Of a stretch of DNA of 64,000 bases, positions 1-64,000 are shown one piece after another. Where the stretch lies: NCBI RefSeq assembly GCF_026571515.1, contig NW_026852876.1, positions 1 to 64,000 of the forward strand. Direction: 5' to 3'. The first letter of the stretch is position 1, and each line of letters opens with the position of its first letter. Below the pieces are notes generated by a model. That model searched no databases. It was not told where the DNA came from and was given only the letters and a program-made list of their open reading frames with translations. The stretch comes from Ruditapes philippinarum (lineage: Eukaryota). The position numbers and the translations under genes are program-made.

Positions 1-186
1 TGAATGCCGGTGAGCCCCGGTTGTATTAAACATTTAAATACAACCGTGGCGATCTCTCAGTTTGTTCCGGTTCACCATGGATTGTCCCTTTACTTCACGG
101 AATCGCAACGGCCCAACGCCGGTTTACCACGGTTGACTAAACCGTGGCAAACCGGGACACCGAACCGGGACTGTGTAAATGGGGCT
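1..186. mobile_element. Right end of a probable PIF/Harbinger-like MITE (truncated by window edge)
   Basis: CCGG-rich subterminal motifs ending in GTGTAAATGGGGC followed by TTAA; the terminus style resembles Harbinger MITEs. The left end is outside the window. Confidence 0.4.
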
Positions 187-582
187 TAAACCGCCCATTT
201 ACGACTGTATAACTATTAGCACTAGCAACAAAAAAGGTCTTCAAATCAATGAAATGACTTAAACCGAATTCTGATAGCGACAATATCATAATACCTTTAA
301 GATGTTGCCAATCAGGGTTATAAATGAAAAAGGGAGACAAAAGAAAAATACTTATCTATTGAGAATTGAATTTCAATTGTATCTTTCTAGAATACGCTTT
401 CTAGCGTCAAGATTACATTATGTAGCAGCTCAAAACCTCGATATTTAGGTTCATAAAAAAAAAACAATTAAAACAAAGATACTTTTTGTTAAATGGCAAT
501 TACAGTAAAAAAATAACTATGAGAGTGTTAAAAAGTAAAATAATACTACTTTTAATCATGATTTTAACATGAATTTACATCT

Positions 583-758
583 TGCGACTTTTAAACGGCA
601 GTGTTGCGACATTTAACGGTAGGGGAAATTCGTACGACATTTAACGTTAACATTGCGACATTTAGCGGCAAATGATTTTGGGACATTTAGCGGCAATGGT
701 GCGACATTTAGCGGTAAGTGCGACATTTAGCGGCGTTGCGACATATAACGGCGCCACA
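583..758. repeat. Array of short GCGACATTTAGCGG-like repeats, probably the subterminal region of a DNA transposon ending in ...GGCGCCACA
   Basis: About 8 imperfect copies of (G)CGACATTTA(G/A)CGG between 583 and 752, ending abruptly at GCGCCACA (758). Confidence 0.6.
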
Positions 759-3700
759 GTACAGTTAAAGCGAGTGTATGGACGTAATAGTACCACTTGG
801 TTTACATTTTGCTAAATTTAAGACAAATAATTTCACATTCAGCGCTACTTTTTCTCATCATAATTATCTAATAAGCCTTGTATACATTATTAAAACAATA
901 TAAAGCTTTCTAAAGAAAATTATATTTGTGCCATTTAATAAGACCGTGGGTAACCTAGTTTAAATCTTTTGCATAATTTCTAAGTCAGTTTTGCGTTGTT
1001 TCGTATGAGTCAACTTTTATAATGATAATTCTTAGTTAATTTCTAGCTTATAAATGAACAAATAACTTGACTTACTATAATGTAACAGTATTGAGCGCGT
1101 GGATAATTATTTGTTCATCTATTCAATATGATTTATATTCAGTAATGTTTGTTAATAAGTTAATGAAGCAAATCTAGCCAAAGACATAATTATTGATCGT
1201 CATTCCAAATGTGACTCACTAATGGTGACAGGATCAAATGAAAATAATATTTTTACGACTTGTAATCAAAACCTGTAGATTTTGATATATCATTTATCAC
1301 GCTTAAATAATTCAGTTTAGGAAATTGCCTTGTATGAAAATATTGAGTACAGAAGTGGCAGAAATGAAAACTTATTTGTAAATATGCGCTTGTGTTTTGG
1401 ATCATCATCTCCATGCATGTATATTGCTTGTATTAACAGGCGATGTTGTGCCATCCACTGAAATAACTTGATATAATGAATAATGTTTTCCATTATTATT
1501 TGTTGATGATTTAAATCAGACAAGTGTAAATTTCGTAGAGCGCAACACTTTCAAAGAACTTTGAATTGAGACATTTTGCCAAGTGAAAGTTGGAAGAAAA
1601 AAATGTGAAAACAATTACTGGACAATTTCCTCTAGATTGTATCATATGTTGTTTGAACATTTTGCTGAGTAAGTATTTTAAAATTCACACCAGATCCTAA
1701 CCGTGTGGTCCGAGGCGTTTGTAGTGTGCCTCGGCACTCTAAGACGCTTGTTCCAGGAAAAGACTTAAATAACCAATGAAAATCCTATATATATTCAGTT
1801 CTTCTCTGCAAATTTTACAGGAAGTCAAATCGTTCACATGCGGTACTCGCCGAAAAAAAACTATTGGGCCATGGACCATGGTATCGGAAGGTGCAGCTTG
1901 GAAGATTATAATTATGCTACATGTTTCCTTTAATGTATTGACGTGAAAATGCGGATTTTTCTTCATTTTCTTAGAATATGGTCAAATGTCAACTAAGAAG
2001 ATATTTTTATGTAAACATTTAATACCCTTTTTATGGTAAACATTGCAAATATATGAACAAAATTGGTGTGAAACTAAACGTAAAACATTGTTTCTTATGA
2101 AACATAAAAAAATGATACTTCTACATTTTTTACAATGTAAACAAACAAACACAGTTGGTTTAACAAACAAACAAAATGGAGACCATTTATCTTCAAGCCG
2201 CTAAGCTAAGATCAGAATGGTATTGGGGGTAAACGTTTTACCAAAGATGACATTGTCAGTAAAACATGTCCTTTCATTTTGGGTTGTTTGGCCCAGTAAA
2301 TGTTTCAAAGTTATTAGGACCTACTGCCCAACGAATAAAAGTCACAATAAGTGCTCATAATCACAAATGCAACAGCCATGAACAACTGGATTGAAGTTTC
2401 CCTTTATGAAACATAGCTGACCACTTTTGGTGCGGCCAGTTTAATGCCAATGGCATTATTTGACCATCTTAGTTAAAGGACCTCAAAATGATGCTGCATT
2501 TCAAATATGAAAGCTCTCGACATTGTAGTTTATGGGAAGAAAATTTTGCCTTTTCCCCAAATATAAATTCTTGTAAAAATTGAACACCGTGGCCGGGAAT
2601 TTTTTTTACGCCTGGGTCAAATTTCAGCAATTTTGACAAAACAAAGTATCATGTCAAGAATCTAAAGTAGAAAAAATGGAACCCTTCTGAAAGCCCAAAA
2701 CAGCAAAACTGAATGTTGCAGGCTCAGTTTGATTGAGCCCGTTTACGGAGGCCAGTGGAAAGTGCAAGCTACTACCCAACCCCCCTAGCACCGGGATAAC
2801 CAGAAATCAACAATAAAACATTTCACTGCTTAAACTTTAAATTTAGAAACATTTGCAGATGTGTTCGTGCGGTGATGATCATGACTTGTTCAATGTGACA
2901 CGCTCGTGCAATTACAAATAAAAGCGGCATCTGGTCCCCAGTTAAGTAAAATAATGTAGACTAAATGGGACTAAATAGAATGGGACTTTATAGAGGAACA
3001 GAGGTTATGAAGCCTGCATATCACAGTCAGACGTCAATAGACAAAGTAAAAAGGCAGGCAACATATCCTTAGTGTGTCATACAATATTCAATGAGGAATA
3101 ACGGAACAAGAAAATTATCAACAAGAACAAGTTAAACTACTACACACATTCAAACATCATTAATGTCATGTTGAACAATCATTTATGATCGAAAATATAA
3201 CACCCATAATTGAATACACAGGGCGACTTTTTATGTCTTCCACACTAAACAAACAGCACCGAGGAGACAATAAAAATAAAAATGGAACATGTAAAGTTTA
3301 TGCGGTTTATGTGGAGATGTTGTTCAAAGTAAAAGTTTAAGGACAGATGGATGCAGGACGAATTGTGATCACAAGAGCTCACCTTGTCACTTTGTGACAA
3401 ATGAGCTAAAAACAGAAAATACACAAAAACCTATGACTACTGGGGCGGGTCAAATTTGTCTTGTAAAGTGACCTCCAGTTATGATCCAAAAATCATGGGT
3501 AAGGTTTCAAATAAACACATTTTAAATTAATATTGCATGCAGGAATTTTCTTAGTTTACAAAGTGCCATAACTCAGTCAATCCCATATAAGAGTTATCGG
3601 TATTGGAAAGTAAACTTCAGCTATGATTTCCAAGACATGTGACAACTGATATACCTGCAGCTGTTGTAAAGATAGACCTTGCATGTGAAATCCATTGTAA

Positions 3701-3896
3701 TTTTATTTCGCACACCAGAACAATTTTAACTTTTACTGTACTGTGTACAGGACCATTCCTGTAATGCCCACCATAAAATGCCCAGGTGCTTAAGTAATGT
3801 GATATCTACCAGAAAAACAGCAATGGATAAAGGCTATCACTATATCTCACTTAAGCACAATGTGATTTTCTATGGTAGACTATACATATTGTCAAT

Positions 3897-3959
3897 TTAG
3901 TGCTGTAACAGGTTAACTCCTTACACAATTTAATAGGAGTTAACTTGTTACTGCACTAA
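3897..3959. repeat. ~63-bp palindromic mini-element, copy 1 of 3
   Basis: TTAGTGCTGTAACAGGTTAACTCCT...AGGAGTTAACTTGTTACTGCACTAA; homologous hairpins at 12800-12862 and 25488-25549. Confidence 0.8.
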
Positions 3960-4114
3960 GGTGACTATATGTCTTTCTTTACATGATGAATAAGATCACA
4001 ACATGTATGTTAACTAGTAAATTGACTAAATTCATAACTGTCAGTTCTAGAACAGTGCAACAGTTTATTCTGTAGAACTCTAGATAAAAGTTTGTTGCTT
4101 GTACCAAGCCTGCA

Positions 4115-7100
4115 TCATGATAAGTATGCACAACTCTTAGGAATCCAAACACCAACAGATATGTCGGAACCAGCACTTGCAAGAACACCATTGTTGTGAC
4201 TTATCTGTAAAAAACAACAACAATTTTCTTGATGAACTTAAGCTGTCATAGGAGTGACCGATGCCTCTGTCATCTCTATGACATAGAATTTTATATAGGT
4301 ACATTTTTCAATATATTTGCAGGTGAGCATTTAAGCTAAGTTTGAAGAATGTCTATGAAGAAGTTTATAGAGGACAAAAATTAATGATGTGATAATCTAT
4401 TTACATTTTATACATCAGTATATTAGTACTGCAATATAAATTTCTTTTAAGAAATGCCAATCAAGTAATGAAGGGCAATAACTCAATGGTGTACATGCCT
4501 ATTTTGATATGTTTAATGAGCATCCTTTATCAACATACACTTCAATGGTAAGTTCTATGTCAATCTAATAAATCAGTTGTGAGATGGAAAGTTTGCTTTC
4601 AACAAGAAATGTGTCCAGAAGACATGATGCCCCCCCCCCCTTTCCTGTTTACAGACAGTCAGCATATCAGCTGGTCAGAGAGACAAATGGTCAGCCAGGT
4701 AGATAAACATCCAAGAGCAAATCTAAATGCTCCCCTCCTCCTAAATAACAAGGCATAAAAGTCTTCTTTTTTATAGTACATTGGGGCATATATCGAAAAC
4801 CAATTGCTTGATTTTGATGGCATTCAATATGTCTCAAATCCTAATATTCATACATGTTAAAGGAATAGGAATGGATGGATTGATGTCTGTCTAATATAAA
4901 TATTCATCATTTAAAAAGAGGTACCATGACAGTTTTTTTGTTGACATCAACCCTATGAGTGAGAAATTCGTGTTTTAAGACACTATTTTTTACTTGAGAA
5001 ATAAGTTCATGGGCGCCGCCATTTTGGCGTTCTGTCATTCTCGCGAGACAGACGAGACCGAGATTGTGACGTGTTATACCCACTTCCGGTAAAGGTGTTC
5101 ACGCTGGTATAACTGAAATATATCTCGATGAAGAACTTAATTAATCTTATTGCGTACATTATTTATTATTTATTAAAACATCATATGGAACTGAATTGCT
5201 TTAATTAATTAATTGAAGACGCCACGGCATTAATTATCATTTGTCCGATATTCAAGCTTGCTGATGATCCCACCACATGATTTAAGCAATGAATGCTTAG
5301 CTTTCAAAGATAAACCATTCAATGAATTTAATTTGGGTACTTTGAGAAACTTCTTCAAATTGACGATATGTCCTTTTATTTTGTACTTAATTTTCGCTAG
5401 ATAAGCTGTCCGAATAGGGTACATAGTCGGTCATGTATCTTTTTCTCAGCGTAAAATATCAACTGAATCCAATATGCAGAGATCTGCTGAGTACGCGATT
5501 TTCCGACATTGACGCTAAAAATAAAATGGCGCAGGAAAATCGGCAGCTAGACTAATATCGTATGAAAACAATCCAATCTACTTACCCAATCCCTTTCCCA
5601 CACAGATACGCATTTCTACTACTGTAAATTTAATCCAATAAAACAAAAAATCATAAATCTACTTAATATTTAAAATTATTATTGGTAACTGAAAAAACTG
5701 TGTTGCTATTTTATGAAATGCTGTAATTTACAGTATAACTTGACAGGTGCGGAACTTAATTTCCCCTAAGGTCATTCAGTCATGAAGCGTAAAAAAAATA
5801 GATGTCTATTTCGTCATTAGAAAATTTGACAAGGGTGATTAACCAATCAGGGCAACATTGTGCATGATCAAAAGGTCTGTCGGCACAGAGGCATACAAGG
5901 AGCAATAAAAATCGTTAGTACACAGTGTGACAGGAACATTTGGTGCAAATTAGGAACAATTAAAATGGATAATGCACAGTATTAGACATAAGTAGTAAGA
6001 ACCAGCAATTGTGTGAATAAATTATGCAAATGAGATTTTTGAGCAGCCAATAAAAATGTTTTGCCTGCAGTTAATATTAGGCTACGATTACGATGTAAAT
6101 AAATACCACGCAGCATCATACGTTGACAGACATGTTAACAATTTACTTTTCAAAAGAGTTGCTTATATTTTTGAAATGTGTACTAACATATGTTCACACC
6201 TTTTAATTTGAAAGTCAGAATCAAACTGCAAAAATTTAATTACATGTACTATTAAGAACACGTTTTAGTAGGATTTTTATAATAATGATAATTATCGCCG
6301 TTCAATAATTAACAGCCAATTATTCGTTGGTGCGTTTGTTTATTTAATTGCATTATTTGATTGTGAAACTTTGTTAAATAATAACATGTGTATTTATTAA
6401 CTCTGTGAAATATTGTTTAATTACATTAAGATGAGACTTTAATGAACATAGCATTGTTTGGAGTAACGGGCATCACTGGCCTGAAGTGGTGCGACCGGTA
6501 GACGTTGATTTTTTATTTGTTTCTTTATTTTTTTTTATTTTTTTTTTTTGGATATTGTTACGTATTTTGAACCATAAAAAAATCTCCTCTACACCTCCTG
6601 TGACAAATCAAATTGTCTGGTCAATACTTTATTATATAAATATTTCGCTACGATTCAACTAGATTTTTCATAAATCTAAAGATGTGGGGAAATGACATCA
6701 CGCGCACCTGTTTTTCTACTGCCAATACACAAACATGGCCGCGCCAACTGATTTGTAGAAATCGGTGATTTAGCGATTTAAATTTCGTTATCATTCGTTT
6801 AATATTATTATTTGGAGGCAGAAAATTTGCAGATTTATTATTTATAGTATTCGTTTTCTGAAATCAAGTTTTTATTCTAACCTTGTTTTTCCCTTTAAGT
6901 AACCTTATATTATGATCAACTATTTCTAAGAAATTGATTATTGGATGGGTTTTTAGATGGCCCCAACACAGTAGAGATCAAATGGAGACTCTAGCTTTAT
7001 TGGTGTAGGAATACTGGATAGCTTACATGAAAGAATCCAAAGTCCCTGTCAGAATTCGAACCCACAGCAGCTCAAATTTCATCCGAAAGTTATATCAAAG

Positions 7101-10100
7101 TAACTACTAGAGAATTATCTCTGAGGCAACATCATTTTTTTTTATCTTCTGTTAGTATTTCAAACTGTAAGAAGTAATACCTACCCTGGCAATTTCACCG
7201 GAATGAACGTTGAGAGAGTTGATTATTGCTGGGTCGCTGCTGGGTTCAACAATTTTGATGATTGAATCCGAGGATGTGAATATACCTCCATCAGTGGGAA
7301 CCAGTCCAGTAAGTCGACGTTCATTGCCAATATCAAATGTCTGCAGAAAAAGTCAGATTGGTTTATTTATTTTTGTATGATATCTAGAAGTATTGACGGC
7401 TGTGAATCATAGACCCACTAATGTTCAAGGTGACTTGGATACATTAAGAAAGGAGCAAATTTTGTGGCATAAAATACAAGGTGAATCACCAGATAGAATG
7501 GTTTTTGTGTAAAATGATGTCAGATAATGTGAACTATAAGGAAATCCTTTATACTTTTAAACTTAACAGACCATTCTGTCCTGTAAAAAAATTCAAAGTT
7601 TAGTTATGTATCACAAATATAACAGCAAAGAATAGTTGATTTCCCAATATAAGTTTATGTAGTTTTGACAATCTTCAGTTTGAATGGTCAAAGCCATGAT
7701 GACCTTGGTCATTAACAAACAGACCTTAAAATCATCATTATCAGGTATCATCTAGAAATCATGACCAATCTTCACAGCCAAAGCTTTCTCTATTGGTCAG
7801 ACAAGCTTTTAGTGATCATGGCCAAAATGACCTTGACCTTTGACCTTAAAATCAATAGGGGACATCTTCTAGTAATGACTAATCTCCATACTCTAGCCCT
7901 TAGGGGTTTTGGAGAAGTTTCTTTAAAAATATTTTGCTATATACATAAGGAAAACAAATGATCCTCAAGCAAGGACAAATTTTGACTTCAGGGCCATAAC
8001 TTGAACATTTTTTTTTTCTCTTTTGTTTGCTACAGCAATGAGAACTTTTCATGAAAGGATTATTTTTTAACAACTTTGAAAGATTTTTGTACCAGGAAAT
8101 GCTTGCAAAGTTTTAGCAACATTAGGAGATGTTCTTTAATACAAAAACTGATGGTGCACAACAGATACATCTACCAGGTAAGTAACAATAGCTCACAAAA
8201 TGAGCTGTAAATAAATCATAGCAAAATTATTATGACACTGAAATTATTTAATAGGGTAATAATAAACATTAGATTCATTATCCAGTAGTTGCTGGTTTGA
8301 TCCTCTAGCAGCGCAAGATTTCTCCATGACATTTGATCTAGGACATTGAGTTTAATAGTCATTAATAGTCATTTGTTTCTCACCGCTGATTCAGAAATTA
8401 TGTAGGATTAGTAGTCTGTCACTTTTGGAGAAATTGTTAAATACTAGTTAGTTATCCAGCATGGCCTGTAAGGTGAACCAGCTGTCAAGCTATGACCATA
8501 CATGTATTTAAAACAACGTTAAACAACCAGACAAACCAACAAACAAACATTTTCATTATGACATTGTGAACATTTGCATTAATCACCAATCAGACAATCA
8601 TGCCTTATAGGCAGTAGCCTAAGCATATAATAATATATAACTTAAATGATAGCAGGAAAGTTATAACTATGACTCGATAAGACACAAAACCTCACCTTTA
8701 TCAGACTCTCGTCAAAGAGACCATCAGTTGTATCCATCACATTTAGTTTACCAGCCTTGTCTCCCATCCATAACTGATTATTCTGGTAACTCATACTCGG
8801 TACAAAACTCTCAGTCTGTAACAAACAAAAACTGGCGTCTTTTAGTATAATAAATCTATGTTTATGATGTGTAAACATGGGTACAAGTTAAAACTGTGAG
8901 AAAACCTGAAAATCCTGAAAAGGTTATGATATTATTCAACAATAGACAAATTCTTTACAAAAATTTGTAAATTTATTTTTTCCCCTAATTATTACAGCAG
9001 CAGGCCTCCAGAAGATACCCAGAAAAACTACCATTGTACTAATATTTCAAAATCCCTCCTCAAAAACATAGTTTAAAGAAACAGAAATGACACTTCAAAA
9101 TGTTCATATTTAAACATTCTTGCCCTAAAAACAGTTTGCTTTTACGACAATATACCTTCATTTTTTATCCTACGGAATACCTTCATCCAGGTTTTTTTTC
9201 TAGTACCATGTGATTGCACAGGACAGTATCGCGACCATTGATCCGGAACACATGGAATCCGGGATCGTATCAAACATAGAGGGAAACAAATAAAATGCTT
9301 TGATTTTGATATCAGTAGTATTTTATGGCACTAAAAATTATAACTGATAATTTCATAGTATACATGTATATGATTACCAATATATCGATTTAAACTTTAG
9401 CATGAAACATGATGAGGGCCTACTCATTGACGAAAATTGATCAACAACCTTGGGCGTACCAGATACTGGGATTTTTCCGAACTACTGTTGTGACGATGTT
9501 GAATGAATTATCCTCTGCTATTTATATTGGCTACTGCCTTAGTAAAGTAGTAGATTATGCAAAGAAAAAACACAATATATTGATGCTTTTGTCAACTAAA
9601 TTAAGATGTCATTAATAATGGATATACACAATTAACTTAACTTAATCACAATTTATCATTTACTTGGAATTTTACTTCATTTTTTCCATTTTACCATCTG
9701 GAGGCAAATGGCTTTAAGGCCTTATCTTGGACGTTCATAAATCCAATCTTTAATCAAAATCAAGATATCACTAGCTGAAGCTAGAATTGTAAAACATTGT
9801 TTTTACAAAATTTTAATTGTTACAGTTTTCATCATACCTTAAACGTCTTATATTTTTTGCCTGCCACCCTGTCATATATAGCCACAGATTTGTCCTCACT
9901 TCCTGTAATAACGTATTTGTCGTCTGCTACCACACTCAGAACCGGTTGTGAATGGTAATGTTTCTTGATGCAATCATCTGGTGAGCGTGGGTCTAACATG
10001 TATAAACGCTTGTCAAAGCCACAGGCAGCAATAAAGTTTGGCTCGTAATAAAGGCCAAGAATAGCTGTTTTCAATCTGTAAATAGGTATTCAATTTAAAC

Positions 10101-13100
10101 TGTAAAATGATGTTCAATTTAATCTGTAAATAGATATTCAATTCAATCTGTAAATTATGTATTATTAGATTATTAAAGCGATACTTTACCCATCTAAATG
10201 TAAATAGTGAGTGTACAGGTAAAAGTAATGTTATTTAAATAAATCGGAAAATACGACTCAATTATTATATGCCAGGTAGCATAAAACAAATATTTAAAAG
10301 ATATTATGTAGTGAAAGATATTAAACAATTAGTTTACCCTTAAACATTTCAGAAACAAGAGGGCCATGATGGCCCTAGATCGCTCACCTGACCCATCAAA
10401 CTCATCCAAACAATTACCTAGACAAGCATTCTGACCAAGTCTCATGACAGGTGAGTCAAAAATGTGACCACTTCAGTGTGAACAAGGATTATCCATATTT
10501 GAGCAGTGTGACCTAGTTTTTTACCCAGGTGACCCATATTCAAACTTGACCTAGAAATCATCAAAACAAACTTTCAGACCAATTTCCAGGATACTTGGAT
10601 CAAAACAGTAGCAACTAGAGTGTTAACAAGATTTTTCTATTTTTAGCTCCGGTGACCTAGTTTCACATGCGATTTCGAACTCATAAGAGCAATTACCTAG
10701 ACAAGCATCCTGACCAAGTTTGATGATAATTGAGTCGAAAATGTGACCACTAGAATGTTCACAAGGTTTTTCCATATTTGGGCGGTGTGACCTAGTTTTT
10801 CATCCAAAATGACCCATGTTCGAACTTGACTTAGAAATCATCAAAACAAACTTTCAGACCAATTTACAGGATATTTGGATCAAAACAGTAGCCACTAGAG
10901 TGTTAACAAAATTTTTCTATTTTTAGCTCCTGTGACCTAGTTTTTCATCCAAGATGACCCATGTTCGAACTCATCCGAGCTATTACCTAGGCAAACATCC
11001 TGACCAAGTTTGATGATGATTGAGGCAAAAATGTGACCTCTAGAGTGTTAACAAGGTTTTTCTATTTTTAGCTCTTGTGACCTAGTTTTTCATCCGAGAT
11101 GACCCATGTTCGAACTCATCCGAGCTATCAACTAGATAAGCATCCTGACCAAGTTTGATGATGATTGAGGCAAAAATGCGACCGCTAGAGTGTTAACAAC
11201 AAAATGTAAACGGACGACGGCCGACGGACAATCATCGATCCTAAAAGCTCACCCTGAGCATGCTCAGGTGAGCTAAAAAGAGATAGTTGGCTTATTGGCT
11301 AAACCAAGAAGTCCCTGTGCACTTAACTTCATTTAATGAAATGTGACCACATATAAAGTTTTAAGCTTATAACTAAACTAGTTTTAATGTTATGTTCCAA
11401 TAAATGTGTGATGGATGGACAAATGCTCTTAGGAATACATATTTGTTGGAAATTTCCGTGGCCTAGTGGTTAAGATCAGTTGCACCTCACTGCTTTCGGT
11501 TCGAATCCCACCAGGTAGTTTGAATTCTTTCCATGAGGAAGCTTTCCTTCCAGCTTGCTTACAGAACATCAGTTGTTCTATTCAGATGCCTATTTATGCC
11601 TGAAATAATACACAAAGGGGCACCAGAGTTCTTTTACCAGTAATGCTGGAAAATCGGCATACATGTTTGACCTTTACAGTTTCAGTAAGACTTAGGAAAT
11701 CTTATAGTAACATTGCCATTAGCAAAGTTTCAAAATTACTTATGTTTAAAACAGATCTTACTTTATTTCCGAACTTTTTGTGACAGCACCATTGTTGAAG
11801 TCCCACAGACGTATGAAAGTATCCCATGAGCCTGTGACAAGTGTGTCATCATATGATGCCATTGACCACACCCAACCCTGAAAAATTAACAAAACTATGG
11901 CTTAACTAGACAATACTGCAGACAGCAGATATTGGATATTACATGTATGTGTGCCTCTTTTGACATCAAATATTAAATTTGTAGATAGGATCACTCTGTT
12001 GTGCCTCATTGTAAATTTGCATCTAAATGTATAACACATGACAACATGCATCTTACTTGTAGCCCCTCCTTGAATTTTATTTGATAAAGAAATGTGAGAT
12101 GTTTATAATGTTTAGAATTTGCACATATCAGTTTATCTTGTAATTCAGTTAAGTAAGTTTGGTTTTTGTGATAGAAGAGACAGGCTATCTGTGAACATAC
12201 TATAGAAAGTGATATCACTTTTTCTGGATTTTAGGTACGCAACCTACCTTATGAGCTTTTGTCTCGGAGGCAACAATGAGATCTTTTTCTTGCCCCTCTT
12301 TTGCACAATCATATTTTGTAAGATCCACAATGTTAAAATGACGATCTCTTGAACCAACTGCTAAAAATTTCCCTTCCTGTAAAAGATCATTAGTTCAACA
12401 AATTAATGATTAAAATGATTTATAGAACTGTTGTAGAAGTCTAAACATCAATCTTTAAGCTAAATACAACTGTTTGACCACATGGACATGATTTAATAAA
12501 TATCATTTGCAAAGGTCTACAAGGCAGTGCTACTTGGAAAAATATCTCAGTGCTACTTGGAAAAATATCTAAGTTCACTCAGGGCAAAAATCAAGTAAAA
12601 TTTCATTCTAGGATTATATACCTAACATGTTGACATCCATTTATTATCTCAAAGGTATGCGTGAAGTCTCAAGCAAATACCTTCATTTATTGATGAAATA
12701 AAAAGTTGCACATAAAGAATTATATGTATGCAAAACTTAGGTGCAAGTGTGTCAAAAAGTTATATTAAAGTATAGTGAAGTTCAGAACATTTCTTCACCT
12801 TCGTGCAATAACGGGTTAACTCCTTACATAATTTAATAAGAGTTTACCCGTTACTGCACTAATGTGACGATTGGTACCTTCATTAAATGAACAACATCCA
12901 CAGCTGCAAAAAATCCTTCCTTTAATATAAAATGGTTAAAGTGTTTGTCTGGGTTTGACCACAGCTTGTGAACTTCCTCACGCTCCATACATGCTTTATG
13001 CCAGTTGAAATCTTCTCCTATAATACATGGAAATGAGAATAGTTAATAGAATTATAATGAAGAAATAGATCTGAAATGTACCTGAAACAATTCTAATGAA

Positions 13101-14249
13101 ATTGAGCAAGATCTTAGAATGAATACGGTAGTCATTTATCATTGACCTGATCTTGAAGTATATTTTAAACAAACCCTTTCACTGCCATAGGGACGGCTTA
13201 AGCCGTCCCTGTTATTTTTGGTGTATTTGCCATATGGACGGCTTTAGCCATTTCTATAATAATAATAGTAATAATAATAAATTAATAATAATAATAATAA
13301 AAAAAATAATAATAAATATAAAGAAAATTATACCATCAACAATAATTATTATTATACTAACAGATTTGGAAACATATATAATTATTATAATACTAATAGC
13401 AAATAATAATAATAATCATATTAATTAATAATATAGTAATTTCTTAGAAAACCCTCTGGCAGCGAAAGGGTTAACAAGCTTTACTGATCAGATTATAAGG
13501 AGATAAATATATAAATTTAAATCTTTCAAGTTTTAGACTTTCTATTCTTTACATTTTCAACCAATGCAGCTTGCAATGGAATTTTAAGTGTAACACTACA
13601 AAGTTTGCTAAAGCTTCTTTTCAATTAACCATTACACTAAATGAGCTGAAAGTGATTGGGCTTTGCCACCAGTATAAGGCCAGGTCAACCTGCATTTCTG
13701 ACCAGGTTCTGTAATGTAGGCTGCATAGTTTTGGTATAGGATACTGAAAACCCTAAGGAAACTTTGAATGTACTGTTTCTAATTCAATGCAAGGCGAATC
13801 CCATACATAATTTAAGTAGGATAAGTGTTTTACACAACTACAGTTTCAGTAATTAAGTAAACTAAGCTTTAAAATCAAATTAATTCAGATGACTGAAATT
13901 TCAAAATCTACTACATACTTTCAAACACTGGATACTGCTTGGTCCATCTTTTCGAGATTCTCGTTCTCCAATACCTGTCACTGGAGAAAAGTTCATAGAA
14001 CTTTTTGCAAGCACTATACAGGGAACGGCCTATTGTCCTGGATTCAAGGTACGACGCTATATGGATCAGAATTTCAGACGGCAAGTCTGTAAGAACTAAA
14101 TTGTCTTCATCAAAATCTGGATTTTCAGGATTGTCCGCATTGGTGTTAGTATTTTCAGGAAAACCTTTGTTTATATCATTTATTAACTCCATCTTGTAAA
14201 TTAGATCTGTGTCCACTCCACTATCTATCACAGAATTATTTTCACTCAT
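4115..14249 (-). CDS. FBXW9: F-box/WD repeat-containing protein 9, 8 coding exons, ~439 aa
   Basis: Exons with GT-AG boundaries and consistent phases: 14249-13919, 13017-12878, 12376-12248, 11877-11762, 10075-9838, 8815-8696, 7340-7185, 4204-4115 (TGA), total 1320 nt. N-terminal F-box (LTDLPSEILIHIASYL...ACKKF...YWRTRI), then DFNWHKACMERE, VGSRDR, HKGWVWSMA...VTGSWDTFIRLWD, VITGSEDKSVAIYD, VLASAGSDISVGVW. This motif order matches FBXW9/MEC-15 proteins. Confidence 0.9.
10354..11278 (+). mobile_element. Helentron-like non-autonomous element with ~145-bp internal tandem repeats
   Basis: 5' AACAAGAGGGCCATGATGGCCCT inverted repeat; ~6 units (GTGACCTAGTTT at ~10508, 10653, 10787, 10933, 11078); GGACG/GACG microsatellite; 3' palindrome AGCTCACCCTGAGCATGCTCAGGTGAGCT. 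Lies in FBXW9 intron 4. Confidence 0.75.
11455..11700 (+). mobile_element. tRNA-derived SINE
   Basis: A box GTGGCCTAGTGG (11458) and B box GGTTCGAATCCC (11498). Related body fragments at ~6940-7070, ~45870-46010 and ~48640-48840 (minus) and ~38380-38460 (plus). Confidence 0.7.
12800..12862. repeat. ~63-bp palindromic mini-element, copy 2
   Basis: GTGCAATAACGGGTTAACTCCT...AGAGTTTACCCGTTACTGCAC, homologous to 3897-3959. Confidence 0.8.
13174..13470. mobile_element. piggyBac-like MITE with an (AAT)n-rich interior
   Basis: Termini CCCTTTCACTGCCA...TGGCAGCGAAAGGG followed by TTAA; the left TTAA is degenerate. Confidence 0.55.
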
Positions 14250-15618
14250 CCTAAAATGTGTTTTGTCTTATACACATATGAATAGCTTTTTCAATTCAAC
14301 ACTTACTGAAAAATGAACAAAAACCATTTAAAATGACAGACAATATAGTTTAAATTAGTTTCTAACAAACCATGACATAGACAAGCCCAAAGTTTTCATA
14401 TCAGATACCCAATATTGAATAAAATAAGCCACATCACAAAGTGCCAAGATGGCCCTATAAATTCACTCACCTGAGGTCCACTGTCACACAATCTATAAAT
14501 TTATGAGAATATATATAATAAATAATAATAATATATATAATTAATTATATAAATTTATTAAATATATATACAAGAGCCATGTTTTGTTACACATTGATTA
14601 ATCCCCCTGCCAGGAAGACGTTACCTGCAGTTTGTACTTTCATATATTTTACTTGAATCCTTAAAAAGCAGTACAGTTATGGTCATCTTGAGTACAGTTT
14701 TCAAGACAGTGGGAAAAGATGACAATGCAGTTTTAAGAGAACTTTAAATTGCTCTTATGCAGTTTGAAGAAAATCCCTTCAAAAAAAGTAAGGTACATAA
14801 TTGTTCTTGAACACTACCAATCATCTAAATCAGTGTTTTAAGTTTGAAGAAAATCACTCAAGTTCTTTTGGAGTTATGCTTTGGACAAAGTTTTTTCATG
14901 TAAATCTGCTAAAGGGGAATAACTCAAAATGTAGCAGATAAATATGAGTAATTTGACTAATAAAAGATATTCATTATTGTTTAAGGTTATATTTATTATA
15001 ACAAGACATGCCCATGGTCAGAATGTTGAGCCCGCTCCTCTTGATTCAAACCTGAACCTTTAAGCGAAAGATGTCTACATAGGTGAGATGTGCGCCACAC
15101 ATCCTATCTTTACCCAAAGCAAAATCTTGACATTGCATCATCTTAGAAGACCTCTGACCCTGTGACCTTGTTCATGTGCATGACACAACGTCTCATGATG
15201 AACAGTTGTGCCTAAAAGAGTTGAAATGCACACACAAACACTGAACAGCCATTTTGACAACTATGTCCAGCTCAGCACAAGCAGGTTTGACAAAAATCCT
15301 CGGACCACTAAATAGAATGCTTCAAAGTATAAGCATGATAAAGTGCAAACAAACAAATTTTGATATTTTTATTTGACCTCTGACCTCTTGTGACCTTGAT
15401 TTTCATAACAAAATTATATTCAAACCTTAATTTAAAACAAACGCACATTTCTCTGTCACCTAAACATGTAATAAAGATACAATAGATGTAACTGTATTGG
15501 AAATTTACAAATATCATATCAAAAATCGACATTCTACCTCTATATTTATATTGTTATAGAAAATATTTTGACAATAAAGTTGAAATAGAATCAAATTGTC
15601 AGCATCCTTCATTCTACC

Positions 15619-18287
15619 ATGGTTGATGATTCTCTGTCTACTAATACATCATCTCCCCCTCCTGGTACATTTCACCTTGATCTCAGCCTGTCAGTTGTAG
15701 ATGACAATGTATCCACTGTGTCTGACTCCAACAACACTCCCTTTGATGTAACAAGAGCTGATCCCCCTAATACTACAGCGTTTATGAATCGGTATGTAAT
15801 GATTTTCATTTTAAAAGTGGAGGTCAAACGTGATGTAAGTTTACAAAAAAAATAAATAAAATATTCAGTCTTTAGTTAACTGTAAAAAGTAAAAGTAAAA
15901 TAATAAACAAAATTATGAATTGTTAATGATGGATCTAGAAAAAAATTCTTTACAACTAATTAAGTTACTTATATTACAATACAAATCTGGTATGTCATTT
16001 TTGCACACATGTACTATAACAATGGTTTCATTTTACAAGGTTTGAAATAATTATAATAATCAATTGTCTTTATATTGTGTCATACTTATGTGCAATTGTA
16101 GGTGAAAGTAGAAGCCCTGAGAGATGTTCATTCAGAGACAACAGGCTTTGTAAATCGCCAACTGTTATCCCGCTTTGGACCAGAGAAGGACCTTGTAAAA
16201 CTGAAAACCTCTTCATTGGTCAGGACAATGGACCGTGCAAGAAAGAATCAACGCCCTTCTGAACCCAAACCAGACAATCTGTTGGACTTTGAGGTAAATT
16301 GTTATATATATTGACATTCTTCATTTAAATGCAATGTATTAAGCAGGGATCGTGGGTGCGAGCCCCACCAGGGTCACGACCATGTTTCCTCATAAGACAC
16401 TCGAATTCGCAAGTGATTCAAATAAGTTGCAAGCTTTCTTACAATCGAGCTAAACAAATAATGTTTAAATTAAGTAATAGAGAACTCAATGAAAATGAAT
16501 AATAATGATATAACTGGCAGAGAGAATGACTATTATTTCTCTCAATGTGCCAATATAGAAAAAAAGACTAATTTACAAAAGTATAGTTTTATAACCATAT
16601 GAAAATAAATGTATTATTTTTAATAACAGATTGACACCAAATTCTTAGATGAAGGCTTCTACAAAGGTGATGTCTGTGTGGCAGGTGCTCGTCACCTCAT
16701 CTTTGCCACAAACAGCCAACTCTAGTTGCTACAACGATCAAGAAAATGGTATCTAGATGGTACTTTCAGAGTTGTCAATAAGCCATTTGTGCAGCTATGG
16801 GGCATTCATGCATTTGTACAGCAAGGGCAGTCAGCAAAGCAGGTACCCTTGGCAAGGCGTCGGAAACAGGACTATGTTGCTGTAAGTTTAGTTTCTTTTT
16901 TTCAGTATTTAATATTATATATGCATGAGTGGACATTCTGACAATTGGAATATGAGTTTCAGACTTTAATATACATATACATATTAATTAAACCAAAAAT
17001 TAAACTTCAACTTCATTTCTCATGCATTTAATGTAATATTGATTCTTCTACATATTCCATTTCATTGCAGGTCTTAGAAAAAATCCTGGAACTATTAGAT
17101 GAGGCTACTTCTGTTGAGTGCTTTACAATATGGACTTTGAAATTGGTAATTTTTCACTATATTTAATTAATAACTTAAGTTAATCATTAAACTTTATTTT
17201 ATAACTCATCATTCATAATTCTAAATTTCTATTTAAATATTCTTTAAATATATAAACATTCCATAAATTCACATATTGCTTTTTTCATACACAACAAATA
17301 AATATAAATAATATAAATGATGTACAAACTTTGTTCATTTCTGTGATAACTTATTCATTCCGATAGCATATTTGTTTTTTCATTATTTCGGGTCTCTGGC
17401 AAGCCCTGCGTCAGATTTTTCCGAGTGCAGCACTTAGGGGGTGTTCCTTTCACTGGGCTCAAGCTGTACAGCGACGTGTTCAGGAATTGGGGCTCAGCGC
17501 AACTTACAGGGAACGAGGGACTGTACACACCCTGATTAGAAAACTGCTGGCACTACCATTCATGCCTGGACAACACATCAGCAGGGCCTTCAACAGACTA
17601 CGCCAGAGGGCAGACACCAGCAGTAAGCCAGTTGCTGATCTCTTCACTTACATTAATGATCAGTGGATTGAAAGAAGTCTCTGGTCACCAGAAGAATGGT
17701 CAGTGTACCGACAGCCGGTTAGAACCAATAACGATACTGAGGGTAAGGAAATTATTATATATAAACCTTACAGTTCTTTCAACACAAATACATTGTATGA
17801 CATTGAGCAGAAAAAAATTCTTGTTCATATTTATTATTAAGTATGTATAAGTGAAGTGTATTCATATGTAATTTTATTTTGTAGATGTGATGCTTAATTA
17901 TACTCATTCACTTTATAACCAAACTATCCTTGACAAACATTGTAACATATTTTATTAAATGATAGTGTTTGACAAAAATCTGATGAAAGTGTATAGTAAG
18001 CAAGTTTAATCCATGTTTCAGGTTATCACAGAGCACTCAACAACAAAGCTGGTTGTGGCAAGCTGGCATTTTATGTCTTGATACCTCTCCTTCACCAAGA
18101 AGCGAAAATGGTGGATTATACCGTTAACCTGGTTGCCCAAGAGATTATTGTGCGTATACGAAGACAGATTTATAAGTCAATGGATCAGGACATTTTTTCC
18201 TTATGGGATTTGTATGATGAGCATGAGCTCAGAGCCGAGGAATTCCTTGAGCAAGTGGGGGAAATATATGGACGAATTGTTAAGTGA
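15619..18287 (+). pseudogene. Intron-containing Mutator (MULE) transposase, inactivated
   Basis: Exons ~15619-15791, 16102-16293, 16630-16881, 17071-17145, ~17391-17742, 18022-18287. They encode WYLDGTF (first D), DFE (second D), GCSFH (CxxH) and RTNNDTEG (E). Lesions: TAG at 16723-16725, a frameshift near 17130, a mutated acceptor at ~17390 and a short deletion after KQVPL. Confidence 0.85.
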
Positions 18288-18740
18288 AGTGATAACTAAT
18301 GATTAGATACATTCCTGGCAGAGACATGTAATATTCCCAAACCCAAATGATACTAATCCCCATTATATGTGATAATGACATTAAAAGACAATCATGCAAT
18401 ATTCCCAAATGTCCCGATTATACTTAAATGACATAAAATGACATTTTGAAGTCTTACAATATTCCCAAAAAGAAATGATACAATGTACTTCTTCTCCATG
18501 ACATTTTGTTGAAGTGACAATCAAGCAATGATAAGGTGATAAGGATAATTAAACAGTTGTACATGTTTGCATAGAAATATCAAGATTATTATGGGCATTT
18601 CCCTCAATATAAATTATGTGCTATTTGATTTGATCATGGTATATGTACTGTTATGTTTTGTAAATATGACATAATAAATAAATAAATAAATATACCGACT
18701 TTTTTAATCTTTTTTACCCATAAACATGATTATCATTTAT

Positions 18741-18847
18741 GAGGGGTGAATTGTCTTATCTATTTTGAGGGGTGAACTGTCTTGAGGGGTGAGTTGTCTT
18801 GCTTTTTTGAGGGGTGAATCGTCTGGGGGGTGAGTTGTCTTGTTACC
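18741..18847. mobile_element. Right terminal repeat of the MULE element
   Basis: Five copies of GGGGTGA(A/G)(T/C)(T/C)GTCT ending ...GTTGTCTTGTTACC, downstream of an AATAAA cluster (~18672). No matching left TIR found. Confidence 0.65.
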
Positions 18848-20520
18848 GAAAATTTGTACCAAATTATTTTGTCTCAATCAAAAAATCAAAGAATGAGCAA
18901 GATATAGACCATACAAATCCGGATGGACGGACAGACTGACACACATACACCAATATAACGACTAAAAGTGACGACTATTTCAAGCTCACCGCAAGCGGGC
19001 TCAACAAAAATGCTGTACCCTTAGCCTAAAAGGTGTGTATAGGGCTAAGGCTAAGTAGTCGTATTTGACTCACATACGGCTAGAACTTTTGGCTAGCACT
19101 ACGGGCCAGCAAATTATTTATAATACACCAATTGACAGTCTCTATATGAACTACGTAAATTATAAATAACAGAGGTATATCGAGTGAAAAAACATGAGTT
19201 GTTTCCCTTATCTTCGAGTAAAGTCGATATCTCTAATGCTTAATTTAGCCGTTTTTAAACTGCTAGTTTTGGGCGATTTAATATCCGTTTTTAAAATACA
19301 TATAGGATACACCAATGAAAAGCTTGTGATCTTAGTTTCATCTCAGTATATATTTCAACAAATTGTTTGACACTGAAGGTATTTAAATTTACGGTTAAAC
19401 TTAACACAAGTCAGACGATTTTACATACGTTTTATACAGTGGGATACGCAATCGTTTATCTTTAATACTCTCAATTCTACTGATAAGAATAGATTGTCGT
19501 CTGCTTGTTCGGAAACTGTCAATCCGTGTATAATACTATTGCATTCAAAAGTCTGCTCTGTTATATTTTGGAAGTCACAACCAAAATTCGAAGTATGAAT
19601 CCTTAACTTCCACTTTCTATCACACTGTTCCTAAATCCATCATTTTGCAAAAAAAATTCAGACAATTACAGACAAAAGAGAAAATGTATGCATGGCCCAG
19701 TTTACCTGCTATGAAAAAATTAGGAAAATGCGAGCCGTTTCAAATACCCCTCCCCCTCTCCCCTTTTGATCGGTGTAACAGGGGCAATGAAAAACACGGT
19801 TTGAAATCCCCCCCCCCCACAAAAATATGCACATTTTTTCAAATAGATCTAATTTCTATTTCTGTTTTAATGTTTAATGTTTTTAACAACTATTCTAAAT
19901 TTAATAAATCATACCTTCCTTTATACCTGCATTGTCATAAGTGACTAATTTGTAATAACGGCTTATTTTATTATTTTTAGAAATGTACAAATCGTTGTTT
20001 ACCATTTCGCAGATTACTCATGATCCCAATCGCATCTTCTCGGCCCTTTCCGTCAAACTTCGGATGAGAATAATAGCCGAGGTGTTCCGATTGGTCCAGC
20101 GTTCCAAAATTGCCGCATTGATCTCCCCTTACAGCATCACATTTTCGTCAAGATTTTTGACGTTATGAATTTTTACAATTTCATTTATTTAAAAACGTAA
20201 TCACTGTTTTACCATAGGTGTTCACGTTTTTACGCGTTGATTGGTCACTACCCCCCGGGCACCTCCCCTCCCCCTTACCCACTCTACAACCCTCCAACCT
20301 CTCAAAACCATGTAAACTGCAGTATTTTTCATTTGAACCATGTTTTAATATTTGGTATAAGCTTTTAATTCAATTTCCTTCTTTTCCCACAAAAAATAGA
20401 AAAATTGATACATATATATTTAGTAAAGATATGCAACTCGCCGCTCATTTTATTCACCAATTTTCAAAATCTTGGTACCAAATGGTACGTACGTAGGGAA
20501 TTTATTACTCTTAAGATATG

Positions 20521-21313
20521 TATGGTGTCATTCGTGTTTTCGCCCCGCGACTCCGCCATGCGAAAAGTCAAATCACGTTTCTAATTAGCGAGGGCGCGGA
20601 GCGAAGTTTAATGGGGGGGGGGGGGGGGGGGGGCGGAGCGAGATTTATAAATGAAATAAAACGTCGCGTTCGCGGGACGAAAACACGCTTAATAGCGGGG
20701 CGTGGGGCGAAGTTAAATAAATAGAAAAAAGAAATAAAACGGCGGGGCGCGGAACGAAACCACCCACTATTAAGCATATTTTCGTCCCGCGACAACGCCA
20801 AGCGAAAAGTCGAAAATTAACAAAATAAAATGGCAGGGCGCGGAGCGAAAAGTCGTTATGATTGGCTAGGGCGCGCGGCGAAGTTTAATAACAAAAAATT
20901 TCGCCCCGCGTGGGCGCGGAGCGAGATTATAAAAATTAAACGGCAGGGTCGCGGGACGAAAACACGCTAATTAATTAGCGGAGGCGCGGGGCGAAGTTTG
21001 ATAAATAAAACTTTGCCGCCACCCCCACTAATTACCGTGTTTTCGTCCCGCGACCCCGCCAAGCGAAAAGCCGATAATTTACAAGTTATAATGGCGGGGC
21101 GCGCGGAGCGAAAACAAGCTAATTAGCAGAAGCGCTAATCAGCGTGTTTTCGTTTCGCGCCCCCGCCGTTTTATTTCTTAAATCCCGCCCCGCGCCTCCG
21201 CTAAATAGCGTGTTTTCGCCCCGCGCCCCCGCCGTTTAAACTTGTTAATTCTCGACTTTTCGCTTGGCGGGGTCGCGGGGCGAAAACACGAATGGCAGAA
21301 AAATCACCCACCA
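20521..21313. mobile_element. CpG-rich TATGG-terminated foldback MITE, degenerate copy
   Basis: Same internal modules (GCGCGGAGCGA, CGAAAAGTCG, CGAAAACACG, AATTAGCG) and CATTCGTGTTTTCG/CGAAAACACGAATG inverted ends as 22571-23220. Termini are eroded and no clean TSD is visible. Confidence 0.7.
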
Positions 21314-21558
21314 TCTATTCTCGAAGTCACCGCAAGTGTAAGTCGACAAAGACCTGACCGCTGGGTTTTTGTCAAAATTACACGACTAAACGGCAGCTTA
21401 TTCGAAATGAATGAATATTTTTTTGTATTGCGCATAGATAAAATTATATCATTGTTTGTAATTACTGTTCAATCAAAAAATCATATGAAACTATAACGAA
21501 CCTTTTTTCCGTTTTGTCAAATTCGGAATCGTAATGCAAGTAATGGTTCTGCAGATCC

Positions 21559-22299
21559 TTCCGTCGTCCGCCCGTCCGCCCGTCCGTAAACTTTTACTGT
21601 AAACGACATCTCCTCATAAACCGCTAAGCCATTTTATCTAAACTTCACAGGAATGTCCCTTTGTTGGTCATCTTAAAATTTAATTCCATGCAAAACTCTG
21701 GTTGCCAAGGCAACCAAAAGAAAAAAACTTAAAATATCTTCTCTTAAGAAACGCAAAGAGCTATAGAGCTTAGATATTTGGCATAAAGTGTCTACCAGGT
21801 TTGTTCAAATAAAAGCCTTAGGGTCAAAATTGGCCCCGTCCCAGGATGTCATTGATTTCCCTATATGTATATAGTAAAAACTTAAAAAAATATTCTTTAA
21901 AAAAAAACCAAAAGAGCTAGAGCTTAGATATTTAGCATGAAACATCTTGTAGTGAGTGTCTACCAAGTTTGTTCAAATGAAAGCCCTGGGGTCAAAATTG
22001 GCCCTGCCCAGGGGTCATTAATTTTCCTATATATATTTATAAAAACAAAAAAGGGCTTCTTTAAAAAAAACAAAGAGCTAGAGCTTACATGTTTTGCATG
22101 AAACATCTCCTAGTGAGTGTCTACTAATTTGTTAAAAAAAGCATTGGGGTCAAAATTGGCCCGCTTCAATTGATTTTCATTATATGCATATACAAATGTA
22201 GTAACAACAAAAATGTCCTTTTAAAAAACCAAAATTAATTAAATTAATTGAGTACTCTGACTCAGGTGAGCGATTTAGGGCCATCATGGCCTTCTTGTT
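21559..22299 (-). mobile_element. Helentron-like non-autonomous element with ~160-bp repeats
   Basis: Reverse-orientation end (CAGGTGAGCGATTTAGGGCCATCATGGCCTTCTTGTT) related to the 10354 element; three units (AAAGAGCTA at ~21755, 21911, 22072); CCGT microsatellite. Confidence 0.7.
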
Positions 22300-22570
22300 T
22301 GTTCTTTCCGTCAATCTTTGGATATATCACGGACTTTAATCGACAAATGATCAACATTTCAATGATAAAAAATGACAATTTTCTTTTTTCAGAACGTTAC
22401 AAAACAATACAGAACATTACATAAATTTTATACAAACAAATACTTGTACAAAACACACTTTCTTATTAAACTATTCGATAAGTAATTAAAGTTGCAAAAA
22501 TTTTAACCAATTTAAAACAGTAGGGCTACATGTATAAATTTAAAACATTGTCTTTTAACATGCACATACA

Positions 22571-23220
22571 TATGGTGGCTGATTTGTGCCATTTGTGTTC
22601 TCGCGCCGCGACCCCGCCAAGCGAAAAGTCGAAAATCAACAAGTTAAAATGGCGAGGGCCGCGGAGCGAGCTTTAAGAAATAAAACGACGGGGGCGTGGA
22701 GCGAAAACACCCTTATTAGCAAGCGCGCCCTCGCTATTAAGCGTGTTTTCATCCCGCGACCCCGCCAAGCAAAAACTCGACAATTTAATAACAAGTTATA
22801 ATGGCGGGGGCGCGGAGCGAAAACAGGCTAATTACTAGTAGCTAGGACGGGAGGCGAAATTTGTATAAATAAAACTTCGCCCCGCGGGGGCGCGGAGCGA
22901 GATTTAAAAAATAAAACGGCATGGTCGCGGGATGAAAACGCGTTTATTAGCGGGGCTCGGGGCGAAGTTTATTAAATAAAACTTCGCCCCCGTTAATGAA
23001 AGTGACCCCGCCAAGCGAAAAGTCGAGAATTAACAAGTTATAATGGCAGGGCGCGGAGGAAAACAGGCTAATTAGCGAGGGCGCGGGGCTGAGTTTTTAT
23101 AAATAAAACTAATTAGCGGGTTTTCGCTCCGCGCCCCCGCCATTTTAACTTGTTAATTCTCGACTTTTCGCTTGGCGGGTCACGGGGGGAAAACACGAAT
23201 GGCACAAATCAGCCACCATA
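22571..23220. mobile_element. IS3EU-like MITE (TATGG...CCATA termini, 6-bp TSD CATACA)
   Basis: TIR TATGGTGGCTGATTTGTGCCATT / AATGGCACAAATCAGCCACCATA; CATACA at 22565-22570 and 23221-23226. Superfamily assigned from the TAY..RTA termini plus 6-bp TSD signature. Confidence 0.8.
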
Positions 23221-23238
23221 CATACAACATATTGTTAT

Positions 23239-24966
23239 TAGTCGCCGGTAGAAACCGGCGACTATATTTGTAACAGTTTAATATTATATCTATGGTAGGA
23301 GAAGGCCTTAAAATCTGAATATAAAAACAAACTTATTACTGAACAATAAAGGACCACAATTATTTTTCATGATCTTAAAAATTCAAACATAACGTAAGGT
23401 TGCTAAATGAAATGAAATAAACAGATATTGACATCTTAAAAAGCAGCATTACAATTTTCACGAAATGAATTAATAACGTATCCCTATGGACCAGTCATTG
23501 AATTTAGGGATACTTTTACTTTTTTTCTAAGTGTCAAGCGTTGCTATTTTATGATTGATAAATCATGAATGATATTTGAAATGACACATTTAAATTATTT
23601 ATCTTTTTAAATTTATATCTTATGAGACCTATTATATTTCATTATTTTATCTAATTATAAACAGATTCTCCCTGTTCAATTGTAAGAATCACATGACTAC
23701 ACGTTGTATGTCAATGTTATAGAATCTATTAATAGTAACAGATTGCTGATAAGACATATGTAAGTATCTTGTGATTAGTTGGAAAACGGTATGGCGTCTG
23801 ATTAGATGCATATGTATAAATAATTACAAAGCTATTTTTGATTAATCAGTTTCATATTTTATATCATTAGAAAGGTTTGTATACAATGTACTCATAATAT
23901 TTGCACATTAAAGAATTAAATAAGTTTTCAAAACCTTTTCATTTTTTCTTGGTAAAGGGTTAAACTTGGCCCTTTCTGTCAACGTTCAATAGTTTAGTTT
24001 AGAAAATAGATTAATGCGAAAGAGGCACATTTATTGAAATAAAGAAAAGGTTATCGTCGTCTTCGTTATATATTCGTTATAACGGTATGACGGATGAATT
24101 AGATACATAATTAAGAAAACAAATAAAATATCTTTCTGTTAATATTTTATCGAACTGAAAGGCAATTAAACGTTAACTATATCGTATGTAACAACAGGAA
24201 TATTGATTTCAACTAAATAATTTATTTTTTCGATAGCGCAAAAAAAAAAAAAATGCAGATACCACTTTTACGGTAGAATTGCATTGTTTCATGCAATAAT
24301 TAAACAAATATTCGATGACCGTTGATTTTTTTGCAATAATTATTGGATTCTGAACTATACAAAACGGATTTAGATGTCTGGTATAACGGTATATGTATAA
24401 AGGTAGAATTACAAGTAGAATTACATAAATATCACTCGCCTTACAAAATAAATCAAAATTATGAAATAAAAAAAAATGCTAGAAATGAAACACGATTTAT
24501 CAACGTATGTTTCATATAATTAACAGGAGTAATAAAAAAATAGTTTAACGAAAACTGCAAAAGGGATTTTCAAAGATTCGAACTTGGCCTACTAGGTCTC
24601 AACTTCATCCTACTTACCACCTTTTAGGCCATCAAGCAAAATTAATTGATTTAATATCGAGATATATACTATCAATAAAATCTTTAGCATAAATAAGTTA
24701 CGTAAACTAACGAAACACCTCGTCTCAGGCTAATATTGCCAGACTTTACTTGCTTATTTAATAATCATTGCAGTTCCTTGACAATATTGCTAAGCAAGTT
24801 TGATTTATATATGATGCTTTATTGTAAATAAACAGTCACTCAACATATTGTTCCTCTTTTCTGTATACTTGAACCATTAATTAAACTGATATTTTCTTAT
24901 ATTTATGATAATGCAGTCATTTTCTATCCGGCGACTTGATGCTTTAGCATCAAAATCTCTACTTGT
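23239..24966 (-). mobile_element. Helentron-like non-autonomous element
   Basis: Hairpin TAGTCGCCGGT-AGAA-ACCGGCGACTA at 23239-23264; matching subterminal CCGGCGACT plus TGATGCT-TT-AGCATCA palindrome and ACTTGT end at ~24928-24966. Confidence 0.55.
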
Positions 24967-25487
24967 CCAATACTGATACTATGCAAGCAATGAGTCTCAA
25001 GGTAACCACGACTTGCCGATCAAAAGAAATTGTGTACGTAAATTTTATGACAACTACCTTTGGTACCCTTGTTGCTGGAACCGAAATGAATAAACCAGTA
25101 CTAGCTAGTATATAAAGCAAACCAGGCTGAACATCAGTGCAGTCTGTTCAGTTTTCTACATAAAGCACATATGTAGTTAAATTACAAACTTTTTAAAAAC
25201 AGAAAGATATTAGTCCCAGTTCAGATTGATAACTGACAATTCCAAAAAGACAAAAAACAACACAAAAAACTTGAAAAGTCCATTTTACAAATTTAGTATG
25301 TTAAGGATTAAGCTTGGAAGTCTGTACATGTATAGTACTTGTTGCTTGTTTCATCACTGTCGGCAATATTTTTTTTCTTTCAGCCCATCGCATCCTATTG
25401 GCAAATATCTACATTACTCTTACAAACTTCAAAGGCATTTTACTCCTATTTACTTCCCTTGCATTTCAATATTGATATATCGTCAGC

Positions 25488-25549
25488 TTAGTGCAGTAAC
25501 GGGTTAAGTCCTTCTAAATCGGATAGGAGTTAACCAGTTATTGCACAAA
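25488..25549. repeat. ~62-bp palindromic mini-element, copy 3
   Basis: TTAGTGCAGTAACGGGTTAA...TTAACCAGTTATTGCAC, homologous to 3897-3959. Confidence 0.75.
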
Positions 25550-25889
25550 TACATATGGCTCCGAATTGTGCTTTTTAAATTAAACGAACGATTTTTTTAT
25601 TGCACCGACCAATCAGCGCTTAAAAGATCTAAAATGCTTCAATCAGGCATTAATTTAAGGCATTCGTGATTATCACTGTGCACTCGAACCCGTGCCGCAT
25701 ACCGACCCTAAACAACACTTGCAAGATAGATATCTATCTCATGAACAATTATATAATAATTGTACAAATTATACAAAATAAATATAAACAACATCTTATC
25801 TTAAAGACTTTGTATACAGATGAATTTCTTACTACTAAATTGATGAATTCAATTTGATCTCCAGATGTGTTTATTACAGATCCTGCTCA

Positions 25890-26105
25890 TTTGTATGGGG
25901 AACCCACATCTAGAATGTATCTGGGTGGTGAATTCACACATAGAATGTATCTGGGTGGTGAATTCACACATAGAATGTATCTGGGTGGTGAATTCACACA
26001 TAGAATGTATCTGGGTGGTGAATTCACACATAGAATGTATTTGGGTTGGGAATCCACACATACAATGTATCTCTGCTGTGAAACCACACATAAAAAGCAT
26101 TTGGT
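25890..26105. repeat. 30-bp minisatellite
   Basis: Unit CATAGAATGTATCTGGGTGGTGAATTCACA; four essentially identical central copies with diverged flanking copies. Confidence 0.95.
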
Positions 26106-27455
26106 TGACGGTTTGTAATACTGAAATGAGCGACTCTAAACTTTATCCCATAAAATGCTGTTATATTTAAAAAGTTATGGAAGGAACTAAAAACTTGATT
26201 GAATTTTGTTTTTGTCCCATGCAGATCACAAAACTTGTGACAAAAGTCACGTGGTATAGACACCGTGATATGCAATTTAAGGGCTGGCTATTCCCATTGT
26301 TAAACGAAAATTTCTGTTTTATATCATGTTAATCGTTCCGACAATTTTGAAGTTTTGTTGATCAAAGAATATGTTCTAAATGCGCTAAACGATTGTTCTT
26401 TTGATGTTAAACGCATGCTTTTATTACCTATCTCAAATTAAAAAAAAAGTTCATATACTTATGTCATTCATTATCTGCTATTTGCTTGTACTTTAAATGA
26501 CATTATGCTATAAGAGTGAATTGGTCTATGGTGAAAGTTTTGTAATACATGTACCATAAATAATGATCTTGGTGGTAATTTGTATCATATACGTAACACA
26601 CCACAAACGAATTATATATGGATATTGTTGGTATGGAGATTTAGGAGCCGGTATTAATACCAAGGTATAGCCGATAATCAGTTTAAACTTTATTTTATGC
26701 TAATCCGTCATATTTTTACTTTTGTGACGTGGCTTCTAATAAAAGCGTCCATTGCTGCGTTGTTGATGATATTGTTGTTGTTGTTGTTGTTCTAGAACAA
26801 AACAATACTTTTCATCATACAAATTTCATACCAAAACACTAAGGACTCTATCTATATAAAATTACATTAATTTTGGTTTTATCACTATTTGAAACACTTT
26901 TGGGAATTGTGCCCCCACCATTCACACCCTTGTATTCCTTGTAGCAGAGAGGTCGCCTTAAAAATTCAGAATTGCATCCGCCGTTTATCGCTGCGGGATC
27001 GTAAGAGGCGACTAAATGGGTTCGAACTATTAGTCTGTGCATGTCTAAGATCCTGCAGTTGAGGTAGTTTCGACCCCTGGTGTTGCTTGAAGTATGTAAC
27101 ATCCGAGGTTCGCTAAAATCATCTTTCCTGTTTCAGTGCTATATGGACTAAATTGTGTTGGTAGGCCGTAAAACCAAACCAAATTAACAAAACGAAACGA
27201 AAATGTGAGCATTGTAGACCAATCCACTTTACATGCGTGTTTTGCTTGGGTTTGATTATACTATATGAATTGATATGGTTATACATCTTTATGTTATATA
27301 TTTGATATGTAGCTATATGTGTATTAGTTTGATATAATGATTTAAATGTTACTATGATCACTATAATACAGTGAATATTGTGATGTTATTACCTTGTTAT
27401 GTGACGTTGATATATAAGTGAAAGATACGAGTCACGTTGTTGGATTACTTCTTAA

Positions 27456-27852
27456 AGGGACTCCACTGAGTTTTTCATTTATTTATTTTTTTGCTTTCTT
27501 TGTTCTTTGTTTTCTCTCCTTTTTTTTTCGTTTTTGTTTGTTTTTAACATGATGGGACTGGAAATATTTTTCGGAGGTTTGATACCATTTTATGTAGGTA
27601 AGCACCAATAACTTGTGTGTACATTTTCAGACCATTCCCTCACCCTCATATCCCAGAATAGCCAATTTTATCATTCAAAATGACCCAAAAATAAAAAACG
27701 TTGCACTCTTATTGGACTAAGAATTGCATAAACATCGATACTCAATTAATTAAATTCCGAGTATAATCCTTTGCAGATTGTTCTTCCATTTAAAATGCTT
27801 CACTTGATCTATGTAATAATTACAAACGTTATGCTGTCTCAGTGGAGCACCT
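27456..27852. mobile_element. Kolobok-like MITE (AG...CT ends, TTAA TSD), family copy 1
   Basis: TTAA|AGGGACTCCACTGAG...CTCAGTGGAGCACCT|TTAA; interior homologous to 40896-41218. Confidence 0.75.
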
Positions 27853-28640
27853 TTAAATGAAAAAAAGTTTTTTACCAATAATTCATCAAGTGCAAACGAT
27901 ATACATGATAGCATGGTAACGATGTGTTTGGTGTGAAATATATACATGTATATGTTGTTGTTGTTGTTTTTTAAATACTAATGTATAGCATATTTGCATT
28001 GCAAATATATTGTATTGATAATTTTTTTTGTATATTTTTGTACGATTATGAACCATGTAGATGTTAAAGTTAAAATAAAATTATGCTTTATTCTGTTCTA
28101 TATTCTTTTATACGGCGAATTTCTATTCAACAGTAATAATTTCCGTTATTTCATCTTAATTTAACACCTTTCACACCATACAATTTATTTTTCTGACGCA
28201 TTTAAAGTAATCATTTCATAGTAAACCGGAGATTTTGACATAAATATATCTAAAGTGCGGATTATTTTTTACCAAATCTTCTATCAAACCTTTCTTATTA
28301 TGTTTGAATAGGTCAAAACTGCATATTCAATAAAATGGATTGATATAGAGATCCGCCGTAACAAAATTCAAAGAGGATAGATTGATTTAGTTGTGAAAGC
28401 TCTTGGCAAATATCGATTAGCAAGCTCATTTCAGTCGTATATCAAAATGAAGTCATGTTCACGCGATATCTTACTTATCTCTAATAAAATTTATAAAAAA
28501 ATAACTTTATACATGTAATATCATAAAAAATACTGAATTTGTTTTATGAACGTTTCTAATTACAATTTGTTTCTAGTCGGAACTAAAGATAACGACAGTT
28601 CTCACTACTTCTTTCCTTCCCACTCCCACTCCCACCCTTC

Positions 28641-28676
<36 letters not shown>
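28641..28676. repeat. (AAT)12 microsatellite
   Basis: Perfect AAT run. Confidence 0.9.
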
Positions 28677-28677
<1 letters not shown>

Positions 28678-30231
28678 GAAAAAAAACACCAAAAAAAACA
28701 AACAAAACACGAAATGCATGTATAACATAACTTTACTTTAAGTGCAATATTTAGATGACTTATACAGCATGTGCATTAAACATACATATTACATGCACTT
28801 ATAAATACTTACATGATCTCAAGTACGCATTTTACAAGCATTATAATACTTCTTTATAGCTTTAAAAAAAAAGTCGTAAAATTTTATATTACGTACACTG
28901 CGATTTTATTTTTCAAAACAGTCTACATTGAAGTGTTTAAAATGACGTTTTTGACATGTGCCATGAGTATTAATAAAACGAAATACCCTATAAACATCGG
29001 CATTTTTATTATTAAAAAAAGAAAAAACTAACTGGTAAATAATAGACCACCGTACATACACATGAAATGGCACAAACAGATAAACAAAGTCGTCATTTTT
29101 ATTAAACAAAGTTTATCGCAGTTGTGTTGAATATAAAAGACCCGTGTGAACGTGGCCTGACTACATATACTCGGTTGCTTTTCAAATGAAAAACTTCAGT
29201 TTTGTTCATGCTTAAATAGTGGAACAGTATATATGGAAATGAAGAAATCATGAGATTAAACTTTGATAAGTGACATCTTAGCAACAGAGTTTTCATAAAC
29301 AACAGTTGGAAATTCATTTAAAAAAAAAACAAGGTATATTTTATAATATATTTTCTTACTAAAACTGTCAAATTTGTTTTCAAATTATGTATTAATTGTA
29401 AACATCATTTTATGTACATTTTTACAATTGATTAAACATGATCTCTCTATGAATATATACAGCTTTTGTGGACAATATAGGAAATCTAAAAAGCTTAGAA
29501 AAAATCAATTACTTTGCCATGACAAAAAATATTTATATCTATTGTTGTATGACGGTTATATATAAGTCGCACTTTTATTTCCAAGATGAAAACTTATAAG
29601 ATAAATTCTGATTTCTATATATATAGACGTAACTGCACAATGTCATAATGTCCAAATTAACCACGGAATAGAACAACCCTTAGACAATATTTACATTTCT
29701 GACGATATATTATATAATGTTCTTTTGTACACATTGATCAACTGGATTAAACTGCCAAAATATTAAACAAACATTTGCTTTTAATATCAATTTACTAATA
29801 AGGCCAGTTTTTACGCAAGTACTTATAGGCGAATGGTTATTTAGGTGTCTGTAATCCCCACGTGACCTTTCTGATCAGATTATTGAAACAAAAGAATGAA
29901 ATAATACTCTCACATGCACTGACCGTTCAAGGCATTGATGCTTAGTGTGTTATTGCCAAAAATCTCAACTGAACCAACAATTTAATAATGCCCTCAAGTG
30001 CATGTATCACACAGTGAAAGTAACTTGATATTTTAGGTATATAAATGTTAGATGCAGGATGAATAAACGGTAATTATAAAATTTGATATGTGTTTTATTA
30101 CTTTATAGACTTGTATTTCTTTATTCTGTCGTACATAGTATATATTAGTTTAATCAAATGTACAAAAAAGATAGAAATGAAAATCCGTTGAACGGGTGTT
30201 TTCTGACATGACGTTGTTTGATCTGATATCA

Positions 30232-30299
30232 TGACGTCATGATTGACGTATCTGAAATATATAATAGTGTCTGATTAACATCATGTCGTTTTTAGCAAC
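30232..30299 (+). promoter_or_regulatory. Candidate promoter of Tctex1-domain gene 1: CRE plus RFX X-box
   Basis: Perfect TGACGTCA at 30232-30239 with flanking TGACGT half sites; GTTTTTAGCAAC at 30288-30299, ~280 bp upstream of the ATG. Confidence 0.5.
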
Positions 30300-30577
30300 G
30301 AAAACACGAAAATAAGAACATACGAAAAGTCCGAAATAGATATATTTGTATGTTCACATTCTTTGGGCGAAATGACGACGAAATCAGGCAAAGTATATGT
30401 AAGACACATATGTTTGGCTGTGTATTTTCGCATTTTTCGAATTAATGAAAAGAACATGTTTATATACTGTAGGACTTGTGATTACATGTTCCATGTTGTT
30501 TTTTCTGCATCTTCCGTTAGTATATACCTTCTGTTTACGATATTTGTCTTTGCAGAAACCGCCCAGGATCAATTAAA

Positions 30578-31189
30578 ATGGCAAAGGTCCAATCTTTGAC
30601 ATCCGAGAACCTGGACCATCACTCAGATCATAGCTCTAAACGTCATTCTGTTTATGCAAGAGAAGGAAGTGACGTCCCAACCGCCTTAACAACACATCCA
30701 AGCATGCGCCGTATGTCGAAATTCGAGCCTCGGCAAAGTGTTCAATACAGCCGACGTATGTCAACGGTGTCGCGCACTAGCATAACCGGAAGTTCTATTG
30801 GACATAAACACATTGGACTGTTTCCAATGAAATTGCAAAATACGTATAAATTGCAACCGGATTCCAACGAGCTGTTCAAACCCGGTCCAGTCCGTGAAGT
30901 TATTCAGGAAGTGTTAAACGAGTGTCTAGATGGCGAGAAGTACAACCCGACACAATGTCGAAATTTGTCTCAAATGTTAACAGATCTCATAAAATCTAGG
31001 GTTAAGGACATGGGATGTAACCGTTACAAATATATTGTTACAGTAACCCTTGGTCAAAACTGTAACCAAGGACTACAAGTTGTAAGTCGATGCCTTTGGA
31101 ATAAGGACACGGACAATTATGCCGAAGCACATTACAACAAAGATGGATTATACGCAGTTGCTGCCGTGTACGCCGTCTATTTTGAGTAA
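30578..31189 (+). CDS. Tctex1-domain dynein light chain (DYNLT4/DYNLT5, TCTEX1D-like), paralog 1, 203 aa
   Basis: Single-exon ORF with a C-terminal Tctex-1 domain (NTYKLQP...F...V...L...Y...IKSRVK...RYKYIVTV...QGLQVVSRCLWNKDTDNYA...AVAAVYAVYFE); splice acceptor TTTGCAG just upstream of the ATG. Confidence 0.93.
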   Translation: MAKVQSLTSENLDHHSDHSSKRHSVYAREGSDVPTALTTHPSMRRMSKFEPRQSVQYSRRMSTVSRTSITGSSIGHKHIGLFPMKLQNTYKLQPDSNELFKPGPVREVIQEVLNECLDGEKYNPTQCRNLSQMLTDLIKSRVKDMGCNRYKYIVTVTLGQNCNQGLQVVSRCLWNKDTDNYAEAHYNKDGLYAVAAVYAVYFE

Positions 31190-32477
31190 ATAGTTCTGAA
31201 ACAATTTGTCGTCTGCTGAGAAAAAATAATGCGCTAATGAAGAAATGATTGATTTATATATCGATCAAGGCGTATAAATGATCACTAAAATGCGACTTAA
31301 CGATAGAAATTTTCCTCCTGAAGTAATGTGCCATGACTTGTAGACACCTAGCTAAATTTAGTAATAGAAGTAGTTGGCAATCGTTGCAAACTGTGTTGGA
31401 AATATGATTTTGCAATCTCGGACACCAGGGGATTTTTGTTGTTGTTACTTTTTGTCTTTAGCATCTTTGCATCTGTCCTTTAATTAATTTAATTTAATTA
31501 ATTTCATGATTTTTTATTGTCTGTCATTTCAATATTTATGTTTCGTACGCTTTATAATGGAACTTTAATTCTTCACGTAACCTTTAAGCTGTGTACGTTT
31601 ATAACTCCTGAAACAGCATGTAAGTTTTATCTATGTTGATAATTCTGCATATTAGGCTATTGTCAATTTATGAAGTAATTTTCGATTTTCCCGTAATAAA
31701 GTAATCCTGCTGTATTATAAATTCGTTATCAAAATGTCTGGCATGCTATATGGCCGTGTATGAAACGGTTGTTTGCAATATAACCATTCCCTAGCGGCTC
31801 CGGTTATATAAGCTTACAAGTACAACCGGTTTATATACTAAGCCATATAACCGACCAGAGATATTATAATACTGCACGTTTGTAACGTTGTAATCGTAAC
31901 ATTTTTATAGCTTTATATACACAGCTGCTGCCAATTTATAAAGAAATCTTACTTTTTCTCTAAAAAAAGGACGTTTGCATTATTAAAAATTCGTTAGCCT
32001 ACCGACTCGGGTTATATTTACAAACAGTCGTTTATATAGGGCCATATAACCTGTCTAACATCTTTATAACCAATATAACATTCGTAATTAAAACAAATAA
32101 ATTAGCAATCAGTATTTATATATTTTGTCTTAATATTTTAATTGGAATAACATATGGCTTATAAGTGTAAAATTTCAGCCGAATATTGATTTAAGACAAT
32201 TATCTCTTGGGTTAAATTTTATTTATAAAATAAACATTTAAATCTATTTCCAGTGGCTTTGAAGGTTTATTCTCAGTGATAGAACATGCCAATCGTTGTT
32301 CAAATAAAGAAAAAAATGGCAATTTACGGGTATTAATAAAAATTGTTTTACAAAAAACAAATACCACGATAAAATAAACAATTATCAGTGGATCGCTGTG
32401 ACATCTTTTAAGTTTTCTTTTGTGGGGAAAAACGGTGTATACAATTTAAATTTTCGCTTTGCTTTAAAGGATTATAG

Positions 32478-32741
32478 GACGGTGGAACAATGGTGACATG
32501 TGTGTGTTTTTATTTAACTCGTGCGCACGAGATACTACGTCGTGGCCACGAATTACTAAGTCGTGACTAACTCGTTACTAACTCGTGTAAACGACATAGT
32601 ATCTCGTGGCCACGACATAGTATCTCGTGGTCACGACTAAATTATCTCGTGGCCACTACTTAGTAACTCGTGGCCACGACATAGTATTTCGTGCGCACGA
32701 GATAAATAAAAGCACACACATGTCACATTTGTGCCACCGTA
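32478..32741. mobile_element. IS3EU-like MITE ((T)ACGG...CCGTA termini, 6-bp TSD TTATAG)
   Basis: Inverted ends ACGGTGGAACAATGGTGACATGTGTGTG / CACACACATGTCACATTTGTGCCACCGTA; internal ~21-bp CTCGTGGCCACGA repeats; TTATAG at 32472-32477 and 32742-32747. Confidence 0.75.
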
Positions 32742-33859
32742 TTATAGGGTAAGAAATAAACGGGAACCATAGTGGGTATATAATGTACCAAACATCTCGG
32801 TTACTTATCCGAAGTTTGACGGAAAGAGCCGAGAAGAGGCGATTGGTCCAAAGTGTAATGATTTCGACATCGAGAAGTTGCGTTAAATATTTTCTCCATG
32901 CGCATATTAACGATCACAAAATTGTTGGCAACCTTTGCCAATAAAGTTTAACATTAATTTTACAAATCAATCTTCCTTCATAAATAATTGAATTCTAAAG
33001 AGCTTTTTTCCATTAGGATATCGGCAGAAGAATTTTTTCCCCTTTTTTCAGCGGAACTTCGTAACTTTTATCAAAAGAAAACAATAAACCCATTGCTCGC
33101 AATGACTATACAATATGCAAAAAAGTGACATATATTGTATACTGGTCGTAAAAGCTGTTTTCAAACCATTACATTACCAGCAGTAGGCGGTGCTGCGAGT
33201 ATTTACCAACTGTCGCAATAATAACAGTAATAATGAAAATACAAAATTTTCGCACGTTGTTAAGAATGAATCGATCATGCTTTTAACACCGAAATGTTTA
33301 AATTTTGATCAGTTTATTGAACGCCTTTAAGGTATTCAAATATAAAGACGGCTTCAATAAGCTGTTCAAGTAGTGATTATAATATAAACGCAGTGCACTA
33401 TCTAAAATCGGTTAAGGTTTATAGATGTGTACGTAACTGATCAACTCTAACCAATAACAGTTCTTTAGTAAAGATCATCAAATCGCCGGCACTACACAAA
33501 TTACTTATTTTAAACAAAACAATTGATAATTAAAGCTTTTTGTATACTATGAAATTATAGTAGCGTCGTTGAGGCCCCGCATTTAGATTTTATGATACAA
33601 TATAATGTAAACATTAAAACGGTGCAGTATTTTAATTGCACAACTTGCCTCGTGCTGACATACATCAAAGAGGTAACCGCTTCTTACCATAAACTTAAAT
33701 CACTTACTTACAAAAACTAAGACGTTTTTATATCAAAAATTAAATACATTATGAAAAGCACCCGTAGAGATACACGTATCTGAAGCACGCGTTACATCCG
33801 ATCATTTTATACTTTTCTTGGGAGCCTAATTATTTCAACTTGAAACTTTCTTGCTATAA

Positions 33860-34157
33860 TGGTGGCGATTTTTTCACTCCGGATCACGACAGTAAGTCAC
33901 ATTGGATTTACCAGAGTACAGTTCAGTCATCGCCTCGTTTCTAGGCATACTGCCAAGCAGTTTGCCAGTACTAGCTGCCATCACTCATGCAAGGAACTGA
34001 TAACCTCTGTACATACCAGAGCAGAGGTACAGTGCGAATGACCGTAGAAGGAATTCCATGATTAATAACAACGAAAGTGACCTGCACTGTCTGGGAATCA
34101 AACCAGGATTGCCTGATTCAAAGCCCAACGCTCTACCTATTGAGCTAATCGGGCGGC
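33860..34157 (-). mobile_element. tRNA-derived SINE
   Basis: Minus strand begins GCCGCCCGATTAGCTCAATAGGTAGAGCG (A box)...GGTTTGATTCCC (B box), followed by a non-tRNA body. Confidence 0.65.
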
Positions 34158-34812
34158 TTTCTTACGATAACAGGAAGTAGACTTGTTTATATGCTGTTAG
34201 TTCGCCTTGTGTTGAAGTTATTAAATTAAACCAAACGAATAACCTAGATAACAAGATAAATAAAGCGATCTACCTGAACTCTTTTATTAAAGAATTATTG
34301 CGTTAGTTAAGCCGTATCCACTTCTATGTCCACATGACTACATATCAGCTAAATTATTAAAGGCACATGAAGCCTTAGAAATGAATAACATTGTCTTTCA
34401 ATAGAAAGGGAAGCAATTGATTTAATTAGAACATGTAGGATGCTTTATGCCCGGAGTATGTGAAATTATTTGTGATAAAAATAGCAAAATGTAAACAAAG
34501 TGGCATTTTGACTTCCATACGTCATTTTAAATCACTGTAATGGTACTCATTGCCAAAATGCAAACGAAGCAATATATGGAAAAGCTATATGTCTTTGTAA
34601 ACTGTAACACGATGTTAAAAGAGAAAAGATTAAAAAAAATAAAATATAAGCATTTTAAGGCTTACTGGGCCTTTAATTGTAGAAAAAAAAAGACAATGAT
34701 TGTTTTAAAAATAAACATCAATTTTATATCGCGCCGCGCCTCATCCATTCACAGTCAATTGATACACGCAAATTTATCAAATTTATCAACTATTGTTTAA
34801 CAAATAACCGGA

Positions 34813-34843
34813 TGTTTACCATGCACCACCGTTACTATGGAAC
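34813..34843 (+). promoter_or_regulatory. Candidate promoter of Tctex1-domain gene 2: forkhead-like site plus RFX X-box
   Basis: TGTTTAC (~34813) and GTTACTATGGAAC (34831-34843), upstream of a strong donor AAG|GTAAGT at ~35009 that could splice to the TTTCAG acceptor at ~36369. Confidence 0.45.
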
Positions 34844-36419
34844 TTGACATACATGGGGTTATCTTTTTTTATTTCAAAACAAAAAGTGGAAGGAAGCTTT
34901 CTGAACATAATTAGCATCAATTACGAAAACTTCTGAAAGGAAATTATTTATTTTTATGGAATTGTACCAGAAGAAGACCTTTTAACAGAGATAATTGGTT
35001 TTTATAAAGGTAAGTCCGCTGTTAAGGCAGTTTTATTATAGCTTTTTTTAACATTGTCGCTGCAGATGGAATCAGGAAACAGGCTGCAAGAAGCAAACCA
35101 CGAATTACCAAGTTATTACTAGTCTTAACAAAAATGTATCTAAAATTCAGTTTCAAAATGCTACCAATACGATCAAAGTTCTGATATTCTTACGGCTTCA
35201 TGTAGCATATAGCATTATTTAGGGGCTGATTTCAATCAGATTGTAAATGCATCTAAAAAATTCAGAAAGTTTTTTACAAACTAAAATGTATCGCTGCTGC
35301 TGAATCTAAAGGGTTGATCAGTTTAACCTAGCATACGTTCCATTGAAACACTCTATTTCCCTTCCAATACCCAATAAGGTTTCCAGAGGGAAATCACAAT
35401 TTTTAAAATTTAAAGTATCCCCCGAAATGCCCACAAAACATTGTTCTTAGAAAAGCCCGACTTTCATAATCGCACCGAAACCAGCCTCCAATGTTGATCT
35501 TTATTTCTAATATAATTGTTAAACAATTTTGAAACAGCACCATCCAAGCAACATTCCTTTGATTTTTTGCTGGTGTAGGAGAGAAGAGTGTACGGACATG
35601 CATAAATATCAGATTTACACTAAACGGATGTTCCTCCGATTTGTCTGTTTAAACTTTGATTTTCTTTTGCAAAATTTACATCGAAATGTTTTGTTTTACG
35701 GAACGACTGTGATGTTCAACACTAACCTTACGTACTGAGCATGTACGGACGGGCGAACGGACCGACGGGAAGTGAGTGATCATAATAGATCACAATGAGC
35801 TTGTTGTGCTCTTGCGAGATAACTAGACAAAATGGCGTGGTTTACGTGTCAAATCAAGTTCTATTCTCTCATGAACACAATTAAGCTATTACATTTTCAG
35901 TTGCAGTTCTACCCCGCTTATAAAACTATTGCTTCTGGTGTTCACTGGGTAAAATATATATTTAGACATAACACTTGAACAAACACACTCCCTCTATTTC
36001 TAAATGTCTTACAGTAGTATCTACATTGAGATGTAACCTGATTTTTTCTATATCTATGCATGGACACAAACGTAATGTCACATTGGTTAATCAGATCATT
36101 CCTGATTTCAATATTATTCGCTTCAAAATTTGACGGGAAGAGATAACGGCAATAAGTGTGCGATACAAGTGGTTTACTGATGATAGGATAATCTAAATCT
36201 GTTTGGTTAATGATTAACATTGACAAGAAACTCCTAACCTTCCGTGATAAATTTTGTTCATTATTTACAGCCATGAAAGACGGAATTGTTCTCATTGAAT
36301 TATTTCACTAGTGTATAATTGTTAATGTATGCAAACCAGTCTCATAAATTTGGTACTTTTTTGTTTCAGAACGACGTGTTACCTGACACGAAACTCTTCA
36401 ACTTGTTCAAAAACTTGAA

Positions 36420-37028
36420 ATGCCGCCAAAACCTCAACAGCCACGAAGACTCACAAGGGAGAATATAGAAAACCACAGTGAGAGCATGGCTCGTAAATCG
36501 TTCAGTGAAGACTTACCCAGCCATGTTCCTCTCCCACAAACAACACAACCACAGATGCGTCGCCAGTCCAAGTTTGATGCACGTCTGATGCACATGAGCC
36601 AGGATAGACGCTTTTCAACCGTTTCTCGGACAAGTATTTCCGGTGCGTCGCAGACGACAAAAACAGGACCGCCGGTGAAATACGAAAACACATACAGGAC
36701 TGAACCAGACGCTAAATTTGAATCTTACAAAGTTAAAAATGTTATGACTCAGACATTGAGGGAATGGCTTACCGGTGTGGAATATTCACCTAATGTGAGA
36801 AAGCTTACTACAGGTCTAACAGACGAGATTAAAAAGCGCGTGAAGGCGCTTGGATTTCAGCGCTATAAGTTTGTTGTCACGGTAACGATATGTCAAGATG
36901 CAAAACAAAGTATGCAAATGGTTAGTAGGTGTATGTGGAATAAAGACACTGACAATTTCTCTGAAGCCGTTTTCAAGACGGCAGACCTCCATGCTGTAGC
37001 AACACTTTACGCATGCTACTTTGAGTAA
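36420..37028 (+). CDS. Tctex1-domain dynein light chain (DYNLT4/DYNLT5, TCTEX1D-like), paralog 2, 202 aa
   Basis: Single-exon ORF with a Tctex-1 domain (YENTYRTEP...IKKRVKALGFQRYKFVVTV...SRCMWNKDTDNFS...AVATLYACYFE); collinear with paralog 1 including the STVSRTSI motif. Confidence 0.93.
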   Translation: MPPKPQQPRRLTRENIENHSESMARKSFSEDLPSHVPLPQTTQPQMRRQSKFDARLMHMSQDRRFSTVSRTSISGASQTTKTGPPVKYENTYRTEPDAKFESYKVKNVMTQTLREWLTGVEYSPNVRKLTTGLTDEIKKRVKALGFQRYKFVVTVTICQDAKQSMQMVSRCMWNKDTDNFSEAVFKTADLHAVATLYACYFE

Positions 37029-37202
37029 CGCATCGACACATGTGACTTTTAAAGACTATGTTCATTATACTAATGTTCAGTATTGGCATTTTTCATTTTA
37101 TAAACAATATACTTTCATTAAATTACGCACAATGTATTTTATAGACATTAATTAAAACATAATATGCATATGTAATTGAAATGATTTCAAACCTTGCCTT
37201 TC

Positions 37203-37307
37203 ATACAAATTTATGCGAGTAAAACATCTGCGTGTTGTATATTTCGCAAATTGAAATACAAATTTATGCGAGTAAAACATCTGCGTGTTGTATATTTCGC
37301 AAATTGA
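37203..37307. repeat. 53-bp direct tandem duplication
   Basis: ATACAAATTTATGCGAGTAAAACATCTGCGTGTTGTATATTTCGCAAATTGA present twice. Confidence 0.9.
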
Positions 37308-38569
37308 GTATTATGTTAAATAAGGCACTTATTTAGACATACAGATCTTCATAAATGTCTTTCTACATCACTTTAAATACAGATATTTTGCTTCCTTTTA
37401 TGTCCTTGAAGGATTTTCTTCAAATGTTCACCTTAACAAGGGGATGTGCAGAACCTATGCCGCCGCTGTGCAAACTCATGCTCAAAGTTACCTTGAATGT
37501 CAAATATTAGACAATTCGCTCTTAAAATTCTATACTCCTTGCGGCATTTTCTCTAAACTTGGCTAAAATATCACCTCAACAAGGCAATGTGCAAAAACCC
37601 ATGCTACCACTGCAGGACTCAAAATCAAGGTCATCCGAGCTTGAAGGTAAAAATTACAACATTTGGTATCTTGCACTAAAAATTATATACTTTTCAAATG
37701 ATTTTTTTCAATACAAAATTAATAGCAGATTGCACTACATAATACCCTGTGTCATAGAGATCAGGACGGGTACATGTATTCGTTACTCCTGTGGCAGATC
37801 TAGCTTCAAGTTCAGCCCCGAGTTATGCTATGTGCTTCATCCATATTAGGAAATGTTTTAAATAACAATTCATTCGAGGCAAGAGATGATTATTTCCATC
37901 ACACAGTCTTATTTTATCTATTTAAATATTGCATCTTTTATACTTGGCTATTGAACTCCTACCAACTGTTGCTTGCCATTTCATGTGCTAGGGGGTGTTT
38001 CGCCCGATACTGAGCGGTCTGGAGGATAAACAGAATTTACCATAACCGCCTATGAAAAGGCAACAAAAATTGACAAAGTTCTATAAACTTTTCATCACAT
38101 TTAATTGATAAATACATAAACACAAAGTGTATATATGAAATTTATAACTTAATATCTAACATATTGCATTTTTATCTATCCCTTCTACCTACATTAAGAA
38201 TTAAATTACACAAAACATTCTGACAATTTCTGGTGAAGATCAAATCAAATTGTGACCTGGATAGAGATAATTTGGTTTCTACTCGAGTTAACAGGATTTG
38301 AACAAACAGTGGTGAGGGCCAAGTGATTTAATGTCAACCTTACCAACTGGCCATGGGGACAGCTATCCAGCTAGCTTAGAGTTAGTGGTTGTACACATAT
38401 GCCCGTTTGTGTCTGAAATAAAGCATGAAGGGGCACCTTGTTGGTGTAACTTAAAATCAAACAAAAAAAAACCAAACAATATCAATTGAATACTGATATC
38501 AGTGATCATATGTATGTAAGGCACGCAGTGAGATATAGTGAAGTAGAAGTAGCATTATCACATTAACAA

Positions 38570-38790
38570 AGCAAGCACAATATGAATCCAATGAAGAGAG
38601 TAATGATAACTGCAAGCACAGTATGATTCCACTTAAGAGAATTAACACTGTGATAACTGCAAGCACAGTGTTACTTCATTTAAGAGAGTTATCAAAGTGA
38701 TAACTACAAGTACAATGTGACTCTACTAACAAGAGTTATCACTGTGATAACTTAAAGCACAATATAAATCTGTATAGAGTTATCATCCTG
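38570..38790. repeat. Degenerate ~47-bp minisatellite
   Basis: About five copies of GATAACTGCAAGCACA...AAGAGAGTTA-like units. Confidence 0.65.
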
Positions 38791-39675
38791 AGAAATATGA
38801 TTTATTAAAATTCTGAGATGATAAACAGTCACAATGTTATAGAACAAGAAGGTCATTAAGGCCCTGGATGGCTCATCTGAAAATCTGAGAGATCAAACTC
38901 TGAGTTAAGTGTACAAATAAAATAAGTTTGAAAACTGAAGTACAAAGTATTTCAATGTAAAAGATTACATCATACACAAAACTGTGATTTAAATTTGAAG
39001 TCCATAGATTGAAAAATGTGAAGTACACAATTCATGAAGAATTTGAGCTTTTCCTTATAACTTAAGTTTACCCTACAAACTACTGGTGTGGTCAATTTAA
39101 ACCAAGGATAGTTTTATTCATATAACTTTTGTACAGGACCACTAGACAATGCTATATATAAGCTTGAAGTCACATACATTCAAAAAGGAAGACTTAAAAA
39201 ACAGTTTCAAAAGGAAGACTTAAAAAAGTTTTCAATATTAGTCTATACAAATTACATGACCCTTTGGATATGGCCATGTTTGACCAACTGGATCTCTCCA
39301 GTTTATATAATAAACAAAGTTCATAGTCAAATGATAACTTTTCCTTACACAATCAAACCATGATGGCCTAGAAAGGAGACACCTGTTTCGCCATTTTCCA
39401 GAATCATAAGATTCTATATTTGGATCAGCCATTTTTCAGAATCATAACTCCTAGAAACCATATTTGGATCAGGTTTCCATAATATTTAATTAAAGAACTC
39501 AGCTGCTTATTCAAGTATTGTGCAAATTTTATGCAGACAAACAGTTGAGGATCCCTGCCAATAAAACAGTCACCAACCATAAAAGCTTACATAAGCACAA
39601 AAAGCTGAGGTAAGTGATAAACATATAACAAGACATGTCCATGGACAGCAAGCTCCACTTTTCTCAGTGATAAAT

Positions 39676-39897
39676 GAGCCGTGTCATGACAAAACCAACA
39701 TAATGGGTTTGCGACCAGCATGGATCCAGACCAGCCTGCTCATCTGTGCAGTCTGATCAGGATCCACACTGTTCCCTATCAGTTTCTCTACTTGTTGCGA
39801 ACAGCATGGATCCTGATCAGACTGCGCGAATGCGCAGGCTGGTCTGAATCCATGCTGGTCGCAAACGCACTATGTTGGTTTTGTCATGACGTGGCTC
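39676..39897. mobile_element. Hairpin MITE, Sola-like (GAG...CTC ends, 4-bp TSD AAAT), copy 1
   Basis: Nearly full-length palindrome GAGCCGTGTCATGACAAAACCAACATA...TATGTTGGTTTTGTCATGACGTGGCTC flanked by AAAT on both sides. Confidence 0.8.
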
Positions 39898-40150
39898 AAA
39901 TACAGAACAATTAGAACAAAGTAAAGAAGGAGAAATAACTCTTAAAGTGCTTGGCAGACTTACCTGCCCTTGACTACAGATCCAGATTATCAATATTCAT
40001 ATAAATGCAAAGGTACACAGAATTTAATAATCTTTGATAGTTTTGAAATAAAAATGCTTATTTAACAGCATTGCAATAGCAAGAAATAATACCACAACCT
40101 CAGCTTAATAAGAAGACATAAAGCTTGACAAACATTAAAGGCATATTTAA

Positions 40151-40479
40151 AGCTGCATGCTTTCAGATGTGTCAAAAATATTTCAAGAAAATAAAACTTG
40201 TGAAAAATGTACTCTGATTTTAAGAAAATGATTCAAGAAACAAGTAATAATTTGCATGTTATGTGTGATTAATGACTGATTTTGCAATATTTATCACCTT
40301 ATTTCTACTGTGTGACTATCACAGTAAGGGCTATTTTTGCACATTTTGACATCTTTTTTGTTCATTTATGTGGAATGTAAGTACTGTTTGCAATGTATAG
40401 TTTACTTCACATTATGTTACTTTTAAATGCATTTTAAAAATTTTCATTAAAATAAACATGAATCTGGAGGCATGCTGCT
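40151..40479. mobile_element. Kolobok-like MITE (TTAA TSD), second family
   Basis: TTAA|AGCTGCATGCTTTCAGAT...ATCTGGAGGCATGCTGCT|TTAA. Confidence 0.65.
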
Positions 40480-40895
40480 TTAAATGGGGAGTGTCATTAT
40501 TACTTGTAATAAATGAACAAGTTATAAACTAAATATTAACTTAATTACCCTTGGCAATCAAAACAACTATTTTATTTGGACACGAGATTATGACAACTTT
40601 TGTATAGAGTATCACATGTTTATTTTATGTAAGATTTACAATTTCCTAAAAGGCTTCCAAAATTTAGGTGAAATATACTTTCTTTTTCAAAGAAATCTAC
40701 CCATAGGTATAATGTTTACATTTCAAAAATGTACATCCATTTATTTACAAACTAAAAAATGTATCAATATTTATAATATATATAAATATATAATAATATA
40801 TAAATAATCAAGAAAATACAAAAGTTGCACATGCAAGCTTTTATACTGTTACAAAACTGTTGGAATGGCATTTTACTTGAAATATTAAGTCTTAA

Positions 40896-41218
40896 AGGAA
40901 CTCCACTGAGGTTATTGACATGACCAGCCTGGAAATATTTTTCTGAGATTCGTCAACCATCTGGACCAATAACTTGTGTGCAAATTTTCAGATTATTTCC
41001 TCACCTCTTTTTTCCCAAAAAATCACTTTTATTGTGCAAAATAGCACAAAAATTAAAGGCATTGCAAAGCTTTTCACTATAATCGGACTAAAAATTATAA
41101 GCACAAAAAATCGATATTAAATCCTTTGCAGATTTTTCCATTTAAAGTGTTTCACTTGATTTATTAAAAAATTTCAAATTATGTACTTTGAGGCTTTTTC
41201 AACCTCAGTGAAGCTCCT
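40896..41218. mobile_element. Kolobok-like MITE (TTAA TSD), family copy 2
   Basis: TTAA|AGGAACTCCACTGAGGTT...AACCTCAGTGAAGCTCCT|TTAA; homologous to 27456-27852. Confidence 0.75.
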
Positions 41219-41890
41219 TTAAAAAATTCGATATAAAATATTTCAATAAAACAAGACCTGTTATTAGGACAGCAAGCTCGACTATTCTCAGTGCTTGATA
41301 GAAAAACAAGAGCATGGATAATGTATAATTTTCTAAGTACAAAAAGGGCCATAATTCTGTCAAAACACATGTTAGAGATAAAGGCCTTGAACAATGACCT
41401 ATTATGCCCTCAAATACGTGTCAAGTTTTAGCCCATTTCCTTCTGTAGTTTTAGAGATACCAAAGTGTGACACTGACACAGGGGTCCATACAATAGCTCC
41501 CCCTATTCTTCCAATAGTCCAGCATGTATTACAATTTTTAGTTGTAACTGGGATTGATTTTCTTTATTCCTTTAAAAATGGAAAAAACTGGGCATTAAAC
41601 AAGCTTCAAATAAATGCATTTGACAGTTAAGGGAAAAATGCCCTTAACAAAAAGGTAAAAAATTCTTAGTTGAAAAATGGCCAAAAAAATAATATTCAGA
41701 TTATCTACCCTTTTGAAAATGGTGTCATATTTTAAAAGTGAATGTGTATACCAAGTTTGAACTGAATAACTTTTGAGTTTCTGAGAATACGGACCTTTAA
41801 AAAAAAGTTAACCAACACCAATGATGACTAGAGGGTCATGAATATAGCTGCCCTATTTTTCTTAAAATGTGAAACTAAAAAATATTAAAG

Positions 41891-44800
41891 TTAAAGCTCA
41901 TCAGCTGTGTGAGAAGGAGGTTTCAGGTCAAATTTCTCTATTGCCCTTTTCATCGTCTTTACAACTGAAATGAGAACAAAGAAACACATGTTAAACAAAC
42001 TTTAACTCTAAAATAAAGTACAATTTTTTCAACAAAGAGTGCCATGATAATTATGCATATAGGAATCAATAATTTCACAGAAGATAGGCTAATTGCTTAC
42101 AAAATGAATCAATTCTTAATAACTTGAAAATCAAAATCAACCTGTGTTTTAATATTATATGCTTACATGCCAAATTGGAAGACAAGAACTGAAATCCTTC
42201 GAAAGACATTCTGATGAAACCACAAATTTCCCAAAGAAATTGCTTATAAGGGGCAAAACTCTTATCAACAAGATATGTTTGTAAAACATGTATGCCCCCT
42301 ATCAGCAGCCAATTAGTCATGTGATAAGGTTATTATGCATGACTTCTGACCCAGTGATCAAACAATTAATAAGGGTTATAAAGTATCTACTGGTCATGAC
42401 TTTGACCCCTTGACCCAAAACTCAATAGGGGTCATCTGCTGGTCACAACCAATCATCATACAAAGTTTGAAGTTCCTAGGCCTAGGCGTTTTTAGTAAAT
42501 TGATCAGAAACCGTTTTTACCTACAAGGTCAATGTGACCTTGACCTTTGACCCCTTGACCCCAAAATCAATAGGGGTCATCTGCTGGTCATGACCAATCA
42601 CCATGCCTAGGTTGAAGTTCCTAGGCCTAAGGGTTCTCTTATTATTGATCGGAAACCGTTTTAACATACAAGGTCAATGTGACCTTGACCTTTGACCCCA
42701 AAATCAATAGGGGTCATCTGCTGGTCATGACCAATCACCATGCCAAGTTTGAAGTTCCTAGGCCGAAGCGTTCTTTAGTTATTGATCAGAAACCGTTTTT
42801 ACTTACAAGGTCATTGTGACCTCGACCTTTGGCTTAATCCCAAAATCAATAGGAGTAATCTGCTGGTCATGACAAATCACCATACCAAGTTTGAAGTTCC
42901 TAGGCCTAAGTGTTCTTGAGTTATTGATCAGAAACCGTTTTTACTTACAAGGTCAATGTGACCTTGACCTTTGACCCCTTCACCTAAAACTCAATAGGGG
43001 TCATCTGCTGGTCATGACCAATCATCACACAAAGGTTGAAGTTCCTAGGCCTAAGCGTTTTTAGTAAATTGATCGGAAACCGTTTTTACCTACAAGGTCA
43101 ATGTGACCTTGACCTTTGACCCCTTGACCCCAAAATCAATAGGTCATCTGCTGGTCATGACCAATCACCATACCAAGTTTGAAGTTCCTAGGCATAAGGG
43201 TTCTTAAGTTATTGATCGGAAAGCATTTTTACCTACAAGGTCAATGTGACCTTGCCCTTTAACTCCTTAACCCCAAAATCAATAGGGGTCATCTGCTGGT
43301 CATGACCAATCACCATACCAAGTTTGAAGTTCCTAAGCCTAAGGGTTCTTTAGTTATTGATCGGAAACCGTTTTTACCTAAGAGGTCAATGTGACCTTGA
43401 CCTTTGACCCCTTGACCCCAAAATCAATAGGGGTCATCTACTGATCATGACCAATCACCATCTCAAGTTTGAAGGCCCTAGGCCTAAGGGTTCTTTCATT
43501 ATTGATCGGAAACTGTTTTTACCTACAAGGTCAATGTGACCTTGACCTTTGACCCCTTAACCCCAAAATCAATAGGGGTCATCTGATTGGTCATAACCAA
43601 TCACCATACCAAGTTTGAAGTTCCTAGGCCTTAAGGTTCTTTAGTTATTGATTGGAAACCGTTTTTACCTACAAGGTCAATGTGACCTTGACCTTTGACC
43701 CCTTGACCCCAAAATCAATAGGGGTCATCTACTGATCATGACCAATCACCATACCAAGTTTGAAGTTCCTAGGCCTTAAGGTTCTTTAGTTATTGATCGG
43801 AAACCGTTTTTGCTTAAAAGGTCAATGTGACCTTGACCTTTGACCCCTTGACCCCAAAATCAATAGGGGTCATCTACTGATCATGACCAATCACCATACC
43901 AAGTTTGAAGTTCCTACGCCTTAAGGTTCTTTAGTTATTGATCGGAAACCGTTTTTGCTTTCAAGGTCAATGTGACCTTGAACTTTGACACCTTAACCCC
44001 AAAATCAATAGGGGTCATCTACTGGTCATGACCAATCACCATACCAAATTTGAAGTTCCTAGCCCTTAAGGTTCTTTAGTTATTGATCGGAAACCGTTTT
44101 TGCTTTCAAGGTCAATGTGACCTTGACCTTTGACCCCTTGACCCCAAAATCAATAGGGGTCATTTACTGATCATGACCAATCACCATACCAAGTTTGAAG
44201 TTCCTAGGCCTTAAGGTTCTTTAGTTATTGATCGGAAACCGTTTTTGCTAACAAGGTCAATGTGACCTTGACCTTTGACCCCTTGACCCCAAAATCAATA
44301 GGGGTCATCTACTGATCATGACCAATCACCATACCAAGTTTGAAGTTCCTACGCCTTAAGGTTCTTTAGTTATTGATCGGAAACCGTTTTTGCTTTCAAG
44401 GTCAATGTGACCTTGAACTTTGACCCCTTGACCCCAAAATCAATAGGGGTCATCTACTGGTCATGACCAATCACCATACCAAGTTTGAAGTTCCTAGGCC
44501 TTAAGGTTCTTTAGTTATTGATCGGAAACCGTTTTTGCTTTCAAGGTCAATGTGACCTTTACCTTTGACCCCTTGACCCCAAAATCAATAGGGGTCATCT
44601 ACTGGTCATGACCAATCACCATACCAAGTTTGAAGTTCCTAGGCCTAAGGGTTCTTTAGTTATCACTCGGAAACCATTTGGTCTACGGACCGACGGACCG
44701 ACAGACCGACGGACTGACAAGTGCAAAGCAATATACCCCCTTTTCTTCGAAATGGGGGCATAATAAGGAGTCGATTGCATCTAAATCTTACTTAATGTGT

Positions 44801-47800
44801 GTTTTGATATATTATCCTTAATTGTCAGTTATTATGCAGGAACCAATTGTTTACTGACATATGGATGACAAAACGGACCATTATTTATATACCATATTCA
44901 CTAATATTGAAAAAAGGGGTGTGTGATTGCCTACACTAAATGGTAATAACTTGTAAACAGTTAGGTTGGTTGGGTTGAACAATCACTGATTACACTGTTG
45001 TTTGACAACAAAATTTGTTAATATCAACATAAACACCAGAAAGACAAACTACACTATGTGCTAAGTTGAGCTAAATAAAATGACTTACTTCCTTCTGGAT
45101 TATGATAGTAATATTTATATTTAGCATTTCCTCCCTCGTGGATTAAATCATCTCTTACTTCACCTTCATCTAAAAGACAATAAAATCATACTAAATTGCA
45201 AACTCCATCAAGAAAAAGAGGACAATCCAAAGTATCTTATAATCTACATTTCAAATATGAAAAATATTGGTCAAAATATGAAGTTGCTAAGATAAACTGT
45301 AGGAAAGCGCAACCAAACTATGGAATGACAGAAGGATAAAGCAGTGACTACTGTACTTGTATGTGTTGAAAAGTTAGCGAATTCAAAATTCTAGACATTT
45401 TACCTTAGGAAATATTAGCTAATAGTGCAAGCATAAAATTTAATGACAGGTTGGTTGATATTTACGCTAGAGGAAATTTAGGCGATATTCGCAAATATTT
45501 TTGCGTCGCAACCTTAAACACTTATACAGTATATATATGCTCTCCGAACTTTTCCAGGGAGTATTTTTCAGGGAACATAACAAATAAAGAATGCTGATTT
45601 CTTTCATTCCATACCTGATACCAATGTACATGTATATAGGCTATTTTAGTAATGACTATCATCACTCAATGGTTTCTAAATTGCATATATTAAGCTAAAG
45701 AACATAATTATAAGCTATTCTGAATGAAATGCTATTTATAATAACTTACATATGAACAATATTCTAGGTATATATCCACCATCTGGAGCATATTTTGAAT
45801 CTTTAGGTTCATCATCATCCTTCAAAAAAATAATAAAATAAAATTATTACTGCATAAAATAATATTTGTGTTTGCTGGGTTTTTTATGTCACAGTATATG
45901 GGGAGTTTGCTGCTTTACTGGTGCAGAGAGAATTCAGATGCCCCTTTGTGAGTAGAGACACCAACGTTCCATAAGCTAGCAGGATCGCTTCCTCTCATAA
46001 AAGAATGATTCAAAGTCAAAAACCTAAAACACTTTGCCACAGGCACCTTAGAATAATTTGATTCATTCCACACCAAAAAGCTTAGATAAAAGCTGGAATG
46101 TGGCAAAGAAAGTAACCTGTGGGGTATAAAAGACTTTCAAAACTACGTATATTTAACTATCATACATGAACTTATCCATTATATAATAAAATAGGTCAAG
46201 TGATAGGTTTTGAACTTACAAGTGCATTCACCATGTGAAAATGTGGGCTGAGTTCTTCTATATCAACAGACTCCTCAAACTTAGGTTTTAAAGCTGAAAA
46301 ATAACACATAAATTCTATAGCTTTAATGTTTAAAGAGACTATTTGTGAATATACAATATATAATGCCACCGATATGACAACTTATCAATACCATAAAATA
46401 AGTATTACTCGTGTAGGACAAAATTTTGTGTATTTGGCACTCAAAAAAATGCGCAAATTAAAGTCTGCACTATTATAAATCTTAACAAATCTGTTAAAGA
46501 TGTTCAAATCAGACAGAATCTTTAATAGTACTAAAATTGGCATTAAAATGCCTCACTTTTTTTTTAAGACAGTCAACCTCATTTTTTCACAGACTTTTTA
46601 TCAAAAGTGTTTTTTTCATTTTTTCAATCTTAAATTCCACTAATTGAAATTTCAAAATTTCATATCCAGTTGAAATAATGTTTTGTTTTCAACAACAAAT
46701 TACAAATAGGGCCTATATAATTTTTGTCATTGGATAAGTAATAGCAAGTACCAAATTACTTTACACTATTATATCAAAACAAGTGTAAATTACCTTTACA
46801 AGCTCCGCACCATGATTTATGGATCACCAGCATCACTGGTCTTTTACTGAAACATCAACATAAATACATGTACATATATATTTAATATATAAACATTATA
46901 ATTGAACCGCGCCATGACAAAACAAAATGGATTTGCAACCAGCATGGATCCAGACCAGCCTAAGCATCCGCGCAGTCTGATCAGGATCCATGCTGTTCGC
47001 TATCAGTTTCTTTACTTGTTATAGGGTTGGTAAGCGAACAGCATGAATCCTGATCAGACTGCACGGATGCGCAGGCTGGTCTGGATCCATGCTGGTCGCA
47101 AACCCATTAAGTTGGTTTTGTCATGATGCGGCTCATATCTTTTTTTCATCTGGTCAACTATGCAATCAGAATTTAGGAATATGATGTGTTATCCTACAGA
47201 TGACCAACTTGATTTGTAGAGTTTCCTTCAAGACCTTGGGACATAATACATGTATAAATAACTTTCTTGGAGGCAGGTTTATCAGGTATTGTAAACTGTC
47301 AAATCCAAATCAAAGTCCCAATAATTATAACCTTCCTTCATACCAAGTTTGATTGTAATTTTTTTTTATTATTACTATTATCATTTGTATCATTATTATA
47401 ATTATTGACAGGAAACCATTTTTCTATCTATAGTAACAATGACCTTAACCCTAGGGTGGCAAAAGATATTCTGAGTGAGGTCTCCATATTAGCTTGCTTA
47501 ATATCAAATTTGATTGAAATTATCTTGTTCCTTCCTCGAATCATGAACATGAAACCATTTTTCTATGCCAAGTCAAGTATTCTTTATAAGGTGTAGAGGG
47601 CAATCATATGCCTGAGCCCTGCTCTTAAGCACAAAAATTGCAACAATATGTGAGACATTGGTAATCATTTTCAAAACCTTCATTAGGCTAAAAAAACAAC
47701 TTACGTTTCTTCAGAATCCTTCAATGCATCCTTAAGGGTCTGCCATTTTATTTTATCATTCCAACCTGAATATAAATCATTAGATTAGTCATGGTGTTGA

Positions 47801-50800
47801 AAAATAACATTAGAAAGTGTTATAAATTATAATGAATAATGATTAACCCCGCGCTTCTAGGGCTGTAACAAACCACCAACCTCTTGCAGGTTCACGTGAG
47901 CCTTATAAAATTTAAATACAAAATTAATATTCACCTGGCCTTGTATTGCCAGATTCGTTAACTTTTGGAAATTAGTTCTTAGAGAAATTATTTGTTACAT
48001 TTCAATATCAAAACATTTATTATAACTAATATTTGCGTAACAAAACAAGCTTTATCATAGAAAAAGGACCATGATACCATAAATATGGTCATGATTTCTA
48101 TGATGAAATAGTAGGCCACTAAATTCAAAGTAAAAGTTAAATACAACATGCAAAACTGCACTGAACTTACTGAAGGTCTAGATAAAAGGAACATGCATAA
48201 AAATTCAAAAGTTGAGGTAAAGTTCATGCAAAGTATAGTCTTTTTCAAGAAACAAATTTTCTTCGAAGAGAATTTTCTTCGAGACATTTAACTGTTTCAG
48301 TCCCTATCTTATACCAAAACAAATCATTGGTGACAAGAATTGTCATAAAACTTTGTTTTTCACCAATATTTAAATATAATAACATGTGTATCCTAATCCC
48401 TTTAGAAATGTCAGAGGCGTTATGTACAGAACAATATTCCTCTATTATTACTTAAAAATTATACCATAATTTCCCTAAAAATGATTAAATAAAAACGAAT
48501 ATTCCTCTATTATTACTTAAAAATTATACCATAATTTCCCTAAAAATGATTAAATAAAAACAAACAATTATATGATAATACATGTATCTTTGAGGCACTT
48601 AAAGATGAAATAATTCTGTGAAAATTGGGGTGTTTTTTTTGGTTGTGTTTAATGTAGCACCAACACAGAAAAGGTTATAATATTATGGTGACTTTCCAGG
48701 TTGACTTGTAAGCAAAACCTCAGGAGGCTCAGGTTCCCCTTTCAGGTTCAAACGGGCACCTCAGTAGAACCATGTGATGTTCTGCACACCAGCTGGATAC
48801 CTTCCTTACAAGAAAGAACTCAAAGTCCCTGACAATATTCAAATGAGTAAAGAAATTTTGTTAAATTTTTTATTGGACATCTTTTAACTGTGACTGAATG
48901 TCTAAACAATTGAATAAAACAAAACCTCCAGGTGTGAACTATCTTGGGAGTGAAATGTCTTGGACATGAAACGTTTAACATTCCTTCATAACCAATGAGC
49001 TTTTTTTCATTAACTGAGTAACATGCACATTATGTATACACAGCAAGCTGGGGAAAAAATGCAAACACAGACATTGGCCAGACAGATAAAGTACAAAAGC
49101 AACTCATGCATGGACCAGTGTTAATGACCATTTAAGGCAGGGATACACAACTTACCTGTGTAAAGTTTCAAGCTTTAATAAATAAAATTGAGTGATACAT
49201 GAACAGTTTACACATGCATAATTTCTTTTTTCCACTAACAAGAAGGCAATGATGGCCATTTCATTAATGCAGCTGTACATGTAATTACAAAAAAATAAGG
49301 CTCTGGGTAAAAATTTAACCCTAGCATTTCAGAGGGAGAATTGAAATTGTAGACACAATGAAAGAGTCAGTGGTTGCTATGGAACATCAATTGTTGGAAT
49401 AAAAGTCACTGGTTGCAACAGAAAGTCTATGGTTGCTATTGTAAGTCAATGGTTGCTATGGCAGTCACTGATTGCTATGGCAGTCACTGATTGCCATGGA
49501 AGTAACTAACACTATTTCCTGCTAAATATCTTATTTCTAGCGTTTTTGGGCTTGGATGGTAAAAATAACAAAATCTTTAGCCCTTGTGGCTTTACAGGGA
49601 AAGTTTGTTGTTTTTTTTAAATTTCCATGTATCAATCAAAGAAAATCTATCGCCACAGGGTAGGACCAATTTTGACCTAAGGGCTATTATTTTTACAAGC
49701 TTGGTCAAGACTCACTGGACCAGGTTTCATGTCCATTATTTTAGATCTTAAGCTACATTTTTATAATGCCAAGCTTTCAATGAAGATCTTTAAAGATTGC
49801 ATTCTTAAATTATATATTTTGCTTTGGTTATGTGCATTAGGCCATAACCATTTGAATAAAGATACTTCAGTAAAGCTTCAGGCAAAGAACACTTCTGGTA
49901 AGTTTCATCAAATCTAGTCATGTGGTTTCAGTGGTAATGCCATTTGTATTGTGGATGACTGAAGATGATCAACAGACAGGCAACAATCCTAAAAGCTCAC
50001 ATTGTAGCCTATATCGCTAATGAGTTAATTATGGAAACAGGAAAGCCCTGTTCTACTTTTAAGTGTATCCACCTTTGGCATAAAAAAAACAAATTGTACA
50101 TGACTGTACGAAAGATTGGTGGTTTTTGTGACTTTTCTCTTTGACATTGTCTACATAGGCCTACAATGCAAGCATTTAAAATTGTTCAACATTAATATTT
50201 AATACCCCAATAGAATAGAATAAATATACCTAGCCTATATATTTCCAATTATGGGACTTTTCATTAATTACTTAATAACATAATTGTACACGCCTAATAA
50301 ATGTATCATAACCGTATATTAAAACTCAATTTAAACAATATAATCAACAATATTATATATGAATAGAATGGCAGATCCAGAGTGCATTTTTGGGGGTGGG
50401 GGTGGGGGGATGGGGTCAGGGCCAGGTTCCAGTCAGCCAATGTCTGGCGACTGAGGGGCAACCTGGACACTACTTTAGCACTGTACGTTTAGTTTAAATA
50501 ATATTGTTCTCTGAAGGTGTCAACAAATATTATCATCAAGGTACAATAATTCGTGTTTATTCATTATATAGGGGCTATTGATTTCATGTTATTTCTTATT
50601 TGTTTGACTGTTTTTCTCATTTATCACTTGTTTATTGACTGACAAATTACGAACTTGATTTGTCAGTTTATCAATATCAGGCTTTTTCACAACATCTTGA
50701 AACAAAACAAAAAAATCATACACTCTCTTTAAAAAAGTGTCTATAAATATTTATTAATGAAGCGTATACCGTTTGAAAGGTCTTTTGATAAACAAAGTGT

Positions 50801-50845
50801 TGAAACTGCAACAAGAAGCGTGACAATAAATGTGACGTGTGCCAT
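41891..50845 (-). CDS. TXNDC12: Thioredoxin domain-containing protein 12 (ERp18/ERp19), 7 exons, 162 aa
   Basis: Exons 50845-50770, 47765-47705, 46846-46794, 46293-46220, 45819-45750, 45169-45089, 41964-41891 join in frame (489 nt). Signal peptide [20 protein letters not shown], then [52 protein letters not shown] and C-terminal ER-retention ADEL. Confidence 0.95.
42267..44766 (+). mobile_element. Helentron-like element with an expanded array of ~16 x 145-bp units
   Basis: AATAGGGGTCATCT marker recurs at ~42424, 42569, 42706, 42847, 42993, 43138, 43281, 43426, 43571, 43717, 43862, 44007, 44152, 44297, 44442, 44587. 5' AACAAG end, GGAC/GACC microsatellite and 3' CCCCC...GGGGG hairpin. Lies in the last intron of TXNDC12. 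Confidence 0.85.
46904..47134. mobile_element. Hairpin MITE, Sola-like, copy 2
   Basis: Homologous to 39676-39897; long internal palindrome CAGCATGGATCCAGACCAGCCT...AGGCTGGTCTGGATCCATGCTG. Confidence 0.8.
48433..48561. repeat. ~65-bp direct tandem duplication
   Basis: AATATTCCTCTATTATTACTTAAAAATTATACCATAATTTCCCTAAAAATGATTAAATAAAAAC present twice. Confidence 0.9.
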
Positions 50846-51153
50846 TTTAAAATGTTTACAGTAATCTGCTGTTTCCTTGTCTGACTTGTTCCCCTGACGA
50901 AATGAGCAGGAGACCAGTCTGGGTTTTATTGGTATGACTAAAAGATGAAAGGAAATGTTTTGGCACAAAGGGCGTAAAGAAGTGTAAATTTGAAATATAC
51001 TAACAATTAGTTCTGGCTTCCTTAACTTTATATGTCGCTTTTTATTTAGTAAATGTCTAGCAGTATTATAAAACCTGTTCGTTGAAGTCTCTTTTAATAG
51101 CTAACTAACAATGTAAGGATTTTTTGATGGTTTTAGTCAAAAAATGGGCATAC

Positions 51154-53014
51154 TATGGAATGCCGGTAGGGACATGCCACTTTGCTTATTTGCCAACTTC
51201 TGAATTGCTTATTTGCTAATTGCTGATTTGCCAATTTGCTTATTTGCTAATTGCTGATTTGCTTATTTGCTAATTGCTTATTTGCTTATATACATAAATT
51301 TGTATGCTATTGTCAGGCGATACGTCCGACTCGCGGAGTACGTTCTTGTTTGATATGAAATAACAAGTCTTTGTTGACTTTATTTCAAGCTCATGAACCT
51401 ATATCATGTTATTATGTTTATAAAGTTTTGGTGAATTATACTTGGGACAATTATGAGGCAATCCATCATTACCTAGAATATAGGTAGAAAGGCAGATGGA
51501 TACTTTTTATTCAATTTCGAAAAAAGAAATAAATTCAGTATCAAAAAGTAGTTGTTCTTTTTAATTATCTTGAGTTTCAGTTTTAGCACTAGGGATGCTA
51601 TTCTATCCACCAAGGCATTGGTTTTCTTGGTAACTTGTTTTTTCTGTCATATCTCTGTTACATTTGCTGATTCATGCATCTTACTGCAACTTTGCATAAA
51701 CTTTGCGTTACAAGCATGCATACAAAGTACATGAAGAAGCTGTGCCCCTTATATACTGAATGCCAAAGGTCACCAAAGTATTGTACTACAAAGCCTTTGT
51801 TTTTTTTGTCAATATCTCTGTTACTATTGCTTACATCTAACTGTAACTTCACATAAGCATTAAATAGGCATCACGCATACACAATATTCAAAGAGGCTTT
51901 GTCCATTATACCTAGGTCATGATCATGGTCATGGTCACCTGATGGCAATGTAAAAATGTTTAACATGAAGAAACGGAAAAGTGTGACCGAAATTTTACAG
52001 AGCTAAAAACGAAGCCTATTGCTTAAATGCAAAGATAAACACCCATATTTGGCATGCACCAATTGGATCATTCGTCATACTATGTGTTCGTACCACTAAA
52101 ATGAGGCCCTACATGACAAATCTGCTGAGAATAACGACATTTTATATGCCATAAAATAAGAAATAGTTTTGTTTTCAAGTTCTTTTATTTTTCAATCTTT
52201 ACCCAATAATTTCACTTATATATGACTATATCAAGTGTTTATTATGCCATAATCTCTGACTTAGGCTGCACAAACAGATCTATAGCTGCAACACATTATA
52301 AGGCATTCTCAAGCACAGACGCTGGGGGTCAGATCCTGTCCCCAACGTGATACGCCTCTGTAAAGACTATATCAAAACTATTCTATTATTTATTTTAATA
52401 CGAATTTGACATCCGTTACAACGATAAAACCATTAAGTACTTTATTGAGACTTGGTGGTATATGGTATTTTTTCATACTGGTATATTAAAAATTGTTTGA
52501 AAACCAGTTTTAACGATGTCCAATTCTTGTTTAAATATTAAAATATTTTTAATAGAGTGTTTACAAGGTCACGTATCACGTTGGGGTTCGGGATCTGACC
52601 CCAAGCGTCTATAGTTCTCAAGGACATGTCAGCCATCAGTTGTAGACATATATCTGCGTAGGTATCACAGCAATTAAATTCATTGACCAACAGTATTCTT
52701 GGAAAAACACTGAATTTACAAGAATACTGTTGGTAAAAGTGAACAGATATGACTCAACTGGTTGTTTTTCATATACTTCCGGCACAGTGTAAACTATTTC
52801 TATTGCAAAAAAGCAAATTAGCAATTGGCAAATAAGCAAATACGTTAACCAGCGGTTAACAAATAAGCAAATTAGCAATTCAGCAATTGGCAAATAAGCA
52901 AATTTGTCATTAAGCCTATCAGCCATTGGCAAATAAGCAAATCGGCAATTAGCAAATAAGCAATTCAGCAAGTGGCAAATAAGCAAATTGGCATGTCCCT
53001 ACCGGCATTCCATA
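51154..53014. mobile_element. IS3EU-like non-autonomous DNA transposon (TATGG...CCATA, 6-bp TSD GCATAC)
   Basis: Perfect 26-bp TIR TATGGAATGCCGGTAGGGACATGCCA; subterminal GCTTATTTGC(C/T)AAT repeats in inverted orientation at both ends; GCATAC at 51148-51153 and 53015-53020. Confidence 0.85.
52317..52610. mobile_element. Small TIR element nested in the IS3EU-like element
   Basis: AGACGCTGGGGGTCAGATCCTGTCCCCAACGTGATACG / CGTATCACGTTGGGGTTCGGGATCTGACCCCAAGCGTCT inverted repeats; TSD unclear. Confidence 0.65.
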
Positions 53015-53069
53015 GCATACAGTAAATCCAAAAATGTTAGATAATTAAAACAATTGCTGTAAGCCGATG

Positions 53070-54352
53070 CAAAGCAACCCGGTCCTATTTAGTCAATCCG
53101 AACCCTAGGTCAATCTTGTTGGTCTGGGACACAAAGTTTTGTTCCAGCTCTGGTCAACTCGGTCCCATTTTATTTGATTATTAATTTAAGTAATTTTTTC
53201 ACACTTTTGATTTAAAAAAAAGAAATGTGGATAATAATCAAGATACATGTATTTTACTAGTAAAATAAACGAAGGAAGAGACTTCAAGATGTCTAAAAAG
53301 TTTAAAACTTATCATCAGGGTATAAATTTTGATAGGTACTTTTGTACGTTCCCAGTTCCTGTCATCACCTAGCTTTATTTTCCTTTCAAGCAAACGATAA
53401 ATAAAAGAGCACATTAGTTAATATCAACTTTTCCTAATTTCTGTAAACACAAACATAATGTCAACTAGTTGTAACTACAAACGAATATATAATATGTTCT
53501 TTTTGAAACACATTCTGAACATTGCTTGATAACACGTACTAATCTTTTACTATAATCTTCATCTACTTCTACTTCTTTTCTCCCGATTCTGGGTCTGTGC
53601 ATATAAAGTAGAAACGGCCTTCAGGCTGTTGCAGACAGCGCTTTTGATCGGTATGTATCAAAGATATGTTTACAAGACAAAAACACAAAGTAAGTCATAA
53701 ATTATTTTTATGCTTATTTAAATAAATTAAATTGTTTAAACACCTGCTATATATACACCATACCTTGATATCCGGCAGCAGTTCCTAAGATAAAAATATA
53801 AGTAAAAACATTTCATCAAATAGAACGCTCACAATATTAACGATCTAGTACACGGGCATTCAGTAAATATTGATATATTACAATCATTCATTTTCGATTA
53901 AAAAATATTGTTCGATATTTAAAGAAAATGTCGTCATAACAATTAACTGAAAAGTTAGTTTTCTTCTCATTATGGTTCAAGTGAGTTCATAATTTTTGAA
54001 TAGTCGAAGTTTTGATATCCCAATAAATAATCTAAATGACAATTTTTATTGTCTGGAGCCAAACTCCAATACTATTGGTCGGATTGACTCCAAGCTTGGT
54101 ATGCATGCTCCTTTCAATGACCTGAAGTGCAGCACAAGAATCTTCACACTGCACTTCTTATTTTTTGAGTTATTGCCCACTGTTAATTTTCATACTTTAT
54201 TTTATCCGGGCCAATTCTCCTAAGCTTAAAAAGCTATTGACTTGAAACTTCATATGATGACGAATTCATCTCATTGAAAAGAAGTGCAGTGCACAAAAAA
54301 AAAATATTTTGGGTCCGACTTAACTTGGGTCCGGGTTGACTTGGGGCGGATT
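53070..54352. mobile_element. Degenerate TIR element with GTCAACTCGGTCC-type subterminal repeats (Mutator-like MITE)
   Basis: Left GGTCAACTCGGTCCCA-like motifs at 53075-53167; right TGGGTCCGACTTAACTTGGGTCCGGGTTGAC at 54310-54340. Confidence 0.4.
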
Positions 54353-55039
54353 AGGTATTTTTTCTGTAAGCAGGTCGATTCCAATATCCGTTTTCAATTT
54401 TCGCAAAATGTAGAAAAAAAACTTGCAATGAATCCCTGGACTTATCCTTTTATTAATATGACTGAAACATGAACGCATTTTTTATATATATTTAAAATTT
54501 ATAAATATATTTATATGCAACTTGTAAGATTAAATTCTAACGCAAGCATTGTTACATAATATTAAATCCTGAGAATCAACACAAGTGCACAAGGATGATT
54601 TTATACAATGAGTTTCATCAGGGCCCTTGAAAAATATCGGTGGACTAAAATAATACACATTGACTATAATTTAAAACCTTTTTTCTGTTTTCTTTTTTAA
54701 AAATCATCGTAGAAAATTGGAATTAAATCTATAAGAGAACATTGTATAAGCACAAACTATACAATTGGCTATATGTTACGGTATAAATATAATATATTTT
54801 TACTAAAGCCCTGCGAGAAAAGTCTGAAATACACTTAGAATTAGTTAAAAATCTAATTGCATCAGATTGAAGTATTGTCTTGAGACGATTACTTTAGTTA
54901 GGAAATACTGATCATCATACTTGAGCACCGTGATTCGTTTTATGGCGGTTGTGGGGGTCTGTGACAGCCAAATAAGAATCTCCGTTGCTATATTTTAGTC
55001 ATACCCGATCACATTGTGTTTAGCTACTTCCCCCAAGAA

Positions 55040-58000
55040 ATGCACGATGCATCTCGGGTGATGAAGCTTTTTAATGTTTTTAATGAAAGATTCATCTTCC
55101 ATCACCCGACCGTGCCGACTTTTAGAACGGTTGGGGAAATCCTGTGGAAGAAGCAGCCCGACCAAAAACCCTAAATGTGATGAGTAATTGAAAGAGTACA
55201 TTGTTCAATTCGTATTATGAGTTTGAATCAGGTGTCCGACAAGGAACAGGTGTCGAGACAATAAAATATATCGGCCGTTATTTCCTTATATCAATCATTT
55301 AATTTTACTAATTGGTTTAAATGATAAGCATCCAGGAAGAAAGTTGGCTATGATTATTTTGGCAATATTCATCTTTATTCCGATAATAATACTTTCTAAA
55401 TGTTGATTAAGTTATGATGTGTTTTGGCGAAAATTTGATGTTTTACTACCTTGGATGCAAAATGAACAGCTAGAGTTATTAGTCCAATAGATGTAGACGT
55501 TACAGCTATGTTATAGTTTATGTTGGATCAAGCCCCTTACGTCTAATAGTTATTGCTCTCAAAAAACGCGTTTAAAGCATTCTTGAAAAAATTTAAAAAT
55601 GTCTGTTGACCTTGCCCTTTGAGGGCTTTATTCAAGCCTATCTTCTGAAATTACTTTCAATTGACATGGTCTTATCATTAACAAAACTTAAAACAATGTT
55701 ACTTATCAATTAAAACATAAATTGATAAATATCACCGTCTTATTGTCGCTCATCGGCCATACGTGGGTTAAGTAAAGCGTTTTACAGATATTCAATTTTT
55801 TGAAGCGCGAAAAATATATAGATTTGAACACACTGCACCCGGATGCCAATAGGGCGCAATTATTATCGTTAGAAAAAATATTACCGATTAGAAAACTTCT
55901 GGACTCATTAAACGCTTGCATTTGAATAGCCAACAGATTCAGCGCACTGTATATGGCGGACCATTGTACTATCAGCATGTACAAGAATTTAATTTAAATG
56001 AGAGGATTCTAATCATGAACTTTTCGGTTGTGAACAGTTCAATAATATTTCTGTTTAAAGGTAATTTATTTTTAGTTTTCGTTTCATAAGATAGAGTCTA
56101 ATATTGAAATGTAAATACCACCTGTTTAATGTTTAAATTCATTAGATCTAAATCGATTGTCTATAGTCAATCTATTTTTGCTACACGATTGCAAAGATCT
56201 AGTTAAAGACCCTAACGGTAACAGTGGAAAATGAAAAAATGTTAAAATATACAAGATTAGGATGAATTGATAAATGAAATAGGCTTACGATATATCTCTA
56301 TAATAGGACTAAGTGCTATCAGGCAATTTTATAACAGTACACAATATTATTTCTTGATATTATGTTTCTCACAAAATACAACTCAGATTACTGCTCTATG
56401 GATTCAGGCTTATGAGTTAAAAAGGTTTAGGTTTATTAAACAATTGATTTTGATGGCTCCTGCTAAGTCATTAGACATAGACCAAGTGGTTTATAAAAGA
56501 CCAGAATACTAAAAACCACACGCTGACCGTCCGTGACACGGCATACATCACGGAAAAATACAGAATTTACATGTCACGGGTTATGCCACGGGTCAGGGCC
56601 AAAAAACCCTTCCTTTGTCAGAAGGCCGAAACCATTAGGCTACTTCCCCCAACCACAAACTAAGCCTCTTTTTTCCCCAGTTTGGTCCAAAATCCCCAGA
56701 TACTTTTGAAATTATCCCATAGAATTTAGAACAAAAATATAAAATGATGGGTGTTGAATAAAGGATTATTGACTGACCTTAATTTGATTTCCCAAGTGCT
56801 TCTTTCGTTTAACAAACCTTTGTAAAGTTTGTGTTCAAATTTGAGACGTTATGCCAAATCATGCATGATTTTTCCCAAGAAAAGCTGAGGCACCCCTTCC
56901 CACAAAAGGTGTTTAATTGGCCCTGGCTTGTTTGTCTATTCCTTGTTAAGATTAGTTTAATATAATATTAATATAAGTTACTAAAGATTTTATTTGTCTA
57001 TTATTGAATTATCTATTTATAGTATTATCTTTAATCTACATTACTATCACGATTCCGCCAGATCACAACTTTATAATATTACAACATAACGTCACGTTGA
57101 GGACGTGAGAAGACGACGTCAGTTAAGAGGTAGAAACATAGAATTAAATGTCATTTGAGTACAAACCAAATTTTACTTCTTAAATATACAATCTGAGCGC
57201 CGATATCGGCGCTTCCTTTTAGACCAATAGAAAGGGGTGGCGAAACAGTGAGAATTTTTAAAGGAGACGGATCTAAAAGCACAGCGATTGGCGAGCTGAA
57301 CGGACATCGTTGGATAAACCAAGGCACTGTGGGTCTTTCCACAGCAAAGAAATACCGCGGTTAAAGAAAAATATTTTATATACATACGAGATGGGGCATC
57401 TGAAAAGAATTTGTAAATTTATTACCATGAACCTGAATGCATAACGGTCCTTTTGTTTCAATACATCGGCAATGAACAAATCTCACAGACCGATGTCCCA
57501 TGGAAATTCAAAAAACCAGGAACGCCCTTTTTTAAGATCAAAGCCAAGCAGTCTAGAAAAATGGCCTAAATGAAACAAAATCGGAGGATCCGAAATTTAG
57601 TTTATAAAAAAGAAATTCATGACAACGCACGAACAGCCAAGGACTTAAAAACAAATTCCAAAATCTGCGACATAAAGGAAACACAGAACTTAGAATATCT
57701 CGTGATGCCTTATACAATCTGCCATGCTTTAGCTATAGACACAAGCAATCCAGTTCATTCAGGTAATCAATACTTTCCCAAATTTAGTTGTTATATGCGG
57801 ACATAAACTTATGTTCGAAGAACTGGAAAGAGTTCTTTACCTTGACAATGAAAGTCAGTGCCTCAGCTATGACACAACTTTTCAACTTGGGGGATTTCTA
57901 CGTATCTACGTTGATATTTAGGCATATTCTTTTTAAGGAAATGCCAATGCATGCCAGCAATATTTATGCTGCATGAGCGCAAATTCCAAAACACCCACGA

Positions 58001-61000
58001 ATTTATTGTTCAATTTTTTCAAAGAAAATATAAGATAAAAAAAAACGCTGTTTGCTTGTGTCACAGACGGTGAACAGGGGATCATGAATGCTATGTCTTG
58101 TGTTCCAACACTTGTTGATGTGAGATGTTGGAACCACATGTTAAATGATATTGGAAGATGGCTGACTGAACATGGATTTTCCAACTCAATATGTCAAATG
58201 ACTTATCATTTGCAAAAACACTTCTAAGACTAACTTAGTAAGAGTATAATATATGCACTAGAAATATTAGTTTTGAAATGGGAAAAAGACACTTATCCCC
58301 CACACTTATCCCCCGTACACTTTATCCCTCAAATTTTGAAGACACTTCACCCCTTGAGTCTGAAATCATTTAGATGCTCCACCCTTGAACCCTATATTAT
58401 TTCTAGAGTAAATATTTTAACAACAAATAAACCGTTTATTTCTTAATTTTCTTTATTCTTAGTATTTTTTTATGAAAAACAATGTACATGTATTTAACTC
58501 CAAGTAATTTTCAATATATTTTTAACATTTAAACATGTTTCATGAAAGACAATTAACATCACACTCACATATATCTTAAACACGAAACTTTGGATATGCA
58601 TGAAAAACAATTTTTTACTCCAATTTAAGAAAAAACAAATGTATTGATAAACGTCATACAATAATAACATGCATTATGGTCGAATTGATTAGTGGCCAAA
58701 ACTGGGTCATGTATACCATCATATAAATGATGTTTACTTTCAAAGGGGTTAATCCATGCGCGCGCATCCTTAAAGTTCTGATACCGCGAACACTTCATCG
58801 GCCGGTATTTCGAAGAAAAACAAGTGGTGTGAAGAAATCAGAAAAGGTATGAATTTAATTTGTTTTGCAAAGAAGATGTCCTAACTTCTAGTTTTTATAT
58901 ACAAAATGTCTTGAAGTAACTTTTTTCTGTTTTGTCAGTATTTCGCGTTGAATGCGATTTTGATTCTGGATAGTGCGTACACCCGGCGTTGAAATGTTAC
59001 AGAAAATGAGCAAATATCGATTAAACTGGCCGTTTTAAACTGCTGGAAGTTATTCTGTTGTAGAATCCTTTTCAAAAATATATTTTCAACCTTCGTTCCA
59101 ATTCATTTGCTCTAAAAAAGTATTTAAACGCACTATTTACAGAAAACAGAGATTATGATATTGCGTACACTCTAAAAAAATTCCAGATACTGCGTACACA
59201 TTAGTATTCAATTGATAGAAAGTACATTTTATTTCATGCTTTCCAGTGTTTTATTGTAATATATCAAATGATTATATTCAGATAAACCACTAGATCTAGT
59301 GCAATTTATAAAATATAATTTTCACTGTAGCCGGACTATATCTGAATGCGGATGAAAAGAAAATTAAACTAAATGGAATAACTGGCTGAAATAAGTGCCG
59401 TCATACGTAAAGTTTGCTTCCTTAGGAAAAGAAAGTCGATGTCAACATACATCATGTTAAAAATTTAGCAAAATTAGAGAAATTTAACATAACTATATTT
59501 CAAAATTGATGATGTGACATCATGATGTGACATTATGACGTCACAAAGGAGAATGTGCGACATTACGCGGCAAAATCAGTAAAAAAAATACTTAAAATCA
59601 CTTATAAAGCATGAAATAAAAAGAAAATTTATTTGTTTTACATATAAGATTAAAATATATTTCATTCGTGAACACCGTCTATTATATTGTCACTCGTGGC
59701 TACGCCACTCGTGAAAATATTGCATCTGGTGTTCACTCAGTGAAATTATATTTCAATCTTACATGCAAAACAAACAAAATTAATATCCTCTATTTATTCG
59801 AAGCAGTCTAAGGTTTATAAATGACAAAGCGGATTGCATGGGTGTCCCTTTTAAAGAATTCTTTAAAATCTACATCATAGACAATGTTTAGAATTAACAT
59901 TTATTTATACAATTTGTTTAGGTTATTTATTTAAAACCTGGTGAATAATTGTCTATCTTGATAATGTTTTTATACTCTACATTTCAAAATAAATTACTTC
60001 TTACAGTCAAATAAATATCTTATTTCAGAAAATGAATGTGTGTCGATTTTGTGGTGAATTCTTTGCCAGTGAATCTTCTCTCAGACAGCATGAGGCACGA
60101 CATCGGCAAAATGGTCCCTACAAATGTGATATATGTAGTCAAGTGGCTTTTTCGGAGTACCATTACAAAACACACATGCAGCGTCATTCCTCAGAACGCA
60201 AGTACGAATGTAAATGCGGCAAATCGTTCAAGACATCTTATGATTTAAAACGCTATGAACAAAGAGGCCTTCTCTAATAATAAAGATGTTAGTGATCACA
60301 AAGATAGGCACGAGAATGGAAAACGTCATAAATGTGGAAAGTGTGGCAAAGGAAACACTGATAAAAGTTCGTGGAACATGAACGCATTCCAAAGAAATAA
60401 CTTGCTGCAAGCGATTTTAGTTCAAGTTCCAAATATATGCTTTCTTGTGCAATTTAATAAACCATGTTTTTGCCCATGAAGTGTTTATATCTGAGTGCTT
60501 TGCCACACTTTCCACATTTATGACGTTTTCTTTTCTCGTGCTTATCTTTGTGATCACTAACATCTTTATTATTAGAGAAGTCCAAGCCACATCATCACAT
60601 TTGAATTCCTTTGTTTGGCTCTTTCTTTGTTCGTGGCGTTTTAAATCATGAGATGTCTTGAACGATTTGCGACATATACATTCGTACTTACGTTCAGAGG
60701 AATGCGCGGCATGTGTGTTTTGTAATGGTACTCCGAAAAAGCCACTTGACTACATATATCACATTTGTAGGGACCATCTTGCCGATGTCGTGCCTCATGT
60801 TGTCTGAGAGAAGTTTCACTGGCAAAGAATTCACCACAAAATCGACACACATTCATTTTCTGAAATAAAATATAAAATTGACTGTAAGAAGTAATTTATT
60901 TTGAAATATAGAGTATAAAAACATTATCAAGACAATTATTCACCAGGTTAAATTACATAAACATTTAACAAATTGCATAAATAAATGTTAATTCTAAACA

Positions 61001-63635
61001 TTTTCTAGGATGTAGTTTTTAAATGATTGCCATGCAATCCGTTTTATCATTTTATAAACCTTAGCCTGCTTCGGATAAAATTTTTCTATCAATTGCATAG
61101 TTATGTGTACGCAGTATCTTGATTTTTTTAGAGTGTACGCAATATCATAATCTCTGTTTTCTGTAAATAGTGCGTTTAAATACTTTTTTAGTACAAATGA
61201 ATTGGAACGAAGGTTGAAAATATATTTTTGAAAAGGATTCTACAACAGAATAACTTCCAGCTGTTTAAAACGGCCAGTTTAATCGATATTTGCTCATTTT
61301 CTGTAACATTTCAACGCCGGGTGTACGCACTATCCAGAATCAAAATCGCATTCAACGCGAAATACTGACAAAACAGAAAAGAGTTACTTCAAGACATTTT
61401 GTATATAAAATCTAGAAGTTAGGACATCTTCTTTGCAAAACAAATTAAATTCATACCTTTTCTGATTTCTTCACACCACTCGTTTTTCTTCGAAATACCG
61501 GCCGATGAGGTGTTCGCGGTATCAGAACTTTAAGGATGCGCGCGCATGGATTAACCCCCTTGACTTTGCTTGCTCTACTTTCTCAACACATGGATGATCA
61601 TAAAAACAGCTTTATTTGGATTTAAGTTTTTAAAGGCTTTAAGTGTTTTCAATAAGAAATAGTACATGGCTTTACTAAAATAAAATTTAAACTGGATTTT
61701 CCCATTAACATCAGTGCTGTTTTAAGAAATTTAGCCTCTTCCTCTTCTCCAGAAGTATATATATTTCCCCTATTTCTCAATTTTGAGAATTTGACAGAAT
61801 TTTGGAAAACTGCTGTCTATTTTTCATTGGGAACATTGCAGTATTCTGGTATTAGTTTTATAAGGGAATTTTTTTTTGCCCTGAACCTGGTTGAGAAAAC
61901 ACTGGTATCCATATTACAGCTTTATTTGTCTTTACAGGACAGAAAAACTGTTGATGAGTATTTCCAGTAAGCGGACTGCAGCTGAAGATGTTAATACAGA
62001 TCAACATAGTAAAAAAGCAAAGACAGAGGGAACTGGGTAAATATTAAATTTGTTTTATTTATATAGATTTTATCCTCCCCCAAAAGAATGTTTGCCCAAA
62101 TTAAAGCTTTGGTGTAAAAAATGTCTCATTCCTGTTTTTTTTTTGGGGGGGGGGGTAATGGCTGCTGTCATGGCATATGCAAATGAAATCTCTAAAAATC
62201 ATTGAAAAAGAAGCATTCTAACTTTTCTCCTTTTGGTTACTGGGGGGGGGGGAAGTGGGAGGGGGGTGGCAGCTTTATATTTATACACTGTTAATAAATT
62301 TTCTTTGAGTTTTTATACACCTTTGAAAAATGTAATGAGAAATTTATGAATAATTGACCTGTCATATCACTCAATACTGAAATCAACATCAAATGCAATT
62401 GCTTGATACCAAATTAAAAGTTGGGTTACAGCAGGGCTCAAGCTAGGTTCAAAATTTAGGGAGAAGTCACTTCTCCCTCCAGCTGCTTTAGGGAGAAGTG
62501 GGGAGACTTTAGGGAGAAGTGAGGAGATTCATTTATCGATGTTTGTTGTATGTTATTGCAATTATGTTGACTCACTGTACATATCTTATTAAATGAATTG
62601 GATTTGTGTTACAACAGAATATTCAATTTTAATTTAAAAGTAGTTTGAAACAAGTAATAATAAGAATGAGTATCATGTAATGCAACCATTGCATTAAATG
62701 AAGATAAAAAAGCCATAGTTGATTCCTATCATGGATCATATCATGGGTGGATTAACAGTTATTCCCTTCTGATTTACTATTAAAAAGCTTGCGCCGGACA
62801 TTATATTCATATTCACTTATGTTGTAAAGAAAATGAAAGTAGATATTAAACGAAAGAATCGATCTTTAATTTAACTACATTTGTAATAAATACAGTGTAA
62901 TACGCCGTCAATTTTATCAAATTTAACTCGTCGACAAAAAAGTTTATCATAACTTTCATTTAAAAGTACCGTTACAGTTATATGTCGAGCGGTCCTCTTA
63001 ATTCTGACAATCATTCGATAGTGAAAATTTAATTGACGTTTGATCCGTCCATCATAAATAATTGTTACTGTATGTTAGCGATTTAATGATTGGTTTAATA
63101 ATGTCGCCTCGATTGAAACGTGAATTACGATTGGTTTCTCGCACGTATCGGTAATCTCGCCGTGGGCGGAGTCTAATTGTTCCTCGAGTGTCTGTTAATT
63201 AGACTTTTATGACATGTTGGTTGATTGAGATGCATGACAGTCCCTTTTTCTGGCGGCGAGGGTAAATAAAGCAAACACACACAACATGTTATTCACAGTT
63301 ATTGTTGGTAATTTTCAATAATGGATCAATAAAATCGGGCGACTTCATCTTCGCTTTCATGTAGGATGTCGGCGAAGTCAGACGGAATTCGGCGACTATT
63401 TCGCCCGAATCGCCCAGTAGCTCGAGCCCTGTTACAGGAATAGGATTAGAACCTTTTCTACCTGTTGAATTTAGTTTGAGGGATCTAAGGCCATCTTGAC
63501 CCTCTTGTTTCTAAATTTTTACAATTTCATCAAATATTGAAGTTTGTTTCTTTTGACTTCTATAGGAGCCACCTTGAAGTCATGCAGAGAATCCAGGTTC
63601 ACACAGTAGAAACTGTTGAGGCATGCTTACACGAG
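55040..63635 (+). CDS. MTREX: Exosome RNA helicase MTR4, first three exons (gene continues beyond the window); exon 1 frame-disrupted in this sequence
   Basis: Exon 2 (61938-62036) and exon 3 (63566-63635) join in frame: TEKLLMSISSKRTAAEDVNTDQHSKKAKTEGTGSHLEVMQRIQVHTVETVEACLHE, matching the MTR4 motif RVKVQSVETVEGCTHE. Exon 1 (55040-55183) reads MxDAFGDELFNVFNED... once single-base insertions are removed, and ends in the required phase 2 (GA|GTAATT). Confidence 0.82.
57150..58280 (+). pseudogene. Decayed Mutator-like transposase fragment
   Basis: Across frameshifts: LSYDTTFQLGDFYVSTLIFRHILFKEMP, HERKFQNTH, FACVTDGEQGIMNA, RCWNH. These correspond to the D, D and CxxH motifs of invertebrate MULE transposases. 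Confidence 0.75.
58281..58390. mobile_element. Left terminal repeat of a Mutator-like element
   Basis: Tandem GACACTT(A/C)(T/A)CCCC motifs, the same style as the reverse complement of the TIR at 18741-18847; truncates the upstream transposase. Confidence 0.5.
59222..59792 (-). mobile_element. Helentron-like insertion in the left arm of the foldback element
   Basis: Absent from the right arm; minus strand begins TAGAGGATATTA and contains CACGAGTGGCGTAGCCACGAGTG. Confidence 0.6.
60032..60350 (+). pseudogene. C2H2 zinc-finger gene, left-arm copy
   Basis: CRFC-x12-HEARH, CDIC-x12-HMQRH and CKCGKSF fingers after a TTTCAG acceptor; a deletion near 60268 breaks the frame before further finger remnants (HKDRH, CGKCGK). 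Confidence 0.75.
60480..60856 (-). pseudogene. C2H2 zinc-finger gene, right-arm copy
   Basis: Same N-terminus (MNVCRFCGEFFASE...). Frameshifts near 60705 and 60590. Retains KEFKCDxCGLDFSNNKDVSDHKDKH and HKCGKCGKALRYKH, part of which is deleted in the left copy. Confidence 0.75.
62432..63431. mobile_element. hAT-like non-autonomous element (CAGGG...CCCTG) with 6-bp TSD TTACAG
   Basis: 14-bp TIR CAGGGCTC(A/G)AGCTA; subterminal GGGAGAAGT and GGCGA(A/C) motifs; TTACAG at 62426-62431 and 63432-63437. Lies in MTREX intron 2. Confidence 0.75.
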
Positions 63636-64000
63636 GTAAAAAAACAATCTTTGTATAAAACATAATATTTGTCGAAAGCTCACCTGAGACCAGAATGTTC
63701 AGAATCCCTAAATGTCCAGGATCTAATGTGTCATCTATTGGAATTAACTATTTTTTAAGCCAATGCTGACTAAATCACTGTGAAGATTTTGATTAAACTT
63801 GACAAGAGTGATCTTAAGCAAATGGGTTAAACCGTCATCCTGAAAACATCACAAAAAATCATCAAAATCTGTTTTTTTTATTATTGTTAAACTTTTAACA
63901 GTTTGAAAGCTTTTTTAGCCCCCCCCACCCCACTTTCCAACGAGGAGGAGGTGCGGCATTTACATTTGTTCTTGTTTGTCTATCCTGCTGTCACACTGTG

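What the first reader, a model, noticed from the sequence alone, without database searches (positions are those of the whole stretch)
58741..61562. Foldback transposon whose ~1-kb terminal inverted repeats each contain a spliced, inward-facing C2H2 zinc-finger gene
Seen: a 2.82-kb near-palindrome with a ~145-bp spacer, ends CAAAGGGGTTAA...TTAACCCCCTTG, flanked by ACTTT on both sides. Each arm holds a CpG-containing promoter-like end, a donor (AAG|GTATGA, ~58846 and its mirror), an intron, a TTTCAG acceptor and a zinc-finger ORF. The two copies have different lesions and together reconstruct a protein of at least 5 fingers. No transposase is inside. Established: CA..TG ends with a 5-bp TSD only partly resemble Transib/RAG-like (CAC) or hAT5 elements, and Polinton ends differ. 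Inference: this is an internally deleted member of a long-TIR element family I cannot assign, which carries a zinc-finger gene as part of the TIR.
Basis: partly seen in the sequence, partly recalled or inferred. Interest (0 to 1): 0.8.

Follow-up and report, generated by a model that had tools for sequence, protein, structure and literature searches.

The report
P-like transposon carrying exonuclease and zinc-finger
The palindrome is a shrunken, non-coding copy of a large jumping gene whose full-length form carries a P-element-type transposase with a phage-type exonuclease built into it, plus a separate zinc-finger gene, a combination I found no description of.

Summary
The palindrome, ends and 5-bp duplication are real, but the true terminal repeat is about 460-480 bp and the zinc-finger (ZF) gene is not part of it. 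The window element is a non-autonomous derivative built from two copies of the ZF end of an 11.5-kb parent (G000:C12788). The parent has a 1,325-codon transposase frame on one strand and the ZF gene facing it. Nine of 11 transposase loci examined are complete elements with this layout: long repeats, CA...TG ends, 5-bp duplication. The predicted fold matches Drosophila P transposase (Z 27.0; RAG and hAT 8.4), with a lambda-type (YqaJ) exonuclease inserted after the first catalytic aspartate. Both active sites are conserved. It lacks the THAP domain and the 7-8-bp duplication of P and Galileo. Relatives occur in molluscs, an annelid and amphioxus. Ten literature searches found no description; Repbase and Dfam could not be searched. 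Inferred, not shown: the ZF protein replaces THAP by binding family-specific motifs repeated in the terminal repeats, and the exonuclease resects DNA ends. Splicing was not seen in RNA reads. Verdict: a new P-like lineage; the window copy is a decayed passenger.

The parts
58736..58740 (+). left target-site duplication ACTTT
   Evidence: 5-bp duplication in 35 of 40 family copies
58741..61562 (.). non-autonomous element, 2,822 bp, both arms derived from the ZF end of the 11.5-kb parent
58741..59200 (+). left terminal inverted repeat (family repeat about 460 bp; 97.3% identical to the parent's transposase end over 450 nt)
58844..58852 (+). donor-like site AAG|GTATGA ending a predicted CpG-rich first exon (GT at 58847)
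   Evidence: sequence; donor-like sites 72-107 nt into the repeat in all 9 families (partly read by eye); use not shown
58975..59199 (+). three copies of GCGTACAC (58975, 59163, 59192), candidate protein-binding sites; mirrored at 61321, 61133, 61105
   Evidence: function inferred
59222..59792 (.). 571-bp insertion in the left intron, part of it a dispersed repeat; also in copies L032 and L038
60032..60277 (+). left C2H2 ZF frame, 81 aa, cut short by a 40-bp deletion; acceptor AG at 60027-60028; out-of-frame finger remnants run to about 60347
   Evidence: zf-C2H2 E 5.3e-10
   Evidence: maps to parent 10062-9918, next to parent 10282 onward in the other orientation
60479..60856 (-). right C2H2 ZF remnant; 71-aa frame from ATG 60856, 1-bp frameshift, cut at the junction in the fifth finger; acceptor CAG at 60862-60860
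61103..61562 (-). right terminal inverted repeat with mirrored donor-like site (GT at 61456)
61563..61567 (+). right target-site duplication ACTTT

Best explanation
The window element is a non-autonomous cut-and-paste transposon moved in trans by an 8.6-12.5-kb parent of a P-element-like lineage. SHOWN: the parent has about 460-bp terminal repeats, CA...TG ends and 5-bp duplications; a transposase frame on one strand and a multi-finger C2H2 gene facing it; a predicted P-type fold with a lambda-type exonuclease inserted on a long helical stalk between the first and second catalytic aspartates; both catalytic sets conserved; no THAP domain; both window arms derive from the ZF end and their ZF copies decay neutrally. 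INFERRED: (a) one fold-back repair or conversion event replaced the transposase end by an inverted copy of the ZF end, and the product spread because both ends keep the cis sites (about 0.85); (b) each terminal repeat holds a promoter and short first exon spliced inward, so one repeat sequence drives both genes (about 0.7); (c) the ZF protein binds the family-specific motifs repeated near the tip and at 415-525 nt and takes the role that THAP has in P, which would explain why the repeat is so long (about 0.5); (d) the exonuclease resects 5' strands at the cut, either making the 3' overhang at the transposon end or opening the donor-site break to homologous repair that restores the donor copy and raises copy number (about 0.45 for either).
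For: Family and duplication; clean paralogous empty sites with a single 5-mer for L044, L051, L066, L077 and C4313. Parent: G000:C12788:172613-184100, TTATA on both sides, 1,325-codon frame. Layout in 9 of 11 loci, exact 5-bp duplication in 8 of 9, ZF on the opposite strand in 9 of 9; facing ZF also in 2 of 8 metagenome contigs. Fold: P transposase 6p5a Z 27.0, rmsd 2.9, 314 aligned over model 51-1194; exonuclease 3syy Z 16.0; RAG and Hermes 8.4; Foldseek E 3.4e-4 for 6p5a. YqaJ E 2.5e-9 at 389-534. In 77 homologs of 1,050 aa or more: D203 67, D724 74, E1284 67 (9 gaps each for D203 and E1284); exonuclease D489, E510, K512 76 each; THAP-like pattern 0. Repeated family-specific 8-mers in 7 of 9 repeats against 1-7 of 100 shuffles. 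ZF proteins of 5 families share a distinctive finger, 29-35% identity. ZF in short copies: 89/70/77 minor alleles at codon positions 1/2/3.
Against: No splice joint from the repeat to the ZF exon among the 15 joints listed (11 more hidden); reads covered the intron as deeply as the exon and were unstranded; one run had almost no ZF reads; one contig ran unspliced from intron into exon. The laid copy has a mutated donor, which weakens this test. A diverged short copy (L068) lacks the donor GT at both ends. Sequence-level P similarity is weak: profile comparison probability 1.9%, E 0.026; PF21787 passes its cut-off in only 2 of the homologs scanned and is absent from the parent protein. Only one near-intact parent of this family was found and its ZF end is error-rich (84% to the copies). 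No empty allele of the window site was found. 2 of 9 families show no repeated 8-mer. 13 of 77 homologs have their own N-terminal zinc finger. Motif retention in 32 of 40 copies is biased by how copies were found.
Confidence: 0.8

Rival explanations
1. The ZF protein is a repressor or regulator of the terminal-repeat promoters, or cargo kept for the host, and the transposase finds its ends alone through its helix-turn-helix and, in some clades, its own N-terminal zinc finger.
For: 13 of 77 homologs have an N-terminal C2H2-like finger (modelled as a zinc finger plus beta strands). The P helix-turn-helix contacts the terminal repeat (PMC7776569). ZF is dispensable in cis: 13 of 40 copies carry none.
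Against: ZF faces the transposase in 9 of 9 complete elements with unrelated terminal repeats and in 2 contigs from other samples, which fits an essential role; it does not separate targeting from repression.
Confidence: 0.35
2. The lineage is already catalogued in Repbase or Dfam (as P, as unclassified 5-bp-duplication elements, or under another name), so only the details are new.
For: Relatives are widespread: 825 clusters at E up to 1e-30, including Mytilus and Branchiostoma, whose repeats are heavily curated (recalled).
Against: Ten full-text searches found no P-like transposase with YqaJ. A bivalve transposon survey has no occurrence of YqaJ, exonuclease or THAP in its main text and lists no P family among its curated DDE families (PMC10294476 passages). 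Database names are 'uncharacterized' or 'YqaJ domain'.
Confidence: 0.3
3. It is a Transib/RAG-like or hAT5 element, as the CA(C) ends, 5-bp duplication and tail-to-tail gene pair suggest.
For: ProtoRAG has a tail-to-tail gene pair, 5-bp duplication, CAC ends and repeat-borne promoters (PMC7481187 passages). One family here ends CACAGCG and another carries GCCATCTTG.
Against: The model matches P at Z 27.0 against 8.4 for RAG and 8.4 for Hermes; the partner is a C2H2 array, not RAG2-like.
Confidence: 0.04
4. The palindrome is an assembly artefact or a one-off local inverted duplication.
For: No empty allele or long read across this site was obtained.
Against: 20 of 40 copies on other contigs have ZF in both arms, each with its own 5-bp duplication; the fold-back joint is present in raw reads of two independent runs.
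Confidence: 0.01

Closest known systems
P element / THAP9 (P superfamily)
   Same: Predicted fold from helix-turn-helix through split RNase H and helical insertion domain (6p5a, Z 27.0); DDE triad and DxxH motif; CA...TG ends.
   Different: 5-bp duplication against 8 bp; about 460-bp against 31-bp repeats; no THAP; inserted exonuclease; second gene; 1,300-1,700 aa. The position of GTP contact D444 is variable here (read by eye and the residue list).
Galileo (long-repeat P superfamily member)
   Same: 0.5-1.2-kb repeats, repeated internal binding sites, and repeats lengthened by recruiting internal sequence to give TIR1-F1-F1-TIR2 (PMC3688188 and PMC3573991 passages), the same rearrangement as the window copy.
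   Different: Galileo has THAP and 7-bp duplications; no exonuclease or second gene in the passages read.
KolobokE
   Same: A C/DxxH-class transposase with a lambda exonuclease-like domain (PMC9587614 passages).
   Different: [quoted passage not shown]
ISL2EU (PHIS superfamily)
   Same: Transposon-encoded YqaJ exonuclease (PMC4482050 passages).
   Different: YqaJ is in a second frame, the transposase is Harbinger-type with THAP, duplication AT, ends GG.
ProtoRAG / Transib
   Same: Tail-to-tail gene pair, 5-bp duplication, CAC-like ends, repeat-borne promoters; a C2H2 protein (host YY1) helps end recognition (PMC7481187 passages).
   Different: Different fold (Z 8.4); the partner is an element-encoded ZF array. 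The likeness is convergent.
Maize MuDR (recalled, no call)
   Same: Two genes transcribed towards each other from promoters in long terminal repeats.
   Different: MULE transposase, 9-bp duplication, no exonuclease.

Membership tests
P superfamily (P, Galileo, THAP9) | P-type split RNase H fold with helical insertion domain | tested here: met
   Z 27.0, rmsd 2.9, 314 aligned; E 3.4e-4; on a predicted model, mean pLDDT 76.3
P superfamily (P, Galileo, THAP9) | DDE triad with C/DxxH signature | tested here: met
   D203, D724, D1119/H1122, E1284 conserved in 67-74 of 77 long homologs
P superfamily (P, Galileo, THAP9) | [quoted passage not shown] | tested here: not met
   No Pfam THAP hit in any scanned homolog; THAP-like pattern 0 of 77. 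The parent's small upstream exons were read by eye only.
P superfamily (P, Galileo, THAP9) | 7-8-bp target-site duplication | tested here: not met
   Exact 5 bp in 35 of 40 short copies and 8 of 9 complete elements, confirmed by empty sites
P superfamily (P, Galileo, THAP9) | GTP cofactor binding | tested here: inconclusive
   Insertion domain aligned structurally, but PF21788 did not list these loci and the D444 position is variable (by eye)
P superfamily (P, Galileo, THAP9) | 17-nt 3' overhang on excised ends | not testable with these tools
   needs biochemistry
KolobokE | TTAA duplication and RR...YY ends | tested here: not met
   variable 5-mers, CA...TG
KolobokE | Exonuclease downstream of the transposase domain | tested here: not met
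   YqaJ at 389-534 lies between D203 and D724
ISL2EU | YqaJ in a separate frame, AT duplication, GG ends | tested here: not met
Transib / RAG-like | 5-bp duplication and CAC ends | tested here: inconclusive
   5 bp met; CAC in 5 of 9 families, CAA or CAG in 4
Transib / RAG-like | RAG1-type transposase fold as the best match | tested here: not met
   RAG listed at Z 8.4, rmsd 5.3, far below P at 27.0
hAT5 | hAT transposase fold as the best match | tested here: not met
   Hermes listed at Z 8.4, rmsd 6.7; the hAT5 definition itself is recalled

The most novel reading that the evidence does not exclude
An undescribed, superfamily-level branch next to P elements: a two-protein transposition system in which an element-encoded zinc-finger array sets end specificity in place of THAP and a built-in lambda exonuclease processes the break. 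It would be a natural modular transposase whose end recognition changes with the finger array, and a convergent match to the ProtoRAG layout.
Probability: 0.3. Interest if true: 0.87.

Novelty: new variant of a known kind. Interest (0 to 1): 0.72.

Why it matters
P elements are known as single-gene THAP transposons with 7-8-bp duplications. This lineage changes three of those traits at once and is old and widespread (bivalves, a gastropod, an annelid, amphioxus), with at least nine unrelated families in one genome, several with unbroken frames. It gives an identity to many proteins now labelled 'YqaJ domain, uncharacterized'. It also makes two open questions testable: why unrelated transposon groups (ISL2EU, KolobokE, this one) keep recruiting lambda exonucleases, and what very long terminal repeats are for. 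The window copy itself has no coding function.

Tried and rejected
Sequence search of solved structures with the single protein found nothing; the profile found only an exonuclease at E 0.024. Profile comparison with four canonical P-type frames from the same genome was too shallow. No relatives in IMG/VR viral contigs. The protein atlas returned only an unnamed YqaJ cluster. The N-terminal domain of one clade gave no clear structural match, best Z 5.0, and no THAP structure among the rows listed; that absence is not proof. No empty allele of the window site. Ten further transposase loci could not be fetched, so the 9 of 11 count rests on loci chosen from the 48 matches by score and room on the contig. 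Rejected: artefact, local duplication, Polinton, hAT5, Transib/RAG, KolobokE, ISL2EU, and ZF as part of the terminal repeat.

Full report
Observation. The element spans 58741-61562 with ACTTT on both sides. The outer 481 bp of the two arms are 97% identical; the left arm then has a 571-bp insertion, and the inner parts align with several deletions. Each arm has a donor-like site, a CAG acceptor and a C2H2 frame: 81 aa on the left, 71 aa on the right, each cut by its own lesion.

Family. The outer 440 bp gave 519 candidates in G000, of which 40 were scored, all at 96-100%. A 29-nt end pattern occurs 84 times against 0 for the reversed control. I examined 40 paired short copies, the window included. 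An exact 5-bp duplication flanks 35 (24 of 28, 11 of 12); three others showed 4 bp and two none. Of 43 flank junctions searched against 1.05 Mb of fetched DNA, 9 had spanning hits; L044, L051, L066, L077 and C4313 are clean empty sites with one copy of the 5-mer, the rest are too divergent or repetitive to use. Targets are AT-rich with C before and G after: C at -1 in 35 of 68 strand-symmetrised sites. Of the 40 copies, 20 have ZF in both arms, 7 in one, and 13 have none but carry 69-bp arrays; none matches the main transposase frame.

Parent. One end without a near partner led to G000:C12788:172613-184100, 11,488 bp with TTATA on both sides. It holds a 1,325-codon open frame on one strand and the ZF gene at the other end only. 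Its left repeat is 97.3% identical to both window ends; its right end is error-rich (84%). Mapped on this parent, both window arms come from the ZF end, and the 'spacer' is the ZF gene's own tail. Eighteen of 40 copies share breakpoints at parent 10242 and 9916-9966, and three more, the window among them, lie within about 60 bp, so one fold-back event founded the group (inference). Only L077 clearly keeps transposase-end sequence. The same joint appears in raw reads of two runs. ZF copies in short elements vary equally at all codon positions (89/70/77 over 45 arms) and the longest frame among 29 arms with a recognisable start was 138 aa: they are passengers.

Lineage. The parent protein has 48 matches in G000 (a floor). 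I took 14-20 kb around 11 loci, chosen by score and room on the contig. Nine are complete elements of 8.6-12.5 kb with inverted repeats of 430-590 bp (70 bp in one), ends CA...TG, an exact 5-bp duplication in 8 and one mismatch in the ninth, and a C2H2 gene on the opposite strand in all 9, weakly in C6155. The two exceptions are a locus at a contig edge and a deleted copy of this family. Outside, 825 clusters match at E up to 1e-30. Named homologs come from Mya, Dreissena, Mytilus, Ruditapes, Batillaria, Owenia and Branchiostoma (20 of the 150 listed proteins were looked up and 4 carried an organism name); one is labelled as a symbiont bin and is probably host DNA (inference). Two of 8 metagenome contigs reach far enough to show the facing ZF gene. 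In a tree of 55 long sequences the genome's families fall in several clades among other animals (P0020 left out as a likely duplicate). The host is probably a bivalve (inference from the nearest names).

Transposase. Pfam finds YqaJ at 389-534 (E 2.5e-9) and the P-type RNase H family above its cut-off in two homologs but not in the parent protein. Profile comparison with canonical P frames from the same genome was weak (probability 1.9%, E 0.026) though it paired the first aspartates. The model of residues 126-1325 (mean pLDDT 76.3) settles it: P transposase 6p5a Z 27.0, rmsd 2.9, 314 residues across the whole model; exonucleases Z 16.0 and 14.8; Tn5 9.3; RAG and Hermes 8.4, with Foldseek in agreement. 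The exonuclease sits on long helices between the first and second aspartates. Among 77 of 169 homologs with 1,050 aa or more, the DDE residues are kept in 67, 74 and 67 (gaps account for most misses) and the exonuclease D, E, K in 76 each; none has a THAP-like pattern, 13 have an N-terminal C2H2-like finger. Some of these homologs may come from this same genome.

Terminal repeats. The nine repeats share no sequence but share a plan: a CpG-rich tip, a donor-like site 72-107 nt in (found by pattern in four families, by eye in five), and an acceptor just before each frame. Seven of 9 carry a family-specific 8-14-mer three to five times, mostly two or three copies at 415-525 nt plus one near the tip or at 230-257 nt; 1-7 of 100 shuffles gave any such repeat. 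In this family it is TGCGTACAC, kept at both ends in 32 of 40 copies (biased by the search) and in the 78%-identical copy L068, which has lost the donor GT. ZF proteins of five families are 29-35% identical and share a distinctive finger.

Expression. Four runs were laid on L077:501-3290. Two raw RNA runs covered repeat, intron and ZF exon alike on both strands, a third had almost no ZF reads, and a contig ran from intron into exon. No donor-to-acceptor joint was among the 15 listed; 11 were hidden, only 4-6% of each raw run was read, and the laid copy has a mutated donor. Splicing is neither shown nor excluded.

Mechanism. Shown: cut-and-paste spread with 5-bp duplications, the gene layout, the predicted folds and the conserved active sites. 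Inferred: both genes are transcribed inward from the repeats; the ZF protein binds the repeated motifs and stands in for THAP (about 0.5; repression or cargo is the main rival); the exonuclease resects 5' strands (about 0.45). Lambda exonuclease degrades 5' strands to leave 3' tails (recalled), and P ends carry 17-nt 3' extensions whose making is not understood (PMC7776569 passage). Resection at the donor site would favour homologous repair, which can also yield fold-back derivatives like the window copy, as proposed for Galileo (PMC3573991 passage).

Known or new. It works like a P element but fails two defining traits, THAP and the 7-8-bp duplication, so I do not file it as a standard member. 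KolobokE and ISL2EU have the same nuclease in other positions with other duplications (passages). ProtoRAG shares the layout but not the fold (passages). Ten searches of the held library found no description. I saw listings for all hits and passages only of PMC9587614, PMC7776569, PMC10294476, PMC3688188, PMC4482050, PMC7481187 and PMC3573991 (also its abstract); no supplements were read, and those of the bivalve and Kolobok papers may list such elements. Repbase, Dfam and subscription journals were not searched. One earlier scan note reports a 12-kb P-like, zinc-knuckle and YqaJ element in another genome, an unchecked lead to a possible sister lineage.

Verdict. New variant of a known kind, interest 0.72. 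The value lies in the parent lineage, not in the window copy.

Noticed in passing
window 57570-58227: Frameshifted remnant with MULE-like transposase motifs (label recalled) about 500 bp left of the element; no relevant Pfam hit on the three pieces at E up to 0.1.
   Followed up: partly
L031, L035-L037, L039, L041, L043, L049, L050, L052, L065, L070, L073: 13 of 40 family copies carry 69-bp tandem arrays, often in both orientations, starting about 540 nt from the end, in place of the ZF gene; origin unknown.
   Followed up: partly
window 59609-59792 and 35886-35963: The right part of the intron insertion is a palindromic dispersed repeat found at several unrelated loci.
   Followed up: no
G000:C4313:5880-17467 and G000:C4476:73407-82031: One family's repeat holds GCCATCTTG, the YY1 site of ProtoRAG; another ends CACAGCG, close to the RAG heptamer; YY1-like cores occur in 4 of 9 families.
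   Followed up: partly
L088:4882-5871 (-): An 80-residue N-terminal domain (zinc finger plus beta strands, pLDDT about 88) in one clade of the transposases has no clear structural match.
   Followed up: partly
G000:C6155:257945-266915: A 204-aa frame resembling the end of a LINE reverse transcriptase (label recalled) lies inside this element, probably a nested insertion.
   Followed up: no
L129, L130, L139, L140: Canonical P-type transposase frames without exonuclease also occur in this genome.
   Followed up: partly
window 42400-44679, 10411-11199, 21787-22162: Tandem arrays of 145-161-bp units, the largest with 15.8 copies.
   Followed up: no
L070:2603-3604: Split mariner-like transposase frames (label recalled) near a family copy.
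   Followed up: no
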